Of a stretch of 53,641 nucleotides of DNA, positions 1-53,641 are shown one piece after another; positions within the stretch are counted from its first letter, which is position 1, and the number at the start of each line of letters is the position of its first letter. The translations under genes were made by a program, and so were the position numbers. Location: the IMG/VR virus record IMGVR_UViG_3300013119_000172, positions 1-53,641 of that record. One strand, given 5' to 3'. The notes under the pieces are model-generated. The model saw only the letters and a list, made by a program, of their open reading frames with translations. It searched no databases and was not told the origin of the DNA. This stretch comes from a virus. Taxonomy: Duplodnaviria > Caudoviricetes.

Positions 1-234
1 AGTGGCTTCTCTCTCGAACTTGGCTTCTGATAGAAGTTCTTCCTTGATCATTTGTTTGAGTGTGTTTTGGATACTTTCTTTTTGGTTTCCCGAAGATTTG
101 ATTCCGCCCGCTTTCTTGTATGCGTCCATAGCGGCTGCTTGCTCAACCAGTCGTGTCATTTCCTCGTTGATTAATATATTTCTATCCACTTCTTCTCGAA
201 TTATCTGTTTTAAGCGATGTTCTGTTATATTCAT
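1..234 (-). CDS. Partial hypothetical protein (runs off the window edge), probable virion/internal head protein
   Basis: Not in the ORF track. ATG at 234 with GAGAG upstream reads MNITEHRLKQIIREEVDRNILINEE... and stays open to the edge. ACTATTTA box at 262-269. Confidence 0.8.
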   Translation of the reverse strand, partial: MNITEHRLKQIIREEVDRNILINEEMTRLVEQAAAMDAYKKAGGIKSSGNQKESIQNTLKQMIKEELLSEAKFEREAT

Positions 235-260
235 TTGCTTCTCTCATTAAGGTTGTTATA

Positions 261-446
261 TTAAATAGTATTATCCCCACAAGATGATACTATCTCAAAA
301 CAAAACGCGGCTTGTTTCCACGAAAAGTTATAATACCCACCCCCAGCAACATAAAGAATAACCTCGGCACAATCAATGCCATAATTTCTTATCTCTGTGA
401 TTATACCAATTTGACCGTCACATTTTATGAGGTCGCCAACTTTCAT
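261..446 (-). CDS. Small hypothetical protein, KOW/SH3-like 'VGDL' family
   Basis: Begins MKVGDLIK..GQIGIITEI; ATGA overlap with the upstream gene. Confidence 0.7.
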   Translation of the reverse strand: MKVGDLIKCDGQIGIITEIRNYGIDCAEVILYVAGGGYYNFSWKQAAFCFEIVSSCGDNTI

Positions 447-1126
447 TTATCGGGTAGTTCTATGACATTGCCGTGTGAGGTGATTACTCCCCACTTTCCA
501 TCATTAACGCATGATGCATTACTGAAAATAGTCCTCATTCCTGCAATTTGTTTTGTGCCGGCATTATAAACTCGCTTTGTATTATGTATGTGACCGAACG
601 CAACTATAGCTGGCTCAATTCTTTTTATTGCCCCCAATAAAGCAGAATCACCGCACTGTTCTTGTAGATTATCTCTTCTGTTCGTGATATCAAGCATACC
701 AAGTGGTGGACCGTGTGTCAATATAATGTCTGTGTCTTCTGGTATTGTGTCCCAGACTTTGTGAATCTTTGCTCTTGATTTCATAAACGACCAATCATTA
801 AAAGTTGGAGTATGTGGCGATCCCCAAATCTTATAGCCATTGATAGTCACATCGTCGTTGAATAAATAAGTTATACCGAAACTCTCGATGTTCGATTTCT
901 TTATTAGCCCTGCTTCTACACTACTATCGTGGTTGCCGCAAACAAATACTTTGTTTGGGATATCAAGGCTTCCGTACCACTCAAGGAACTCCCACATCTC
1001 TTTTTCATTCTTAAATGGATCTCGATAGTTGGTTGCGTCGCCAGAGTGCATGACAAGATCAATCCCGTCGGGAATTACCAGTTGATCGTGATTTCGATGA
1101 GTATCAGACAAATGAAGTAGCCTCAT
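443..1126 (-). CDS. Calcineurin-like metallophosphoesterase
   Basis: All five motifs present: SDTH, SGD, GNHD, THGPP, GHIH. Confidence 0.92.
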   Translation of the reverse strand: MRLLHLSDTHRNHDQLVIPDGIDLVMHSGDATNYRDPFKNEKEMWEFLEWYGSLDIPNKVFVCGNHDSSVEAGLIKKSNIESFGITYLFNDDVTINGYKIWGSPHTPTFNDWSFMKSRAKIHKVWDTIPEDTDIILTHGPPLGMLDITNRRDNLQEQCGDSALLGAIKRIEPAIVAFGHIHNTKRVYNAGTKQIAGMRTIFSNASCVNDGKWGVITSHGNVIELPDK

Positions 1127-1440
1127 TCTCTACTTCCGTGAATATCAATATTTCTTATTTCTGGTTCTGACAAGAAGATTGGTGTTCCCAAACCACCATA
1201 AGCACCAAGTGTATTATAGCAGAAATATTCAAGTGCTTCTTCGTGATCTGTATCAAGCCACTCCTCTATGGCTTCAATACACATAGCGGAATTATAAACA
1301 ACAACTTTCATATGCCCATACCTATCCCACTGATCGTATTTATAACTATCGGATGCACCCATGATGGCTGCATCAAAAAACTTGCGAGGCTCCAAGAACA
1401 GTGCTTCTGAATCTGCTGACTCTATCGGTAATATGTTCAT
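1123..1440 (-). CDS. Hypothetical phage protein
   Basis: GGAG RBS; ATGA overlaps with both neighbours; EEALEYFCYNTLGAYGG..TPIF segment. Confidence 0.75.
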   Translation of the reverse strand: MNILPIESADSEALFLEPRKFFDAAIMGASDSYKYDQWDRYGHMKVVVYNSAMCIEAIEEWLDTDHEEALEYFCYNTLGAYGGLGTPIFLSEPEIRNIDIHGSRE

Positions 1441-1610
1441 TTATTTTCTCCAACTAGGTTTAGATAATTCATAACTTCAACTGCCAACTCTTTCTCCCAG
1501 AATTGGGCTACAGTTATTTGAACTTCATCTTCTAATCTATGAAGATAGTATTCAACCATTGGGTTATCACAATAGTCTAAGCTATCTTCTTCAGTTACAT
1601 AATAAATCAT
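1437..1610 (-). CDS. 57-aa hypothetical protein (MIYYVTEEDSLDYCDNPMVE...LVGENK)
   Basis: Below the ORF-track cutoff; ATGA-coupled on both sides, AGGAAGAG upstream. Confidence 0.7.
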   Translation of the reverse strand: MIYYVTEEDSLDYCDNPMVEYYLHRLEDEVQITVAQFWEKELAVEVMNYLNLVGENK

Positions 1611-1657
1611 TTCTCTTCCTTGATGATCTCTTTTAATTTTGCTTTTGTGATCTTCAC
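1607..1657 (-). CDS. 16-aa micro-ORF MKITKAKLKEIIKEEK (leader motif only)
   Basis: GTG start with AAGGA RBS; its TGA overlaps the next ATG; resembles the N-terminus of the ORF starting at 234. Confidence 0.55.
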   Translation of the reverse strand: MKITKAKLKEIIKEEK

Positions 1658-1756
1658 TTTTGTTGTCCTTTTTAGTTGATCGTATTGTTATTAATTATAT
1701 TGCCGAAGGCAGATTCATTTTCGTCGTTTATCTTTTGGACAAGATCGGTTAGTTCT

Positions 1757-2011
1757 TTACCCACCTTGTTGCATTCTTTTGGCATTTGCTACAGTGCAAA
1801 TGTTTAGTGCGTCGTAGTCTAGTTTTTTGAGAATTTCGACTACCAAATGGCTTCTTTTACCAGTTCTACAATAAACTAATATCTCTTTGTCTTTCGGCAA
1901 TTGCTCAAGGTTGTCCATTATAACCACGTGTGGGATATTTAGGCTCTCACTTACACTCTCTTCTAAAAATTCTTGTGGACTTCTTACGTCCAAGAATATT
2001 TTGCCTGTCAT
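1757..2011 (-). CDS. Rhodanese-like single-domain sulfurtransferase
   Basis: LDVRSPQEF N-terminal motif, NIP, and active-site loop VYCRTGKRS. Confidence 0.88.
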   Translation of the reverse strand: MTGKIFLDVRSPQEFLEESVSESLNIPHVVIMDNLEQLPKDKEILVYCRTGKRSHLVVEILKKLDYDALNICTVANAKRMQQGG

Positions 2012-2053
2012 ATGTTTATTTCCTCTTAATTGTTGTACTATATAGTTTCTTTT

Positions 2054-2527
2054 TTATTTTGCCTTCTTGCACCAAAAGCTATGAATTATGTGCTCTTTTC
2101 CGTGCTTCATGACATAAAGTAGCCAACCTGTTTGTGTCTCTTTAGTACCAGATACCAACAACACATCTCCTACACATATATCGCTGTATTCACCATGGAT
2201 CTTAATAGGTTCACCATTAGTTATTTGCGCTGCACCATCTATTCCTTGGCGTGGGTCTATAATAAGACACAGATCACCCACTTTTGGTTGCGACAGTTCC
2301 ATTGTCTTTTTCTTCCTCACGGTTTTATAGTGCGTGGTATTGGTTGCAAGTACTCTGATTTGCCACCACTCTATATCAATGGCTTTCATCATATCGTGCT
2401 CAGAGCCAATTTCCTCAATTATAAAAATAGAATCAAATGCACTGCTGTCATATGTTTTTCTTCGCTCTCTACGCTCATCAGAGAGCCATACACGTACCAC
2501 ATAGTCACCTACTTGAAACTTATTCAA
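2054..2527 (-). CDS. Hypothetical protein with repeated 'VGD' KOW/SH3-like units
   Basis: FQVGDYV, PKVGDLC and CVGDVL motifs. Confidence 0.65.
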   Translation of the reverse strand: MNKFQVGDYVVRVWLSDERRERRKTYDSSAFDSIFIIEEIGSEHDMMKAIDIEWWQIRVLATNTTHYKTVRKKKTMELSQPKVGDLCLIIDPRQGIDGAAQITNGEPIKIHGEYSDICVGDVLLVSGTKETQTGWLLYVMKHGKEHIIHSFWCKKAK

Positions 2528-2756
2528 CTATCTTCCTTAAAAACATCTCATGAAATTTCAAAATACAGCCATTGGTGAAGTGAACATACCAGACGTTTAT
2601 CCCCACTCCTTCTTCTGGCATATCATATAGTCCATCATTTTGCTGTATGATGATGCCAGTTCTGTTATCAGGTAACTCTTGTTGGTGTGTGCCGTCTAGT
2701 ACTTCGACCAAATCGCCAATGTTAAAATTTGTCATGATAGTTATCTTCTCTTTCAC
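2520..2756 (-). CDS. Small hypothetical, KOW/SH3-like
   Basis: FNIGDLVEV...RTGIII...WYVHF; the true start may be the internal Met (MTNF). Confidence 0.65.
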   Translation of the reverse strand: MKEKITIMTNFNIGDLVEVLDGTHQQELPDNRTGIIIQQNDGLYDMPEEGVGINVWYVHFTNGCILKFHEMFLRKIVE

Positions 2757-2958
2757 CCCTAGAGATGTTTACGAAACTATCAATAAGGGAACGCAATCCA
2801 AAAAAGTCTGACAATTTTGACTCCAGTGTAGAAACATGGTATGGTTCAATACCTGGTGGATTCAGTTCTGTTATTATCTGTACTTGTAAGTGTCTGTCCA
2901 TTAGTTCATCAAGTTCATCATCATTACGATATGTATTTAAGTAAACCAGTTCACCCAT
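2722..2958 (-). CDS. Hypothetical protein
   Basis: AAGGAGAG RBS, directly downstream of the promoter at 2988-3016. Confidence 0.7.
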   Translation of the reverse strand: MGELVYLNTYRNDDELDELMDRHLQVQIITELNPPGIEPYHVSTLESKLSDFFGLRSLIDSFVNISRGEREDNYHDKF

Positions 2959-2987
2959 TGTGTTCTCTCCTTGTTAGTTACTCTATA

Positions 2988-3016
2988 AATATAACACAAT
3001 AAGAGAGAAGTGTCAA
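2988..3016 (-). promoter_or_regulatory. Sigma70-type promoter TTGACA-17-TATATT
   Basis: Intergenic; perfect -35, 17-nt spacer, TG extended -10. Confidence 0.85.
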
Positions 3017-3027
3017 GTTTATTTCTT

Positions 3028-3792
3028 TTATTTCTGCCAGCGCATAGGATTTGTTGTTGCTCCCCACCACTGGGCTAATAAAGAATGTGTTTCTTTTATC
3101 TCACCAGACTCTTGGTCAATTACTATTACCTCTTTGTTGCTTGTGAATCCATAGAGGTTGTCGTCCGAGTACGCAAGTCCATAAATACCTGAAATCATTA
3201 CGTTATTTATCCTCACAAGAGAGCCATGAATAGGATCTACAACCGCAATTCTGTCTGGCTGATTTGGCTCTTTGACTGACCAATAGAGCAAGCCATCTGG
3301 CAACATAATTATATCCCCAGAGGTAGTGAGCAATCCTTCTGGGAAAAATGTCAAGGCGTAGTCTGCTGTTTCATCAAGAATGTCAAGTGTGTCCCCTGCT
3401 GCTATCAGAGTGCCATCGAACAAGCAAGTTAGCCCGTTGTATTTTTTAGACAAATTGGTTTTCTTTTCTATCTCGGCTGTTTGCGGATCAATTTGATATA
3501 GTGTTGTGGCTGTGATGCCGTACATTCTGCCGTGGAAGTCAATGGCTATATCGGTCATACCAGAAACAGCTTGACCATCTTCGGTAAATGTGCCGATTAG
3601 AGACAAGTTGTCTGACCAAGAATATAACTCTGTGCTGGTGTTTAGGTATATTGGCTCTGTTGCCGGATCTTCAACGTAGGCGACTAGTTCTGCGGTGTCA
3701 GATGAATGCTCGACAGGTGTATCGATGACACCAGATGGAGACTGATCTGTTAGTCCATATTCAGAACAAGCAAGAAGTAAGGCCAAAAACAT
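3028..3792 (-). CDS. Lipoprotein with probable beta-propeller domain
   Basis: Very short signal MFLALLLAC-S; repeated blades (TDIAIDFHGRMYG, GLTCLFDGTL, GDIIMLPDGLLY, YGLAYSDDNLYGFT). Confidence 0.75.
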   Translation of the reverse strand: MFLALLLACSEYGLTDQSPSGVIDTPVEHSSDTAELVAYVEDPATEPIYLNTSTELYSWSDNLSLIGTFTEDGQAVSGMTDIAIDFHGRMYGITATTLYQIDPQTAEIEKKTNLSKKYNGLTCLFDGTLIAAGDTLDILDETADYALTFFPEGLLTTSGDIIMLPDGLLYWSVKEPNQPDRIAVVDPIHGSLVRINNVMISGIYGLAYSDDNLYGFTSNKEVIVIDQESGEIKETHSLLAQWWGATTNPMRWQK

Positions 3793-4449
3793 TTAACGTG
3801 CCGTAACTTCTATCTCTTTAATAGAGTAAGTACTTAACATATTTGAAGATCCTAGCATTCTTATTATTATGCTTGTGACATCTTCTTTCGCCAACAGAAA
3901 CTTTGAATAGTTTGTGGATACTGGTTCATAATCTGCAAGTTCGTTCCACTTGTGCCAGTCATTAAAATTAACCCTATACAGTATCTCAATTTCTGATGGG
4001 AATAAGTCATCGTCCCAGAATATCTCCAAGTATAGAATGTTGTATCTATCTTCCCACTCCAATTGGACCCAAGTTTCGTTCCAGTCAAACCACTGTGGAT
4101 CACTGTACCAGCCTATTGCTCTGTTATTGTCAATCAGTGCCCATTCGCTAAGATCATATAGTGAGCTTTCGGCTGATGGTGTTGCGAAAGGAGCAATATT
4201 AAAGAATTCTACTTCTTCTTCAATGTCCTCGATCTCTGTGGAATATGCTGTATCTACTGATGCTATATCGTTTGAGATATAGTCGTCGTAAGTTAAGTCC
4301 AAATCTGTTGTGGCTGTGTCATCTTGTGGGTGATGGCCCTTTGTCGGATACAAGCCAGACTCTGCACAGGATACCAAAAAGTGCGATAAGAACGTTATCA
4401 CCAGAGTCATGGTAAAAATTGTCATAAAGTTGATTGCATTGTTTTTCAT
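3793..4449 (-). CDS. Predicted lipoprotein with discoidin/F5-8-like carbohydrate-binding C-terminal domain
   Basis: Hydrophobic N-terminus ending LVSC; acidic linker; ALIDNN..GWYS..WVQLEW...IKEIEV pattern. Confidence 0.6.
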   Translation of the reverse strand: MKNNAINFMTIFTMTLVITFLSHFLVSCAESGLYPTKGHHPQDDTATTDLDLTYDDYISNDIASVDTAYSTEIEDIEEEVEFFNIAPFATPSAESSLYDLSEWALIDNNRAIGWYSDPQWFDWNETWVQLEWEDRYNILYLEIFWDDDLFPSEIEILYRVNFNDWHKWNELADYEPVSTNYSKFLLAKEDVTSIIIRMLGSSNMLSTYSIKEIEVTAR

Positions 4450-4478
4450 TTTGTGTTGCCCCAGTTGTCACATAAATA

Positions 4479-4509
4479 GTCCGACACACCTCGAAAGATT
4501 GTGTCGGAC
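4479..4509. terminator. 10-bp inverted repeat GTCCGACACA / TGTGTCGGAC, terminator-like hairpin
   Basis: Perfect stem downstream of ORF 4530..4877, abutting the ACTATTTA box. Confidence 0.6.
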
Positions 4510-4529
4510 ACGTGAAATGGAATGATTAT

Positions 4530-4877
4530 TTATCTAGCTGGCGATTCTACTTCTGGTATCTTCCAATTTGGTGATGCTGTGTTGTTTAAATCATTTCGTG
4601 AGATCACTTTTACTTGGCACCAAGCGGCTAGTTCACGAAAAGTTTCAGCATCTGTTGCTTGTATATTACATTCACCTTTGTGTGAAAATGTAGCTTGCTT
4701 GCTCTCATGTGCAATCGGTATTGGCTCGACCAAATACAACGGATAAGTGATAACAGCAATGATTATGATGGGGAGCATTCCATAGAAGAATATTGTCCAC
4801 ATAATATCATTTATGTCTTTTATAAATGATTTTATTGTTTCCTTTCTCGTTGGTTTATTTTTCGCTATTGTAGCCAT
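4530..4877 (-). CDS. Membrane-anchored hypothetical protein
   Basis: One TM segment (IMWTIFFYGMLPIIIIAVITYPLYLV); start moved to MATIAK on the basis of the GAGGGG RBS. Confidence 0.7.
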   Translation of the reverse strand: MATIAKNKPTRKETIKSFIKDINDIMWTIFFYGMLPIIIIAVITYPLYLVEPIPIAHESKQATFSHKGECNIQATDAETFRELAAWCQVKVISRNDLNNTASPNWKIPEVESPAR

Positions 4878-4878
4878 A

Positions 4879-4935
4879 TTATATTCCCCTCGCATTTAAA
4901 AACTGCGCTATTCTGTACACTATCTGCCCTATCAT
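4879..4935 (-). CDS. Possible 18-aa micro-ORF MIGQIVYRIAQFLNARGI
   Basis: GGAGAG RBS; stop lies 1 nt before the next start codon. Confidence 0.4.
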   Translation of the reverse strand: MIGQIVYRIAQFLNARGI

Positions 4936-5082
4936 TTACTCTCCGTTGTTGTGAATGTGCCGTTTTTGGATCTAACAGAACGGCTAACTGCATGTCCCTT
5001 TTATCTTACAATAGGAGTGGACTTGTTTTCTCCTGTGTATCATGCTGCTGATCTTTTTTGAGATTCGCTGAACACATGAATG

Positions 5083-5159
5083 TGGGTGCGGATGTGGGAC
5101 TTGAACCCACGATCTTTAGGTTATGAGCCTGATGAGATACCAAACTTCTCCAATCCGCG
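5083..5159 (-). tRNA. tRNA-Met(CAT), initiator type (tRNA-fMet)
   Basis: 77-nt cloverleaf; C1:A72 mismatch, A11:U24 pair, CAU anticodon, TTCAAGT T-loop, encoded CCA. Confidence 0.92.
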
Positions 5160-5167
5160 TCAAAAAG

Positions 5168-5318
5168 TGAAGAGCAGCGGGAGTCGAACCCGCAGGCTTA
5201 CCAGAGACTTACAAGGCGATCAACCCTTTGCTTACTGGCTCCCGAACTTCCAGTACATCTGCCGTTCCACCTGTGTCTGACCCGACGGTGGCAATGGACT
5301 TACGACAACTACTCTTCA
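5168..5318 (-). ncRNA. Unclassified tRNA-like structured RNA (151 nt)
   Basis: Terminal stem UGAAGAGUA/UGCUCUUCA stacked on a canonical T-arm GCGGG-UUCGACU-CCCGC; internal hairpins; lies between a promoter and tRNA-fMet. Confidence 0.75.
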
Positions 5319-5365
5319 TAAAATGTTAAAGAACTTGGAAGGTTTGTTTCCTTCCTTATATATCT

Positions 5366-5394
5366 ATTGTAACACATCTACTCTTCGGTGTCAA
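5366..5394 (-). promoter_or_regulatory. Sigma70-type promoter TTGACA-17-TACAAT driving the RNA cluster
   Basis: Near-consensus with TG extension; followed by hairpin GGAAGG-N7-CCTTCC, then the ncRNA and tRNA. Confidence 0.85.
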
Positions 5395-5644
5395 CATCTT
5401 TCTGCTCCTTTTTATAAACTAGTTCCATTTCCCATTCTAAAAAGTATCTTGTTTTTCCATCAAGGCACAGCACTATATAGAAAAACTCGTATGGGAAGCC
5501 CCAAGAGCGATTTGGATCGTATCCTGCTATTATTCCATGAAAGTGAGTAGACTCATCGTAATATTGACTAAAGATATAAAAATCGGTGTAATCGTAGTTA
5601 CATCGCACCAGATCGCCAGTTTTAAATTTTGGAATAAGTCCCAC
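5378..5644 (-). CDS. Small hypothetical, KOW/SH3-like
   Basis: FKTGDLVRC...HGII...YIVLCLDG..RYFLEWEMELV. Confidence 0.7.
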   Translation of the reverse strand: MGLIPKFKTGDLVRCNYDYTDFYIFSQYYDESTHFHGIIAGYDPNRSWGFPYEFFYIVLCLDGKTRYFLEWEMELVYKKEQKDVDTEE

Positions 5645-5656
5645 ATAATAAATACA

Positions 5657-6034
5657 CTACTTGACAGCCTTTAGCCATTCTCTCGGTAGCCAATCTTCTC
5701 TTGGGGCACTGGAGTATGAATTGTTAGACGGTAATTTCAACCATTTGACATACACAAAGCTATTTTTTAGCTTCTTTCTAAATCCTCGATTGTATATGAA
5801 ATATTTCCTTACTAAGTCTGGCTTGGATGAGGAATATACAATGGTGTCCATCAAGACAAATCTCGCAGAATAATCGTGAACTTTATTTATCTCCCGAAGC
5901 ATGCGCTCACCATCAACTTTGGTTGCTTCTGTGAAATCTTCAATAACTTCTATTGCTATCCCGATACCTTGAGAGTTTCGACGATAGCAGCATACCAGAT
6001 CACCAACTTTTATGTTCTTAGACAACACTGTCAC
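5657..6034 (-). CDS. Hypothetical protein ('VGDLV' family)
   Basis: Start placed at GTG 6034 after AAGGAGAG; the longer ORF-track start overlaps 6034..6342. Confidence 0.65.
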   Translation of the reverse strand: MTVLSKNIKVGDLVCCYRRNSQGIGIAIEVIEDFTEATKVDGERMLREINKVHDYSARFVLMDTIVYSSSKPDLVRKYFIYNRGFRKKLKNSFVYVKWLKLPSNNSYSSAPREDWLPREWLKAVK

Positions 6035-6342
6035 TAGGAAGCCTCTCTCCTTGTTCGATTGATTACTGCACCAATATATCCAACGGGAACCATAATTAAA
6101 AGAAATCTCCAGCCCATCCATATAGAATATTCTTTTTTCCATTCTGCTAATCTTGGCTCTTGTCTTTCCAGTGGTGTACTGGGGGATTCTGTTTCTATTA
6201 CCAACTCTAGGCACGAGCCATTATCATCACGAGTTGAATAAACGTCAAAATTGCCTTCATAAATCTCAACCACCTCGCCCATTAAGGCAAGCTTGGCCTT
6301 CTTAAAATCTTCTTTTTCGCCTTTCCAGTATATGTTAGCCAT
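6034..6342 (-). CDS. Hypothetical protein
   Basis: Fits the tightly packed minus-strand series. Confidence 0.65.
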   Translation of the reverse strand: MANIYWKGEKEDFKKAKLALMGEVVEIYEGNFDVYSTRDDNGSCLELVIETESPSTPLERQEPRLAEWKKEYSIWMGWRFLLIMVPVGYIGAVINRTRREAS

Positions 6343-6348
6343 TGAATC

Positions 6349-6570
6349 TTACTCACTTATTATTTCTACATGTTCATAATGTGAATCTATCAATAATCGA
6401 CCCTTCTCTTTAAAGCAATAAATTACTATTGAATGATGATCGCTAGGCAATAACTCAACTATGATCCCATATTTATATATAGGTTCGCGGCGCACCAATT
6501 TGTCACCATATGCTGCATATAAACGATAGTCGGTCACCCATCGTATCAATTGTCCTATTCTAAACTCCAC
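6349..6570 (-). CDS. Small hypothetical, KOW/SH3-like
   Basis: FRIGQLIRW...YGIIVEL. Confidence 0.65.
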   Translation of the reverse strand: MEFRIGQLIRWVTDYRLYAAYGDKLVRREPIYKYGIIVELLPSDHHSIVIYCFKEKGRLLIDSHYEHVEIISE

Positions 6571-6586
6571 TTAATAAGTATTCTAC

Positions 6587-6615
6587 AGTTTAACATATAA
6601 TGTAGAGAGAGTCAA
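6587..6615 (-). promoter_or_regulatory. Sigma70-type promoter TTGACT-17-TAAACT
   Basis: Intergenic, 17-nt spacer, TG extension. Confidence 0.7.
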
Positions 6616-6616
6616 G

Positions 6617-6883
6617 TTATTCTTTTAATCGGGTCTTGATAATTTTGGCAATTACTCTTTGTTGGTCGCCGTAGCCTATTTGGACTTCACATTGTCCTTT
6701 AAGCAAATTGCGTAAAGTTACTAAAAGTGGCGGATGCAGTCCATCACTTGTGTGCATATAGACTTGAGAAAGTGATTTATTGGCTGATTTCATTGCATCG
6801 CGGTGGGCGGCCTTTAATGATGAATATACTCCCTGAAAGATCCCCTTTCGATCAAACAAACAATATATGTATATGTTGGTCAT
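6617..6883 (-). CDS. Hypothetical protein
   Basis: ATGA-coupled; YIYCLFD..GIFQGVYSSLKAA motif. Confidence 0.7.
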   Translation of the reverse strand: MTNIYIYCLFDRKGIFQGVYSSLKAAHRDAMKSANKSLSQVYMHTSDGLHPPLLVTLRNLLKGQCEVQIGYGDQQRVIAKIIKTRLKE

Positions 6884-7143
6884 GATTCTGGTTCGCCTTG
6901 GATATAAGTGTGCACTCCCAGTGTTATCTCAAGCATATCCTTAGATATTTGTATTTCTGATTGCTTTTGTTCTGCCAATAGAATATCTCCATCTCTGATG
7001 GCAGCCTTAGCCTCATTTGCCAAAGTGGACTCTTTTTCGATAGCCTCCAGTAATAAATGCTTAAAGTAAAAGTTTTCAGCTATAGCTTTGATTGCTCTGC
7101 GGCTTTCTGCAAACGGGCCAATTAATAAGTCTTCATAGATCAT
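6880..7143 (-). CDS. Hypothetical protein
   Basis: Tight packing with neighbours. Confidence 0.65.
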   Translation of the reverse strand: MIYEDLLIGPFAESRRAIKAIAENFYFKHLLLEAIEKESTLANEAKAAIRDGDILLAEQKQSEIQISKDMLEITLGVHTYIQGEPES

Positions 7144-7380
7144 TTAGTTCTGACACCCCTTGCAACGCGACCCCCTACTCTGTCTGCGGCCTTGTTTTGA
7201 AATGACAATCTTTTTAAAGTTTTTGATCGAGTCCTCTATCAGTTGACCATTTGAGAGAGCCCTTATTGTCCCAGAGCTATTTATATATGCTCCGCACATA
7301 ACTATTTGGTTTCTGGGGACATGCAAGAGATACTCGCCGGGAAATATTTTATCTGCTTCCCGTATTACTTGGAATTCCAT
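7144..7380 (-). CDS. Hypothetical protein
   Basis: AGGAGG RBS; TAATG overlap; C-terminal CKGC. Confidence 0.7.
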   Translation of the reverse strand: MEFQVIREADKIFPGEYLLHVPRNQIVMCGAYINSSGTIRALSNGQLIEDSIKNFKKIVISKQGRRQSRGSRCKGCQN

Positions 7381-8288
7381 TATTCCTCCTTTAGTGACAT
7401 AAGTGAGTCATAGACTTTGTGTTTTAAGTCTCGTAAGCGTTTCAAGGCTCCTTCCCTGCGAAGGATCTTGAAGGCAATGTTTTCTGGTGAGAATTCTTGC
7501 TCAGGTGTCTCCAAGCCAGCATTTCTCATTTGGCTTATTTTGTCTTTTACTCTGTTGATACTTTGGGATGCTGCCTGTCCATCACCTTGGCGTATCATTT
7601 GGGAAATCAGTCCTATTTGCACAAGATAATCATCCGACTTCTTCTTCGCTGTATCAAAGTCTATACTCCTTTCAATTCTTTCTGGTTCCACGACCCACTC
7701 ACCAGACATCACGGAGTAAACACCAGACGAATGATGAGTTTGGCCTACATCTTCTACATAGATCTCTACCTCGAAGCCCTTGATGAGAATGCGATGCTTG
7801 TCGTTCCAGAGCATCCTAGACTTGTCATAAAACTGTTTTAATACTTCACTACCATTTTCATTTTTTGCGAAGTCTATGACGATGTGGAGGTCAATGTCAG
7901 AATATTTTGACCAATTGTAGTTGGCCAAAGATCCTGTGAGTCTGATATCTACTATTTCATCGGTTGGTTCTAGATCAGCCATAAAGTTTTTTACTATATG
8001 AATGAGCCTTTCTGAGACTTCTGGGGCAAGGGTCTTGTTTTGCCAAAACTCTGGATGTAGGGTATCTTTTATTTCAAAACTCTCTGGTTCTACTTCTTCG
8101 CCCAAAGGTGGTGCCGATTTAGAGCGAGTACGCGGTGGCTTCTCTTTATAACCAGAGCCGCCAGCGTCAGTGTCTATCGTGCCACCTGTGATATATGTAT
8201 CTCTGTCTGCGACATGGCCTTTGCGGACTTTGCGCTGATATGCCTCTATTTCTTTGAGGCTTGAGAAGTATGAGTTCCAATCGTTCAT
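7380..8288 (-). CDS. Pol-beta-superfamily nucleotidyltransferase with N-terminal leader
   Basis: LTGSLANYNWSKYSDIDLHIVID (GS...DxD) plus a third acidic strand EVEIYVED; ACTATTTA box just upstream. Confidence 0.85.
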   Translation of the reverse strand: MNDWNSYFSSLKEIEAYQRKVRKGHVADRDTYITGGTIDTDAGGSGYKEKPPRTRSKSAPPLGEEVEPESFEIKDTLHPEFWQNKTLAPEVSERLIHIVKNFMADLEPTDEIVDIRLTGSLANYNWSKYSDIDLHIVIDFAKNENGSEVLKQFYDKSRMLWNDKHRILIKGFEVEIYVEDVGQTHHSSGVYSVMSGEWVVEPERIERSIDFDTAKKKSDDYLVQIGLISQMIRQGDGQAASQSINRVKDKISQMRNAGLETPEQEFSPENIAFKILRREGALKRLRDLKHKVYDSLMSLKEE

Positions 8289-8333
8289 AATTTAAATAGT
8301 CTCCATTGTTAAGAATCAAGTATTGGGGTAATT

Positions 8334-9374
8334 TTAAGCAAGTGGCAATTCTACGGCATTGGCGACATAAAGATATTTGCCGCTAAGACGGAGCGTCCAA
8401 GATGCTCCATCATTACTTGAGGTATATATCCCAGTTGCGCTAACCGCAACCCAGACTCCTCCTTTCCAAGCAATAGAAACTATGCCCTTTGAGCCTGCTG
8501 TGTTGTTTTTTTGTGTCCAAGATGAACCATTGGTGCTGGTATAGATCACGCCTTTTTGGGCACCAATCATCCACAGGGAGCCATTATAGCTCACCCCATA
8601 TAGAAAACTACCGTTATTGAATGCGCTATTTGGGATATTTATCCAAGTATCGTTAGCCAAATCAGAACAACGCCAAGCTTCTTTCTGGGTACGATCCGTT
8701 ATGATCCACATACCTCCGCCGTATACTGCATCGCGCATGTATTCTCTTGTACCAGTTCCCGTGTCGTAAGATTCTGACCAAGTTAAACCATTATCAGAAG
8801 ATTTATATATTTTGCCCTCGTGAACATCGCCCAAGATCCAGTTGTTGTTTCCGTCCGAAGCTACTGTGTCCCAGTGCCGATTAGTTGCTCCAGACCAAAC
8901 GTTTATAGCTGTCCAAGTTTGGGCACCATCTGTCGAACGCTGGATTGTGGTAGCGTCATTGCCAACAGAGATCCATACTCCATTTCCGTAAGCGATACCA
9001 CGCTCAAAACCACTAAACTGGCCTTGATTTACTTGTGTCCAGCCGCTCGCCCCTTGGGATGGATCACTTGTATATAGCACCTCTAAATTTGGGTTTCCGT
9101 GAGCTATTACCCAAGTTCCATCACCGTAGGCAACTTGATAGTTTTCTTTTGTTGTGTTAGCTGGTGATTTATAGCTTGTCCAAGTTATTGCATCATAACT
9201 GTACGCAACTTGGCCGTCGTTTCCTACTGCCACCCACTCTGGGAGCGGTGCAGCAGGTGTTGTATCCAAGGTGATGCCATCAACTTTAGATACAGCATCT
9301 TTATTACGGCCAGAGAAATTCTGTATATCTCCGTGTGTTTTCTTTCCTCGTTTTCCTATCTTGCGTGTTGGCAT
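8334..9374 (-). CDS. Asp-box/BNR-repeat beta-propeller protein, probable tail/receptor-binding component
   Basis: Repeated SxDxGxxW boxes (STDGAQTW, SSDNGLTW, STNGSSW, SSNDGASW) and YGxGxW repeats; coupled to the fibre gene. Confidence 0.8.
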   Translation of the reverse strand: MPTRKIGKRGKKTHGDIQNFSGRNKDAVSKVDGITLDTTPAAPLPEWVAVGNDGQVAYSYDAITWTSYKSPANTTKENYQVAYGDGTWVIAHGNPNLEVLYTSDPSQGASGWTQVNQGQFSGFERGIAYGNGVWISVGNDATTIQRSTDGAQTWTAINVWSGATNRHWDTVASDGNNNWILGDVHEGKIYKSSDNGLTWSESYDTGTGTREYMRDAVYGGGMWIITDRTQKEAWRCSDLANDTWINIPNSAFNNGSFLYGVSYNGSLWMIGAQKGVIYTSTNGSSWTQKNNTAGSKGIVSIAWKGGVWVAVSATGIYTSSNDGASWTLRLSGKYLYVANAVELPLA

Positions 9375-10672
9375 TAGCTCAGTTCAACCCAGTTATTTGA
9401 CGGATTAAAGTAAATAACTTTGGATGCTGAAGAACAGTACCCAAGAATACGAACAATTGCCCCCGATGTTGATGGTGCTGTAGTGTCCATTTGGTTTGCT
9501 GCTTCACTCATATATACTGTCTTGCCAGCAGAAAAGTTTGACAATTTGGCGTTAGCATCGAACCAGCCTCGTATGAGCATACCGTCAGCTGCCGGATCAG
9601 TGCCCAGTGCAATCGCCAACATCTGGTCTGCTCCCGAACTTGCTGCCGATGCGTCTGTATTTGTCCACACTCCGGTGGTCTCTAGATAATAGAGAGCGCC
9701 AGCTACCGTGGTGCCGGTTCCAAATGTAACAACTTCGCCGCCGCCAGTATCATTTGCAAGAGAGGTGGGATCATGGTGAACATCAAGTTGTACTAGCGGT
9801 GAAGTAGTTCCAATTCCGACTGCACCATTATAGTCTACAGTCAGCCGCTTGGTGTTCTGTGTAACGATGTGTAAATCGGGAGCGTTAGAATAGGCATTTT
9901 CACTATCTAGTATAATACCGCCGTTCTTTCTGTTTTCAGCTTGCGAGCCTTGGCCACCGATGTGCATCATATAACCCACCCTACGAAGGTGTGCCTCGCT
10001 GTCGGCTGCCGGATGCTGAATACTCACACAACGCTCGAATGGGTTACTAGTTGACTCACTATCTCTAACACCAGTTCGTATATCTAGCAGTGGTACGGTG
10101 CCAGCAAACAGTGTTCCAGCAGTGGCATCCAAAGTTAGAGCATTCGATGTGTTATCATATCGGAACACTATTGTATCTGATGCACCCTCAACCCAGAATG
10201 TTGGCGTTGATGCTGCTTGTGGATCGCTGGACGGATCGGTATATATTTTAAAATCACCATCCTTGAGATAGAATGACGCATTTCTATCTGCCGATGAAGA
10301 CAGCTGTAATGTCGAGCCATCATAAGTTAATGCACTGTCGCCTTCAATTGTAGTTGAGTCTGTCCAAACTGCCAGTTGGTTATTAACTGGGGTGCCAGTA
10401 TTTGAAACGTTTCCACCGCCACCGCCGCCAGATGTTGCCCAAGTCACAGTACCATTACCATCGGTCTGCATCGTCTGATTTGATGTGCCATCTGCTGTTG
10501 GGAGGGTATATGCTCCGTTAATCTTGACTGCCGAAGCTGTTACGCTCAAGATGGTGGAACCTCCTGCAACTAAGTCTATCTGATCTTGTGCGAAGTCTAT
10601 TTTTGTGTTGGCATCATCCTCGAATGTGATATCGCCCATTTTGCGGTCGCCTTTTGAAAATTTATAACTCAT
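9374..10672 (-). CDS. Tail fibre-like protein
   Basis: YTLPTADGTSNQTMQTDGNGTVTW and GAVGIGTTSP fibre motifs, Gly run, Thr/Ser/Gly-rich; start MSYKFSKG chosen from the AAGGAG RBS and ACTATTTA box. Confidence 0.8.
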   Translation of the reverse strand: MSYKFSKGDRKMGDITFEDDANTKIDFAQDQIDLVAGGSTILSVTASAVKINGAYTLPTADGTSNQTMQTDGNGTVTWATSGGGGGGNVSNTGTPVNNQLAVWTDSTTIEGDSALTYDGSTLQLSSSADRNASFYLKDGDFKIYTDPSSDPQAASTPTFWVEGASDTIVFRYDNTSNALTLDATAGTLFAGTVPLLDIRTGVRDSESTSNPFERCVSIQHPAADSEAHLRRVGYMMHIGGQGSQAENRKNGGIILDSENAYSNAPDLHIVTQNTKRLTVDYNGAVGIGTTSPLVQLDVHHDPTSLANDTGGGEVVTFGTGTTVAGALYYLETTGVWTNTDASAASSGADQMLAIALGTDPAADGMLIRGWFDANAKLSNFSAGKTVYMSEAANQMDTTAPSTSGAIVRILGYCSSASKVIYFNPSNNWVELS

Positions 10673-11024
10673 CTTTGCTTTTCTCCTTTGCTTCGTAAAT
10701 AGTTTGTTCACCATCTTCGAACGTGATGATTGTTCCATTTGTGGGGTGTGATCTCACATGTATCTTTATGAAGTCATCAAATGCATCAAAGAACGCGATT
10801 GAGCCGCGAGGTGGCGGTGTCAGCCAGTGGATTACTGTGTGGCCTGTTGCAAATGTTACCCCTTCGATTATCACACCTTCGCCCGAAACACCAGTCTCAT
10901 CGTTTTGGCGGCAGACCGTAAAGGTTCTAATACCTTCTGGTGCTCTATTACTGGGTCGCTTAGGCTTCAAATCTTCCGGTTCAGTTAACGTAGTGGCTCC
11001 ACTAAGCTCATCTTCTGTCTGCAC
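10662..11024 (-). CDS. Hypothetical phage protein
   Basis: RTFTVCRQNDETGVSGEGVIIEGVTF..G..VIHW core; AAGGAG RBS. Confidence 0.75.
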   Translation of the reverse strand: MQTEDELSGATTLTEPEDLKPKRPSNRAPEGIRTFTVCRQNDETGVSGEGVIIEGVTFATGHTVIHWLTPPPRGSIAFFDAFDDFIKIHVRSHPTNGTIITFEDGEQTIYEAKEKSKDEL

Positions 11025-11260
11025 TAGGCTTCTCCTTTGGGCTCTATTTCAAGCAATCCGTCTAAACATAACTCTTGTATTGCCTCAAATGCTGCCTTGT
11101 CGGCCATAGCTTCGTCATGGCACCTCTCGTTGTTGTATGAAGAAGTTTTCATCGCAGTCTTCAACTCTCGTAAGTGTTGTTGTAGAACTCCAATTTTACT
11201 TTCTATTGACTCGATCTGTTCATCAATTGTAATATAACATTCTTTTGCTTTCTTGGCCAT
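11024..11260 (-). CDS. Small coiled-coil hypothetical protein
   Basis: GGAG RBS; ACTATTTA box upstream. Confidence 0.7.
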   Translation of the reverse strand: MAKKAKECYITIDEQIESIESKIGVLQQHLRELKTAMKTSSYNNERCHDEAMADKAAFEAIQELCLDGLLEIEPKGEA

Positions 11261-11297
11261 AGAATTTCTCCATTTATTGTAAATAGTTTACAAAATC

Positions 11298-12074
11298 CTA
11301 TTTGCTAGTGTTGGCAACATATGCCCAATTGATTTTAAAAGACGGAACAACAATAACCATGTCCTCTAATACGTCTATTCCGTATGGAGTCTCTCCTATG
11401 TCTATTGCCAGAACGTATCCAATGAATTTGCCGTCCTCAGAGAAAACTCCTGATCCTGATGATCCAGACCAAGCAAAAGAGTCCAAAAGAAGAAAATCGG
11501 CTGAAGTGTATCCTATTACTTCTCCGCTTAGGGTTACTGGGCCCGAATTGTTTGGATACCCTGTATAATATGTTTTGTTCATTATAGAATATACCGCTGC
11601 CCATCTGGATCCCCGTGGAAGAAAGGTTGGTATTTCTACTGCCTCTACTGTTGGAATCTTCTCTACTTCTATAATAGCATAATCTACTAATCTATTAATC
11701 TCGGCATATCTCTTGCATTCATATCTTTTGTCTCCGACACTAATCAATACGGCGTTGCAGTCGCCCAGTATACCATGAGCAGTAGTTAGGACATAGTATT
11801 TCCCGTCTAGTTTCAAATATGTCCCACTAGACGATGAAACATTCAAAAGACTAGGAGCCATAGAGTATACTCTAACCGCACTGTTTCGGGAAATAGATAT
11901 TACTCGTTGATGTAAGTTGGGTATGTTGCTTGAAATGTTATCTGGATCTTGAATTGTTTCTACTGCTGGAATGTTTGTATAGATAGGCGTTGCCAATATT
12001 GCGACTGAGCCAACAATAAAGCCGGCCAATAACGCAATTGTTAAAAACAACAATGAACGCACAAAACTCTTCAT
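11298..12074 (-). CDS. Trypsin-like serine protease with N-terminal signal/TM anchor
   Basis: Catalytic triad motifs LTTAHG, DYAII and GSSGSGVF. Confidence 0.88.
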   Translation of the reverse strand: MKSFVRSLLFLTIALLAGFIVGSVAILATPIYTNIPAVETIQDPDNISSNIPNLHQRVISISRNSAVRVYSMAPSLLNVSSSSGTYLKLDGKYYVLTTAHGILGDCNAVLISVGDKRYECKRYAEINRLVDYAIIEVEKIPTVEAVEIPTFLPRGSRWAAVYSIMNKTYYTGYPNNSGPVTLSGEVIGYTSADFLLLDSFAWSGSSGSGVFSEDGKFIGYVLAIDIGETPYGIDVLEDMVIVVPSFKINWAYVANTSK

Positions 12075-12089
12075 ACAGTAACTATGTGC

Positions 12090-15000
12090 TTAAATCTGTT
12101 TTTGATAACTAAAGAAGACAGGTAATTCCTGAAGGCCTGATTTTTTAGCAAACCAGACTATTTCTTCGCCGCCAGTTATCTTTATTCTTCCATTTTGGCC
12201 CAATGCTATAAACACTGGTGTCGGGGCCCCTTGTGCAATAAATGTCTCATATTTGGCATCGAAATCGCTTTTTGTGCCGCGATAGACTTTATCGCAATAT
12301 TTCCATATCTCGTCAACATCCAGCATAACATGATATCGCATATCTCGTGTGTCCATTGCTGTGTCATACCCCATTACCCCACCTTCTGACCAATCTGACA
12401 AAATGTCCTCTAATGAGTTTGCGGGAGTTGGCATTGAGGTAGTGACGTCACTTGGATCCATGAACTCGGTTATACTGCCTCTCTCTGTTTCTTCTTTGAT
12501 TCTAGATACTGGTTTTCTTTGAAGTATCTTTAAGCCCCTTATTTTCATAATTTGAGGAATTAGTACTCTACGTAGATAGCGTGTTCGACTTTCTGTACCA
12601 ACAAGCTCAAATTTGATTTCTATTTCGGCAGAATCTTGGCGGTGGATGGAGTTATTTGTACTAACGGTTCGGACGGTAGTAACACCTTCGATGCCACGAA
12701 TCTCTGTTTGAATATCCATCATTTCGCCACCTAGATCTCGCCGAATAGACACCAGCAGTCTTACGCTATAAATTCTCAAATCATAAGAATTGTCACTTTC
12801 ATTAAGTGCTCTATCGATTCGCATTATCTGTTCCTCGACACTTTCTGGATTTGCATTCCTGTATGCCTGCGCTGCAGCTTCAACGGGAGTCTGGCCTTGA
12901 TCGTTAACGCCTATATTATCTTCCTGTGGCTGATTTCCTTGCGGCTCGATCCATCTATCAAAGTGTGGGCCGTATGCTGGGCCTTCCCATCGGTAATTTC
13001 GAGCGATGTAGCCAGCACCCGCAGTTATTAAAGCACTCTTTACGTTGCCCTCAAAGTTTGTAGGAGCCCTGTTGTCGTCGCCCGGAAGCGAAAGCCAAGG
13101 AACTTCGACTGTGGCGGCTTGTAACATATCGTTCCATGTTGCTCGCTCGATTTTATTCATATGTTCGAAAGCTTCCTGATCCCAAGTATAGAACATAAGC
13201 ATGGTCGCGAGCCTCGAATTAAATCTCGGATCTTCTCCGTTCTCCCACTCTGGTCGAGGTGGGGTACCGGCCATCCGACTAATATATCCCGCTATAGTGG
13301 CGAGATAACCGTCGTGTCGTTCTCGGGATCCTCTGGCTTCCTCTACCTTCTTCTTTTTCTCTCTGTATTCTTCTAGAGCCTCTTGGTAAATTGTCTCAAA
13401 AGCTATATGGATTCTCTCGATGTTCTTGTCGAGATACTCAACAAATTTGAAGGCGCCCTCGACCTCTTCTTCTGTATCGGCGGATTTGATGATAACTTCC
13501 ATTCCGTACCCGAGGAAACGGTCTCCATTATGAGTCCGATTGGTTGCTTGTTTATCGGTCAGCTCTGTTGGCTGAACGAGCCAAGTGCTCAAAATGGCAC
13601 TTTTGGCCAAGTCAACACCAAACGAGTCGGCTGGCTTGTCGTATTTAGGATCGCCAAAGTCAAAGTTCATTTGTCGAGCAACATAGGCGTTTGCCTCTGC
13701 TTCAAGTCGATGAAGCTCTACCATTAGCGACTGGTTTGCAGCGCCGGTGTGAACAACGTATCGGCGAAGGCCTTGGGAGGCGAGATGGCCGCCAAGAACG
13801 TCTACAATATCTACCTCGATTACCTCGGCAGTGCTTTGGGGAGTTCTTTGACGAGCAGGCCATCGATCTGCCATCTTCATCATCGCATTAGTCGGACGAT
13901 ACGATTTTGTTCTCGCATAATTCTGGAGAGAGAAACTCATTTCTCCCTCACCCTCATAGTATCTGAAATTCTTGAGGCTTTTTGCCCATTTCTTGTGTTC
14001 TTCGTCTTCCGCCTTTTTATCGTAATGTGATGGCGTGATGTATTCGTTTTCGACAAGACTCCTGCGGATCCTCTCCTCGATCTCTGAATGATTTTCGTCC
14101 CATTCTCTTGAGATGTATTCTGCGAGGTACGCAACATCGTCAGGGTTGGTGCAATCATCTAATGCTCTGCAAACTGTATGAACTACAACTGCCAAGTACC
14201 ACTTGCCATGAGCGCGTCTCACGTCCCATTCCATCTCCTCGTACTCAGCGAAAGGTGCACCCAAAATATCCTGAAAGTCGCTTAATTGTTGCCAGTCGGT
14301 GCGGTGTGTATTCGGAATCTTCGGCATTGAGGTATCATCGCCGTTCAATTCGAGATACCAGCCGTCTTCAGCATCTTCAACGTTTGTTGCGCCAGTGAGT
14401 GGAACGATAAAGGTGCAGGTAGCGGTCGCCGAGACATAAATCTCCTCTGCACCACCGCCGAACTCTTGGCCGTCGTGGACCTCTGCGTATATGATGGAAT
14501 ATTCCGCCGCTTGATTGTGGCTCTCCACAATGTCTTCAATCCTCTCGCTCCATTCTTCTAATAGTGCTTGATGTACGTCTTCTTGATCGTGATCCTCGAC
14601 GTTGACGTCTGGGTAATACTCCCCTTCTCCGCCTTCCGCGAAGAAGTGGTTGAGCATTGTGCCATCTTTTGTATCTTCATACGAGCCGCCGGTGCGGAAG
14701 AGATCTTCCATCTCTGGAAGCATCAAGCGACCGTCGGCGTCGACGAATTCTTCTTTTTGTTCGCCCCAAGCCCATTTCGTGACTGCTTGAAGAAAGCCCG
14801 GCACTGATGTTCCATATAGGCGCCTCTCTGGTACAGCGAATTCGGTGGCCATTTCGTGGTCTCCGAACCTGCGGAGCCTTACTCGTGCCTGAGCGCCAAT
14901 GCCCTCGATGCTTCTCTGCTTGTCTCTGAAAATCTCCTGATCGTCGAGATCAGAAATGTTCTCGACTGCTTTGCTCTCGGGAACTTCGGGTTCTACTGGT

Positions 15001-16484
15001 TCGCTAAAGTTGATTCCAAGCTTCCATTCTTTGCCCACTACGGCAGCTTTGGCGGCCTTGATAAACACTTCGTCATTCAAGTGTTTACGCACACCTGTGG
15101 GTAATGATTTGAACGCGCTTTTGCTACTGTTTTGAATCCCGTCGATAATAGCGTCAACTCGGTCGTGCTTTTTAATTGTATTCTTTACGTCAAGTTCTTT
15201 CGCAACCTTTGGGAACTTTTTGTAATACTGGGTCATCCAAGTGTGGGCTTCCTGCTTCTGATCCCAAATCTTCTTTGCTCTCTCGTATTCTGCGTATTCG
15301 CTGTCGTCGGCGTATGGGGCGACAGGAGGTGCATAGCCGTTCTCGACCATCTCTCCTTCTGCGGAGATGTGGGCGGAATCGCCGGCTGTGACCACAGCGA
15401 GTAGAGCCGCCTTAATGTTGGGAAGAGTGAACCATTTTTCTGCTGAGAAGTCCAGTTGCGCAAACTCTACTCTGTATCTCTCTTGGAAAAACTTTGCAAA
15501 CTTCTCCCAAAGAAATGCGCCATTACTATCAAAGAAGCGTTTGTATGGCTGGTGCTCTCCGACACCATCTCTTGTATTTTTGAAGTTCTTCCAAAACTTC
15601 TCGGCGTTTCTCAGGCGATCAACGATAGTTGCCCTGAAGCGTTTGTCGTCTGTGTTTTCGGAGCTTAGGCTCAATGCTTTACCGGACATTAGTCTCTCAA
15701 GCTCTTCTGGCTTGACAAGATAGGCTACGGGGCCATGGCCTCTGGACTCGGCTACTGCACAATGGAAGTACCCAGAGCCCTCGCTGTGGCACGAGCGGAT
15801 GTTGCTGATGTCGCTCATGCGGAGAACATCAAGAGGATGTCGCGAGAGGATAACCTTCATACCTGTTGGCTTTGAAGTCCCTTGGTTGAGGAAGATCTGC
15901 TCGATCTGTTTCCACTGCTTTTCTTTGGTGTAATAAGTCTGCTTCTGGTTCCACCAGTCTTTTAGCTCTTGCGGGAAACCCTTGTCCTTGAGAATGGCGC
16001 GAGACATGGTTGTTTCATCTGTCTTTGTGATAGTCTCGCCTGCTCTTGGGCCCTTGGGAATTGTGAGAGTGCGAGACTTGGTGAGACGTAAGTCAGCTAC
16101 TTTAATTGGCTCCTCATATTCCTCCCCAGTTCCTAGCCGACGCTTCTTTTGCATAACCGTGTTTACGGGGAACCTGCTTATCGCTGCCCATTCTGGATCC
16201 TCTGGTAATTCCCAGTCCTTCTCTACGAGAAGCATTACAATTTCATAAAGCTTTATGGCATCTTCCGATTCTACAGAAATTACTCTTCGGAGTTTTCCGT
16301 CGAACATTTCGTCAAATGAAAGTTTGCTGTAGTCTCCATCAAACCAATCCATAACTTCTGTGGCGGCTCGTGGGCTAATTTCGTTGAGTTCGCGTTGTTC
16401 TGTGACGAGAGAACCTTTCTTTTGTTTCTTTTCTCGTCGGGCCTCATCTACAAAGTTAAACCATTTGCCAATACTAATATCCAT
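12090..16484 (-). CDS. 1464-aa multidomain protein, probably virion-associated
   Basis: Long ORF; leader ending in E; ACTATTTA box; C-terminal ACT/ferredoxin-like and ParB/Srx-like segments are inferred. Confidence 0.8.
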   Translation of the reverse strand: MDISIGKWFNFVDEARREKKQKKGSLVTEQRELNEISPRAATEVMDWFDGDYSKLSFDEMFDGKLRRVISVESEDAIKLYEIVMLLVEKDWELPEDPEWAAISRFPVNTVMQKKRRLGTGEEYEEPIKVADLRLTKSRTLTIPKGPRAGETITKTDETTMSRAILKDKGFPQELKDWWNQKQTYYTKEKQWKQIEQIFLNQGTSKPTGMKVILSRHPLDVLRMSDISNIRSCHSEGSGYFHCAVAESRGHGPVAYLVKPEELERLMSGKALSLSSENTDDKRFRATIVDRLRNAEKFWKNFKNTRDGVGEHQPYKRFFDSNGAFLWEKFAKFFQERYRVEFAQLDFSAEKWFTLPNIKAALLAVVTAGDSAHISAEGEMVENGYAPPVAPYADDSEYAEYERAKKIWDQKQEAHTWMTQYYKKFPKVAKELDVKNTIKKHDRVDAIIDGIQNSSKSAFKSLPTGVRKHLNDEVFIKAAKAAVVGKEWKLGINFSEPVEPEVPESKAVENISDLDDQEIFRDKQRSIEGIGAQARVRLRRFGDHEMATEFAVPERRLYGTSVPGFLQAVTKWAWGEQKEEFVDADGRLMLPEMEDLFRTGGSYEDTKDGTMLNHFFAEGGEGEYYPDVNVEDHDQEDVHQALLEEWSERIEDIVESHNQAAEYSIIYAEVHDGQEFGGGAEEIYVSATATCTFIVPLTGATNVEDAEDGWYLELNGDDTSMPKIPNTHRTDWQQLSDFQDILGAPFAEYEEMEWDVRRAHGKWYLAVVVHTVCRALDDCTNPDDVAYLAEYISREWDENHSEIEERIRRSLVENEYITPSHYDKKAEDEEHKKWAKSLKNFRYYEGEGEMSFSLQNYARTKSYRPTNAMMKMADRWPARQRTPQSTAEVIEVDIVDVLGGHLASQGLRRYVVHTGAANQSLMVELHRLEAEANAYVARQMNFDFGDPKYDKPADSFGVDLAKSAILSTWLVQPTELTDKQATNRTHNGDRFLGYGMEVIIKSADTEEEVEGAFKFVEYLDKNIERIHIAFETIYQEALEEYREKKKKVEEARGSRERHDGYLATIAGYISRMAGTPPRPEWENGEDPRFNSRLATMLMFYTWDQEAFEHMNKIERATWNDMLQAATVEVPWLSLPGDDNRAPTNFEGNVKSALITAGAGYIARNYRWEGPAYGPHFDRWIEPQGNQPQEDNIGVNDQGQTPVEAAAQAYRNANPESVEEQIMRIDRALNESDNSYDLRIYSVRLLVSIRRDLGGEMMDIQTEIRGIEGVTTVRTVSTNNSIHRQDSAEIEIKFELVGTESRTRYLRRVLIPQIMKIRGLKILQRKPVSRIKEETERGSITEFMDPSDVTTSMPTPANSLEDILSDWSEGGVMGYDTAMDTRDMRYHVMLDVDEIWKYCDKVYRGTKSDFDAKYETFIAQGAPTPVFIALGQNGRIKITGGEEIVWFAKKSGLQELPVFFSYQKQI

Positions 16485-16525
16485 TTTATTGTTACTCCAG
16501 TGTCATAAATAGTCTTAGTTTTGAC

Positions 16526-16876
16526 TTACTCCCAGAACAATTGAATTGCCATTATCAAGAATGATAAAAAGATACATAACATTGTTTTGGCTGTAAACAT
16601 TGATTCATTTAAAAGATACCAAGTTAGTATCGGGAACGTGAAATAAGACATACTGTATATCAAGAGCCGTGGGCCCCAGACCTCTCCTGTTGCTCTGTAG
16701 GCTATCCCAATTCCGTACCAGAAACACAAACTGGCAGGTATCGAATATATGAAAACTGTCAGTAGCGGCTTGTCTGCCCACCATTCCCACACAAATTGAG
16801 AATTAATTTGGAACCAACCTAACAATTGACCAACTGCAAACAATGTGCATGCTTTGAGTAATTCAGTAGTTTCCAA
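16526..16876 (-). CDS. Small 4-TM membrane protein (SMR/DMT-like)
   Basis: Four hydrophobic segments in 116 aa; LLNESMFTAKTMLCIFL resembles a DMT C-terminus. Confidence 0.65.
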   Translation of the reverse strand: METTELLKACTLFAVGQLLGWFQINSQFVWEWWADKPLLTVFIYSIPASLCFWYGIGIAYRATGEVWGPRLLIYSMSYFTFPILTWYLLNESMFTAKTMLCIFLSFLIMAIQLFWE

Positions 16877-17615
16877 TTATTATCTCCTTACAATTTGTTT
16901 TATCTGTTACTCGTCCATATTTGTCCAACATAGTAACATTAAAGTCTTTATATAGCTTCAACACTTCAGGGTGGTAGTTGTAGACGACTATCCATTTATT
17001 TCCCAACTGAGACAATATGTCGAGTAGCTCTGAATGATTCAATATTGATACATCAAAAGATTCTGAAGCAGATGTTAAAAAATCATACTTGAAATCGCCC
17101 ACTGGGAATAATAGTGTATCTGTTGGCCTTATACTTTTTACTACTTCACTTAACGTTCTCTCTCTGTCTCTAACGAAAGATATATTATCGTTTTTGAAAT
17201 TTCTAGCTCTCATAGTTGCAATTGGGTTAAATCCACTACGCTCTAGTGTACCACAAGATGCCAAACCCTCCGATGAACACCGATTTAGGACATAAAACAA
17301 TGCTGCCCTATATAGCGGATCTGCGTGGGTGTGCCAACTTTCCTGCATAAAAGAATAATAATCATCCTCCATGCTATGATATATGTTTTCTGCCAGACCT
17401 ATTATTCTATCTGGAGATTCTTGTATTAATGTCCAAAATTCATATATCGCCTGTTTATCTGTATGGGCTACTACTTTTCTGTCACTAGTCGCTATGCCTA
17501 GTTCCAAGTCCCCAGTATAAAGCATAAATGAGTGCACAGTGGCAACAGAAGAAATATTTAGATCAATATAGTAATGAGCTTGTGATCGTGACGTATTTCT
17601 AAGAGGACTCTTCAT
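16863..17615 (-). CDS. Degenerate Dam-like (D12 class) methyltransferase homolog
   Basis: MKSPLR start, RAALFYVLNR..EG and HSELLDIL..WIVVYN..EVLKLYKDFN...EIIIGNY follow the Dam layout, but FxGxG and DPPY are missing. Confidence 0.65.
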   Translation of the reverse strand: MKSPLRNTSRSQAHYYIDLNISSVATVHSFMLYTGDLELGIATSDRKVVAHTDKQAIYEFWTLIQESPDRIIGLAENIYHSMEDDYYSFMQESWHTHADPLYRAALFYVLNRCSSEGLASCGTLERSGFNPIATMRARNFKNDNISFVRDRERTLSEVVKSIRPTDTLLFPVGDFKYDFLTSASESFDVSILNHSELLDILSQLGNKWIVVYNYHPEVLKLYKDFNVTMLDKYGRVTDKTNCKEIIIGNY

Positions 17616-17928
17616 CGTTATTTTGGCTCTGGGGGTATTGCTGCTGGGGAGGCTGGCTATCTTGCTGAACCTTGTAGGATACATAGTTGGTGATTAGTGT
17701 CGACACATCCGACAGGATAAAATCAATGTCTGCTAGGTGTTCACGGATTGCTGATATATCTTCAACAGTCTTCATTGTCATTATAAAATCCAGACCATTG
17801 CGGTGAGCGGCCTCAAGACTTTCTACTTGATCTATAAGACGATGATTCGATTTATTTAATAGATTGTTGACTTCAAGTGGCAACTCGTCTAAATCAATAG
17901 TATATTGAATTTTTACCCTCTGTTTCAT
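17599..17928 (-). CDS. Hypothetical protein
   Basis: TAATG overlap; helical, with a Gln-rich tail. Confidence 0.7.
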   Translation of the reverse strand: MKQRVKIQYTIDLDELPLEVNNLLNKSNHRLIDQVESLEAAHRNGLDFIMTMKTVEDISAIREHLADIDFILSDVSTLITNYVSYKVQQDSQPPQQQYPQSQNNDEESS

Positions 17929-18227
17929 TATCCCTTCAGTAGTGTTCTGGACACTTGGTTCATTTTGTTTTCGATTATCTGTGGACTGCCGATAACAATA
18001 ATGTCTGCTGGGGTTGCGCCCCTGTTAATTGTTATCTTGGAGAACATGTGGCCGATCTCTAAGTCGCCATGAATCAAACGTTCCTCATTCAATCGGCGAG
18101 TATGCGCTTCCTCTCGAATCATAATAACATGCTCTGGGTTGATGTGAATTTCTCGTAGCGAGTATTCTCTGCCAGTTGTTATGGCCAAGTTTGAGTGGAC
18201 TTCAGTTAGTTTGATTAGCATTTGCAT
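17928..18227 (-). CDS. Hypothetical protein (weakly FlbD-like)
   Basis: MLIKLTE...IHINPEHVIMIREE; GGAGG RBS. Confidence 0.7.
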   Translation of the reverse strand: MQMLIKLTEVHSNLAITTGREYSLREIHINPEHVIMIREEAHTRRLNEERLIHGDLEIGHMFSKITINRGATPADIIVIGSPQIIENKMNQVSRTLLKG

Positions 18228-18420
18228 CCTCCATTGGATATATTTTATTTTTTAGTGTCGACCATCGCTGCCCCCTGACAACGACTTCTGCCCAGCGATC
18301 ATCTTCTTTCAAAAAGATACCAATCTCTGGCTTTTCGGTGGTTAATATCAGCGAAGGATACTTCACACCCTCTCTTAAAGTCACTCCTTGTGGGATATGA
18401 CACAAATCTCCTGATTTCAT
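18202..18420 (-). CDS. Small hypothetical, KOW/SH3-like
   Basis: MKSGDLCHIP start 1 nt after the groEL stop. Confidence 0.6.
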   Translation of the reverse strand: MKSGDLCHIPQGVTLREGVKYPSLILTTEKPEIGIFLKEDDRWAEVVVRGQRWSTLKNKIYPMEDANANQTN

Positions 18421-18421
18421 T

Positions 18422-19999
18422 TTAACTTTGTCCTGTTTGTATAATCCCAAAATTAGTTGTGATGAGGGTGCCAGCACAACTAGCAGCGTTTTGGAGAGCC
18501 GTTCGGGTTACCTTCACTGGGTCTATGATCCCACTTTCAATCATATTGGTTAATTTCGAATTTCTGAAGTCCCAGCCTTGATCGGGGTCTGCATTTGCTA
18601 CTTGTTCAATGATCAAGTCTGGTGAGTCACCAGCGTTTATTGCCATTTGACGAATTGGTTCTCGGCAAGCTGCAACAACAATCTGTTTTGCCACATTTTG
18701 AACAGTATTATCAACATCTAGCGATATTTGTTTGGCCGCTCGCAGCAAAGCTGAGCCGCCGCCTGAAACAATGCCTTCCTCTTGAGCAGATCTGACTGCC
18801 TCTAGTGCATCCTCAATTCGGTGCTTCTTCTCGGTCATCTCTACTTCTGTGGAGCCTCCTACTCGGATGACAGCGACACCTGATGATAATCGCACTATAC
18901 GCTCCTGTATTCGTTCACATTCTTGAATAGACTCAGTACCCTTGATTATATTTTTTAACGTCTCTATTCTGCCCTCAACGGCCTCGTAGTCGCTTGAGCC
19001 ACCGACTATGGTGGTTATATATTTTGTGCTCTCGATGAACTTGGCTGTTCCGAGGTCTGCAAGTGTTACTTCGGTCAGTTTCTGACCACTCTCGCGAGTC
19101 ACAAACGTGGCAGATGTTGAGATTGCCAAATCATTTAGCATATTGCGGCGTTCTTGGCCGTAAAACGGTGCCTTGATTGCGGCAATCTTTAGTGTGCCTC
19201 GCATAGCGTTCATAATCATTGCGGCAAGGGCTTGACCCTCGATATCTTCTGCCACTAAGATAAGCGGTCTCCCTTCACGAGCAACCATTTCTAAGATGGG
19301 CAATATTTGCTCTACTGCCGATACCTTGTGATCTGTCACCAAAATCAGGGGCTCTTCGTAGTGCATGATTGCTCGGCGCTCGTCGGTTATAAATGCGCCG
19401 GCGCTATAGCCAGATTCAAACTTGAAGCCCTCTGTTACATCTAGGGATGTCTCTAGTGAGCGAGACTCTTCGATAGTGATTGAGCCATCTTGGCCAACAC
19501 GATCAACCGCAAGAGAGATAAGTTTTCCAATTGTTTCATCATTGTTGGCTGATATTGTGGCTATGTGCGCAATATCTTCTACACTTGTCACTGGTGTTGC
19601 CATTTCCTTAAGAACTTTGGCTATCTCCCCTGTGACAGTCTCAATGCCTCTCTGTAGCTCTATTGGCGACACCCCAGACGCTATAAAACGCTGTGATTCT
19701 CGCAGGATAGCTCTTGCTAATACTGTTGATGTTGTTGTGCCATCGCCAGCATCGTTATTGGTATTGACTGCTGCTTGGCGGATGATCTCTGCGCCAGCGT
19801 TCTCTATTGGATCATCTAGCTGTACGAAGGCTGCGACCGTTACGCCATCTTTTGTAATGAAAGGTGATTTACCTTTCTCTTGTAAGAGAACATTGCGTCC
19901 TCTTGGGCCTAGCGTTGAAGCTACATTGTCTGCTAGTGTGTCTACGCCTCGTAAAATCTTTTCTTGTAGTGTACTGCCATTATCATAAGTTCTGCTCAT
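18422..19999 (-). CDS. groEL: Chaperonin GroEL
   Basis: TLGPRGRNV, ITKDGVTVA, AGDGTTT, GGGSALL, GIIDPVKV; no GGM tail. Confidence 0.97.
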   Translation of the reverse strand: MSRTYDNGSTLQEKILRGVDTLADNVASTLGPRGRNVLLQEKGKSPFITKDGVTVAAFVQLDDPIENAGAEIIRQAAVNTNNDAGDGTTTSTVLARAILRESQRFIASGVSPIELQRGIETVTGEIAKVLKEMATPVTSVEDIAHIATISANNDETIGKLISLAVDRVGQDGSITIEESRSLETSLDVTEGFKFESGYSAGAFITDERRAIMHYEEPLILVTDHKVSAVEQILPILEMVAREGRPLILVAEDIEGQALAAMIMNAMRGTLKIAAIKAPFYGQERRNMLNDLAISTSATFVTRESGQKLTEVTLADLGTAKFIESTKYITTIVGGSSDYEAVEGRIETLKNIIKGTESIQECERIQERIVRLSSGVAVIRVGGSTEVEMTEKKHRIEDALEAVRSAQEEGIVSGGGSALLRAAKQISLDVDNTVQNVAKQIVVAACREPIRQMAINAGDSPDLIIEQVANADPDQGWDFRNSKLTNMIESGIIDPVKVTRTALQNAASCAGTLITTNFGIIQTGQS

Positions 20000-20026
20000 T
20001 AAGTCCTCTATTTGTTAGGTATTGTT

Positions 20027-20055
20027 ATTGTAACCCATTGCGGAAAAGATGTCAA
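20027..20055 (-). promoter_or_regulatory. Sigma70-type promoter TTGACA-17-TACAAT for groEL
   Basis: Near-consensus, directly upstream of the GAGGA RBS. Confidence 0.85.
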
Positions 20056-21230
20056 GTGTTTTCTTTAACTAAATCTGTTGGTGGGGTGCAACTTTCGTCG
20101 CCGTGGACATTTTTCTGTACCGTTTCTGAGAAAATGTTTGTGTCTGATTTGAATCTTTCTGCCGATGTGGCGGTCATGGTTGATAAAAAATGATTCATAT
20201 CTAATAGTACTTGATCAAATCGCTGTTGTACTTCCAACAGTTGACTCTTTATATCCTCTAGATTTTCATTTGCCACTTGTAGAAGCTTTTGGTCGTCAGT
20301 TACAAGAGTCGCAATTAGATTTTCTGATGTAGCATATTCCGATGATTTGATTTTAAAGGAGTTTCGCAGATAATGAGCTACTGATTTATCACCCTCATTC
20401 ACCTTCTTTTGCAACCCTAAGTCGCCAGCTATGTCTGCAATGCTTTTTGGCTTACTTGCCTGGTCGTGTCTTCTAGTGTAGATATGCCAAATCTCATCGA
20501 AATGGGGTACCAGTTTTCGTGCATCATCTGCTGTTAGAGTGAATTTGAATACCTCTATTTGAGATACTGAAGAGCCTTGTCCTTCTTTAGAGAGAACATA
20601 GTATATCATATGGGCACTATCTAAATCCTCATACCTGTCGCCAACAGAGGCAGCCAACCCTCGTACAAGGTTAGCACCGGCGCCTTCTACACTTTTTCCA
20701 TTCGCGATAGATTTAAGGGAATAGAACTCTTCACCATTTCCAGTTGGAATAATGAAGTCTTGAATGCCAGCGGTGTCGGTGGCTCTCACTTGATAGCCTC
20801 CAAATAGAGCTGACAGAAATCCTTCCATAATAAACCCAGCGGTGGTGGCATCGAACTCTGCGAATACTCTTGAAATTGTGTTTAACAATTGAATGGTAGA
20901 GACAGTTTTAGATAGTTGGCACGTGCCTTCTTGACGATCTGGGCTGGAGTTTTGAATTTGCATTAGGTTATTCTGTAATGCTTGGAAAACACCATCTGGT
21001 GTGCCATCTGATTCTAGTGATTTAACATAATGTTCGACAATTTGTCGATCTAATGTATTGTCACTTTCGTTGGAGACCTTTGCGCCCCATCGGGAAGTAT
21101 TGATTGCTAGGTTACCTAAAATGTCCTCTATGGACTTTACCTTCTCTTCTTCTAGAATTTGTTTAGCCTGAATCACAGGAGCAGCATCCATTGCCTCCTC
21201 AATTAGCGCAAGTATTTCTTTTATATCCAT
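20052..21230 (-). CDS. Hypothetical protein with possible PD-(D/E)XK nuclease-like core
   Basis: AGFIMEGFLSALFGG...IQDF...YSLKS pattern; Glu-rich leader. Confidence 0.6.
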   Translation of the reverse strand: MDIKEILALIEEAMDAAPVIQAKQILEEEKVKSIEDILGNLAINTSRWGAKVSNESDNTLDRQIVEHYVKSLESDGTPDGVFQALQNNLMQIQNSSPDRQEGTCQLSKTVSTIQLLNTISRVFAEFDATTAGFIMEGFLSALFGGYQVRATDTAGIQDFIIPTGNGEEFYSLKSIANGKSVEGAGANLVRGLAASVGDRYEDLDSAHMIYYVLSKEGQGSSVSQIEVFKFTLTADDARKLVPHFDEIWHIYTRRHDQASKPKSIADIAGDLGLQKKVNEGDKSVAHYLRNSFKIKSSEYATSENLIATLVTDDQKLLQVANENLEDIKSQLLEVQQRFDQVLLDMNHFLSTMTATSAERFKSDTNIFSETVQKNVHGDESCTPPTDLVKENT

Positions 21231-21234
21231 TTTG

Positions 21235-21840
21235 TTACCTCATAATTATGTCGGCAATGCCGAGTTCAATTGCCTCTTCTGCAGTTAAGTAGATGTTGAC
21301 TTTGCGTTCTAGCATTTTCTTAAGTTGAGATTTAGTCATCTTTGTCTCCGCAACCAAGCTGTTGATATACATATCTTGTAGTTGTTGGATGGCTTCCATC
21401 TCATTTACAAGATTGTGCAGCGGGCCATGGTTTCCGGCAATAACGCTGTGAATCATTATGCGGCAATTCTTTGCCACCTTGCGCTTACCCTTTGTTCCGC
21501 CGGCCAAGAGCAGAACACCCGCTGACATTACTTTGCCAACGCCTACTGTGTGTACTTCAGTTGTTGATTCAATCATCTTCATAATATCAAACAAAGCAAA
21601 CATATCATCTGCACTGCCGCCATACGTTGAGAGGTAGAAATCCACGTGCTTTCTTTTCTTAGGTGGAGCGACTTTGTTCATCTCGTTTAAAAACAAGAGA
21701 GCATGTGATAATTCAGCTATCTTTTCTTCACTGACATCAGAAAAGAGACCTATTAGTCTCATATCTATTTCCTCTTGCCCTTTTTCTGCCTGATGTTCTG
21801 TAGGCGAGCCTACTAATTTCTGAACTATCTTGTTAATCAT
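21235..21840 (-). CDS. clpP: ClpP-like protease (copy 1)
   Basis: STYGGS, VMSAG (catalytic Ser), IMIH, YLTAEEAIELGIAD. Confidence 0.88.
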   Translation of the reverse strand: MINKIVQKLVGSPTEHQAEKGQEEIDMRLIGLFSDVSEEKIAELSHALLFLNEMNKVAPPKKRKHVDFYLSTYGGSADDMFALFDIMKMIESTTEVHTVGVGKVMSAGVLLLAGGTKGKRKVAKNCRIMIHSVIAGNHGPLHNLVNEMEAIQQLQDMYINSLVAETKMTKSQLKKMLERKVNIYLTAEEAIELGIADIIMR

Positions 21841-21899
21841 TTTAAAATCCTTTAGTATTTTTAGTATACAAACAAATAACCACCGATCACTCAGTGGTT

Positions 21900-21928
21900 A
21901 TTGTATCTTATCGTAGGTGAAGAGTCAA
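21900..21928 (-). promoter_or_regulatory. Sigma70-type promoter TTGACT-17-TACAAT overlapped by a 9-bp inverted repeat
   Basis: Consensus spacing; inverted repeat at 21875-21902. Confidence 0.75.
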
Positions 21929-21930
21929 CC

Positions 21931-22710
21931 CTATTTCTTTGCAAGTCGGTCAAAAACTCTCTGTGCTAGTTTTTCAGCAAGAGCTTCTCTTTTGGAACTG
22001 GTTTGTAGTTTTTTAGCTACTCGCCTTGCCACTTCGTTTACAATTTTTGACTCACTTGTGACAGCTTGACGGCGATCAGATTGTTGGTTTTTCTTTCGCA
22101 AGGCTACCATATCTGGATGGTTGTAATCCTTGTCTGCATCTGGATCAACTCGTGGGCTGCCGACTGAAGCAGCTGCTCTATGTGGGGCAGTTTTTGCACC
22201 GGCATGAGCTTCTTCAATCTCTTCTTCATCTTCAAGGCCAGCAAGAGGATCTTCTTCGCCCATATCAGCCATTGGTTCTTCCATTGGCTCAGCCATTGGT
22301 TCTTCCAAAGGAGCTTCGGCACCTAAGTCATCAGTAGCTCCAAATTCATCTTCTAGTCCATCTTCATCACGCTCTGTGCTAATGTGGACACCTAGTGGGG
22401 ATAGTACATCAGCGACGGCACCCATCATGCTCTCAACAGCACCCTCTAGTGCTTCAACTGCTTCAGGAGGCAATTGCTCATTTGCTGGAGCATCTTCTAT
22501 GGCGTCTAGCTCTGGAGCAACGTCTAGTTCTGGAGCGGAAGGTTCGATATCAACTTCCTCTGGGGATAGCTCTTCGCTTTCGTCCCCTAAATCCTCAAGG
22601 TCTTCTTCTGGTTCTCCGTACAATTCATCAAGCCTGGTCGTTGGGGCCAAGTCAGCCAGTGTCATAAAGCGTCTAAGTTCCGCTTCTGTTAATAGTTTTT
22701 TTCGAGCCAT
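21931..22710 (-). CDS. Very acidic low-complexity protein, possibly head scaffold/core
   Basis: Basic N-terminus (LLTEAELRRFMTLA), D/E/P-rich middle with EPM repeats, basic helical C-terminus; ACTATTTA box. Confidence 0.65.
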   Translation of the reverse strand: MARKKLLTEAELRRFMTLADLAPTTRLDELYGEPEEDLEDLGDESEELSPEEVDIEPSAPELDVAPELDAIEDAPANEQLPPEAVEALEGAVESMMGAVADVLSPLGVHISTERDEDGLEDEFGATDDLGAEAPLEEPMAEPMEEPMADMGEEDPLAGLEDEEEIEEAHAGAKTAPHRAAASVGSPRVDPDADKDYNHPDMVALRKKNQQSDRRQAVTSESKIVNEVARRVAKKLQTSSKREALAEKLAQRVFDRLAKK

Positions 22711-22778
22711 GATTCTTTCTCTCCTTGAGTTAGTGGTTATGGGTATGTCTTAAATAGTCTTAAGAAACTTAAAGACCT

Positions 22779-23027
22779 TTAAAAAAGGCTATTGGTGGAG
22801 CATATCTCCCTAAGTTTACGTAATGCCTTGGTTTCTATTTGTTTCACACGAGAAAAAGAAATTCCTAATCGCTCTGCGACATCACGTAAAGTCATTTGCC
22901 CGTTAAGATAAATAGACACCAAAGAACAATTATGCTCTTTTTTGTAATCTATCCAATGTTTACATTTATCTTTTGTGCACGGGGTACTTGCCTCTGCACA
23001 AGTTATTGAACACCTTGGTAGTTTCAT
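22779..23027 (-). CDS. Stand-alone sigma70 region-4 HTH protein with Cys-rich N-terminus
   Basis: MTLRDVAERLGISFSRVKQIETKALRKLR matches region 4.2; five Cys upstream of it. Confidence 0.8.
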   Translation of the reverse strand: MKLPRCSITCAEASTPCTKDKCKHWIDYKKEHNCSLVSIYLNGQMTLRDVAERLGISFSRVKQIETKALRKLREICSTNSLF

Positions 23028-23386
23028 AGTTCTGGTTGCTCCTTGGCTATGAGGTCAAAAATATTTTCTATCTCACCATCATTAAGGCCAAAGTCTTTTA
23101 TCTTTTCTTTGCCCGAATCACGAAGACGCTTAGATTTACTTTTTCTGACCTTGCCTTGTGTTGCGATCAGTTCATCCACTAGCGAGTGGATTCGTTCATC
23201 ACCGGTTATGTAGGCAGTTAACACACTTCTGAAAAAGTCAGATTGTTTTATGCCATCGTGTTTAAGTCGTATTAGTAACTTAGCATGCCTATGATCATTG
23301 TCATAAAATATAATTCTCTTCTTCATATTGCCATAGTTGATGACTACTTCAAAATCTTCAACAAAGTCTTTTTCCTCGTCTGACAT
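23024..23386 (-). CDS. Hypothetical protein, possibly DNA-binding
   Basis: KKRIIFY...LLIRLKHDGIKQSDFFRSVL is ribbon-helix-helix-like; coupled to the sigma-4 gene. Confidence 0.6.
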   Translation of the reverse strand: MSDEEKDFVEDFEVVINYGNMKKRIIFYDNDHRHAKLLIRLKHDGIKQSDFFRSVLTAYITGDERIHSLVDELIATQGKVRKSKSKRLRDSGKEKIKDFGLNDGEIENIFDLIAKEQPEL

Positions 23387-24414
23387 CACCACTTCCTGTT
23401 GGTAATGTGAGTGGCACTCTCATAGACTCCACTTGCTGTCTGTTCAATGAATTGAGCCTTTGTTTGCAACTCTTCAATGGAGCGAGCACCAGAATAAGAT
23501 AGGCCAGAGCGAATTCCCTTATTGAGATCAAGAAGTACATCTTCAATGGCGCCGCGAAATGGCACCTTGGCGGCTATGCCCTCAAAAGACGAATACTGTC
23601 CACGCCACTCTACTTGTGCCTCTTTTGATGCCATGCCTCGATACGACTTCCATTTGTTTCCGTCTTCGTCTTCAAATGCCTCGCCTGGTGTTTCAGTTGT
23701 TCCGGAAAGAAGCGAACCACACATTACTGCATCGGCTCCTGCTGCTAAAGCTTTTACTATATCGCCAGAGGTTCGTATTCCCCCATCAGCTATAATTTTA
23801 ATATTGCGGTCAGTCTTAGCACAATCAAGGATTGTTTGGAAACCTGCGACACCATGACCAGTTTGAATTCTCGTACTACAGATGCTTCCGCCGCCTATGT
23901 TACATCGGGCACTATCTGCTCCCCAATCAGCCAAGTCATTGACTGCTTCCAGGGTGGCGACATTGCCGGCCATAATATGAATATTGTCGTCAAGGGCAAC
24001 CCTCAAGTACTCAATTGCATCCTTTACTAACGTGTGATGGCCATGAGCAACATCGACACACAAGAAAGTGGCACCAGCATATACTGCAGCGACAGCTCGA
24101 TCAATAAAGTCCCCAGAGACACCGACTGCTACACCGACGGCAGCATCTGGTTCTTTTCCTAGTGTGGCCGAAGCAATCATAGCCACCTGTTCGTCGATGG
24201 TGTTATATCTGTGGATTACTGCGGTGGCACCCAGACGTTGCATCTCTTTTGCCATAGCGGCGCCTGATATTGTATCCATTGGCGAAGCTATAATTGGAAT
24301 ATTGAGCGTAAAGCCTTTTCCCATATACATTGTTGTATCAATTTCGTTGCGAGACCGTATGTCTGAGAATTGTGGAACTAGTAGTACGTCGTCATATGCA
24401 AGTGTACGCTTCAT
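23386..24414 (-). CDS. IMP dehydrogenase / GMP reductase family protein without CBS domains
   Basis: YDDVLLVP, SPMDT, DVAHGH, GGGSICSTR (catalytic Cys), IADGGIR, YRGMAS. Confidence 0.93.
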   Translation of the reverse strand: MKRTLAYDDVLLVPQFSDIRSRNEIDTTMYMGKGFTLNIPIIASPMDTISGAAMAKEMQRLGATAVIHRYNTIDEQVAMIASATLGKEPDAAVGVAVGVSGDFIDRAVAAVYAGATFLCVDVAHGHHTLVKDAIEYLRVALDDNIHIMAGNVATLEAVNDLADWGADSARCNIGGGSICSTRIQTGHGVAGFQTILDCAKTDRNIKIIADGGIRTSGDIVKALAAGADAVMCGSLLSGTTETPGEAFEDEDGNKWKSYRGMASKEAQVEWRGQYSSFEGIAAKVPFRGAIEDVLLDLNKGIRSGLSYSGARSIEELQTKAQFIEQTASGVYESATHITNRKW

Positions 24415-24786
24415 TTACTCTTCCCTTTTCTCTTTGCTCTTGGGAGTTTTCTTTTTTCCTTTCTTTGTTCTCTCGGCATTTTCTAAGCTTTTTCTCAATG
24501 TTGGTGAGCGTTCAGGTGTCACAACCAATGGCGGCTTATTTGATGCGGGCTTTGGTGGTGGCTGTGGAATTGGCTGTGGGGCTGGCGGGCTTATTATATG
24601 TCCAAAGTATTGCTGTAGTGTGTGGATAGCCGCTTCGGCCTGGACAGCATCCATAGCGCATTCAATGATCTCATCTACAGCATTGTTGACAGGATGGGAT
24701 AATAGATTATCCATAGCGGCGACATTTTCCAATAATTCGCTGCGTAGTCGATGGATAGCTGACTCTAATAAAACTTTTTTTGACAT
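24415..24786 (-). CDS. Hypothetical protein with Pro-rich linker and basic tail
   Basis: Start MSKKVLL after AAGGAG. Confidence 0.65.
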   Translation of the reverse strand: MSKKVLLESAIHRLRSELLENVAAMDNLLSHPVNNAVDEIIECAMDAVQAEAAIHTLQQYFGHIISPPAPQPIPQPPPKPASNKPPLVVTPERSPTLRKSLENAERTKKGKKKTPKSKEKREE

Positions 24787-25145
24787 TATGTATTCTCCTT
24801 GTTTATGAATGTTTGTATGTCCTTGGCGGTGTACCAAGTTTTCTTGTCTGGGATTTTTGGGTCCGACATGATTCTTATCTTTGGCTTGTTTGTTCCTACT
24901 TTGATCATTGCTATCGTAGGTACTCCATTGAAATTCAGAATGTCCTCAATTCTCGGATAATCATCGACGTTGAATGCAAAAAACGATGCATCTGTGTTTT
25001 GTTCAGAAATGTCTGAGAATGTTGGCTGTAATTCTCTACAATATGGGCAAGAATTGGAGTAGAACTTTACAATGCAGGTTGTTTGTTGCTTAACTTGTCC
25101 TGCGAGGATCTTTTGTAAGGCTGGTTTTGATAGTCGTGGTGTCAT
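24786..25145 (-). CDS. Thioredoxin-family protein
   Basis: VKFYSNSCPYC, FNVDD and GVPT cis-Pro motif. Confidence 0.88.
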   Translation of the reverse strand: MTPRLSKPALQKILAGQVKQQTTCIVKFYSNSCPYCRELQPTFSDISEQNTDASFFAFNVDDYPRIEDILNFNGVPTIAMIKVGTNKPKIRIMSDPKIPDKKTWYTAKDIQTFINKENT

Positions 25146-25462
25146 TTTGCCTTCACATTATCAATAAGGCGATTCAGGTACCATTGAGCTTTTTCAAGAT
25201 CTTGAAGTGGAACGCCTTTGTGAGCATAACGCGATACATATTTTACCACATTACCTGCATGGAAATCGAGCCCCCAGTCCTCAATCACGTCTATAACTTC
25301 GTAGTTGCCTTGATTATAGTGAGGGGGATGATCGACGTTCTTATTGTTCGGAGTAGTCGGTAGTGACTGTGTATAAATCGTGGCCTCTATGAACTCTTTG
25401 GCAACTTCCTCTGTGGTTGGGGCTAAGTTGCTGTATACGTCTATTTGGTTATCTTTTTTCAT
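25142..25462 (-). CDS. DUF3310 / T7 gp1.7-like nucleotide kinase
   Basis: NVDHPPHY..G..EVIDVI...GNVVKYVSRY.HKG...DLEKAQWYL signature. Confidence 0.85.
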   Translation of the reverse strand: MKKDNQIDVYSNLAPTTEEVAKEFIEATIYTQSLPTTPNNKNVDHPPHYNQGNYEVIDVIEDWGLDFHAGNVVKYVSRYAHKGVPLQDLEKAQWYLNRLIDNVKAK

Positions 25463-26061
25463 ATTCTCTCTCCATCGGGCGACTTGCCCAAAATCATTTG
25501 TTCAAACATCGGCAATGACTCACACCAGTCACAGAAACTGCCCCAATCGTCTTTTAGTTTGTGGCGGCGACGTTGGTGATACATTGTCTTGAGTTGTAAA
25601 TAGTTTGTTGTGAATGCTGCCCACATCGAGAAACCTAGCGGAGTGGATGCCAGGAGTTTCATTCTATTCTCGTAACTGTGTTTATCATCTCGGAACTGCT
25701 GCTGAAGTTCTTCTACGATGGCTATGATGCGAGGGTCTGTGTGGGGGTCGCACTGATTGGCGAGGTTCGCTCTACCAAGTCGGTGCATTTTTGATTGCGA
25801 TGTCACTATCTCGAACCAGTGGTAGCGTTGTAACTGGGGCAGGAAATAATGGGGGGCATAAATATCACCCTGCACGATAATGCCCTTGAGAAATGTGTCA
25901 TGGCCGCTGCCTATCTTAACCTTTCCGAGTTTGGATGATCGTTTGATGTCCTCGGCATTACCTACGTCTGTAAGGTCTGGATCGCCCATCTTCATACTGT
26001 ATGCGGCTTTGCGCATTGAGCGTTCGAGTCCGAATATTTCGACGTTTTTGATTTCAACCAT
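25459..26061 (-). CDS. Divergent ThyX-like (flavin-dependent thymidylate synthase-like) protein
   Basis: GHDTFL, QLQRYH..SQS and TNYLQLKTMYHQRRRH follow the ThyX layout, with a divergent RHR motif. Confidence 0.6.
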   Translation of the reverse strand: MVEIKNVEIFGLERSMRKAAYSMKMGDPDLTDVGNAEDIKRSSKLGKVKIGSGHDTFLKGIIVQGDIYAPHYFLPQLQRYHWFEIVTSQSKMHRLGRANLANQCDPHTDPRIIAIVEELQQQFRDDKHSYENRMKLLASTPLGFSMWAAFTTNYLQLKTMYHQRRRHKLKDDWGSFCDWCESLPMFEQMILGKSPDGERI

Positions 26062-26324
26062 TAATCGTTTCTCTCTTTGACAAAATCTTCAATTATTGCT
26101 TGTGCTTTGCTCCAGCAATCGGGGCAATAGACGCGCACTGTGTCCTCATCCTGTACGACAACGTTCCAAGTTTGTGCCATCTCTTTGCTTTTCTTGTCAA
26201 ATGGCGCTAGACACGCTGAACATGCGTCTGGTAGCTTATTGAATTGGAAAATTTTCTGGGTCAAATCTTCGGCGTTTTCTTTGCCTACTTCTCTCTCCAT
26301 TTGACGGCGTTGTTTTCTATTCAT
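26061..26324 (-). CDS. Small Zn-finger-like protein
   Basis: MNRKQRR start; CSAC and CPDC pairs. Confidence 0.75.
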   Translation of the reverse strand: MNRKQRRQMEREVGKENAEDLTQKIFQFNKLPDACSACLAPFDKKSKEMAQTWNVVVQDEDTVRVYCPDCWSKAQAIIEDFVKERND

Positions 26325-26326
26325 TA

Positions 26327-26575
26327 TTAACTGTCCTTTAAATTGCTTCGGCGGCGTGGCCTATAAATATGTTCTCGCAAGGTATACTTATGAATATCTT
26401 CAAAAATAGACGGACCATATTGAAGACGTTCTTGTTCATATGATGAAATATTCATCGGGCCGAAGCCGGCTTGTTTTAAAAGGTCATTGACTTCTCGTAA
26501 TGTGCTCTTCATATGGTGAATGGCGGTTATTGTGATTAGTCTCTCGACTGGTTGTTTTGGTGTACCTCTGGGCAT
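26327..26575 (-). CDS. Hypothetical protein, paralog of 26884..27120
   Basis: AAGGA RBS; colinear similarity to 26884..27120. Confidence 0.7.
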   Translation of the reverse strand: MPRGTPKQPVERLITITAIHHMKSTLREVNDLLKQAGFGPMNISSYEQERLQYGPSIFEDIHKYTLREHIYRPRRRSNLKDS

Positions 26576-26602
26576 TACTTCTTTCCTTTTTCTATTTGTT
26601 TA

Positions 26603-26887
26603 CTATAACACATCTTCCTTCTCGAAAACTTCGGTGTCGTATACGCTGAAGTCTCCAGAGTCAGGGATCATCGTGCTGTACCAGCGATCTTCTTCGAAGT
26701 CTCCCCAATCGACTGTCGGAAACTTGAATTTGCCTGCTTCTCGCTGGGCATCTAATCGAGCCAATGCAATGGCCGATGCCTCCTCTTCTGTCTTGGCCTC
26801 TACTTCTACGGCCATGGAGCCGTAGGCTTCAAGGCGGACTTCTACGTTGTATTTAGTCACTTCTTCTCCTTTAGTGGCTCTGCTCAT
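26603..26887 (-). CDS. Hypothetical protein
   Basis: KYNVEV...VEVEAKTEEEA motif common in small phage proteins. Confidence 0.65.
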   Translation of the reverse strand: MSRATKGEEVTKYNVEVRLEAYGSMAVEVEAKTEEEASAIALARLDAQREAGKFKFPTVDWGDFEEDRWYSTMIPDSGDFSVYDTEVFEKEDVL

Positions 26888-27120
26888 TTTTTATCCTTTA
26901 TATCTGTCCAAGTCTTCGCATTGCTAATCATCTCTTCGAGAGTGAAAGCACCGCTCTCGATTGCCGGCAGATAAGTGCTTGTCATCTGAGTCCATGAACT
27001 CTCTGGTACTTTGTCATATCCCACTGCCGCGAGCAGATTGTTGACAAATCGGAAGCTAAGCCCTTGCTTTACTCCCATTAACAGCACAGCTCTACGCACC
27101 CTTCTTTCTTCTCTAGTCAT
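26884..27120 (-). CDS. Hypothetical protein, paralog of 26327..26575
   Basis: AAGGAG RBS. Confidence 0.7.
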   Translation of the reverse strand: MTREERRVRRAVLLMGVKQGLSFRFVNNLLAAVGYDKVPESSWTQMTSTYLPAIESGAFTLEEMISNAKTWTDIKDKK

Positions 27121-27160
27121 CTCGGTTCTCCTTGGTTTGTTGTGTATTTAGAACAAGCCT

Positions 27161-27643
27161 TCATCTTTCTATTGCTCCAAATGATGGGGATGGTCCCCAA
27201 GGTGGGATCTTGGTAAATACCACGATCATTGATGGAAAGGGTGCGCTGTTAGAGCTGTCGCCAAACTTTAACCTGCCTTTGACAAAAAAGACTTCATCTG
27301 CTTGCATGACGTATTCGTGGAAGTACTTTGTGTCCGTTCTTGCAGGCAAAAGCATTACAACTTTTGTATTAGGTTTTTGTGACTCTTGAAAGCCCTTTTT
27401 AATCCAATCGGAAATTCCCCTGCCATATGGCGGATTTACAAATACTGTATGACCTGCCCAATCTTGCGATAAGCCATCGTCTTCTTCTGTGAAGTGTCTA
27501 GCGCACTTTGCATTGTCGTCACTGGAGCAGGGATCGAGGTTAAATGGGCCGAAGCGCCAGTTTAGTTTGTCATAGAAGTCTTGCGGGGTTGCCCATACTC
27601 CTGTCTCAGAACTAAACATCGTTCGTTGTGTTGCTTTATTCAT
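27161..27643 (-). CDS. Phage N6-adenine DNA methyltransferase (lambdoid/T1 Dam-like family)
   Basis: WATP, LDPC, DGLSQDW, VFVNPPY, LLPARTDT, GRLKF; start MNKA after AAGGAG. Confidence 0.9.
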   Translation of the reverse strand: MNKATQRTMFSSETGVWATPQDFYDKLNWRFGPFNLDPCSSDDNAKCARHFTEEDDGLSQDWAGHTVFVNPPYGRGISDWIKKGFQESQKPNTKVVMLLPARTDTKYFHEYVMQADEVFFVKGRLKFGDSSNSAPFPSMIVVFTKIPPWGPSPSFGAIER

Positions 27644-27727
27644 TGTTTCTCCTTTATTTTCTGAACCCACTTGTCCATACCTGAGTCTTGGATCTTTTTT
27701 ACTCAAAACAGTTGTAAACTTCTTTAT

Positions 27728-27910
27728 TCATAAACCTTCTCCATCAAACTTATCTCGCAGTTTGTTTTCTAAATCTCCGAGTTCTGCTTGTAGAAACTCT
27801 ATTACTCTCTCGTTATTCATCCGGGTTTCAAATGTAAAATCAAGTTCAGATTCTTTAACAAGTTCCCACAATTTAATATCACATTCATACTTAAGAATCA
27901 CTTCATCCAT
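27728..27910 (-). CDS. Hypothetical protein
   Basis: Overlaps the dut stop; GGAG RBS. Confidence 0.6.
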   Translation of the reverse strand: MDEVILKYECDIKLWELVKESELDFTFETRMNNERVIEFLQAELGDLENKLRDKFDGEGL

Positions 27911-28361
27911 CGGTACTCCCTAGTGCGCCTGAGCCGCGAGCACTGATAGTCATAGGTTCCCTATAAAGTTCGCCTGTGTTGCTTTCTCTTGATCTAAAAT
28001 GTACAACCGGTATCAAGACCATCTGAGCAATTTTATCGCCGCCAGAGATGACTTGCTGCTCCTTACCGACGTTGTGGAGATTAATGAACACCTCTCCGTC
28101 ATAGCCGCTATCCACAACGCATGCCCCCACCAAAAGGTTTCGCTTGGCAGCAATACTAGATCTGTTCTTCACTTCTAACATATAGCCGTGTGGGATACCA
28201 AAGCGCAACCCTATTGGGATAATGGCACAATGGCCAGGTGGAATATTGATAAACTCATTCGGGAGAGTTGGCGAATAGAAAACATCTAGGCCAGCGTCAG
28301 ATGGGTTTGCTCTATCGGGATCATATGCGTCTTCTCGCACCTTAGCATATTCTAATATCAT
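27903..28361 (-). CDS. dut: Trimeric dUTPase
   Basis: AGLD, RSS, VVDSGYDGE, IAQ, RGSGALGST motifs I-V. Confidence 0.95.
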   Translation of the reverse strand: MILEYAKVREDAYDPDRANPSDAGLDVFYSPTLPNEFINIPPGHCAIIPIGLRFGIPHGYMLEVKNRSSIAAKRNLLVGACVVDSGYDGEVFINLHNVGKEQQVISGGDKIAQMVLIPVVHFRSRESNTGELYREPMTISARGSGALGSTDG

Positions 28362-28609
28362 TCATCACCTGTTGGTCTCAGTAGGCGATAAGCGTCCACC
28401 AAATCATCTATATCGAAATTGTCTTTGAAGAGCCTGTATGCCTTAACAGCTGTGCGTAGCTGGTCGGTGTTTAGCCATCCGTTGTCGCGGAATTCGTTCC
28501 GCAGGTCTCTTTTTTGGTCTACATAGACGCTCATTTCGTCTTCAATAGCAGCAAGTGAGCGGATGTATTCTTTTATGTATCGGTTTAGGGTCTCTTTGTC
28601 GTGTCTCAA
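28358..28609 (-). CDS. Small helical protein, possibly a T4 DsbA/GapR-like DNA-binding protein
   Basis: YIRSLAAIEDEM...KRDLRNEF...LRTAVK pattern; AGGAGG RBS with TTG start. Confidence 0.5.
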   Translation of the reverse strand: MRHDKETLNRYIKEYIRSLAAIEDEMSVYVDQKRDLRNEFRDNGWLNTDQLRTAVKAYRLFKDNFDIDDLVDAYRLLRPTGDE

Positions 28610-28640
28610 TGTAATCCTCCTAGTTTTGGCTTACTCTTAT

Positions 28641-28669
28641 AATATAACATATATGGAGAGTGAAGTCAA
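28641..28669 (-). promoter_or_regulatory. Sigma70-type promoter TTGACT-17-TATATT
   Basis: Intergenic, TG extension. Confidence 0.8.
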
Positions 28670-28679
28670 GTGCTTTTGT

Positions 28680-29345
28680 TTAAATTTTGAATATTTGTTT
28701 TACGAACTGTTTGACTAATATTTCTTTTTGTTCTTCTGTCTCACATTCTGAGAAAAGGTAGTTGTAGGTTCTTTTTTCATTCTCTGATTGTTCCGAGAGT
28801 TTCTTGAACTCTCTGCTCATCCATCTAATTTGCTGCTCATGGTTCTTGGGGACAGGTATCTTATTTTTCTCGGCATATTCCAATAGTGTGAAGTATTGGT
28901 GCTTGTCCAGTGCTTTGTTGATTGCTAAGAACATTCTTATTTTATCATCTCTCTCTTCACTTGTCAAGTAAATATTCAAAGTATCTGGATGACACAAGGT
29001 GGCTAATTTCTTGTATAGCTTAGAAAACTCATTGTGCATCTCTATTTCATCTTGGGTCATCTGTAAATCGCTGTCTTTTTCAAAGTCTCTGCCATCATGT
29101 CTCACTAGCGCATATTCAAGTGGATCAGTTTCAAGATCTTCGGAAGGTGATGGCACTGGGGCTAGTTTGGCGTCTTTTGTTGGGGGACTTATATCAATGT
29201 TATTTTTAACACAATACTCCAAGTAGTATTTTTGAAATTCTGGACCGAATTCGTCGACCACTTCCTTGATAAGTTCTATTTCTTCGTTAATGAAGCGCAA
29301 TTTGTTTAGGTTACGCTTCCAGCGTATTTTGCTAGATACAGACAC
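28680..29345 (-). CDS. J-domain (DnaJ-like) protein
   Basis: LYKKLATLCHPD...FLAINKA: HPD motif between helices. Confidence 0.75.
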   Translation of the reverse strand: MSVSSKIRWKRNLNKLRFINEEIELIKEVVDEFGPEFQKYYLEYCVKNNIDISPPTKDAKLAPVPSPSEDLETDPLEYALVRHDGRDFEKDSDLQMTQDEIEMHNEFSKLYKKLATLCHPDTLNIYLTSEERDDKIRMFLAINKALDKHQYFTLLEYAEKNKIPVPKNHEQQIRWMSREFKKLSEQSENEKRTYNYLFSECETEEQKEILVKQFVKQIFKI

Positions 29346-29377
29346 ATCTCACCCTCCCAATGTAAATAGTTAATCGA

Positions 29378-29983
29378 CTACTTGAAGTCAAACTCAACTT
29401 TCACCGTGATCGATAGCTCCGGAATGTGTCCATGCGTAGCTAAGTTGTGCTTCTTTGCTTCATCTAATTCTAGGAACCAATCCGCATGGCCTCTCTCGTG
29501 AACAATGTCCAAAAAATAGTCTTTATGTTTGCCGCAGTTATCTGCCATCATGTTATATATTTTTTGATTTAGTCTCTCAGTTTCTTCTGCTGATGCCTTT
29601 ATTTCTTCTATTTTGCCCCAAGACATAGATGACACATCGTGAATCATTAAGGTTGCATCTGGATCCATGTAACGATAACCATCTGCCCCAAAGCTAAACA
29701 GAATAGCGCCACAAGACATTGCTTTTCCTTGCACTATTGTTGCAACTGGTATCCTAGAGTGTTTGATATCTGAAATCATTGACATTAAGCTGTAAACTTG
29801 TCCACCATAGCTATCGATAATAATCGGAACTAGTGGTTGGCCAGTGTTTTGAGCGACTCTCATTTGTTTCGAGAAGTCTTTTGCTGACTGCTCTGTGAAT
29901 TTGTTAACTCGTATGACGACCGGTAGATCCTCACGAAGCTCATTGTCTTTTAAGAGAGGACAATCTCTTTTTAATATGTTCAT
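29378..29983 (-). CDS. clpP: ClpP-like protease (copy 2)
   Basis: IDSYGG, AMSCG (catalytic Ser), MIHD, DWFLELDEA. Confidence 0.88.
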   Translation of the reverse strand: MNILKRDCPLLKDNELREDLPVVIRVNKFTEQSAKDFSKQMRVAQNTGQPLVPIIIDSYGGQVYSLMSMISDIKHSRIPVATIVQGKAMSCGAILFSFGADGYRYMDPDATLMIHDVSSMSWGKIEEIKASAEETERLNQKIYNMMADNCGKHKDYFLDIVHERGHADWFLELDEAKKHNLATHGHIPELSITVKVEFDFK

Positions 29984-29986
29984 TTA

Positions 29987-32900
29987 TTATCCCAATAGTC
30001 TGAATGTTTTTCCAACAGCGTATGTGGAGAAGCCCCACTTGGGATCGTACTTCAATCGTGACATATAAGGTTTATTTAAATGTATCCGATCTTTACCTTT
30101 ACGAATTCCCCAACACCTTATTTTAGTTAGTTCGTTGTTAGAATCTATTACCTCTACTATCCAATAATCTTCTCCTTTCTTTGTCTTCTTGGGAATTACT
30201 TTTCTCGGTATAAACCAACACAAATGTAGCTCTGGGTCAAATTCAGAAATTGGTGGGACGTGTCGTTCTTTCAGTTTTTCAATCGTCTGTTCATTGATTA
30301 CAAGATTCATTGGAAAGACTCCAGTTAGATCTGTCTTAAACTGTATTATTTCTTCCTCAGAAAAATCTCCCTCTGGTTTGTAGAGCCCTATGTTGTCCTT
30401 GAGGCGCTTCTCTGTCTTTGGTCTGTCTACGATACAGGCTGACCAAAAGTGCTTACGCCCTGTGAACCTTTCATCAACTAATCCATCCAATGCGCCGCCG
30501 CGACACAAGGCATCAAGGCACTTCTTGTTCAACTTACTGTATGTTACCCCTTCCTTGAACAATAGCTCTTCGGCAGTCGTAAATGGTCTATTTTCCAATA
30601 CTTGGACAATGGCAGCATCACCAAGACCTTTAATTGAAGTAAGTGGTTGAATGAGCGTCTTACTGTCATCACTTATTTCCCATACTCGGCCTGATTTGTT
30701 GATATCAAGTGGTGCAAGCTCAAATCCACTACTCTTGACAATATTAATTGCTTTTTCTTTTCTACTCTCTGGTTCTTTATCAAGAAATGCTGCAGCCCAT
30801 TCACTGGGGAAATGTGTCCACAGCCAAGCACATTGATAAGAGATGATACTGTATGCCGTTGCATGATTCTTTGAAAACCCATATTTCGCAAAGCCAGCCA
30901 TTAAGTCCCAAATCTCTTCGGCTGTGCCAATAGTCATGCCATTATCGTTAGCCCCCTCAATGAATTGCTCTCTGAATTTAACCAGAAGGTGTTCTTTTCC
31001 TGTGCCTTTTTTGGTTAACAGTTTGCGAATAGTGTTTCCGTCATCCCTAGAGATATCTTTACCTATTCTGTGAGTTATTTCAGAAATCTGCTCTTGATAA
31101 ATGATGTGACCAAATGTTTCTTCTGTGATCTCTCTAAAGATCGGATGATACCACTTAATGTCGGTTGGGTCGTCTTTGGCAGCAATATATTGGTCATTTA
31201 CGCGACCGGCCAATGGCCCAGGTCTAAAAATGCTAGTCACTGCTGATATTTCTGCAATGGTCTTTGGTGCCACTTCTTTACAGAAACCCTGTGCACCATC
31301 GTTACTAAACTGGAATGTACCTGCGAAATTTCCCTTGCGGAAGACATATTCGTATACTTTTTGGTCGGTTAAATCAAGGACATCAGGATGGAGCGTGTCA
31401 TCATAATATTTCTTTATCTCTGCAAAGGTTGGTTCGCTTGTGCCGTGGTGGCGCTTTAAGATGTGCTCGATGCAGCCCTCGATCATCCTTAGTGTAGATA
31501 GCCCAAGAAGATCAAACTTAATAAACCCTAATGGCTCCAAGTGGCGGACATTCTGGCCCTCTGACCAAGGGGACTGTATAACACCGCCGCTGTTGATAAG
31601 CGGCATGTTGCTGTTTAGGTTCTCAGATACCAAAAGGCCACCTGCGTGTCTGGAATTGCTTCTTCTTTGGCCAACAAGTGAGCCTACTTGTTCTTCGACT
31701 TCTGGGTATTTCATTAAAAATTGTTTTAATGACGGAGAAAACATCCGCAACTCATCCCAATTCGGAGTATGCACTCCTGACACAATATTGTTTAATCTTT
31801 TAGCCTCCGGCATAGCTTCGCGTCCCATTGCGCTAGTTACGGTATTCACCTCATTGAACGGCACCCCGTGCAGCTTACTGATATCCTTAACCAGTGATTT
31901 TACTTGCAGAGTGTTCCAGTTGGAAATAGGAGCAACGCAGTCGTCTCCCCACATCTCAACCAGCTTCTCTTTCAGCAGCATACTGTCAGATATGTCAGTA
32001 TCAATGTCCGGATAATCTACTGCATCTGAGCGCAAAAAACGCTCAAACGGAAGGTCATAGGCAATAGGGTCAACTTGTGTAATACCAAGAACATATGCAG
32101 TCAACGAACCAACTGCACTCCCTCTTCCTGGCCCAACTAGCATAGACTTATTGGCTACATCGATGATAGCCGCCATCGTGAGGAAGTATTTGGAGAAGCC
32201 CCTGTCGTTAATGACACCAAGTTCATGTTTTAGACGCTCGACATATTCTGGCTTATTGTTCAAGCCTTTGTTTTTCAGTCCTTCTACGGCTATCTTCACT
32301 ATTGCCTGTGTGTCTGTTAGGCCATCTGGTACAACAAAATCTGGTAGTCTGACAGTCGTATCTGGCATAAATGATTCTATACGCTCATGTGCTATCGCAT
32401 ATGTTTCCTCAATGCTTTGCCTAACAACCTCATCATCATATTCTGTTTTATTTATTTCAGAGAATCGCTTATAGTTCTCCCACATCTGATCACCATTCTT
32501 GGGATACAGTTCGCATTTGGTGTCCTCAATAGTTTTTGGAAGAAAGTCGTCGTCTTCGGCGAACGATGGCTTTCCTCTTCCTAGCCAACCAAGGCGCTTA
32601 TATAATTCACGATCACGCCAAGCGGCCTTCGTCGGATAGTGACTATCGGCAGTGGAAATTAACTTAAGATTGAACTCTTCAGCTATTTGAATAATAAACT
32701 TATTTAATTCATGTTGTTCTGGGATATTGTGCCATTGGAGTTCTGGATACCACCTGTCTCCGAAGATATCAACCATCCTCCTAGTTGACTCCCTCATTGC
32801 CTCTAAGACTGCTTCTGTGCCCTCATCTCTGTGTTCCCAATAGCTTCCAGCGTAAATTCCACCTAAACAAGCACTTGCTGCAATTATGCCCTCATTGTGT

Positions 32901-33418
32901 TTCTCTAGCATATCGTAATCCATCCTAGGATAACGATAGAAGTTCTCTTTAGCATGGCTTGCCGAAATCAAAGCAAACAAGTTATTTAAACCCTTCTGGT
33001 TCTGGGCTAGTAGGACTAGATGGCGACGGCGGCGTAGCGGATCAGTCTTCTTTTTACTGGAGCCTTCGTCTTCTGATGTGCCACCCTTGGCTTCTTTTTT
33101 CAAAGCTTTGGCTTTCTTTTTGTCAGCCATCGCTGTCGCGTAATCCTCTCTCCAGTCGGCAATAGATGGAATAAAATAAGCCTCACAGCCAAAAATGGGC
33201 TTGAATACTCTACCTTCTGCTGCCATCTTTTTTGCGTGCAACACTTGATAAGAGAGACCATTAGCATTCCCGTGATCAGTGAGTGCTAATGCATCCATAC
33301 CGTTGGCATATGCAGAGTCCATATGTTCGTCTGGTAATCCCAATGCGTCGAAAATAGACCCTGCGACACTGTGAGCATGAAGGCCAACAAATTTAATAGT
33401 TGATTTAGTACGTTTCAT
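29987..33418 (-). CDS. dnaE: DNA polymerase III alpha subunit (family C)
   Basis: PHP motifs LHAHS, TDHG, GCEAY, DSHY; GRGSA; catalytic PDIDTD; HAGG; KFDLLGL; YGFSKNHA; SIKGLG. Confidence 0.96.
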   Translation of the reverse strand: MKRTKSTIKFVGLHAHSVAGSIFDALGLPDEHMDSAYANGMDALALTDHGNANGLSYQVLHAKKMAAEGRVFKPIFGCEAYFIPSIADWREDYATAMADKKKAKALKKEAKGGTSEDEGSSKKKTDPLRRRRHLVLLAQNQKGLNNLFALISASHAKENFYRYPRMDYDMLEKHNEGIIAASACLGGIYAGSYWEHRDEGTEAVLEAMRESTRRMVDIFGDRWYPELQWHNIPEQHELNKFIIQIAEEFNLKLISTADSHYPTKAAWRDRELYKRLGWLGRGKPSFAEDDDFLPKTIEDTKCELYPKNGDQMWENYKRFSEINKTEYDDEVVRQSIEETYAIAHERIESFMPDTTVRLPDFVVPDGLTDTQAIVKIAVEGLKNKGLNNKPEYVERLKHELGVINDRGFSKYFLTMAAIIDVANKSMLVGPGRGSAVGSLTAYVLGITQVDPIAYDLPFERFLRSDAVDYPDIDTDISDSMLLKEKLVEMWGDDCVAPISNWNTLQVKSLVKDISKLHGVPFNEVNTVTSAMGREAMPEAKRLNNIVSGVHTPNWDELRMFSPSLKQFLMKYPEVEEQVGSLVGQRRSNSRHAGGLLVSENLNSNMPLINSGGVIQSPWSEGQNVRHLEPLGFIKFDLLGLSTLRMIEGCIEHILKRHHGTSEPTFAEIKKYYDDTLHPDVLDLTDQKVYEYVFRKGNFAGTFQFSNDGAQGFCKEVAPKTIAEISAVTSIFRPGPLAGRVNDQYIAAKDDPTDIKWYHPIFREITEETFGHIIYQEQISEITHRIGKDISRDDGNTIRKLLTKKGTGKEHLLVKFREQFIEGANDNGMTIGTAEEIWDLMAGFAKYGFSKNHATAYSIISYQCAWLWTHFPSEWAAAFLDKEPESRKEKAINIVKSSGFELAPLDINKSGRVWEISDDSKTLIQPLTSIKGLGDAAIVQVLENRPFTTAEELLFKEGVTYSKLNKKCLDALCRGGALDGLVDERFTGRKHFWSACIVDRPKTEKRLKDNIGLYKPEGDFSEEEIIQFKTDLTGVFPMNLVINEQTIEKLKERHVPPISEFDPELHLCWFIPRKVIPKKTKKGEDYWIVEVIDSNNELTKIRCWGIRKGKDRIHLNKPYMSRLKYDPKWGFSTYAVGKTFRLLG

Positions 33419-34296
33419 TCTTCCCCTTTTTCTATACACATTTTATCATGTCTGTGTGGGTTTGTCAATAGCTTTTCTGGTGTTTCTATGTTATTGTCTG
33501 AGCCAAGGAAGTTACAATATTCCGACCAATTCGACATATCGTAATACCACTCCAAGATCATCTTGTGTGATGTTTTTTTTATCTCTAGTTCTGCGAATAC
33601 TTCTTTGATGCTCAAGTGACGAGCAGACCATCGATCTGCCAATGGTCTCTTTCGGCTGGGCATGTGCTCACCTGGCAGTGGGGGTAAATACTCTCTTGTA
33701 GTATTTTTGTTTATTGCATTACGACATTTTTTAAAGTCTGTACCAAACATTGTAAATGGCAAAGGCAAGCCATCTCTAATTGTCATATCGTTGTATGTCA
33801 GAAAGAAATTGTGCTTACTATCGCATATCTCTAGACGATGGGGTCGCAAATCATATATGTTATACATAGCCATCGGGAAGGCTACAAAGAACTTTTCTGG
33901 AATGACCCACTTAGAAATAGACCACGCCGTCATATAGGCTGACTGCATTCCACATAGAGCAGACCAACTGTACGAATCTCTACGCTCACGATCTTTCGGA
34001 CGTATCGGAACATAATAAATGGGTATCTCTCTACGATATTCTCTGTGGCCGCGATCTGTTCGTCGGCGATATAAGTATACAGGATCGTATATCCACTCAC
34101 CAACTCGTTTACGAATAATTGGAGCGAGATCGTCATTTGCGACAATCCAGATAGTCTTACATCCAGCCATAGCGCACTCAAATACAGCTTTTTGGATTGC
34201 TGTGTAATCTGGGTTTATTGGCAATAATATTTCTGGAGTATCTAGCTGAAAGTCACTCTTTAAATTGGCCACAGGGACTATTCCGGCTACATGCAT
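33415..34296 (-). CDS. Divergent nucleotide-diphospho-sugar transferase (NTP_transferase)-like protein
   Basis: AGIVPVA...P.ILLPI...AVFECAMAGCKTIWIV follows the fold's N-terminus, but the GxGxR motif is missing. Confidence 0.6.
   Translation of the reverse strand: MHVAGIVPVANLKSDFQLDTPEILLPINPDYTAIQKAVFECAMAGCKTIWIVANDDLAPIIRKRVGEWIYDPVYLYRRRTDRGHREYRREIPIYYVPIRPKDRERRDSYSWSALCGMQSAYMTAWSISKWVIPEKFFVAFPMAMYNIYDLRPHRLEICDSKHNFFLTYNDMTIRDGLPLPFTMFGTDFKKCRNAINKNTTREYLPPLPGEHMPSRKRPLADRWSARHLSIKEVFAELEIKKTSHKMILEWYYDMSNWSEYCNFLGSDNNIETPEKLLTNPHRHDKMCIEKGEE
33440..33468 (-). promoter_or_regulatory. Sigma70-type promoter TTGACA-17-TAAAAT for dnaE
   Basis: Embedded in the end of the upstream gene, about 20 nt before the dnaE start. 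Confidence 0.75.
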
Positions 34297-34301
34297 ATAG
34301 T

Positions 34302-35177
34302 CTACCTCTCTAAAAGTATATCGTAGGCCAAACAAGCTTCTGATAGCAGTGGGTATAAAGCCTCTTCCGTAATTCGAGGACTTTTGATATTTTCTGTCTC
34401 AATCCAAATCTTTTCATTTTTGTTCCGTAGTATTCTGGTGATGTATGAAGTTCTAAATTTGTAGTACTTGGGTGATCCATATTTGGGGCAATATCCGTTA
34501 AAGAGTCCCCGCATTCCCCTATTTTCCATCTCATTGACTACTTTGAATCTAGCCATTGTTTCCGAAAAGTCGAAAATCGAAGGATCTTCTCGTGACATCA
34601 CAGACACTGCACAAACATCTTTAACGCTACTATTGCCATCAATTCTATCGGTAGGATAGAACCATATTTGTTTAACAAAATCATCTTCTGTTTCAATGTA
34701 GTCAATGTCATGCTTGCCTCCACGATTGAATGCTATATAATCATAACACACTATTTTGTCATCTGCAACCTTTTTTTGCTCTAATATGTGTGTAATACCG
34801 GCGTCACCAAAAAAATAACACTTATCGAACTGTATTTCAGCTATTTTGGAATATTCATTTGAGCATATTATTTTATTTTCTCTATGTCGCATTGATGAAC
34901 ACAGATCAGATAATGGAACTAATCCCCGCATCGACATTATGAATATCATCTTTTCCCAAAGTATCGCCTTCTGTGACCCGAATATTAATGGTACGCCATG
35001 AGTTTTTACTTCTATCTTTGTGTTTTCGATTCCAATACAAGATAGATCTAAGTCTTCTGGTAAATAATCAAACCTGAAAGGACGTTCAGCTTCGGTAAAC
35101 ACAAGGGGAATCGAGTGTATAAATGCAAACATAACTGCCCGCAAGGAACTTCCAATGACTATCTCTTCATATATCAC
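34302..35177 (-). CDS. Hypothetical protein with degenerate Rossmann-like N-terminus
   Basis: YEEIVIGSSLRAVMFA resembles DxxVIGxGxxG. Confidence 0.6.
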   Translation of the reverse strand: MIYEEIVIGSSLRAVMFAFIHSIPLVFTEAERPFRFDYLPEDLDLSCIGIENTKIEVKTHGVPLIFGSQKAILWEKMIFIMSMRGLVPLSDLCSSMRHRENKIICSNEYSKIAEIQFDKCYFFGDAGITHILEQKKVADDKIVCYDYIAFNRGGKHDIDYIETEDDFVKQIWFYPTDRIDGNSSVKDVCAVSVMSREDPSIFDFSETMARFKVVNEMENRGMRGLFNGYCPKYGSPKYYKFRTSYITRILRNKNEKIWIETENIKSPRITEEALYPLLSEACLAYDILLER

Positions 35178-35778
35178 TATTTACCCGCAATCCATCAGAA
35201 CCATTACCTCCCATTTCTATCCTTGGGTGCATTATGTGGCCACGTCTAGAGATATGTTGATATCCAAGAGCATGTCCTATTTCGTGCTCTAGTATTCTCT
35301 TGGTCGATTTGGCATTAAACGTCATATTAATTTGTGCTGCCACGATCTCCCTATGGCCATCTTTAAAAACAGCATACGTAGTTATCGTGTTCGAAAGGTG
35401 TTTAAAGTCATATCCTGCTCCTGGATTAACTAAGAATATTGCACCAGCTTTCATCTCTAAGAAATCGCAGCGAATATCATAAATTTCTCCAAATACGTGA
35501 CCAAGAGACTCCCAAAACTTAACCGATTCAAAAACTCTCTCTCTGTTGAACATTAGCTCCTTACAGATGATTATATCTGGAGGTGTTGACCATTTTCCCT
35601 TTCTGTTTGGCGTTCTAGCTGTCGGGAACTGAAACGTAGGGGTTGAGCTATCCTCTAAAATATACTCTACTGGGGTAGGTATCTCTTTTTCTTTTATGTC
35701 CTCCGGAGGATCTATAGAACAAGCCATCAATAGAAAGAATATCTTAATCACTCTCACATACCCGTGTGGAGCGCTCAA
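35167..35778 (-). CDS. Matrixin/metzincin zinc metalloprotease, probable lipoprotein
   Basis: HEIGHALGYQH plus Met-turn IMHP; IFFLLMAC-S lipobox-like segment (true start probably a little downstream). Confidence 0.85.
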   Translation of the reverse strand: MSAPHGYVRVIKIFFLLMACSIDPPEDIKEKEIPTPVEYILEDSSTPTFQFPTARTPNRKGKWSTPPDIIICKELMFNRERVFESVKFWESLGHVFGEIYDIRCDFLEMKAGAIFLVNPGAGYDFKHLSNTITTYAVFKDGHREIVAAQINMTFNAKSTKRILEHEIGHALGYQHISRRGHIMHPRIEMGGNGSDGLRVNSDI

Positions 35779-36685
35779 TGCGGTCTTCTTGTTCAGCCTC
35801 TTTCAAGAGAGATTGGATATCTAGACCAGCACAGTCAATTTTGCGCTTGCTAATGTGATAGTGGCTTACAAAGCCGGAAAATGACCCATAAGCTACCTCT
35901 TGTTCATATCCTTTAGAGAATGTACCAAATTGGTTCACTGGGGTTTCATACGACACCCCTGTCGCTTCATGAACTGCTGTCCATAACGCCTTTAGTGCTT
36001 CCTTTTGAATTGGATAAAAGTCTGTGAATGGTTCTAGTTCGTTGCCGTGGACTCTTGCGCCCTCGATGATCGGTCGTTCGCCAAATCCATTTCTCTTATA
36101 CCAGTCTTGATATTTCGGATAATAGGCATTTGATATCTCTACTCCAATAGATGCTCTATTTGTCCGCGAACTTCCAGCATGAAAGGCAGCATGTTGAATG
36201 TCTAGCGTTTGATATATTGTGCCGTCATTGTCGATCATAAAGTGAATAGAGAGACCCTTTTTGCCCATAACTCCGTGACAAGAGCGAGAAGACAAACAAA
36301 CATCCCAGTGATTCACGAAGTATCTCACTTTGCGTCTAGGGCGACCAGTATAATCGTAATACGAGTTGTCTCTGGCCTTCATCCCTCCGCATTCAGACCA
36401 CAAAACAACCTTATCCCATCGAATGGGAACAAAGTCATTGTTGTAAACAATATAATTGGAATATTGAAGATCTTCTGGTTTGTGCCTGTCTATTGTTGAT
36501 TGGCGCTCAGTCCACATTCTTCGAAATGTTGCTGGACCACACAAGCCGTCAACACCAATAAGGTGACTACGTTGCCACTTCTTAATTGCTCTCACCAATT
36601 TGTCATCAAAGTGTTTTTCACCAAACCAAGATGGGTTCCATCCTAATTGAGCTGCCGATGCCCTATTATAAAAGTCTTTATCCAT
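35744..36685 (-). CDS. Endolysin: peptidoglycan-binding domain plus N-acetylmuramoyl-L-alanine amidase (Amidase_2)
   Basis: AIKKWQ...VDGLCGPAT; VNHWD, SIHFMIDNDGTIYQ, AFHAG, N..SIGVEI, SHYH...KIDC. Confidence 0.9.
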   Translation of the reverse strand: MDKDFYNRASAAQLGWNPSWFGEKHFDDKLVRAIKKWQRSHLIGVDGLCGPATFRRMWTERQSTIDRHKPEDLQYSNYIVYNNDFVPIRWDKVVLWSECGGMKARDNSYYDYTGRPRRKVRYFVNHWDVCLSSRSCHGVMGKKGLSIHFMIDNDGTIYQTLDIQHAAFHAGSSRTNRASIGVEISNAYYPKYQDWYKRNGFGERPIIEGARVHGNELEPFTDFYPIQKEALKALWTAVHEATGVSYETPVNQFGTFSKGYEQEVAYGSFSGFVSHYHISKRKIDCAGLDIQSLLKEAEQEDRIERSTRVCESD

Positions 36686-36778
36686 TCACAAAAGTCCCCC
36701 TTTTATTACGCTACTGATGTAAATAGTTCATTATTTGAATACAAAGACAAAATGAGACAAGATCCGATACTTATCTAG

Positions 36779-37069
36779 TCACTCAACGATACCCATTACA
36801 TAATTTTCCAGAACTACCTGGTAGGAAGAGCCATTGAACGTGATCTCTTCTACCATGCTCCGGTCTACAACAATGTTGGACGATCTGCTTAGAGCTGTGT
36901 TGAATTTTACGTCATCTGCCCAGTCAATCAATTTTACTACCGTATATTGCTCTTCTTCTGGTTTGTAATCCGATGGCAGTACGATACCACTTGGTGTCTC
37001 ATTTTGTTTACCCGAATTCATCTCTATCAATAGGTGACGATTTAATGGGCTAAAGTTTACCGATTTCAT
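36779..37069 (-). CDS. groES: Co-chaperonin GroES-like protein
   Basis: FSPLNRHLLIE, mobile loop ETPSGIVLP, C-terminal YQVVLENYVMGIV; 96 aa. Confidence 0.82.
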   Translation of the reverse strand: MKSVNFSPLNRHLLIEMNSGKQNETPSGIVLPSDYKPEEEQYTVVKLIDWADDVKFNTALSRSSNIVVDRSMVEEITFNGSSYQVVLENYVMGIVE

Positions 37070-37280
37070 TGCTTAATGTCCTTTTGTGTGTTTTAAAATC
37101 TTCCTCAGTGAGAAAAATATCTTGTCTGCGCCTACAATTGCGGCACGATAGTTGAATGTGAATATTGTCGCCAATCATGGCTCTGGGATCGCCAACAGGC
37201 TGGTAATAGCACTCTTTGTGGCCAAGTGAGTGACATACTTTCTTGTTCGATTCTTCTGTTATGAGATGGTTAAAATTCAT
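37050..37280 (-). CDS. Small Cys-containing hypothetical protein
   Basis: Start MNFNHL just after the nrdJ stop; C, C and CxxC. Confidence 0.6.
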   Translation of the reverse strand: MNFNHLITEESNKKVCHSLGHKECYYQPVGDPRAMIGDNIHIQLSCRNCRRRQDIFLTEEDFKTHKRTLSNEIGKL

Positions 37281-37287
37281 CTTTCTC

Positions 37288-39255
37288 TCACAATACACAC
37301 GAATCGTTGGTGCAGAACTTTTCGCCAGCGCCCTCTTGTTCGGTCTCAAGCTTCGTGATTGGTGTAATCTTTTTTATCATCTCGTTGTATTGCTCTTGTG
37401 TGATTGGTTCATATGGTGCTTGTTCATAGCCTGTCTCTTGGTATTTCAAAAAAGAAACTGCCTTTAGGCGTGTCTCGTACATCTCCAAAGCAGATTCAAT
37501 AGAGTCAGCTTCATTGTCTTGGAAAGTTACTGTCACAGATACTGCGTTATCCGCCCAATAGTATTGATATTGAGCAGCGGTCTCAAGTTGTTCCCACATT
37601 GAAACATCTTTTTTGCTCTTTGAATAGAAGGGCTCCTGAACAGGAAACTCTACACACATAGTATTAGGTGAATAGGCATCCTTCTCTATAGTATATCCAG
37701 CTTCTTCTAGTTTGTTTAACATTTCAGAATCTTGTGAGAATCTGATACGACGAATATAATATTCACTCTCTGGGTAGTGGATCCCTGGGGTTGAGCCATT
37801 TAGGAGGCTGACGGTGCCACTGGGCTTTATTGAAGTCATTTTGATCGACCTTGGGACACAGAGCCAATTTGAATATTCTTCATCAAGTTCGTTTATTCGC
37901 TTATAGGCATCATCGCACCACTGAAACATTGTGCGTTTGCCGAACTTATTAAAAGCTTGAATAATGCCCGATTGTGAGAGTCCAATTCTTCTGTTCTTCA
38001 ACATCATTGCATTAGTTTCTGGCCAATGTGTGTTGGTCAATGTTATTGTTTTTGCATACATATATGCACACTTGAGCGTCTTTAAATAATCATCGTAGTT
38101 TTCATGCTTTGCGGGGAATGTCTCCGTTAGGCAGCATAATTCAGCATTATGGAGACTTTGCTCTACGCATGGATTGAACCCAACCACTTCTTTATCTTTA
38201 TAATCTGGAGCATCTTTCATTCTACCATATGCTCTAGCGTTTTCTAGCCAGATATAGCCTGGTTCACCGTTAGTCTGAGTTTGTTTCGCATGCCAAGAGT
38301 AGTCCATTCCCTCAACAGCACTAAATGAGTTATTTGAGCCCCATCGGTGGTGATAGAGTTTTTCTTGATCATTTTTCATCTCCAAGTAGTGCTTGTCGTC
38401 GTAGGAGCCAATAGCAAGGGCAGCAGACCGTCTAACATTACCAGCTACTACACAACGACCTATCATATTTTCAATATCTACGATATCCACAGACGTAATA
38501 GGTTCGCCTATATTGGGAGTTAAAAGCCCAATTAGATCTTCATGGAGTTCTTTTAAGGGACCGTGGCCACTCGAAGTTCCACCAAAGCCCAAAATCAAAG
38601 CGCCTTTTGCTCTAATGGCGGAATAGTCAAACTTTGGCACTTGTGAGCCCAACAAGAACCCATCCAATAATTGACGGACAGAATTAACCCAGCCTTCACG
38701 CGAGTCTTCAATAATAAGTGTATCGCCTGTATACATTGGTTCCTTGATTACGACTGTGCCAGCTCCAAGTGTATCAAACCCGACACCAACTCCTAGCATC
38801 AAGGCATCCATAATCCAAGCGTAAAGGTATCCACCCTTTGTGGCTAAATCGGCTGTAGTTCTAAAGCCGCAATTGAACAGGGCTGCACCTGTTCGCTCTT
38901 CGGCAAACTTTGTGCCGGTCATCCATAGTCCGCGCCCAGGTGGTGTCCACTTGAGATTAAAAAGTCTATCATACGCATCTTTCGCTGTTCGCTGTGCTTT
39001 TGAATCATTCCACTCAAGGCCAAGCCTAACAACATGTTTCTTTTGAATGTTAAACATTCCTTCGATAACACGGCGACAAGTTTGCCACCATTCTTCTGTG
39101 CCTGTTGCGTTGGGCTCAAATTCATTTAGGCGTCGAGCATATGTGCGCTTAAATGTCACATACCCTAGCGGGCCCCAGGGGACTTCGGCGGATGTATATG
39201 GTTCTAGGAACGTCTCCGATAGACGAAACCTGCGTATGTTCTCTTCTGTTCTCAT
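37288..39255 (-). CDS. nrdJ: Class II adenosylcobalamin-dependent ribonucleotide reductase (monomeric type)
   Basis: RTYAR, PPGRGLW, FNC, GNVRRSA, NPCVEQ, KPSGTVS, C-terminal CTNDSC. Confidence 0.95.
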   Translation of the reverse strand: MRTEENIRRFRLSETFLEPYTSAEVPWGPLGYVTFKRTYARRLNEFEPNATGTEEWWQTCRRVIEGMFNIQKKHVVRLGLEWNDSKAQRTAKDAYDRLFNLKWTPPGRGLWMTGTKFAEERTGAALFNCGFRTTADLATKGGYLYAWIMDALMLGVGVGFDTLGAGTVVIKEPMYTGDTLIIEDSREGWVNSVRQLLDGFLLGSQVPKFDYSAIRAKGALILGFGGTSSGHGPLKELHEDLIGLLTPNIGEPITSVDIVDIENMIGRCVVAGNVRRSAALAIGSYDDKHYLEMKNDQEKLYHHRWGSNNSFSAVEGMDYSWHAKQTQTNGEPGYIWLENARAYGRMKDAPDYKDKEVVGFNPCVEQSLHNAELCCLTETFPAKHENYDDYLKTLKCAYMYAKTITLTNTHWPETNAMMLKNRRIGLSQSGIIQAFNKFGKRTMFQWCDDAYKRINELDEEYSNWLCVPRSIKMTSIKPSGTVSLLNGSTPGIHYPESEYYIRRIRFSQDSEMLNKLEEAGYTIEKDAYSPNTMCVEFPVQEPFYSKSKKDVSMWEQLETAAQYQYYWADNAVSVTVTFQDNEADSIESALEMYETRLKAVSFLKYQETGYEQAPYEPITQEQYNEMIKKITPITKLETEQEGAGEKFCTNDSCVL

Positions 39256-40055
39256 TTCTTATTTCCTTTCTTGATAATCTTGTTGCTTTTTTTAACATTT
39301 TCAAGCGCACATAAAGGGCGCAAGTTCTCCAGCGCCCAGCACTTCTGAAAGTTGGGGTGCTGCATACTGTCGTAAGCTAGCATGGAGTGGGGGTAAATGT
39401 GATCAATATGCCAAGTTCTTCTCTCCTTGGAGATTACTCCATAATTCTCCCACTTCATCCAGTCTTCAAATTGTGATTCTATATGATCTTTGAGTATCTG
39501 TGGGGTGTATGGAAGATGCTCGAAAACACTTTGGCCAGCCTTGGCATCGCCTATTGTCGCCCGAATTCGCCTGGAGATGTTGTTGTGCAGCTTGTAACTT
39601 GGGTTGGTACGCCGAATGGCGGCATCTCTTCTATCTCTTTGACGGCATAAATCCAAATTCTCCTCCCTGTATCTTCTTTTGCGGTCTCTTGTTTTTTCGG
39701 CGGTGCGTTTTTCGTATTCCGCTGCACGAGCCCTAATACTCTCTCTGTTCTTCTTGTAATATTCTTTTTTCTGTTTTGCAATCTTCTCTTTGTTCTTGGT
39801 TCTCCAAGTGTCTTTATCACGGAGGAATTTCTCTCGATTCTCACTCTGCCAAACAGCAACCCGTTTGGAGATCTTCTCTTTGTTCTCAATGTAGTATCTT
39901 TTGGCCTCGATCTGAAGCCTCTCTTTGTTTTCCATTCTCCACTCGCGTTGACACCCTTTACAGCTGCTTGATAATCCCGACTTTACTGAACGGCAGATTG
40001 TAAATTCATCTGCGGCTTTCTCTGTTTTGCATTTTGAGCAAGCTTTAGATTTCAT
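39252..40055 (-). CDS. Free-standing HNH homing endonuclease
   Basis: N-terminal CSKC..CKGC, K/R/E/Y repeats, WENYG..WHIDHIYP..NLRPL...N..KSNK. Confidence 0.88.
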   Translation of the reverse strand: MKSKACSKCKTEKAADEFTICRSVKSGLSSSCKGCQREWRMENKERLQIEAKRYYIENKEKISKRVAVWQSENREKFLRDKDTWRTKNKEKIAKQKKEYYKKNRESIRARAAEYEKRTAEKTRDRKRRYREENLDLCRQRDRRDAAIRRTNPSYKLHNNISRRIRATIGDAKAGQSVFEHLPYTPQILKDHIESQFEDWMKWENYGVISKERRTWHIDHIYPHSMLAYDSMQHPNFQKCWALENLRPLCALENVKKSNKIIKKGNKK

Positions 40056-40140
40056 CTCTTTCTCCTGTGTAAATAGACACTCAAAAATGAAAAGATCAAA
40101 AACCGAATTCTCGCTAGCGAAACAGTGTTATGACACCCTT

Positions 40141-41511
40141 CTACTTCTTTCTCAATTTTGTGTATTTTTGTCTCAACAATTCTTGTTGCTGTTTCGCCCC
40201 GAGGGCAGGCATACCCCCTGAAACGCCGCTAATGGCCCCCTGAGCACGGGGCATAACTTTAATACACACATTCGATGTATCCATAAAAATATCATAAATT
40301 ATCCCATCTGGGCCGTTCCTATTCTTTGCTATAAACATCTTGCCTTGGTTATTCTGTTTGTCCTCAATGGTTCTTGAGATAGAGAGAATAAAGTCAGCCA
40401 CAAAGCACTTATTGAACGCTTCAGATATTTGCTCCATTGTGATTACTTCGGCGTTAAGGCCCGATCTGTTGGTTTGAGAAGCTGTCCAAACTGGACACTT
40501 GAATTCTGTTGAGATTCCTCGCAACTCTTCATAAATAGACTCCAATTCATTTCTCTTTTCTTTTCTCACTACAACTGGGCGCAAAAGATCGGCATAGTCA
40601 ACAATTATCATTCCTGGATTAATTCCACGCTTTACAAGCCGAGATAGGTGTGCTCTGATCGTCTGTGTTGTAGCTGATTTGGTTGGATACTCCTTAATGA
40701 TCAATTTGCCATTGATGCCCTTTACTTTTTCATATATTTCGTCCTTGAAAGAAGTTAAGCTTGACAAAGGGAAGCCAGTGATACAGCTATCGTAGCGGCT
40801 TGCTATCACTGTCTCTTGTAGTTCCATTGTATAGTGAACAACAACCTTTTCTTCTTTTAGTGCCTGTGCTCCCAAGTGGACCAGCACCATGCTCTTACCA
40901 GCACCCGTGGGAGCTATGACAACCCCCATCTCACTCACCCCAAGTCCACCACCAGTAATGCCATCTACTTCTTTCCACCCTGTTGTCACTGGCTTTCTGA
41001 ATTTTGGAACAAACCTAGCTTCAAAGTCGGCTAGGTAATCATAACCAAAATTATTATCTGAGCCTAATTTAATAGCATTATTGATTGTGTTCGAAATCTC
41101 ATCAAAGGAACAAGTCTGTAGCAGTCCTACCGACTTCAGCATCGCCTCTTTCAAATTCTGCTTTCTGCAAAATTCTAGCGACGACTCTTTGATATACTCT
41201 ACATCAGTTGGTTCTCTGTTGTGTATGCGACTAAAATAATCTAAAACCTGTTGCTTGACTGTCTCATCTTCTTCTTCTAATTCTGTACGGAGTATCGAGA
41301 TCATTGCTTCCATTGATGGATGCTTGTCGTATTTACTTCGAAAGTTGATCACCTTGGCTGCAAACAGCCTTAAGTACTCAAGCTCTAAGAAGTCGAGATC
41401 TAATACCTCGGTTATTTGATCGGCAAAAGGACGATCTTCAAAGATTAATTGAACTAATCCCTCTTGAAACGATTTGCCATATTTGCCGAAGTTTATGTTT
41501 GCTGGTGACAT
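40141..41511 (-). CDS. Replicative DNA helicase (DnaB / T4 gp41-like)
   Basis: APTGAGKS, TMEL, IKEYPT, IVDYAD, TASQTNR, KNRNG. Confidence 0.93.
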   Translation of the reverse strand: MSPANINFGKYGKSFQEGLVQLIFEDRPFADQITEVLDLDFLELEYLRLFAAKVINFRSKYDKHPSMEAMISILRTELEEEDETVKQQVLDYFSRIHNREPTDVEYIKESSLEFCRKQNLKEAMLKSVGLLQTCSFDEISNTINNAIKLGSDNNFGYDYLADFEARFVPKFRKPVTTGWKEVDGITGGGLGVSEMGVVIAPTGAGKSMVLVHLGAQALKEEKVVVHYTMELQETVIASRYDSCITGFPLSSLTSFKDEIYEKVKGINGKLIIKEYPTKSATTQTIRAHLSRLVKRGINPGMIIVDYADLLRPVVVRKEKRNELESIYEELRGISTEFKCPVWTASQTNRSGLNAEVITMEQISEAFNKCFVADFILSISRTIEDKQNNQGKMFIAKNRNGPDGIIYDIFMDTSNVCIKVMPRAQGAISGVSGGMPALGAKQQQELLRQKYTKLRKK

Positions 41512-41539
41512 CTTTCCTCACTTGTCTATTGTAGCTTAT

Positions 41540-41567
41540 ATTATAACACGCTCACTACCAAAGTCAA
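41540..41567 (-). promoter_or_regulatory. Sigma70-type promoter TTGACT-16-TATAAT for the helicase
   Basis: Intergenic, TG extension. Confidence 0.75.
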
Positions 41568-41570
41568 GCA

Positions 41571-42557
41571 CTAAGTCACTCTTTTTCGCTTCTCTGAACA
41601 CTCTCGACTAATAAGAGCCAAATGTGTCCTCAGTGTTTCCCAATTTAGCTCCCCAAAGCCATCGATATTCATCATCTTAATGATCTCTGTTCTATTAAAC
41701 TCACACTCAAAATTATTCACGGTATACTCAACATGTTGTTTTGATTGTATTGAAAGCTGAGGAGCATACAATTGCATTAGTTTATAATTGTGGCGTATTG
41801 TATCTTGTTCTTCAATTATGCGAGATAAGACTTTTAATTTATTTTCTGACTCCTCGCAAGTTTGAACAATATCATCTAGCGTGTAGTCCTTGGCTTCTGC
41901 AAGATATGGAAATCTCTTCTTTATTGTTCCGAATCCTACGCCCCTGACGCCTTTAAGGTTGTCTGACTTGTCACCAATAATTGCCCTAGCTAACGCCATG
42001 TTTGTTGGGTGAACTCCAGTTTCTTCCACAACTCTGCCAGAATTTAAGAACTCATCTTTTGTTGGCCTCCATAAGACAGTTTCGTCATCACAAAGCTGCA
42101 TGAAATCCTTGTCATTAGAGACGACAATCTTCTGCCAGCCTTTGTAATATGACATTTGAGTCAAATAGGCAATTACATCATCTGCTTCGATATCTGGCAC
42201 CATAAATTGAATCACCGGCATCGAATTAAGATATTCAACAATACGAGCGTGTTGCCACATTTTGTTTTGTAGCTCTTCGTTCTCTGTAAGGTTCCGTATC
42301 GATCTATTTAATCGAACTGGCTTACGACCCGCTTTATATTTTTTGTCCATAGTACGGCGCTTCCTAGAGCCATTGGGGCCATCCCATACGACTATGATCT
42401 GACTGGGCTTAGTGACACGAACAAGTTTCTGTAAGATCTTCGTAAAGCCCTTGAGGCCGCCAATTGGGCTTCCATTAAGAGACAAACTAGGATCAACTAT
42501 ATAAGCTCGTAAATATGCGTTCAGGCCATCGATGATTAGTACTCGTTGTTTTTCCAT
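41571..42557 (-). CDS. 5'-3' exonuclease / flap endonuclease (Pol I N-terminal or T4 RNase H-like)
   Basis: LIIDG, VWDG, YKAGR, EADD, SNDKDF.QL, GDKSDN..GV.GVG. Confidence 0.93.
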   Translation of the reverse strand: MEKQRVLIIDGLNAYLRAYIVDPSLSLNGSPIGGLKGFTKILQKLVRVTKPSQIIVVWDGPNGSRKRRTMDKKYKAGRKPVRLNRSIRNLTENEELQNKMWQHARIVEYLNSMPVIQFMVPDIEADDVIAYLTQMSYYKGWQKIVVSNDKDFMQLCDDETVLWRPTKDEFLNSGRVVEETGVHPTNMALARAIIGDKSDNLKGVRGVGFGTIKKRFPYLAEAKDYTLDDIVQTCEESENKLKVLSRIIEEQDTIRHNYKLMQLYAPQLSIQSKQHVEYTVNNFECEFNRTEIIKMMNIDGFGELNWETLRTHLALISRECSEKRKRVT

Positions 42558-42820
42558 TAGACCTTCTGTAAGTCTGAGATCATGGAGTCGACGTCTAATT
42601 TGCGGATTGAGCTCCACTTAAACCAATCGTATTCTGGATTCAAGCCTTCATTACGAAGATCGGCTTTCCAGTTGTTGTATTTTTGGCGTGTTTCGTCATT
42701 GATCCAATCGACCTTGACATATTTCCAGCCGCCCTCTGTTTTTTCTTCTCTCACCGTTCCAAATAAAAGGCTCAGATCACCATACGTGGTCCAAACCTTT
42801 TGCCCTATTAAAGTGTCCAT
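42557..42820 (-). CDS. Small SH3-like hypothetical protein
   Basis: AGGAG RBS; IGQKVW...FGTV...YVKVDW. Confidence 0.7.
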   Translation of the reverse strand: MDTLIGQKVWTTYGDLSLLFGTVREEKTEGGWKYVKVDWINDETRQKYNNWKADLRNEGLNPEYDWFKWSSIRKLDVDSMISDLQKV

Positions 42821-42844
42821 TTAATCTCCTATGGTTACTCTATT

Positions 42845-42873
42845 ATTATAATCTATTTTTTGTTGTTTGTCAA
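42845..42873 (-). promoter_or_regulatory. Perfect sigma70 promoter TTGACA-17-TATAAT
   Basis: Exact consensus. Confidence 0.9.
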
Positions 42874-43533
42874 GTGTTCTTTTATGGCCTTTTCGGCAAT
42901 CTTTGCAACTGCCCATCTAGAATTTCGAGATAAGCCCTTATAAGTCTCCAGATGTTCAGATACCTCTTTAAAAACAAATGGGCGACGCTTAACACGACTC
43001 ATAAATTCTGCCTCTTCTCCGCCAGTAAAATCGCCAACAGGCTCTTTTCTGCCCAAGCCAGGCCAAGCTTCATTGGTTCCTAGCAAATAAGCTTCTCTCC
43101 CTCCACGTGGAATAATCAGCACCGAATCTTGACAAAACATTGCCGATAACGATCCTAAAGTGTCAGCAAATTTTGGATCATCTGTATAATTTACAACAAA
43201 GAAGCTCTCTTCAGCAACTTCTATAGATGGGTGCTTCTTTTTATCTTTTGAATTAAAATTCTCAATATAAGAGCCATCTATTGTAGTTACACCAAATCCC
43301 TTTTTCAGCAAAATAGCTCGCAGAGCTCTATTCCTTTCAAAATTGACATCCGCATCTTCATCCTTTTCTGTCCCTATTGATGGAACATCAAGCACACATT
43401 GGTGACGTGAACGCGGCGAATTGCGGTGTCCTGTGATAATTGCAGACTCGTGTTCTGAAATGTGTTGGTGTATTCTGCTCAGGCCGGATTCTCTGATATT
43501 TGATTTCTTCCAGTTTTCAATTATTTTCTTCAT
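42853..43533 (-). CDS. Phage protein with ENW..E leader (possibly DUF3293-like)
   Basis: ESGLSRI..IITGHR..RN..L...GSYIE..EESFFV..QDSVL pattern familiar from large phages; family assignment tentative. Confidence 0.65.
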   Translation of the reverse strand: MKKIIENWKKSNIRESGLSRIHQHISEHESAIITGHRNSPRSRHQCVLDVPSIGTEKDEDADVNFERNRALRAILLKKGFGVTTIDGSYIENFNSKDKKKHPSIEVAEESFFVVNYTDDPKFADTLGSLSAMFCQDSVLIIPRGGREAYLLGTNEAWPGLGRKEPVGDFTGGEEAEFMSRVKRRPFVFKEVSEHLETYKGLSRNSRWAVAKIAEKAIKEHLTNNKK

Positions 43534-44063
43534 TCTTGGTCTCCGTAAAAATCATCAGCTAACTTAGTGGCAGGGACTTTCTCCCACAGAGCCACTATCG
43601 TAGTGTCTGGATCTTTGTCCTGCGGATAGATAAACCCTTTCATTCCATGCTTTCGTGAAGCCATGGTGGCCACCATTTCAAATGTATTTACAGGATAATA
43701 TTTGGGCTTCTTTGTTTCTTTCTCTCTTATCTCCAAGTACTCTTTTTTGCTGTCCGGGAAGGATAGCTTTAGAGGATCTTCGTAGATTGGGTACAGCTCG
43801 GAACTCTTTATTTTTACTTCGTAAGCATGCTCTCCTTGTATCTTGCCGACACCTGCATCTTCTTGCGACATCTGTGTAAAATAAAAAACTCTTGGACGAT
43901 CCCAGGCTCGGTACTCTGCTTTCGTGTAGTTCTTTAAATTCTTGGCGGCTATTTCTGGATCTAATTCGGTAATGTCTGGCGATGATGATATATGATACAA
44001 GATCATTTCATCAGATTCTTCTTCTTGGAGGTAACTGTTCCAATTCTCAAACAAATGTTTCAT
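43530..44063 (-). CDS. Putative ADP-ribosyltransferase-fold protein with ENW..E leader
   Basis: LYHIS strand, VFYFT strand and YEVKI strand in ART order. Confidence 0.55.
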   Translation of the reverse strand: MKHLFENWNSYLQEEESDEMILYHISSSPDITELDPEIAAKNLKNYTKAEYRAWDRPRVFYFTQMSQEDAGVGKIQGEHAYEVKIKSSELYPIYEDPLKLSFPDSKKEYLEIREKETKKPKYYPVNTFEMVATMASRKHGMKGFIYPQDKDPDTTIVALWEKVPATKLADDFYGDQE

Positions 44064-44091
44064 TTTTTATCCTCTCGGACATAAATAGTCT

Positions 44092-45228
44092 CTACTTATC
44101 GTCTTTGTCGGTAGGATCTTCATAAAAGTCGGCTGCTTTGCCTTCTCGCTTGTCGAACTTTTGGACGATATGTTCTTCTACAATCTCGTGTATTAATGCC
44201 TTGAACTCTGGCTTAGCCATTTGCTTCATCCAAGTTCCTGGTTGGAATTTAATGTGTTTGTCGGTGTCCTCGTCGATATGATACCAGCTTCCCCTACTGC
44301 ACACCCTCTTAGAGCCCTTTATTGCTTCAAATAGGCTTTCGTCATTTTGGATGCCGATATTGTCTGTTCCCCAGAGAATTTTGAAAAAGCAATTTCGACC
44401 TTGTGTCCCAAAGCGTGATTTCTCAATCTTACATTTTACTTCTGAGCCTATTCGAAATCCATTCTCATCTTGAACAAAGGCAGCCTTTGATTTACGACCT
44501 GTAAGCCATATGCGCAATGAGTATGAATAATGCAAAGCCTTGCCACCGGGAGTGACATACGGAGTCGTCATTACAATCTGTCGCGCCATCGGCCCCTGTG
44601 GAATGTTTGTTTTCAACTGGTTTAATATAAGCAGAGTTGCTTGTCTGTCGGCAAGTGGTATGATAAGTTTTGACATTCCTTTGGCAAGAATACGAGCTTT
44701 TACTGCGACAGAAGATTGAGGATTGAAGTCACCTTCCACATCTGAGATTGACGGCGTGAATGCCAACGAATCCCAAATGAAAACCATCTGTTCCTCTGAT
44801 GCACCTAGTAAGTCTTCTATTGTCTCTAGGACAAACTCAACTGACGATGCTTGAATGTACATCAGGCGCGACAAGTCGCAGCCAGAACGTTCTAAAAAGT
44901 CTGGATCGATGGCCGACTCAGAATCAAAATAAACAACGATTTTATTCATTTTTTGGGCGTTGGCGGCGATTTGGGCAGCCATGTAACTTTTACCGGTAGA
45001 TGTAAGCCCTGCCAACTCACTGACCTTCCCAACTGGAATACCGGACATCTTACCCTTGCAAATAATAGAATCTAGCCATCGGCTGCCGGTCGGGATCCAT
45101 TCCTTGACTTCTGTGGGGTTGTTGCCCGATAGATCGTGGGCAACATCTCTACCTGCCTTCTTATTGACAAGTTTCATTAGGTCTTTCATTGACACCCGAC
45201 CGGCTTTAGTTTCTTTTTTCTTACTCAT
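44092..45228 (-). CDS. recA: RecA/UvsX recombinase
   Basis: IPTGS..LD, GLTSTGKS, DSE, WDSL, LNQ, TPGGKAL. Confidence 0.94.
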   Translation of the reverse strand: MSKKKETKAGRVSMKDLMKLVNKKAGRDVAHDLSGNNPTEVKEWIPTGSRWLDSIICKGKMSGIPVGKVSELAGLTSTGKSYMAAQIAANAQKMNKIVVYFDSESAIDPDFLERSGCDLSRLMYIQASSVEFVLETIEDLLGASEEQMVFIWDSLAFTPSISDVEGDFNPQSSVAVKARILAKGMSKLIIPLADRQATLLILNQLKTNIPQGPMARQIVMTTPYVTPGGKALHYSYSLRIWLTGRKSKAAFVQDENGFRIGSEVKCKIEKSRFGTQGRNCFFKILWGTDNIGIQNDESLFEAIKGSKRVCSRGSWYHIDEDTDKHIKFQPGTWMKQMAKPEFKALIHEIVEEHIVQKFDKREGKAADFYEDPTDKDDK

Positions 45229-46085
45229 TGAATCTTCCCTATCATTAAAATCTCTCTTGCTTTCTTGGCCTCAAAGCCATCAGTAGTCTTCTTTCGCCTT
45301 CCTGCTGTATAAGTTACATCAAAATATACCATATCATTCTTTCCCACTCTTTCCTCAAAGAAGTTGTCTCCTACGTCTCTATTACTCATCATAGCATGTG
45401 CTCCCCTTGAAGTCAAGTCATTTAAGAAAGATATAACTTTTTCTTGGATTTCGTCATCAAAGTCGACGCCATACTTCGTGAAAGAGCCGCGATAAGGTGG
45501 ATCAAGGAAAGCATAAGTGTTTGATTTAACTTCGCCCAAAGTGTCGGCAAAATCACCCGACATAAGCTTGCACCGTTTTAATGCCGTGTGCCATTCCAAT
45601 ACGTTGTCCTTGTCATAAACTTTGTCCTTTTGATTCAATAGCCCAGAGGGAGTACCGAATCTGCCATTTGTGTTATTGTTGATCTGCCAGATGCCATTAA
45701 AGCCTGTCTTCATCAAGAAATATAAGGTTGCAGATTCTTTGATTGCAGACCATTCAGCATAGTGGTATGCATGTTGATCTCTAAGGTTATAATAATACTT
45801 TTTTCGTTCTGGTTTATCTAGAGGTAGAAATTCGGATTGATAGTTATCCATTACTTCCATAAACTCTTCTGGGTTCTGTTGTATGGCTCGATATATATTC
45901 ATGATCGATTCATTGATATCATTTAAAACAAAAGTTGCCTCTGGGTTCTGCTTATATGCCCACACAAACATGGCTCCTGCGCCAAAAAACGGCTCAATAT
46001 AGTGTTCAAATGAGTCGGGGAGATGTTCTTTGTACTTCTTGAGCATTTTGGTCTTTCCACCTGCCCACATAAATAATGGTTTCAT
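45225..46085 (-). CDS. dam: DNA adenine methyltransferase (Dam/D12 class)
   Basis: KPLFMWAGGK, EPFFGAGA, NDIN, FNG, FLDPPY, MSN. Confidence 0.92.
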   Translation of the reverse strand: MKPLFMWAGGKTKMLKKYKEHLPDSFEHYIEPFFGAGAMFVWAYKQNPEATFVLNDINESIMNIYRAIQQNPEEFMEVMDNYQSEFLPLDKPERKKYYYNLRDQHAYHYAEWSAIKESATLYFLMKTGFNGIWQINNNTNGRFGTPSGLLNQKDKVYDKDNVLEWHTALKRCKLMSGDFADTLGEVKSNTYAFLDPPYRGSFTKYGVDFDDEIQEKVISFLNDLTSRGAHAMMSNRDVGDNFFEERVGKNDMVYFDVTYTAGRRKKTTDGFEAKKAREILMIGKIQ

Positions 46086-46112
46086 TTATCCACCCTTCTT
46101 ATAATAAAAAAT

Positions 46113-46143
46113 AAGGCACCTGTAGACCCGTGCCTTCCTGCGG
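46113..46143 (-). repeat. Hairpin repeat copy 1 (terminator-like; followed by ATTTTTT on the minus strand)
   Basis: Minus strand CCGCAGG-AAGGCAC-GGGTCTACAG-GTGCCTT. Confidence 0.8.
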
Positions 46144-46150
46144 TTGCAAA

Positions 46151-46264
46151 CTACTCTGCGGTAGGGTTGCTTGTATCTACTACTGCTGTGTCATCTTTAG
46201 CATCGCTACAGCCGTTACAGCCAGATAGCGCCACAGTAAGTACTGTAATCATCAATGTTTTCAT
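46151..46264 (-). CDS. 37-aa lipoprotein
   Basis: AAGGAGG RBS; MKTLMITVLTVALSG-C lipobox. Confidence 0.8.
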   Translation of the reverse strand: MKTLMITVLTVALSGCNGCSDAKDDTAVVDTSNPTAE

Positions 46265-46291
46265 AATGTCCTCCTTTACATATAGAATAGC

Positions 46292-46322
46292 AAGGCATCT
46301 GTAACCCCATGCCTTCCTGCGG
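46292..46322 (-). repeat. Hairpin repeat copy 2
   Basis: CCGCAGG-AAGGCAT-GGGGTTACAG-ATGCCTT; 27/31 nt identical to copy 1. Confidence 0.8.
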
Positions 46323-46407
46323 GTGGGGGCTACGCAGCCTCCCAAGTGTATAAACGGAGCAGACTATTTTCATGACCGGTCTGCTATCGGTCGCGTTCAA
46401 GAATGAA

Positions 46408-47184
46408 CTATGCGCCGGCCATTAACTCGTTGAAGGCTCGGTCTACTTCGTTGCCACCAGAATTGGTAGCGGCATACTTGGTGGTTTCCGTACTTCGACT
46501 TTCGGCAGAACCATTTCCAGCAAGTTGCTCATCAAGTATCGCATCAATCTGCTCTTTGGTCTGTCGCTCGAATAGCGAGTCGAAGTCGGGCATACGATCT
46601 AGGAGGGAAGGGATCGCTTCATCGTCTTCGAGCAAGAGTGATGTATTTCGTCGCATTTTCAGACTTGTCTGAGGGAATGCACCAGGCTTATTCGGCTTGG
46701 TGTATGTTAGGGCGATGTCAGTGCCCTCTTTGGCGTCAGTAATGTCGCCATACTCTGGGTCAAGGATATAACCAAGCAACAGTTCGTATGCTTGTTTTCC
46801 GTAACCATAAATTTTAATTCCTTCTTCTTCTCGGCCTCGGACAAGGACTGGGGAGAAGTATCTGGTTCGAACAAATAGGCTCTTTGCGAGATTCTTCGTT
46901 TCTGTGTCGTTTTTGTCTGTTCCTTCGCGCCATAGTGCGGAAGCAAACTCGCAAATCGGACAGGCTTCACCAAAGTTGCGTTTCGGGCACACAATCCCGC
47001 CTCTATGTTGACCGACATTGTAATGGAAGAACATTTCCTTAAGCGGGTCGCCGTCTTTAGTTGGGACGATACGAATGGTTGTTTCGCCCTCGTCTGGCTT
47101 GAAGAATGGACCGTGGTCTTTCTTCGCTCCTTCACCTCGTAGTGAAGCTAGTTTCTCTCTCATCAGTTTCATATCAATACTCAT
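46408..47184 (-). CDS. Single-stranded DNA-binding protein (T4 gp32-like)
   Basis: FFKP..G...IRIVP, H..C...CPIC zinc site, DITD..EGTD, C-terminal DRAFNELM. Confidence 0.87.
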   Translation of the reverse strand: MSIDMKLMREKLASLRGEGAKKDHGPFFKPDEGETTIRIVPTKDGDPLKEMFFHYNVGQHRGGIVCPKRNFGEACPICEFASALWREGTDKNDTETKNLAKSLFVRTRYFSPVLVRGREEEGIKIYGYGKQAYELLLGYILDPEYGDITDAKEGTDIALTYTKPNKPGAFPQTSLKMRRNTSLLLEDDEAIPSLLDRMPDFDSLFERQTKEQIDAILDEQLAGNGSAESRSTETTKYAATNSGGNEVDRAFNELMAGA

Positions 47185-47233
47185 TATGCAGTCTCCTTTT
47201 TTTGTTATGCTTGAGTTCGGGTGTAAGCTTTCC

Positions 47234-48118
47234 TTACCCCTCTAATGTATCACCATTCAACGAGCTTGTCAAGTGGTTTTTTTGTTTTTGTGTCGCATTT
47301 GTATTAGCCACGACAAAGCCAAAGTCTTGTTTGTGTTCGGTGCCATAAATGGCATACGAAATGTGCTTAAAGGCATTTTTTGGTTTATTCTTCAAAATAT
47401 CTACTAGCCTTCGGTGGAGTCCACCATCAGTCTCAAGAGCCTCATCTCTGATACATATATAATAACACATATCTCGCGAGTTGTCAAGGTCAAATAGCCA
47501 TTTTTCTTCTAAAGTTTTTGGATTTAATATTCCAATTGTTCTTATTCTGTTAATGTCGTTGGGCTTCGATATAACACCTATCTCTGGATCAGCATGAGTG
47601 AAATAGTTGTAATAATGAACAGTCGAAAAAATTGAATTATTGATCGTATCAAAATATGTTTTAATGGGCACTTGTCCAACAACCTCTTCAACTTTTAAAT
47701 TGGAAATAAGAGTCACAGATGACAAAAGGCCAGATCTTGCGTACTCCTGTAATACACCAAAGACTGCTTGCTCTACTAGTCTCGGCATTCCTGTTAAAAG
47801 TTCTGTGTCTGGTTTAATGTAGAATACTTCTATTTTTTTATTTTTAATCTGCTCAAGTATTCCCAAAACATAGTTCGAACTAAACGAGGAGCCAACAACG
47901 AACACTTGTACGTGATCGTTAATGTCGGTAAAAAACTTAGTGAGGTCGGGGATGTTCTTTTCATAGTCCTCTGGGTTTGCATATGTTTTTAGTTTATATT
48001 TCCTCTTCGACGACCGAGCTACAGAACTGCTCATTTGATATACATCGTAGTTGCTCGTTGAGTTGAACTTTTCAGCAATCGCTGAGGCACCGTTGCCTAT
48101 TCCGACTATTGAAATCAT
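47234..48118 (-). CDS. Divergent tubulin/FtsZ-like protein
   Basis: ISIVGIGNGASAIAEKF is an FtsZ/PhuZ T1-like loop; LISN strand; the GGGTGSG signature appears replaced by VGSSFSSN. Confidence 0.6.
   Translation of the reverse strand: MISIVGIGNGASAIAEKFNSTSNYDVYQMSSSVARSSKRKYKLKTYANPEDYEKNIPDLTKFFTDINDHVQVFVVGSSFSSNYVLGILEQIKNKKIEVFYIKPDTELLTGMPRLVEQAVFGVLQEYARSGLLSSVTLISNLKVEEVVGQVPIKTYFDTINNSIFSTVHYYNYFTHADPEIGVISKPNDINRIRTIGILNPKTLEEKWLFDLDNSRDMCYYICIRDEALETDGGLHRRLVDILKNKPKNAFKHISYAIYGTEHKQDFGFVVANTNATQKQKNHLTSSLNGDTLEG
47244..47272 (-). promoter_or_regulatory. Sigma70-type promoter TTGACA-17-TACATT for ssb
   Basis: In the 3' end of the tubulin-like gene, about 60 nt before ssb. Confidence 0.75.
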
Positions 48119-49302
48119 ATATCCAACCTCGTGAAGTCTAAATAGTTCTCTCCAATATTTAGATTAACTTTAAATGATCCAAGTTTATTGACAGAAAATG
48201 CCTCTTGTATTTCGGGAACAAGATAACGATCCTCTTCAGCTAAATCAACAACTATCTCGTCATGAACAATGTGGGAAATAAAACTTTTCTTGTTCGCTAG
48301 TAGCTCGTCTATTGCAACAGCACGCCCTAATACCAAATCAGAAGTTGTACTCTGAATTAGATAGTTAAATGACCTACGCTCATCTATTTTAATGTGTCTG
48401 TTCATTGGAGTGCTAATATAACCATCTTTGTACCACTTGTCAAGTAATTTCTCACGGTCATAAACACCTGCGGCGGTCGAATCAGAATTATAGTCATAGA
48501 GCCACGCAAAAAACTTTACTTTAGCGGCCTCACGGTCAATCTTACGGTCTCTAAAAATGTTTTCCATATTCCACTCGTGGATATCTTTTTCTGGCTGGTC
48601 AACGCCCAGTAAGCCAAGCACAGTGCGTGCCTCTGCTCCATTGTAATCTAGAGATAAGAACCATCTATTGTGGGGGCGAATTAAAGCACGAAAGTCTTTC
48701 TTCATTGTTAGAATCGGACAAGAGCCAGTTTTTGTAGTTAGCCTACCGGTGACAGTTCCAAATAGATTATAGTCAATGTGTTTGGGGCCATTCATAAACT
48801 CACGAGCTTTTGTGCGAGTGTTATAGCCAACAAATAGGTTGCGGGCTTTAGAACTATCGAAATTTAGATTCTGGTATTTTATCTTATAGAGTAATCTCTC
48901 TATTGATGCTAAATGATCGTAGTTGGCGGGGCGCTCGTAGTTGTCAAAAACGTGTTGTGTGACTTTATTTTTAATCTCGCAGAACTCTGTTAAGAAGTCA
49001 TGAGGCACAAGATCATAAAAACAATGTTCTCGCAAGTTGATACGGCCAAGCTGAAAAGATTTAAGATATGCCCTAAATGTACGTTGGATGCGACTGACAT
49101 CTTCCTTTTGTTCTTGTGAGCAAGCGTCCTCTAGTGTCTTTCCGTTAACATAAAGCCAAGCATATTCAACACTTGAATCCGTTATCGACGGAGTATATCT
49201 CCATGTTTTCGTTAAATTGGCTGGTATGTGGTCAAAGTGCAATTGTCCATCAACATAAATTCCAACGCAATCTGATTTGTCGTCTAGTGTTTGAAATATC
49301 AA
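48115..49302 (-). CDS. Minimal family-A DNA polymerase (palm/fingers)
   Basis: TVTGRL, motif A LDYNGAEAR, motif B REAAK..FF..LY, NYLIQS, motif C VHDEI; only 395 aa. Confidence 0.85.
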   Translation of the reverse strand: MIFQTLDDKSDCVGIYVDGQLHFDHIPANLTKTWRYTPSITDSSVEYAWLYVNGKTLEDACSQEQKEDVSRIQRTFRAYLKSFQLGRINLREHCFYDLVPHDFLTEFCEIKNKVTQHVFDNYERPANYDHLASIERLLYKIKYQNLNFDSSKARNLFVGYNTRTKAREFMNGPKHIDYNLFGTVTGRLTTKTGSCPILTMKKDFRALIRPHNRWFLSLDYNGAEARTVLGLLGVDQPEKDIHEWNMENIFRDRKIDREAAKVKFFAWLYDYNSDSTAAGVYDREKLLDKWYKDGYISTPMNRHIKIDERRSFNYLIQSTTSDLVLGRAVAIDELLANKKSFISHIVHDEIVVDLAEEDRYLVPEIQEAFSVNKLGSFKVNLNIGENYLDFTRLDI

Positions 49303-50498
49303 GGTTCCTCCGAACGTGCGTTTATTCTCCTTACAATATAACTCAACGAACCCGATTTGTCAAATGGTTTGTTGGCTATTCTTTCAAACACAAACAAAGA
49401 AGCTTTTATTCCCTTATTGTCATACAATTGAAGAGTGTCAGACAATAGTTTTATTTTATCTTCTTTCGGCATTGTTCCTTCTTCTTCAATAAGTCGCAAC
49501 TTACAATATAATTCTAACATATTCCGTTCAGAAAAATGTTTATTCAAGCTCTCCGATGTATAAGTCAATGGTTTTTTGTAATGTGTGACAACTTTGCCAG
49601 CACATTCAGAAGTAAATGTGACAGTTTTTTTGATAGAGTTGTGATATATGTCTCGAATACTGATAACAAACTTGTTAAATGAACTTAAATAAGAAGAATT
49701 ATAAGACGACCACAGAACAAGATCTGTTTCTGACTGGTCGTATTTGGCTGCATACTGTTGCATCTGCTTGGAGCCTATGTCGGCGACCAATCGCCAAGGA
49801 TGAGATTTGTCTACCATAAATCCATATGTGGTGCAAGCATTTAAATAAAACTCCCAATTGGGGCTATTGATAAACTTATTAATCTTTTCACTGTCGTCAG
49901 TGGATTTGAGATTGGCTATATCAATGACTAAGCCGGATACATTCATTGGGCATCTACGACTTTTAATATAAGATATCTTGGTCAAAGGCACTGATTCTAA
50001 CGAGCGCGTAAAAACGGGAATCAGTGCGGTCGTGAATTCTGTAAAGTTCATTATTTGAGGGTTTCTTCTTTTTATCTCTTTCGATAATATGTCGACATGC
50101 AAATTGTGGTAACTGCTGTATTCTTTGTTGATGTCCTGATAGCCTTTAAATGCCCGTAGTGATGTCAAGAATGGATCTTGGGTGCCTATTTCGCCAGACA
50201 AAGATTTTTTATCGAATTGTCTAACTAAATCTGAAAAAGCATCGGCCACAAAATTCAACACACGAATATCTCGATTTCCAGAAACTGATTTAATCGACTT
50301 GAGCCTTCGTTTGTTGACTATTTCCAGTGGCACATTGAATCTATCTACACGACCATATAGCAGTTTTTCGCCAAAGTTAAAATCAGTCAGAGTTGAGTAT
50401 TTTTCTCTATGGCTCTGTAGCGTATCGTTGTATATCACTCTTTCATCAAATAATTTGATTGTCTTTTCGGCATTATTCTTTTTGTATTTGGCCATCAA
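49299..50498 (-). CDS. Hypothetical phage protein
   Basis: Long ORF coupled to neighbours; YGFMVDKSHPWRLVAD segment. Confidence 0.75.
   Translation of the reverse strand: MMAKYKKNNAEKTIKLFDERVIYNDTLQSHREKYSTLTDFNFGEKLLYGRVDRFNVPLEIVNKRRLKSIKSVSGNRDIRVLNFVADAFSDLVRQFDKKSLSGEIGTQDPFLTSLRAFKGYQDINKEYSSYHNLHVDILSKEIKRRNPQIMNFTEFTTALIPVFTRSLESVPLTKISYIKSRRCPMNVSGLVIDIANLKSTDDSEKINKFINSPNWEFYLNACTTYGFMVDKSHPWRLVADIGSKQMQQYAAKYDQSETDLVLWSSYNSSYLSSFNKFVISIRDIYHNSIKKTVTFTSECAGKVVTHYKKPLTYTSESLNKHFSERNMLELYCKLRLIEEEGTMPKEDKIKLLSDTLQLYDNKGIKASLFVFERIANKPFDKSGSLSYIVRRINARSEEP
49335..49363 (-). promoter_or_regulatory. Sigma70-type promoter TTGACA-17-TATATT for the polA-like gene
   Basis: Within the upstream gene's 3' end, about 30 nt before the start. 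Confidence 0.75.
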
Positions 50499-53400
50499 CT
50501 TTTACTCACTACTTCTTTTGAATTCTGTATGCTGCACCAAGAGGGGGCATTAGTTGTATCCTTTTCCGAAACATTGTCCAATTCAGTGTGCACTTTGGGC
50601 GTTATGCTAGCAACCCATTTGGCCGATATTGATGTCTCTGCTCTTCCAGGACCAAAACTGTGCTCTGATCGCACTATCATGTGGTAGCCACCAATGCCTA
50701 TTTGTGTCAAATCTGCCCTTGATCTGACAGACGGAGAAAAGCCGGCTGGATCTACATATATGTATACCCCAGGATATGCATTGACATTAGTGAAAGTCTT
50801 TATATCAATATCATAGACCTCTCTTAACTGACTAAGGCCATCATAACCATCTTGTTCGAATCTCAGCTCTTTGAGACCAGTTGAGTCAGTCCTCTTTAAA
50901 TTGATTGCTTTTACTATTCCTCTATCCTTTCCCACAGAATAATGAAATATGCCTCGTGAGTGATCTCTAACAATATTACCATTCATTTTCTCTGATGGCT
51001 GGGAGCGGCCAGCATAATAAGCTAAATAGTTGATCTCTTCACCGACAGCACCCGACGAAGCAGGGCTGTTTACTCTGCCAGAGATATTTCTTAGCAATGG
51101 TCGACTACTCATTACATCACCTAGTGTAAGTCGATTCTTCCAGTCTATGGGCCATGGGCCTGGACCCAATGTAAGGTCAGTTATTTCATCTACGCCAGTC
51201 GATCTATTTTTGTACGAAGTCAAGGAAGCTTGGCTAACTCTTGTTCTTTGCTTTGCTTGACTGCCAAAACATTCTTCCTCATTCAGAAATTCGCTAATAA
51301 GATTATTAAAGAAATCATTCAAAAATTTGGGCAATGGGTAATAAGATTCACCTCGTTTGGCCATTTTGCGAGACATCCACTCAGTGAAATATTTTATCGA
51401 AATAGGCAAGTCCCCCATAGAAATCAAGATAGTTTTATTTATATCTGATTGGTCTTTAATCTCTAGTGGGCCCAACAGGACACGCAGTTTTTTAAATTGT
51501 GTCTCCATTTTTCGGACATTCTCGGCTTCTTCTTCTAAAATGGCATCAACTGCTGCTCCATGGATAATCTGACCAGTAGGTGTTTTTAGAATTTCACCCG
51601 GATCCTTTGACAAATTAGAGATAAAGTTGGCCATATGATCTTTGCCATATGTGGTGCCTATATTTTGCAATATGACATCGATTAGATCGCTAACATAGAA
51701 GAACGGAACTGTTTGTATGTCGTCTGTGTCTTCTGTGGCTATAGACTTAAAGCTTTCTAGTCTCTTTTCATTGTCGCCTAAGTCATTCTCAATTATAGCT
51801 TGACTCATTGAATTAGCTAGATCTTCCGTGTCCGTAGGTGCGGGAGATGAGAAATCACTTGATGTCAATGCATCTTCCATTTTATAAAACGGACCTTGAC
51901 GTAGCATTTCTCGTACCTGTTTATCGGTGATATCAACAAATCTTATTTTACCATTAGAGGATAAATCTGTCACGATGGAGGCAAGGCTTATTTTCTTGTC
52001 ATCATCTATTTCCGAAGCAGATGACTTCTTTAATTCTTGGCGGTGCTCTGATTCGCATTTCTCGGAAAACACTTTTGTTTTGATTTTTCGAACCAGGCGG
52101 CGCTTCTCTGGCTCAGTACTTGAAAATATATTAAATGACGGCTGATCAAAAAAGTCTTCAACATAAGCTAGATATTGAATCTTAAATACGACTCTTCCGT
52201 TTTCATCAATGTCAAAGTCATGAACAGTTGGGGTTAAATTTAACGTAACATACGAATTATATATAGCGTCTTTTACTTCGCTTCTTATGATGCTCCTACC
52301 GGATCCAGAATAAGAAGTGTCCTTGGCTTTGCTTGCCCAGCCAACTACTGCCTTAAGGCGGAAGTCAAGTTTATCTAAATTGTTTGACAATTCTTCATTA
52401 TTTTGTGCTTTAGTGGCAGATGCTTTTGAAGCTGACGAACGACCTGTCTTAAGAGCCAAATCAACATATTTGAAAGTGTGATTACGGCCTGTTTGCCTTT
52501 CAGTTAGCAACTCATCAAAGTCATTTGCAAAAATAGATAAAGAAGCCTTTATGCTCTTCTTGAGGGCAAATGGGTTATCCGCCTCATAAGAAAAAGTAAA
52601 ATCTTGTATACCGACGCCAGCGCCACGCTTAGTGCGATCCTTAAATAAAGCTAGATCTCTCTTTGTAAAATAAGAGTCGAATGGTATTTCAAACTCCTCC
52701 TCTGTTCCATCGGCATATGCTTTTATCTTATATAACCTAATCATCGGCTGTAGGTTTGAAATCTCGCTTGTTTTGATATTCAGTAGATCTCCGTAACCCG
52801 GAAATTGAGTTAAGTGGTTCATGAACGCAAACGGATCACCTTCAACCTGTAGACATGCGTTATGTTCTGCCCTCACCCAGTCAGAGCCCGGCAACGATGT
52901 ATATGGCATCCTCTTTGCCAAGTTTGTCTTATCTAGTATGCCAACTTTGTAATGTGCAAAAGCAGGTATCTGTGACAGTAGGAAACACTGTTCTTTGAAG
53001 AATGGGGGGAAAGTACCAGACACAGCGTCAGCAAAGATCTCAGCATCGGAATCATCAAGTTTATCTTCTGCAACTTCTAGTCGCTCTATCGCCTTTGTTG
53101 TTTTCTCAGAATCTTCTTGCGGTACCCCGAAAACACGATCAAAGATATTAAGGTCTTTTCTTTTTTGATAGGCCACATCTTGACGCATTTTTGTGGCGTT
53201 TTCTTTATTTTCTTGTCTTTTTTTGGATAAAAACGCCCCTATCTGGTCATTGGTGGCCGATGCCGCCTGAAGTATCTTAAATTTGTGGTCGTCCATTGGT
53301 TTTGTAGACAACACCGTTGCCATCAAGGTACCTATAGCTCCAGCAGTAGCAGATGCACTATAATCATCAGAGTTAGTGTTCCACCATTTGTCGTCAGACA

Positions 53401-53560
53401 ACTCCGGTATTAAGTTTATGTTGTCATATAGCTCATCAGATAAAGCCACATATCTCTCTGATTCCTTTCGCTTTTTCTCAGCTTCTGCCTCAGAGTCTAT
53501 TGCACTAGAGGGATCTCCCATTTCTTCGTCGTCGGAGAACCATTCGTCGTAGAAAGCCAT
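50495..53560 (-). CDS. Large structural protein, probably baseplate hub (T4 gp27 / late-control-D-like C-terminus)
   Basis: C-terminal ..PGVYIYVDP...IGIGGYHMIVRSEHSF...TSISAKW pattern; follows a LysM-like gene. Confidence 0.6.
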   Translation of the reverse strand: MAFYDEWFSDDEEMGDPSSAIDSEAEAEKKRKESERYVALSDELYDNINLIPELSDDKWWNTNSDDYSASATAGAIGTLMATVLSTKPMDDHKFKILQAASATNDQIGAFLSKKRQENKENATKMRQDVAYQKRKDLNIFDRVFGVPQEDSEKTTKAIERLEVAEDKLDDSDAEIFADAVSGTFPPFFKEQCFLLSQIPAFAHYKVGILDKTNLAKRMPYTSLPGSDWVRAEHNACLQVEGDPFAFMNHLTQFPGYGDLLNIKTSEISNLQPMIRLYKIKAYADGTEEEFEIPFDSYFTKRDLALFKDRTKRGAGVGIQDFTFSYEADNPFALKKSIKASLSIFANDFDELLTERQTGRNHTFKYVDLALKTGRSSASKASATKAQNNEELSNNLDKLDFRLKAVVGWASKAKDTSYSGSGRSIIRSEVKDAIYNSYVTLNLTPTVHDFDIDENGRVVFKIQYLAYVEDFFDQPSFNIFSSTEPEKRRLVRKIKTKVFSEKCESEHRQELKKSSASEIDDDKKISLASIVTDLSSNGKIRFVDITDKQVREMLRQGPFYKMEDALTSSDFSSPAPTDTEDLANSMSQAIIENDLGDNEKRLESFKSIATEDTDDIQTVPFFYVSDLIDVILQNIGTTYGKDHMANFISNLSKDPGEILKTPTGQIIHGAAVDAILEEEAENVRKMETQFKKLRVLLGPLEIKDQSDINKTILISMGDLPISIKYFTEWMSRKMAKRGESYYPLPKFLNDFFNNLISEFLNEEECFGSQAKQRTRVSQASLTSYKNRSTGVDEITDLTLGPGPWPIDWKNRLTLGDVMSSRPLLRNISGRVNSPASSGAVGEEINYLAYYAGRSQPSEKMNGNIVRDHSRGIFHYSVGKDRGIVKAINLKRTDSTGLKELRFEQDGYDGLSQLREVYDIDIKTFTNVNAYPGVYIYVDPAGFSPSVRSRADLTQIGIGGYHMIVRSEHSFGPGRAETSISAKWVASITPKVHTELDNVSEKDTTNAPSWCSIQNSKEVVSKS

Positions 53561-53563
53561 AAC

Positions 53564-53641
53564 CTATCCCTCCAATACTTTTAATGCTTCTGAAACATCG
53601 AGAGGTATCACAAGAGAGGCACCGGTTTTGATAGCCGCTTC
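53564..53641 (-). CDS. 3' end of a probable LysM / tail-X-like baseplate protein (partial)
   Basis: EAAIKTGASLVIP..LEG* resembles the LysM end IxxGxxLxIP. Confidence 0.55.
   Translation of the reverse strand, partial: EAAIKTGASLVIPLDVSEALKVLEG

Follow-up and report, generated by a model that had tools for sequence, protein, structure and literature searches.

We report a 151-nt element in a marine phage genome (5168..5318, minus strand; delimited by reading of the sequence and by alignments to tRNA-Leu) that very probably descends from a tRNA-Leu(UAA) gene. This descent is drawn from the orthologous slot that the element occupies and from three segments that still align with tRNA-Leu. With an ancestry that can be identified, it is no free-standing new RNA class. 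Both its CUUAAAA loop and an encoded CCA are gone, so that the element would no longer decode UUA, and a loss of normal decoding is well supported. As for its present nature, we see about an even chance that it is a non-decoding evolutionary relic, serving at most as a structured leader.

The element is located in a 53.6-kb virus record of IMG/VR, whose completeness CheckV puts at ~27% and which was analyzed over its whole length of 53,641 nucleotides (the window). Its gene content includes GroEL, ribonucleotide reductase, a DnaB-like helicase and a UvsX-like recombinase, and the source runs of the sequence are marine or seawater metagenomes. No close cultured phage was found, the best tblastn identity of a 302-aa marker protein (7380-8288, minus strand) remaining below 40%. 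Relatives were gathered with the same marker, yielding 80 viral and 80 metagenome loci (the latter L082-L161) with a best identity of 56-58% among those fetched; together with further related or pattern-matched loci, 172 loci from other records were considered. In many relatives a tRNA cluster is found 2-3 kb downstream of the marker on the same strand, typically in the order Leu(taa), Lys(ttt), Met(cat), Arg(tct) according to ARAGORN, which was applied to the viral loci.

Read on the minus strand, the element opens with a 5' acceptor strand, U8 and the start of a D-stem (5306..5318; element positions 1-13) and closes with a 3' acceptor strand, UGCUCUUC plus A (5168..5176), which is one base longer than in relatives and is followed by CUU, not CCA. 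Both ends form a terminal helix of 8-9 bp with one U-G pair between 5318-5310 (UGAAGAGUA) and 5176-5168 (UGCUCUUCA), which also emerges as inverted repeat I1 with 10-nt arms, 90% complementary and 131 nt apart. This helix abuts the T-arm GCGGG-UUCGACU-CCCGC (5177..5193). A preceding sequence-only reading had described this pairing, including its single G-U, and its stacking on a textbook T-arm, and both are borne out; so is its statement that neither CCA nor G3:U70 is encoded, position 3:70 being A-U. Between the 5' strand and the D-arm an extra stretch of ~35 nt (5272..5305) carries the 5' half of a hairpin CCACC.../...GGUGG. It is followed by the D-arm homologue (5254..5271; element 48-65, aligned to tRNA-Leu 9-26) and by the hairpin UACUGG-AAGUUCGGGAG-CCAGUA (5233..5255; element 64-86), a second D-arm-like or extra arm that is similar to the D-arm of type II tRNAs and to which nothing corresponds in canonical tRNA-Leu. 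Next come the anticodon-position hairpin AAGG-GUUGAUCG-CCUU (5212..5230, hairpin at 5228-5213; element 89-107), with a 4-bp stem and an 8-nt loop, and the variable-arm homologue (5194..5209; element 110-125), which adjoins the T-arm and was placed by covariance-model alignment.

Here the layout departs from the sequence-only reading, which had placed a D-arm-like hairpin directly beside the T-arm. That hairpin has four of five pairs (one U x C) and aligns to the variable arm of tRNA-Leu; the D-loop sequence with its GG is genuine, but the D-arm match lies at 5271-5254. The conclusion that an anticodon arm would find no room does not hold either, as the hairpin at 5228-5213 sits at that position, while the lack of a canonical anticodon loop stands (stem of four pairs, loop of 8 nt). 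The first 13 nt of the element (5306..5318) additionally form a direct repeat with 5374..5386 on the minus strand, 12 of 13 positions being alike. This second copy falls inside the promoter spacer and the end of an 88-aa ORF, which is a hint of rearrangement, and not of design, in the 5' strand.

The transcriptional surroundings are those that had been described. A sigma-70-type promoter, TTGACA-17-TACAAT with TG before the -10 box and 11/12 matches, lies upstream (5366..5394, minus strand) and extends over the stop codon with which the 88-aa ORF ends. Between promoter and element, a terminator-like leader hairpin of six pairs, GGAAGG-AAACAAA-CCUUCC (5337..5355, minus strand), is present, which is missing from the short leaders (~14 nt) of aligned relatives. 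Downstream, a gap of 8 nt separates the element from a tRNA-Met(CAU) gene with encoded CCA (5083..5159, minus strand), called by ARAGORN and scoring 52.3 bits with the Rfam tRNA model.

The gene order upstream of the element consists of 102-aa, 185-aa and 88-aa ORFs followed by the promoter. The 88-aa ORF (5378..5644, minus strand) serves as synteny marker, since its homologues directly precede tRNA-Leu(UAA) in relatives: it matches the ORFs preceding tRNA-Leu in L009 (E 3e-12) and L002 (E 8e-11). The 185-aa ORF is homologous to the next ORF up in L009 (pairwise comparison, E 2e-16), and in L009 a promoter and tRNA-Leu(UAA) come after these two ORFs; used as a single query, the 185-aa protein found no relatives in viral or metagenome contigs. 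Upstream of the two, L009 has a 93-aa ORF that looks like the 102-aa ORF by eye, a resemblance to which no score is attached. In seven aligned relatives the arrangement is the same throughout, with the 88-aa ORF homologue followed by a TTGACA-17-TAT(T/A)AT promoter, a leader of ~14 nt and tRNA-Leu(UAA). A search of viral contigs with the 88-aa family gave nine loci, and in eight of them ARAGORN places the start of tRNA-Leu(taa) 64-70 nt past the end of the match; in the remaining locus, which belongs to the L002 contig, no tRNA-Leu(taa) is present at the slot. The element of the window begins 93-99 nt past the equivalent residues, the excess corresponding roughly to the leader hairpin. It thus lies at the orthologous position after the 88-aa gene and its promoter, and on this synteny and spacing we assign it to the tRNA-Leu(UAA) slot.

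Residual homology points to the same gene (identities within segments are eye counts made on program alignments). The T-arm with its preceding U, 18 nt in total, is matched exactly in 6 of 160 other loci, in all six within tRNA-Leu(taa) genes; for one of these, L126, the placement comes from the covariance-model alignment and not from ARAGORN. The D-arm (element 48-65 against tRNA-Leu 9-26) is identical at 13 of 18 positions. Its five differences are without exception transitions, three of which fall in the 3' strand of the stem and leave G-U or U-G pairs there. A 14-nt motif of this arm occurs once in the window against 0.01 expected, a figure to be read with the motif having been picked after the match was seen; it recurs in seven other loci, five times inside tRNA-Leu genes called by ARAGORN, and in the remaining two (L126, L147) the alignments show the CUUAAAA loop. 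The 3' piece, comprising variable arm, T-arm and 3' strand, agrees at 33 of 43 positions (element 108-151, tRNA-Leu 44-86), and the 5' end (element 1-13) at 9 of 13 with positions 1-13 of tRNA-Leu(UAA) in L009, L033 and L021. Compared to L009, both acceptor strands have changed with preservation of pairing, and the discriminator A is retained.

Searches with R1, a covariance model made from the element alone, returned mainly tRNA-Leu genes as well. In the 80 viral loci 12 matches were obtained at E<=10, of which nine, including the top eight, lie in tRNA-Leu(taa) genes; two others lie over tRNA-Arg/Gln and one over tRNA-Lys, with a best score overall of 20.4 bits. In the nine synteny loci, searched with filters off, the top six were tRNA-Leu genes (best 21.1 bits), and the best score in the metagenome loci was 20.0 bits. 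In the R1 alignments AAGG-GUUGAUCG-CCUU is matched to the anticodon arm and the hairpin beside the T-arm to the variable arm. With nhmmer, the element gave weak matches in the 80 viral loci, confined to the T-arm (E 0.12-0.42).

Compared to this ancestry, the element is strongly altered. It measures 151 nt against 84-89 nt for the tRNA-Leu of relatives. About 65 extra bases are found in the D/anticodon half, ~35 of them after the first D-stem bases; the additions further comprise one hairpin (5233..5255) and, in the 3' strand, one base at the T/acceptor junction. The anticodon loop CUUAAAA, on a 5-bp stem, is invariant in 16 of 16 relatives; in its place the element carries the loop GUUGAUCG on a stem of 4 bp. 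Likewise, CCA is encoded in the tRNA-Leu of all 16 aligned relatives and in the tRNA-Met of the window, and ACCA has become ACUU in the element. Standard searches for an intact tRNA agree with these changes: in the window ARAGORN called the tRNA-Met only and nothing at the element, and in the Rfam scan of the element no family reached its gathering score. In a permissive scan of 701 nt, no match of the Rfam tRNA family RF00005 (gathering score 29 bits) was among those listed on the element, one lower-scoring match from the same clan having been suppressed beneath a 20.7-bit tRNA-Sec match. A covariance model of the tRNA-Leu of 16 relatives (R2) gave the element 16.1 bits, aligning the variable arm, T-arm and 3' strand alone, against 40.9 bits for the tRNA-Met, which is not a tRNA-Leu.

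The folding energy is no better than that of shuffled sequences, with z at -0.67 for the entire element and between -0.34 and +0.95 for its pieces. A substrate of RNase P or the CCA-adding enzyme would have its acceptor helix stacked coaxially on the T-arm over ~12-13 bp and an unpaired 3' end; a stack of 8 or 9 + 5 bp can be drawn from the sequence, and the minimum free energy fold of the element is without the T-arm. No particular fold is supported by thermodynamic folding. 8-mers able to pair with the 3' strand number 31 in 2 x 53,641 positions (35.4 expected), i.e., ~0.04-0.05 per 140 nt, and at this chance level acceptor closure is suggestive at best on its own.

The expanded form itself was sought in several ways. 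In 169 of the 172 loci (all except L162-L164), R1 gave nothing above 21.1 bits, and for the 5' expansion it found no counterpart in any of the viral loci, the metagenome loci or the nine synteny loci. Searched by blastn against 50,697 phage records, the element gave a 24-nt match and nothing more, and a 3-kb region around it matched via the tRNA-Met alone. Among four exact patterns taken from the element or the adjoining tRNA-Met, those searched exactly or nearly so in viral contigs returned no match, except that the hairpin pattern gave one viral match; two genome matches were also obtained. None of these three is regarded as a second copy. They are treated as chance, because the DNA is GC-rich, apparently coding and without a tRNA, and ARAGORN called no tRNA in the pattern-match loci L162-L164. 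For the inserted part, neither the window nor the viral contigs yielded another copy. The sequence-only reading had itself named, as speaking against a new RNA, homologues that reveal a decayed tRNA whose insertion neither is conserved nor covaries. Of this, descent from a tRNA is well supported; no homologue bearing the insertions was found in the loci and records searched.

Among known systems, the exclusion of tmRNA, YrlA and tRNA-Sec by the sequence-only reading agrees with our searches, as does the outcome of the Rfam and ARAGORN scans that it had proposed. A tmRNA was not called by ARAGORN, 3:70 is A-U, and neither a tag reading frame nor pseudoknots were detected; relatives have separate, normal tmRNA genes. 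The element shares with the tRNA-like domain of tmRNA an acceptor on a T-arm, a D-loop analogue and other structure replacing the anticodon arm, but is far smaller, tRNA-Leu-derived and without G3:U70. With YrlA (RF02553) it shares a tRNA-like module of T-arm and D-arm inside a longer RNA, but the ends of YrlA make a Ro-binding stem, not an acceptor stem. At 16.2 bits the match falls short of the gathering score of 69, and its weak alignment spans the 3' part of the element and continues into tRNA-Met. For tRNA-Sec (RF01852) 20.7 bits (E 0.19) were obtained against a gathering score of 47 bits, the acceptor and T-arm alone being aligned confidently. A tRNA-Sec is characterized by a UCA anticodon and a 6-bp D-stem; the alignment uses another 5' strand with a C-C mismatch, and the element, without a UCA anticodon loop, is ~55-60 nt too long. 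Allo-tRNAs and tRNA-Sec have 8/5, 8/4 or 9/3 acceptor/T branches (PMC5389517), and the possibility of an 8-bp acceptor on a 5-bp T-stem and a long extra arm are common to them and the element. Small ribozymes and other Rfam families gave nothing credible, the best non-tRNA matches being at chance level (e.g., CPEB3, 11.2 bits).

Closer comparisons are found among tRNAs and their derivatives. Prokaryotic tRNA pseudogenes and tRNA gene fragments, as discussed in PMC9897764, are tRNA-derived and fail canonical-tRNA tests as the element does; compared to these, the element keeps both tRNA ends in paired form and is expanded, not truncated. The canonical tRNA-Leu(UAA) of the related marine phages belongs to the type II tRNAs, whose variable arm is long; the element shares with it the slot, the promoter type, the arms and the discriminator A, and differs by its insertions and by the absence of CUUAAAA and CCA. 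The pseudo-tRNA 'tRNA-Other' of Bacillus cereus is reportedly chromosomal and a cloverleaf of near-normal size. It is reported as a tRNA-derived, non-translational RNA with a cellular effect (PMC3399842), and as such offers a precedent for reading the element as a mimic, though a bacterial one. Non-canonical tRNAs and bacterial Y RNAs are the subjects of PMC7609411 and PMC4201824, respectively. A keyword search of the literature listed no description of an internally expanded phage tRNA-Leu derivative, a weak negative that does not prove the absence of one in print.

We propose that the ancestor was a tRNA-Leu(UAA) gene opening the tRNA operon in this marine phage group. This gene would have grown from ~86 to 151 nt through the gain of ~35 nt after the first D-stem bases, of a hairpin within the D/anticodon region and of a single base on the 3' side of the acceptor stem. 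It would have retained the closed acceptor helix, D-loop sequence, variable arm and T-arm, and UUA decoding would have gone together with the anticodon loop CUUAAAA and the CCA that the gene encoded. The promoter, the spacing of 8 nt and what is generally known of how tRNA operons are processed lead us to infer that the strong promoter transcribes the element as the 5' part of the tRNA-Met precursor, from which it would be cut away when RNase P matures tRNA-Met. As a relic, the element would presumably be without function. Hints in favor of a relic are that the element is a singleton, bears several independent lesions (two of them in the top half), folds in an ordinary way and carries the 13-nt repeat. 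The damage is uneven, however, which speaks against a relic: over 18 nt the T-arm region is unchanged, the D-loop has changed at 2 of 14 positions, the acceptor is fully paired over 8-9 bp, the anticodon loop is unrecognizable and nearly all insertions lie in the lower half. Also against it are the paired changes on both acceptor strands relative to L009 and the D-stem transitions that keep wobble pairs. Neither the promoter nor the leader of the window can still be aligned with its counterpart in relatives, so that neutral DNA is saturated at this distance, and a long-dead gene should not retain its T-arm. This leaves two alternatives, a remodeling of recent date or a top half that selection still maintains. 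In addition, phage genomes usually delete dead DNA, which counts against a relic. The second of these alternatives favors an exapted mimic of the top half of a tRNA, non-decoding as well, in which the acceptor/T-arm minihelix and the elbow of D-loop and T-loop would still be under selection; we consider this possible, but a minority reading. It corresponds to the possibly undescribed tRNA mimic of the sequence-only reading, save that its ancestry is no longer obscure given the tRNA-Leu slot and the three aligned segments. RNase P and 3' trimming would release such an RNA from the tRNA-Met precursor, CCA might be added, and it could act, for instance, as a decoy for enzymes that recognize elbow or acceptor or for defense nucleases, or as a scaffold, the extra hairpins being a new functional part. 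In tRNA-like domains of tmRNA and in YrlA the top half is likewise kept and the bottom half replaced. The uneven conservation fits this pattern, with the T-arm region intact at 18/18, the D-loop motif kept and the acceptor closed over 8-9 bp, and a strong promoter lies directly upstream. Further support is the identical sequence in contigs of two studies, which shows reality and not selection, and the report of pseudo-tRNAs with non-translational roles in bacteria (PMC3399842). Yet the element is a singleton among 172 loci and the phage records and has no covariation support, its folding energy is ordinary with a chance of ~0.05 for acceptor closure, and its 5' strand is a copy of the promoter-spacer repeat, hinting at rearrangement. 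The top half is moreover damaged too, having gained a base where T-arm and acceptor meet and lost its CCA, and a partner gene is not evident, none of the genes adjoining the element matching a PHROG family. That the phage has turned its own tRNA-Leu into such a top-half mimic, made together with an initiator-like tRNA-Met, e.g., as a decoy against host tRNA-directed defense nucleases, is a tentative and less likely proposal. Such an RNA would retain the minihelix and elbow to which RNase P, the CCA-adding enzyme and elbow-reading proteins respond, with new hairpins standing in for the anticodon arm. If the element is a relic, it represents a well-documented case of phage tRNA gene decay through internal expansion, not truncation, and 'orphan' tRNA-like elements beside phage tRNAs will need comparison with the tRNA set of relatives first. 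If its top half is selected, a tRNA mimic would be seen arising from a tRNA that can be named and whose canonical ancestor sister phages still carry, a step that for tmRNA or Y-like RNAs is known by inference only; a non-decoding member would then join the phage tRNA toolkit, which is now discussed for anti-defense.

Very unlikely is an odd-shaped tRNA that still decodes, being charged with Leu and reading an unusual or four-base codon by means of an 8-bp acceptor and an anticodon loop of 8 nt. Recognition by LeuRS does not involve the anticodon, which favors this reading, and the discriminator A is kept, the anticodon-position hairpin has four Watson-Crick pairs, and an odd yet probably functional tRNA is found in L014 (12004-12082; no D-arm, anticodon UAU, CCA encoded, Rfam tRNA score 27.3 bits). 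Against it stand the ~35 nt between acceptor strand and D-arm plus the extra arm, a CCA that is not encoded, unlike in the 16 aligned relatives, and rejection by ARAGORN, Rfam and the R2 model. Moreover, the position 3' of the anticodon is normally a purine, and the loop GUUGAUCG has a pyrimidine just after the anticodon. More doubtful still is that the element codes for a 36-aa peptide (5319-5209, minus strand) with incidental RNA features: an ATG-initiated ORF of 36 codons does cover the first 110 nt, but open frames of this length arise by chance in ~1/5 cases, no Shine-Dalgarno sequence is read before the ATG, neither a PHROG match nor conserved homologous ORFs in relatives were seen, and the tRNA-derived segments account better for the sequence. 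A chance resemblance or an assembly artifact is the least credible explanation. The fold is, to be sure, thermodynamically not unusual, but the T-arm is conserved at 18/18, the D-arm motif would be expected only 0.01 times, the slot is syntenic, and contigs assembled from the runs of a second study, X6 (5171-6091) and X5 (4600-5293), show zero differences within the element. This identity indicates that the element is a real sequence and no accident of assembly. Across the four DNA runs compared at the locus no population variation was seen in the element, which is invariant, and the sole variant over the 1.6 kb covered by the X5 and X6 contigs lies at position 4970 (X5).

The tRNA-Met gene of the phage record (5083-5159, minus strand) shows initiator-like features by reading of its sequence. 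It has a C1 x A72 mismatch, flagged by the Rfam alignment, and reading of the gene adds an A11:U24 pair, just two G-C pairs adjoining the anticodon loop and a C preceding the CCA. Among the related contigs, most tRNA-Met genes have GGG at their start and resemble tRNAs of the elongator or Ile2 type.

Upstream of this gene lie the two copies of a direct repeat of 13 nt, which agree at 12 positions and are 69 nt apart (5305-5317 and 5374-5386). One copy forms the 5' acceptor strand of the tRNA-Leu(UAA)-derived element, and the other covers the promoter spacer and the stop codon that ends the 88-aa ORF. Between promoter and element lies a leader hairpin of 6 bp with a 7-nt loop (5337-5355, minus strand), which has a terminator-like score on either strand. 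The aligned relatives, whose leaders are short, have no such hairpin. Its role could be that of a terminator of the upstream operon or an attenuator of the tRNA transcript. An ATG-initiated ORF of 36 aa (5209-5319, minus strand), for which neither a Shine-Dalgarno motif nor a PHROG match was found, overlaps the element over its first 110 nt.

In the relatives, the segment from the -10 to tRNA-Leu is a conserved leader, AAGAGAGUA... (11163-11177 in contig L009, with equivalents in L033 and L032), that resembles the 5' end of tRNA-Leu itself. In L009 and L033 this leader would be able to pair at 7 of 8 positions with the 3' acceptor strand. The leader is, however, unchanged in L032 despite the altered acceptor stem of that contig, and its conservation is therefore probably promoter-proximal rather than a sign of pairing.

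Related contigs L014 and L015 carry the same tRNA-like gene (12004-12082, plus strand, in L014) that received no call from ARAGORN and, in L014, scores 27.3 bits with the Rfam tRNA model, slightly below the gathering score of 29. A 7-bp acceptor stem, a T-arm and an encoded CCA are present, only about 4 nt occupy the D-arm position, the anticodon arm contains UAU, and the variable region of 20 nt includes CUGGU. The gene looks like a tRNA-Ile(UAU) without D-arm, within a phage tRNA operon.

Genes for tmRNA are present in the related phage contigs L048 (5934-6304), L050 (403-773), L061 (5745-6114), L065 (3887-4260) and L062 (907-1315, complement); ENFLNTASVEVVEGEVALA is an example of the tags that they specify. 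Orphan T-arm ends at a similar place in L043 (~6938) and L047 (~4826) may be tmRNAs overlooked by ARAGORN.

The 302-aa marker protein used to fetch these contigs shares less than 40% identity with the closest cultured phages (uncultured megaphage records and Maribacter phages). The phage record itself encodes a GroEL-like chaperonin (18422-19999, minus strand; phrog_5725, E 8e-142), along with an RNR, a DnaB-like helicase and a UvsX-like recombinase.
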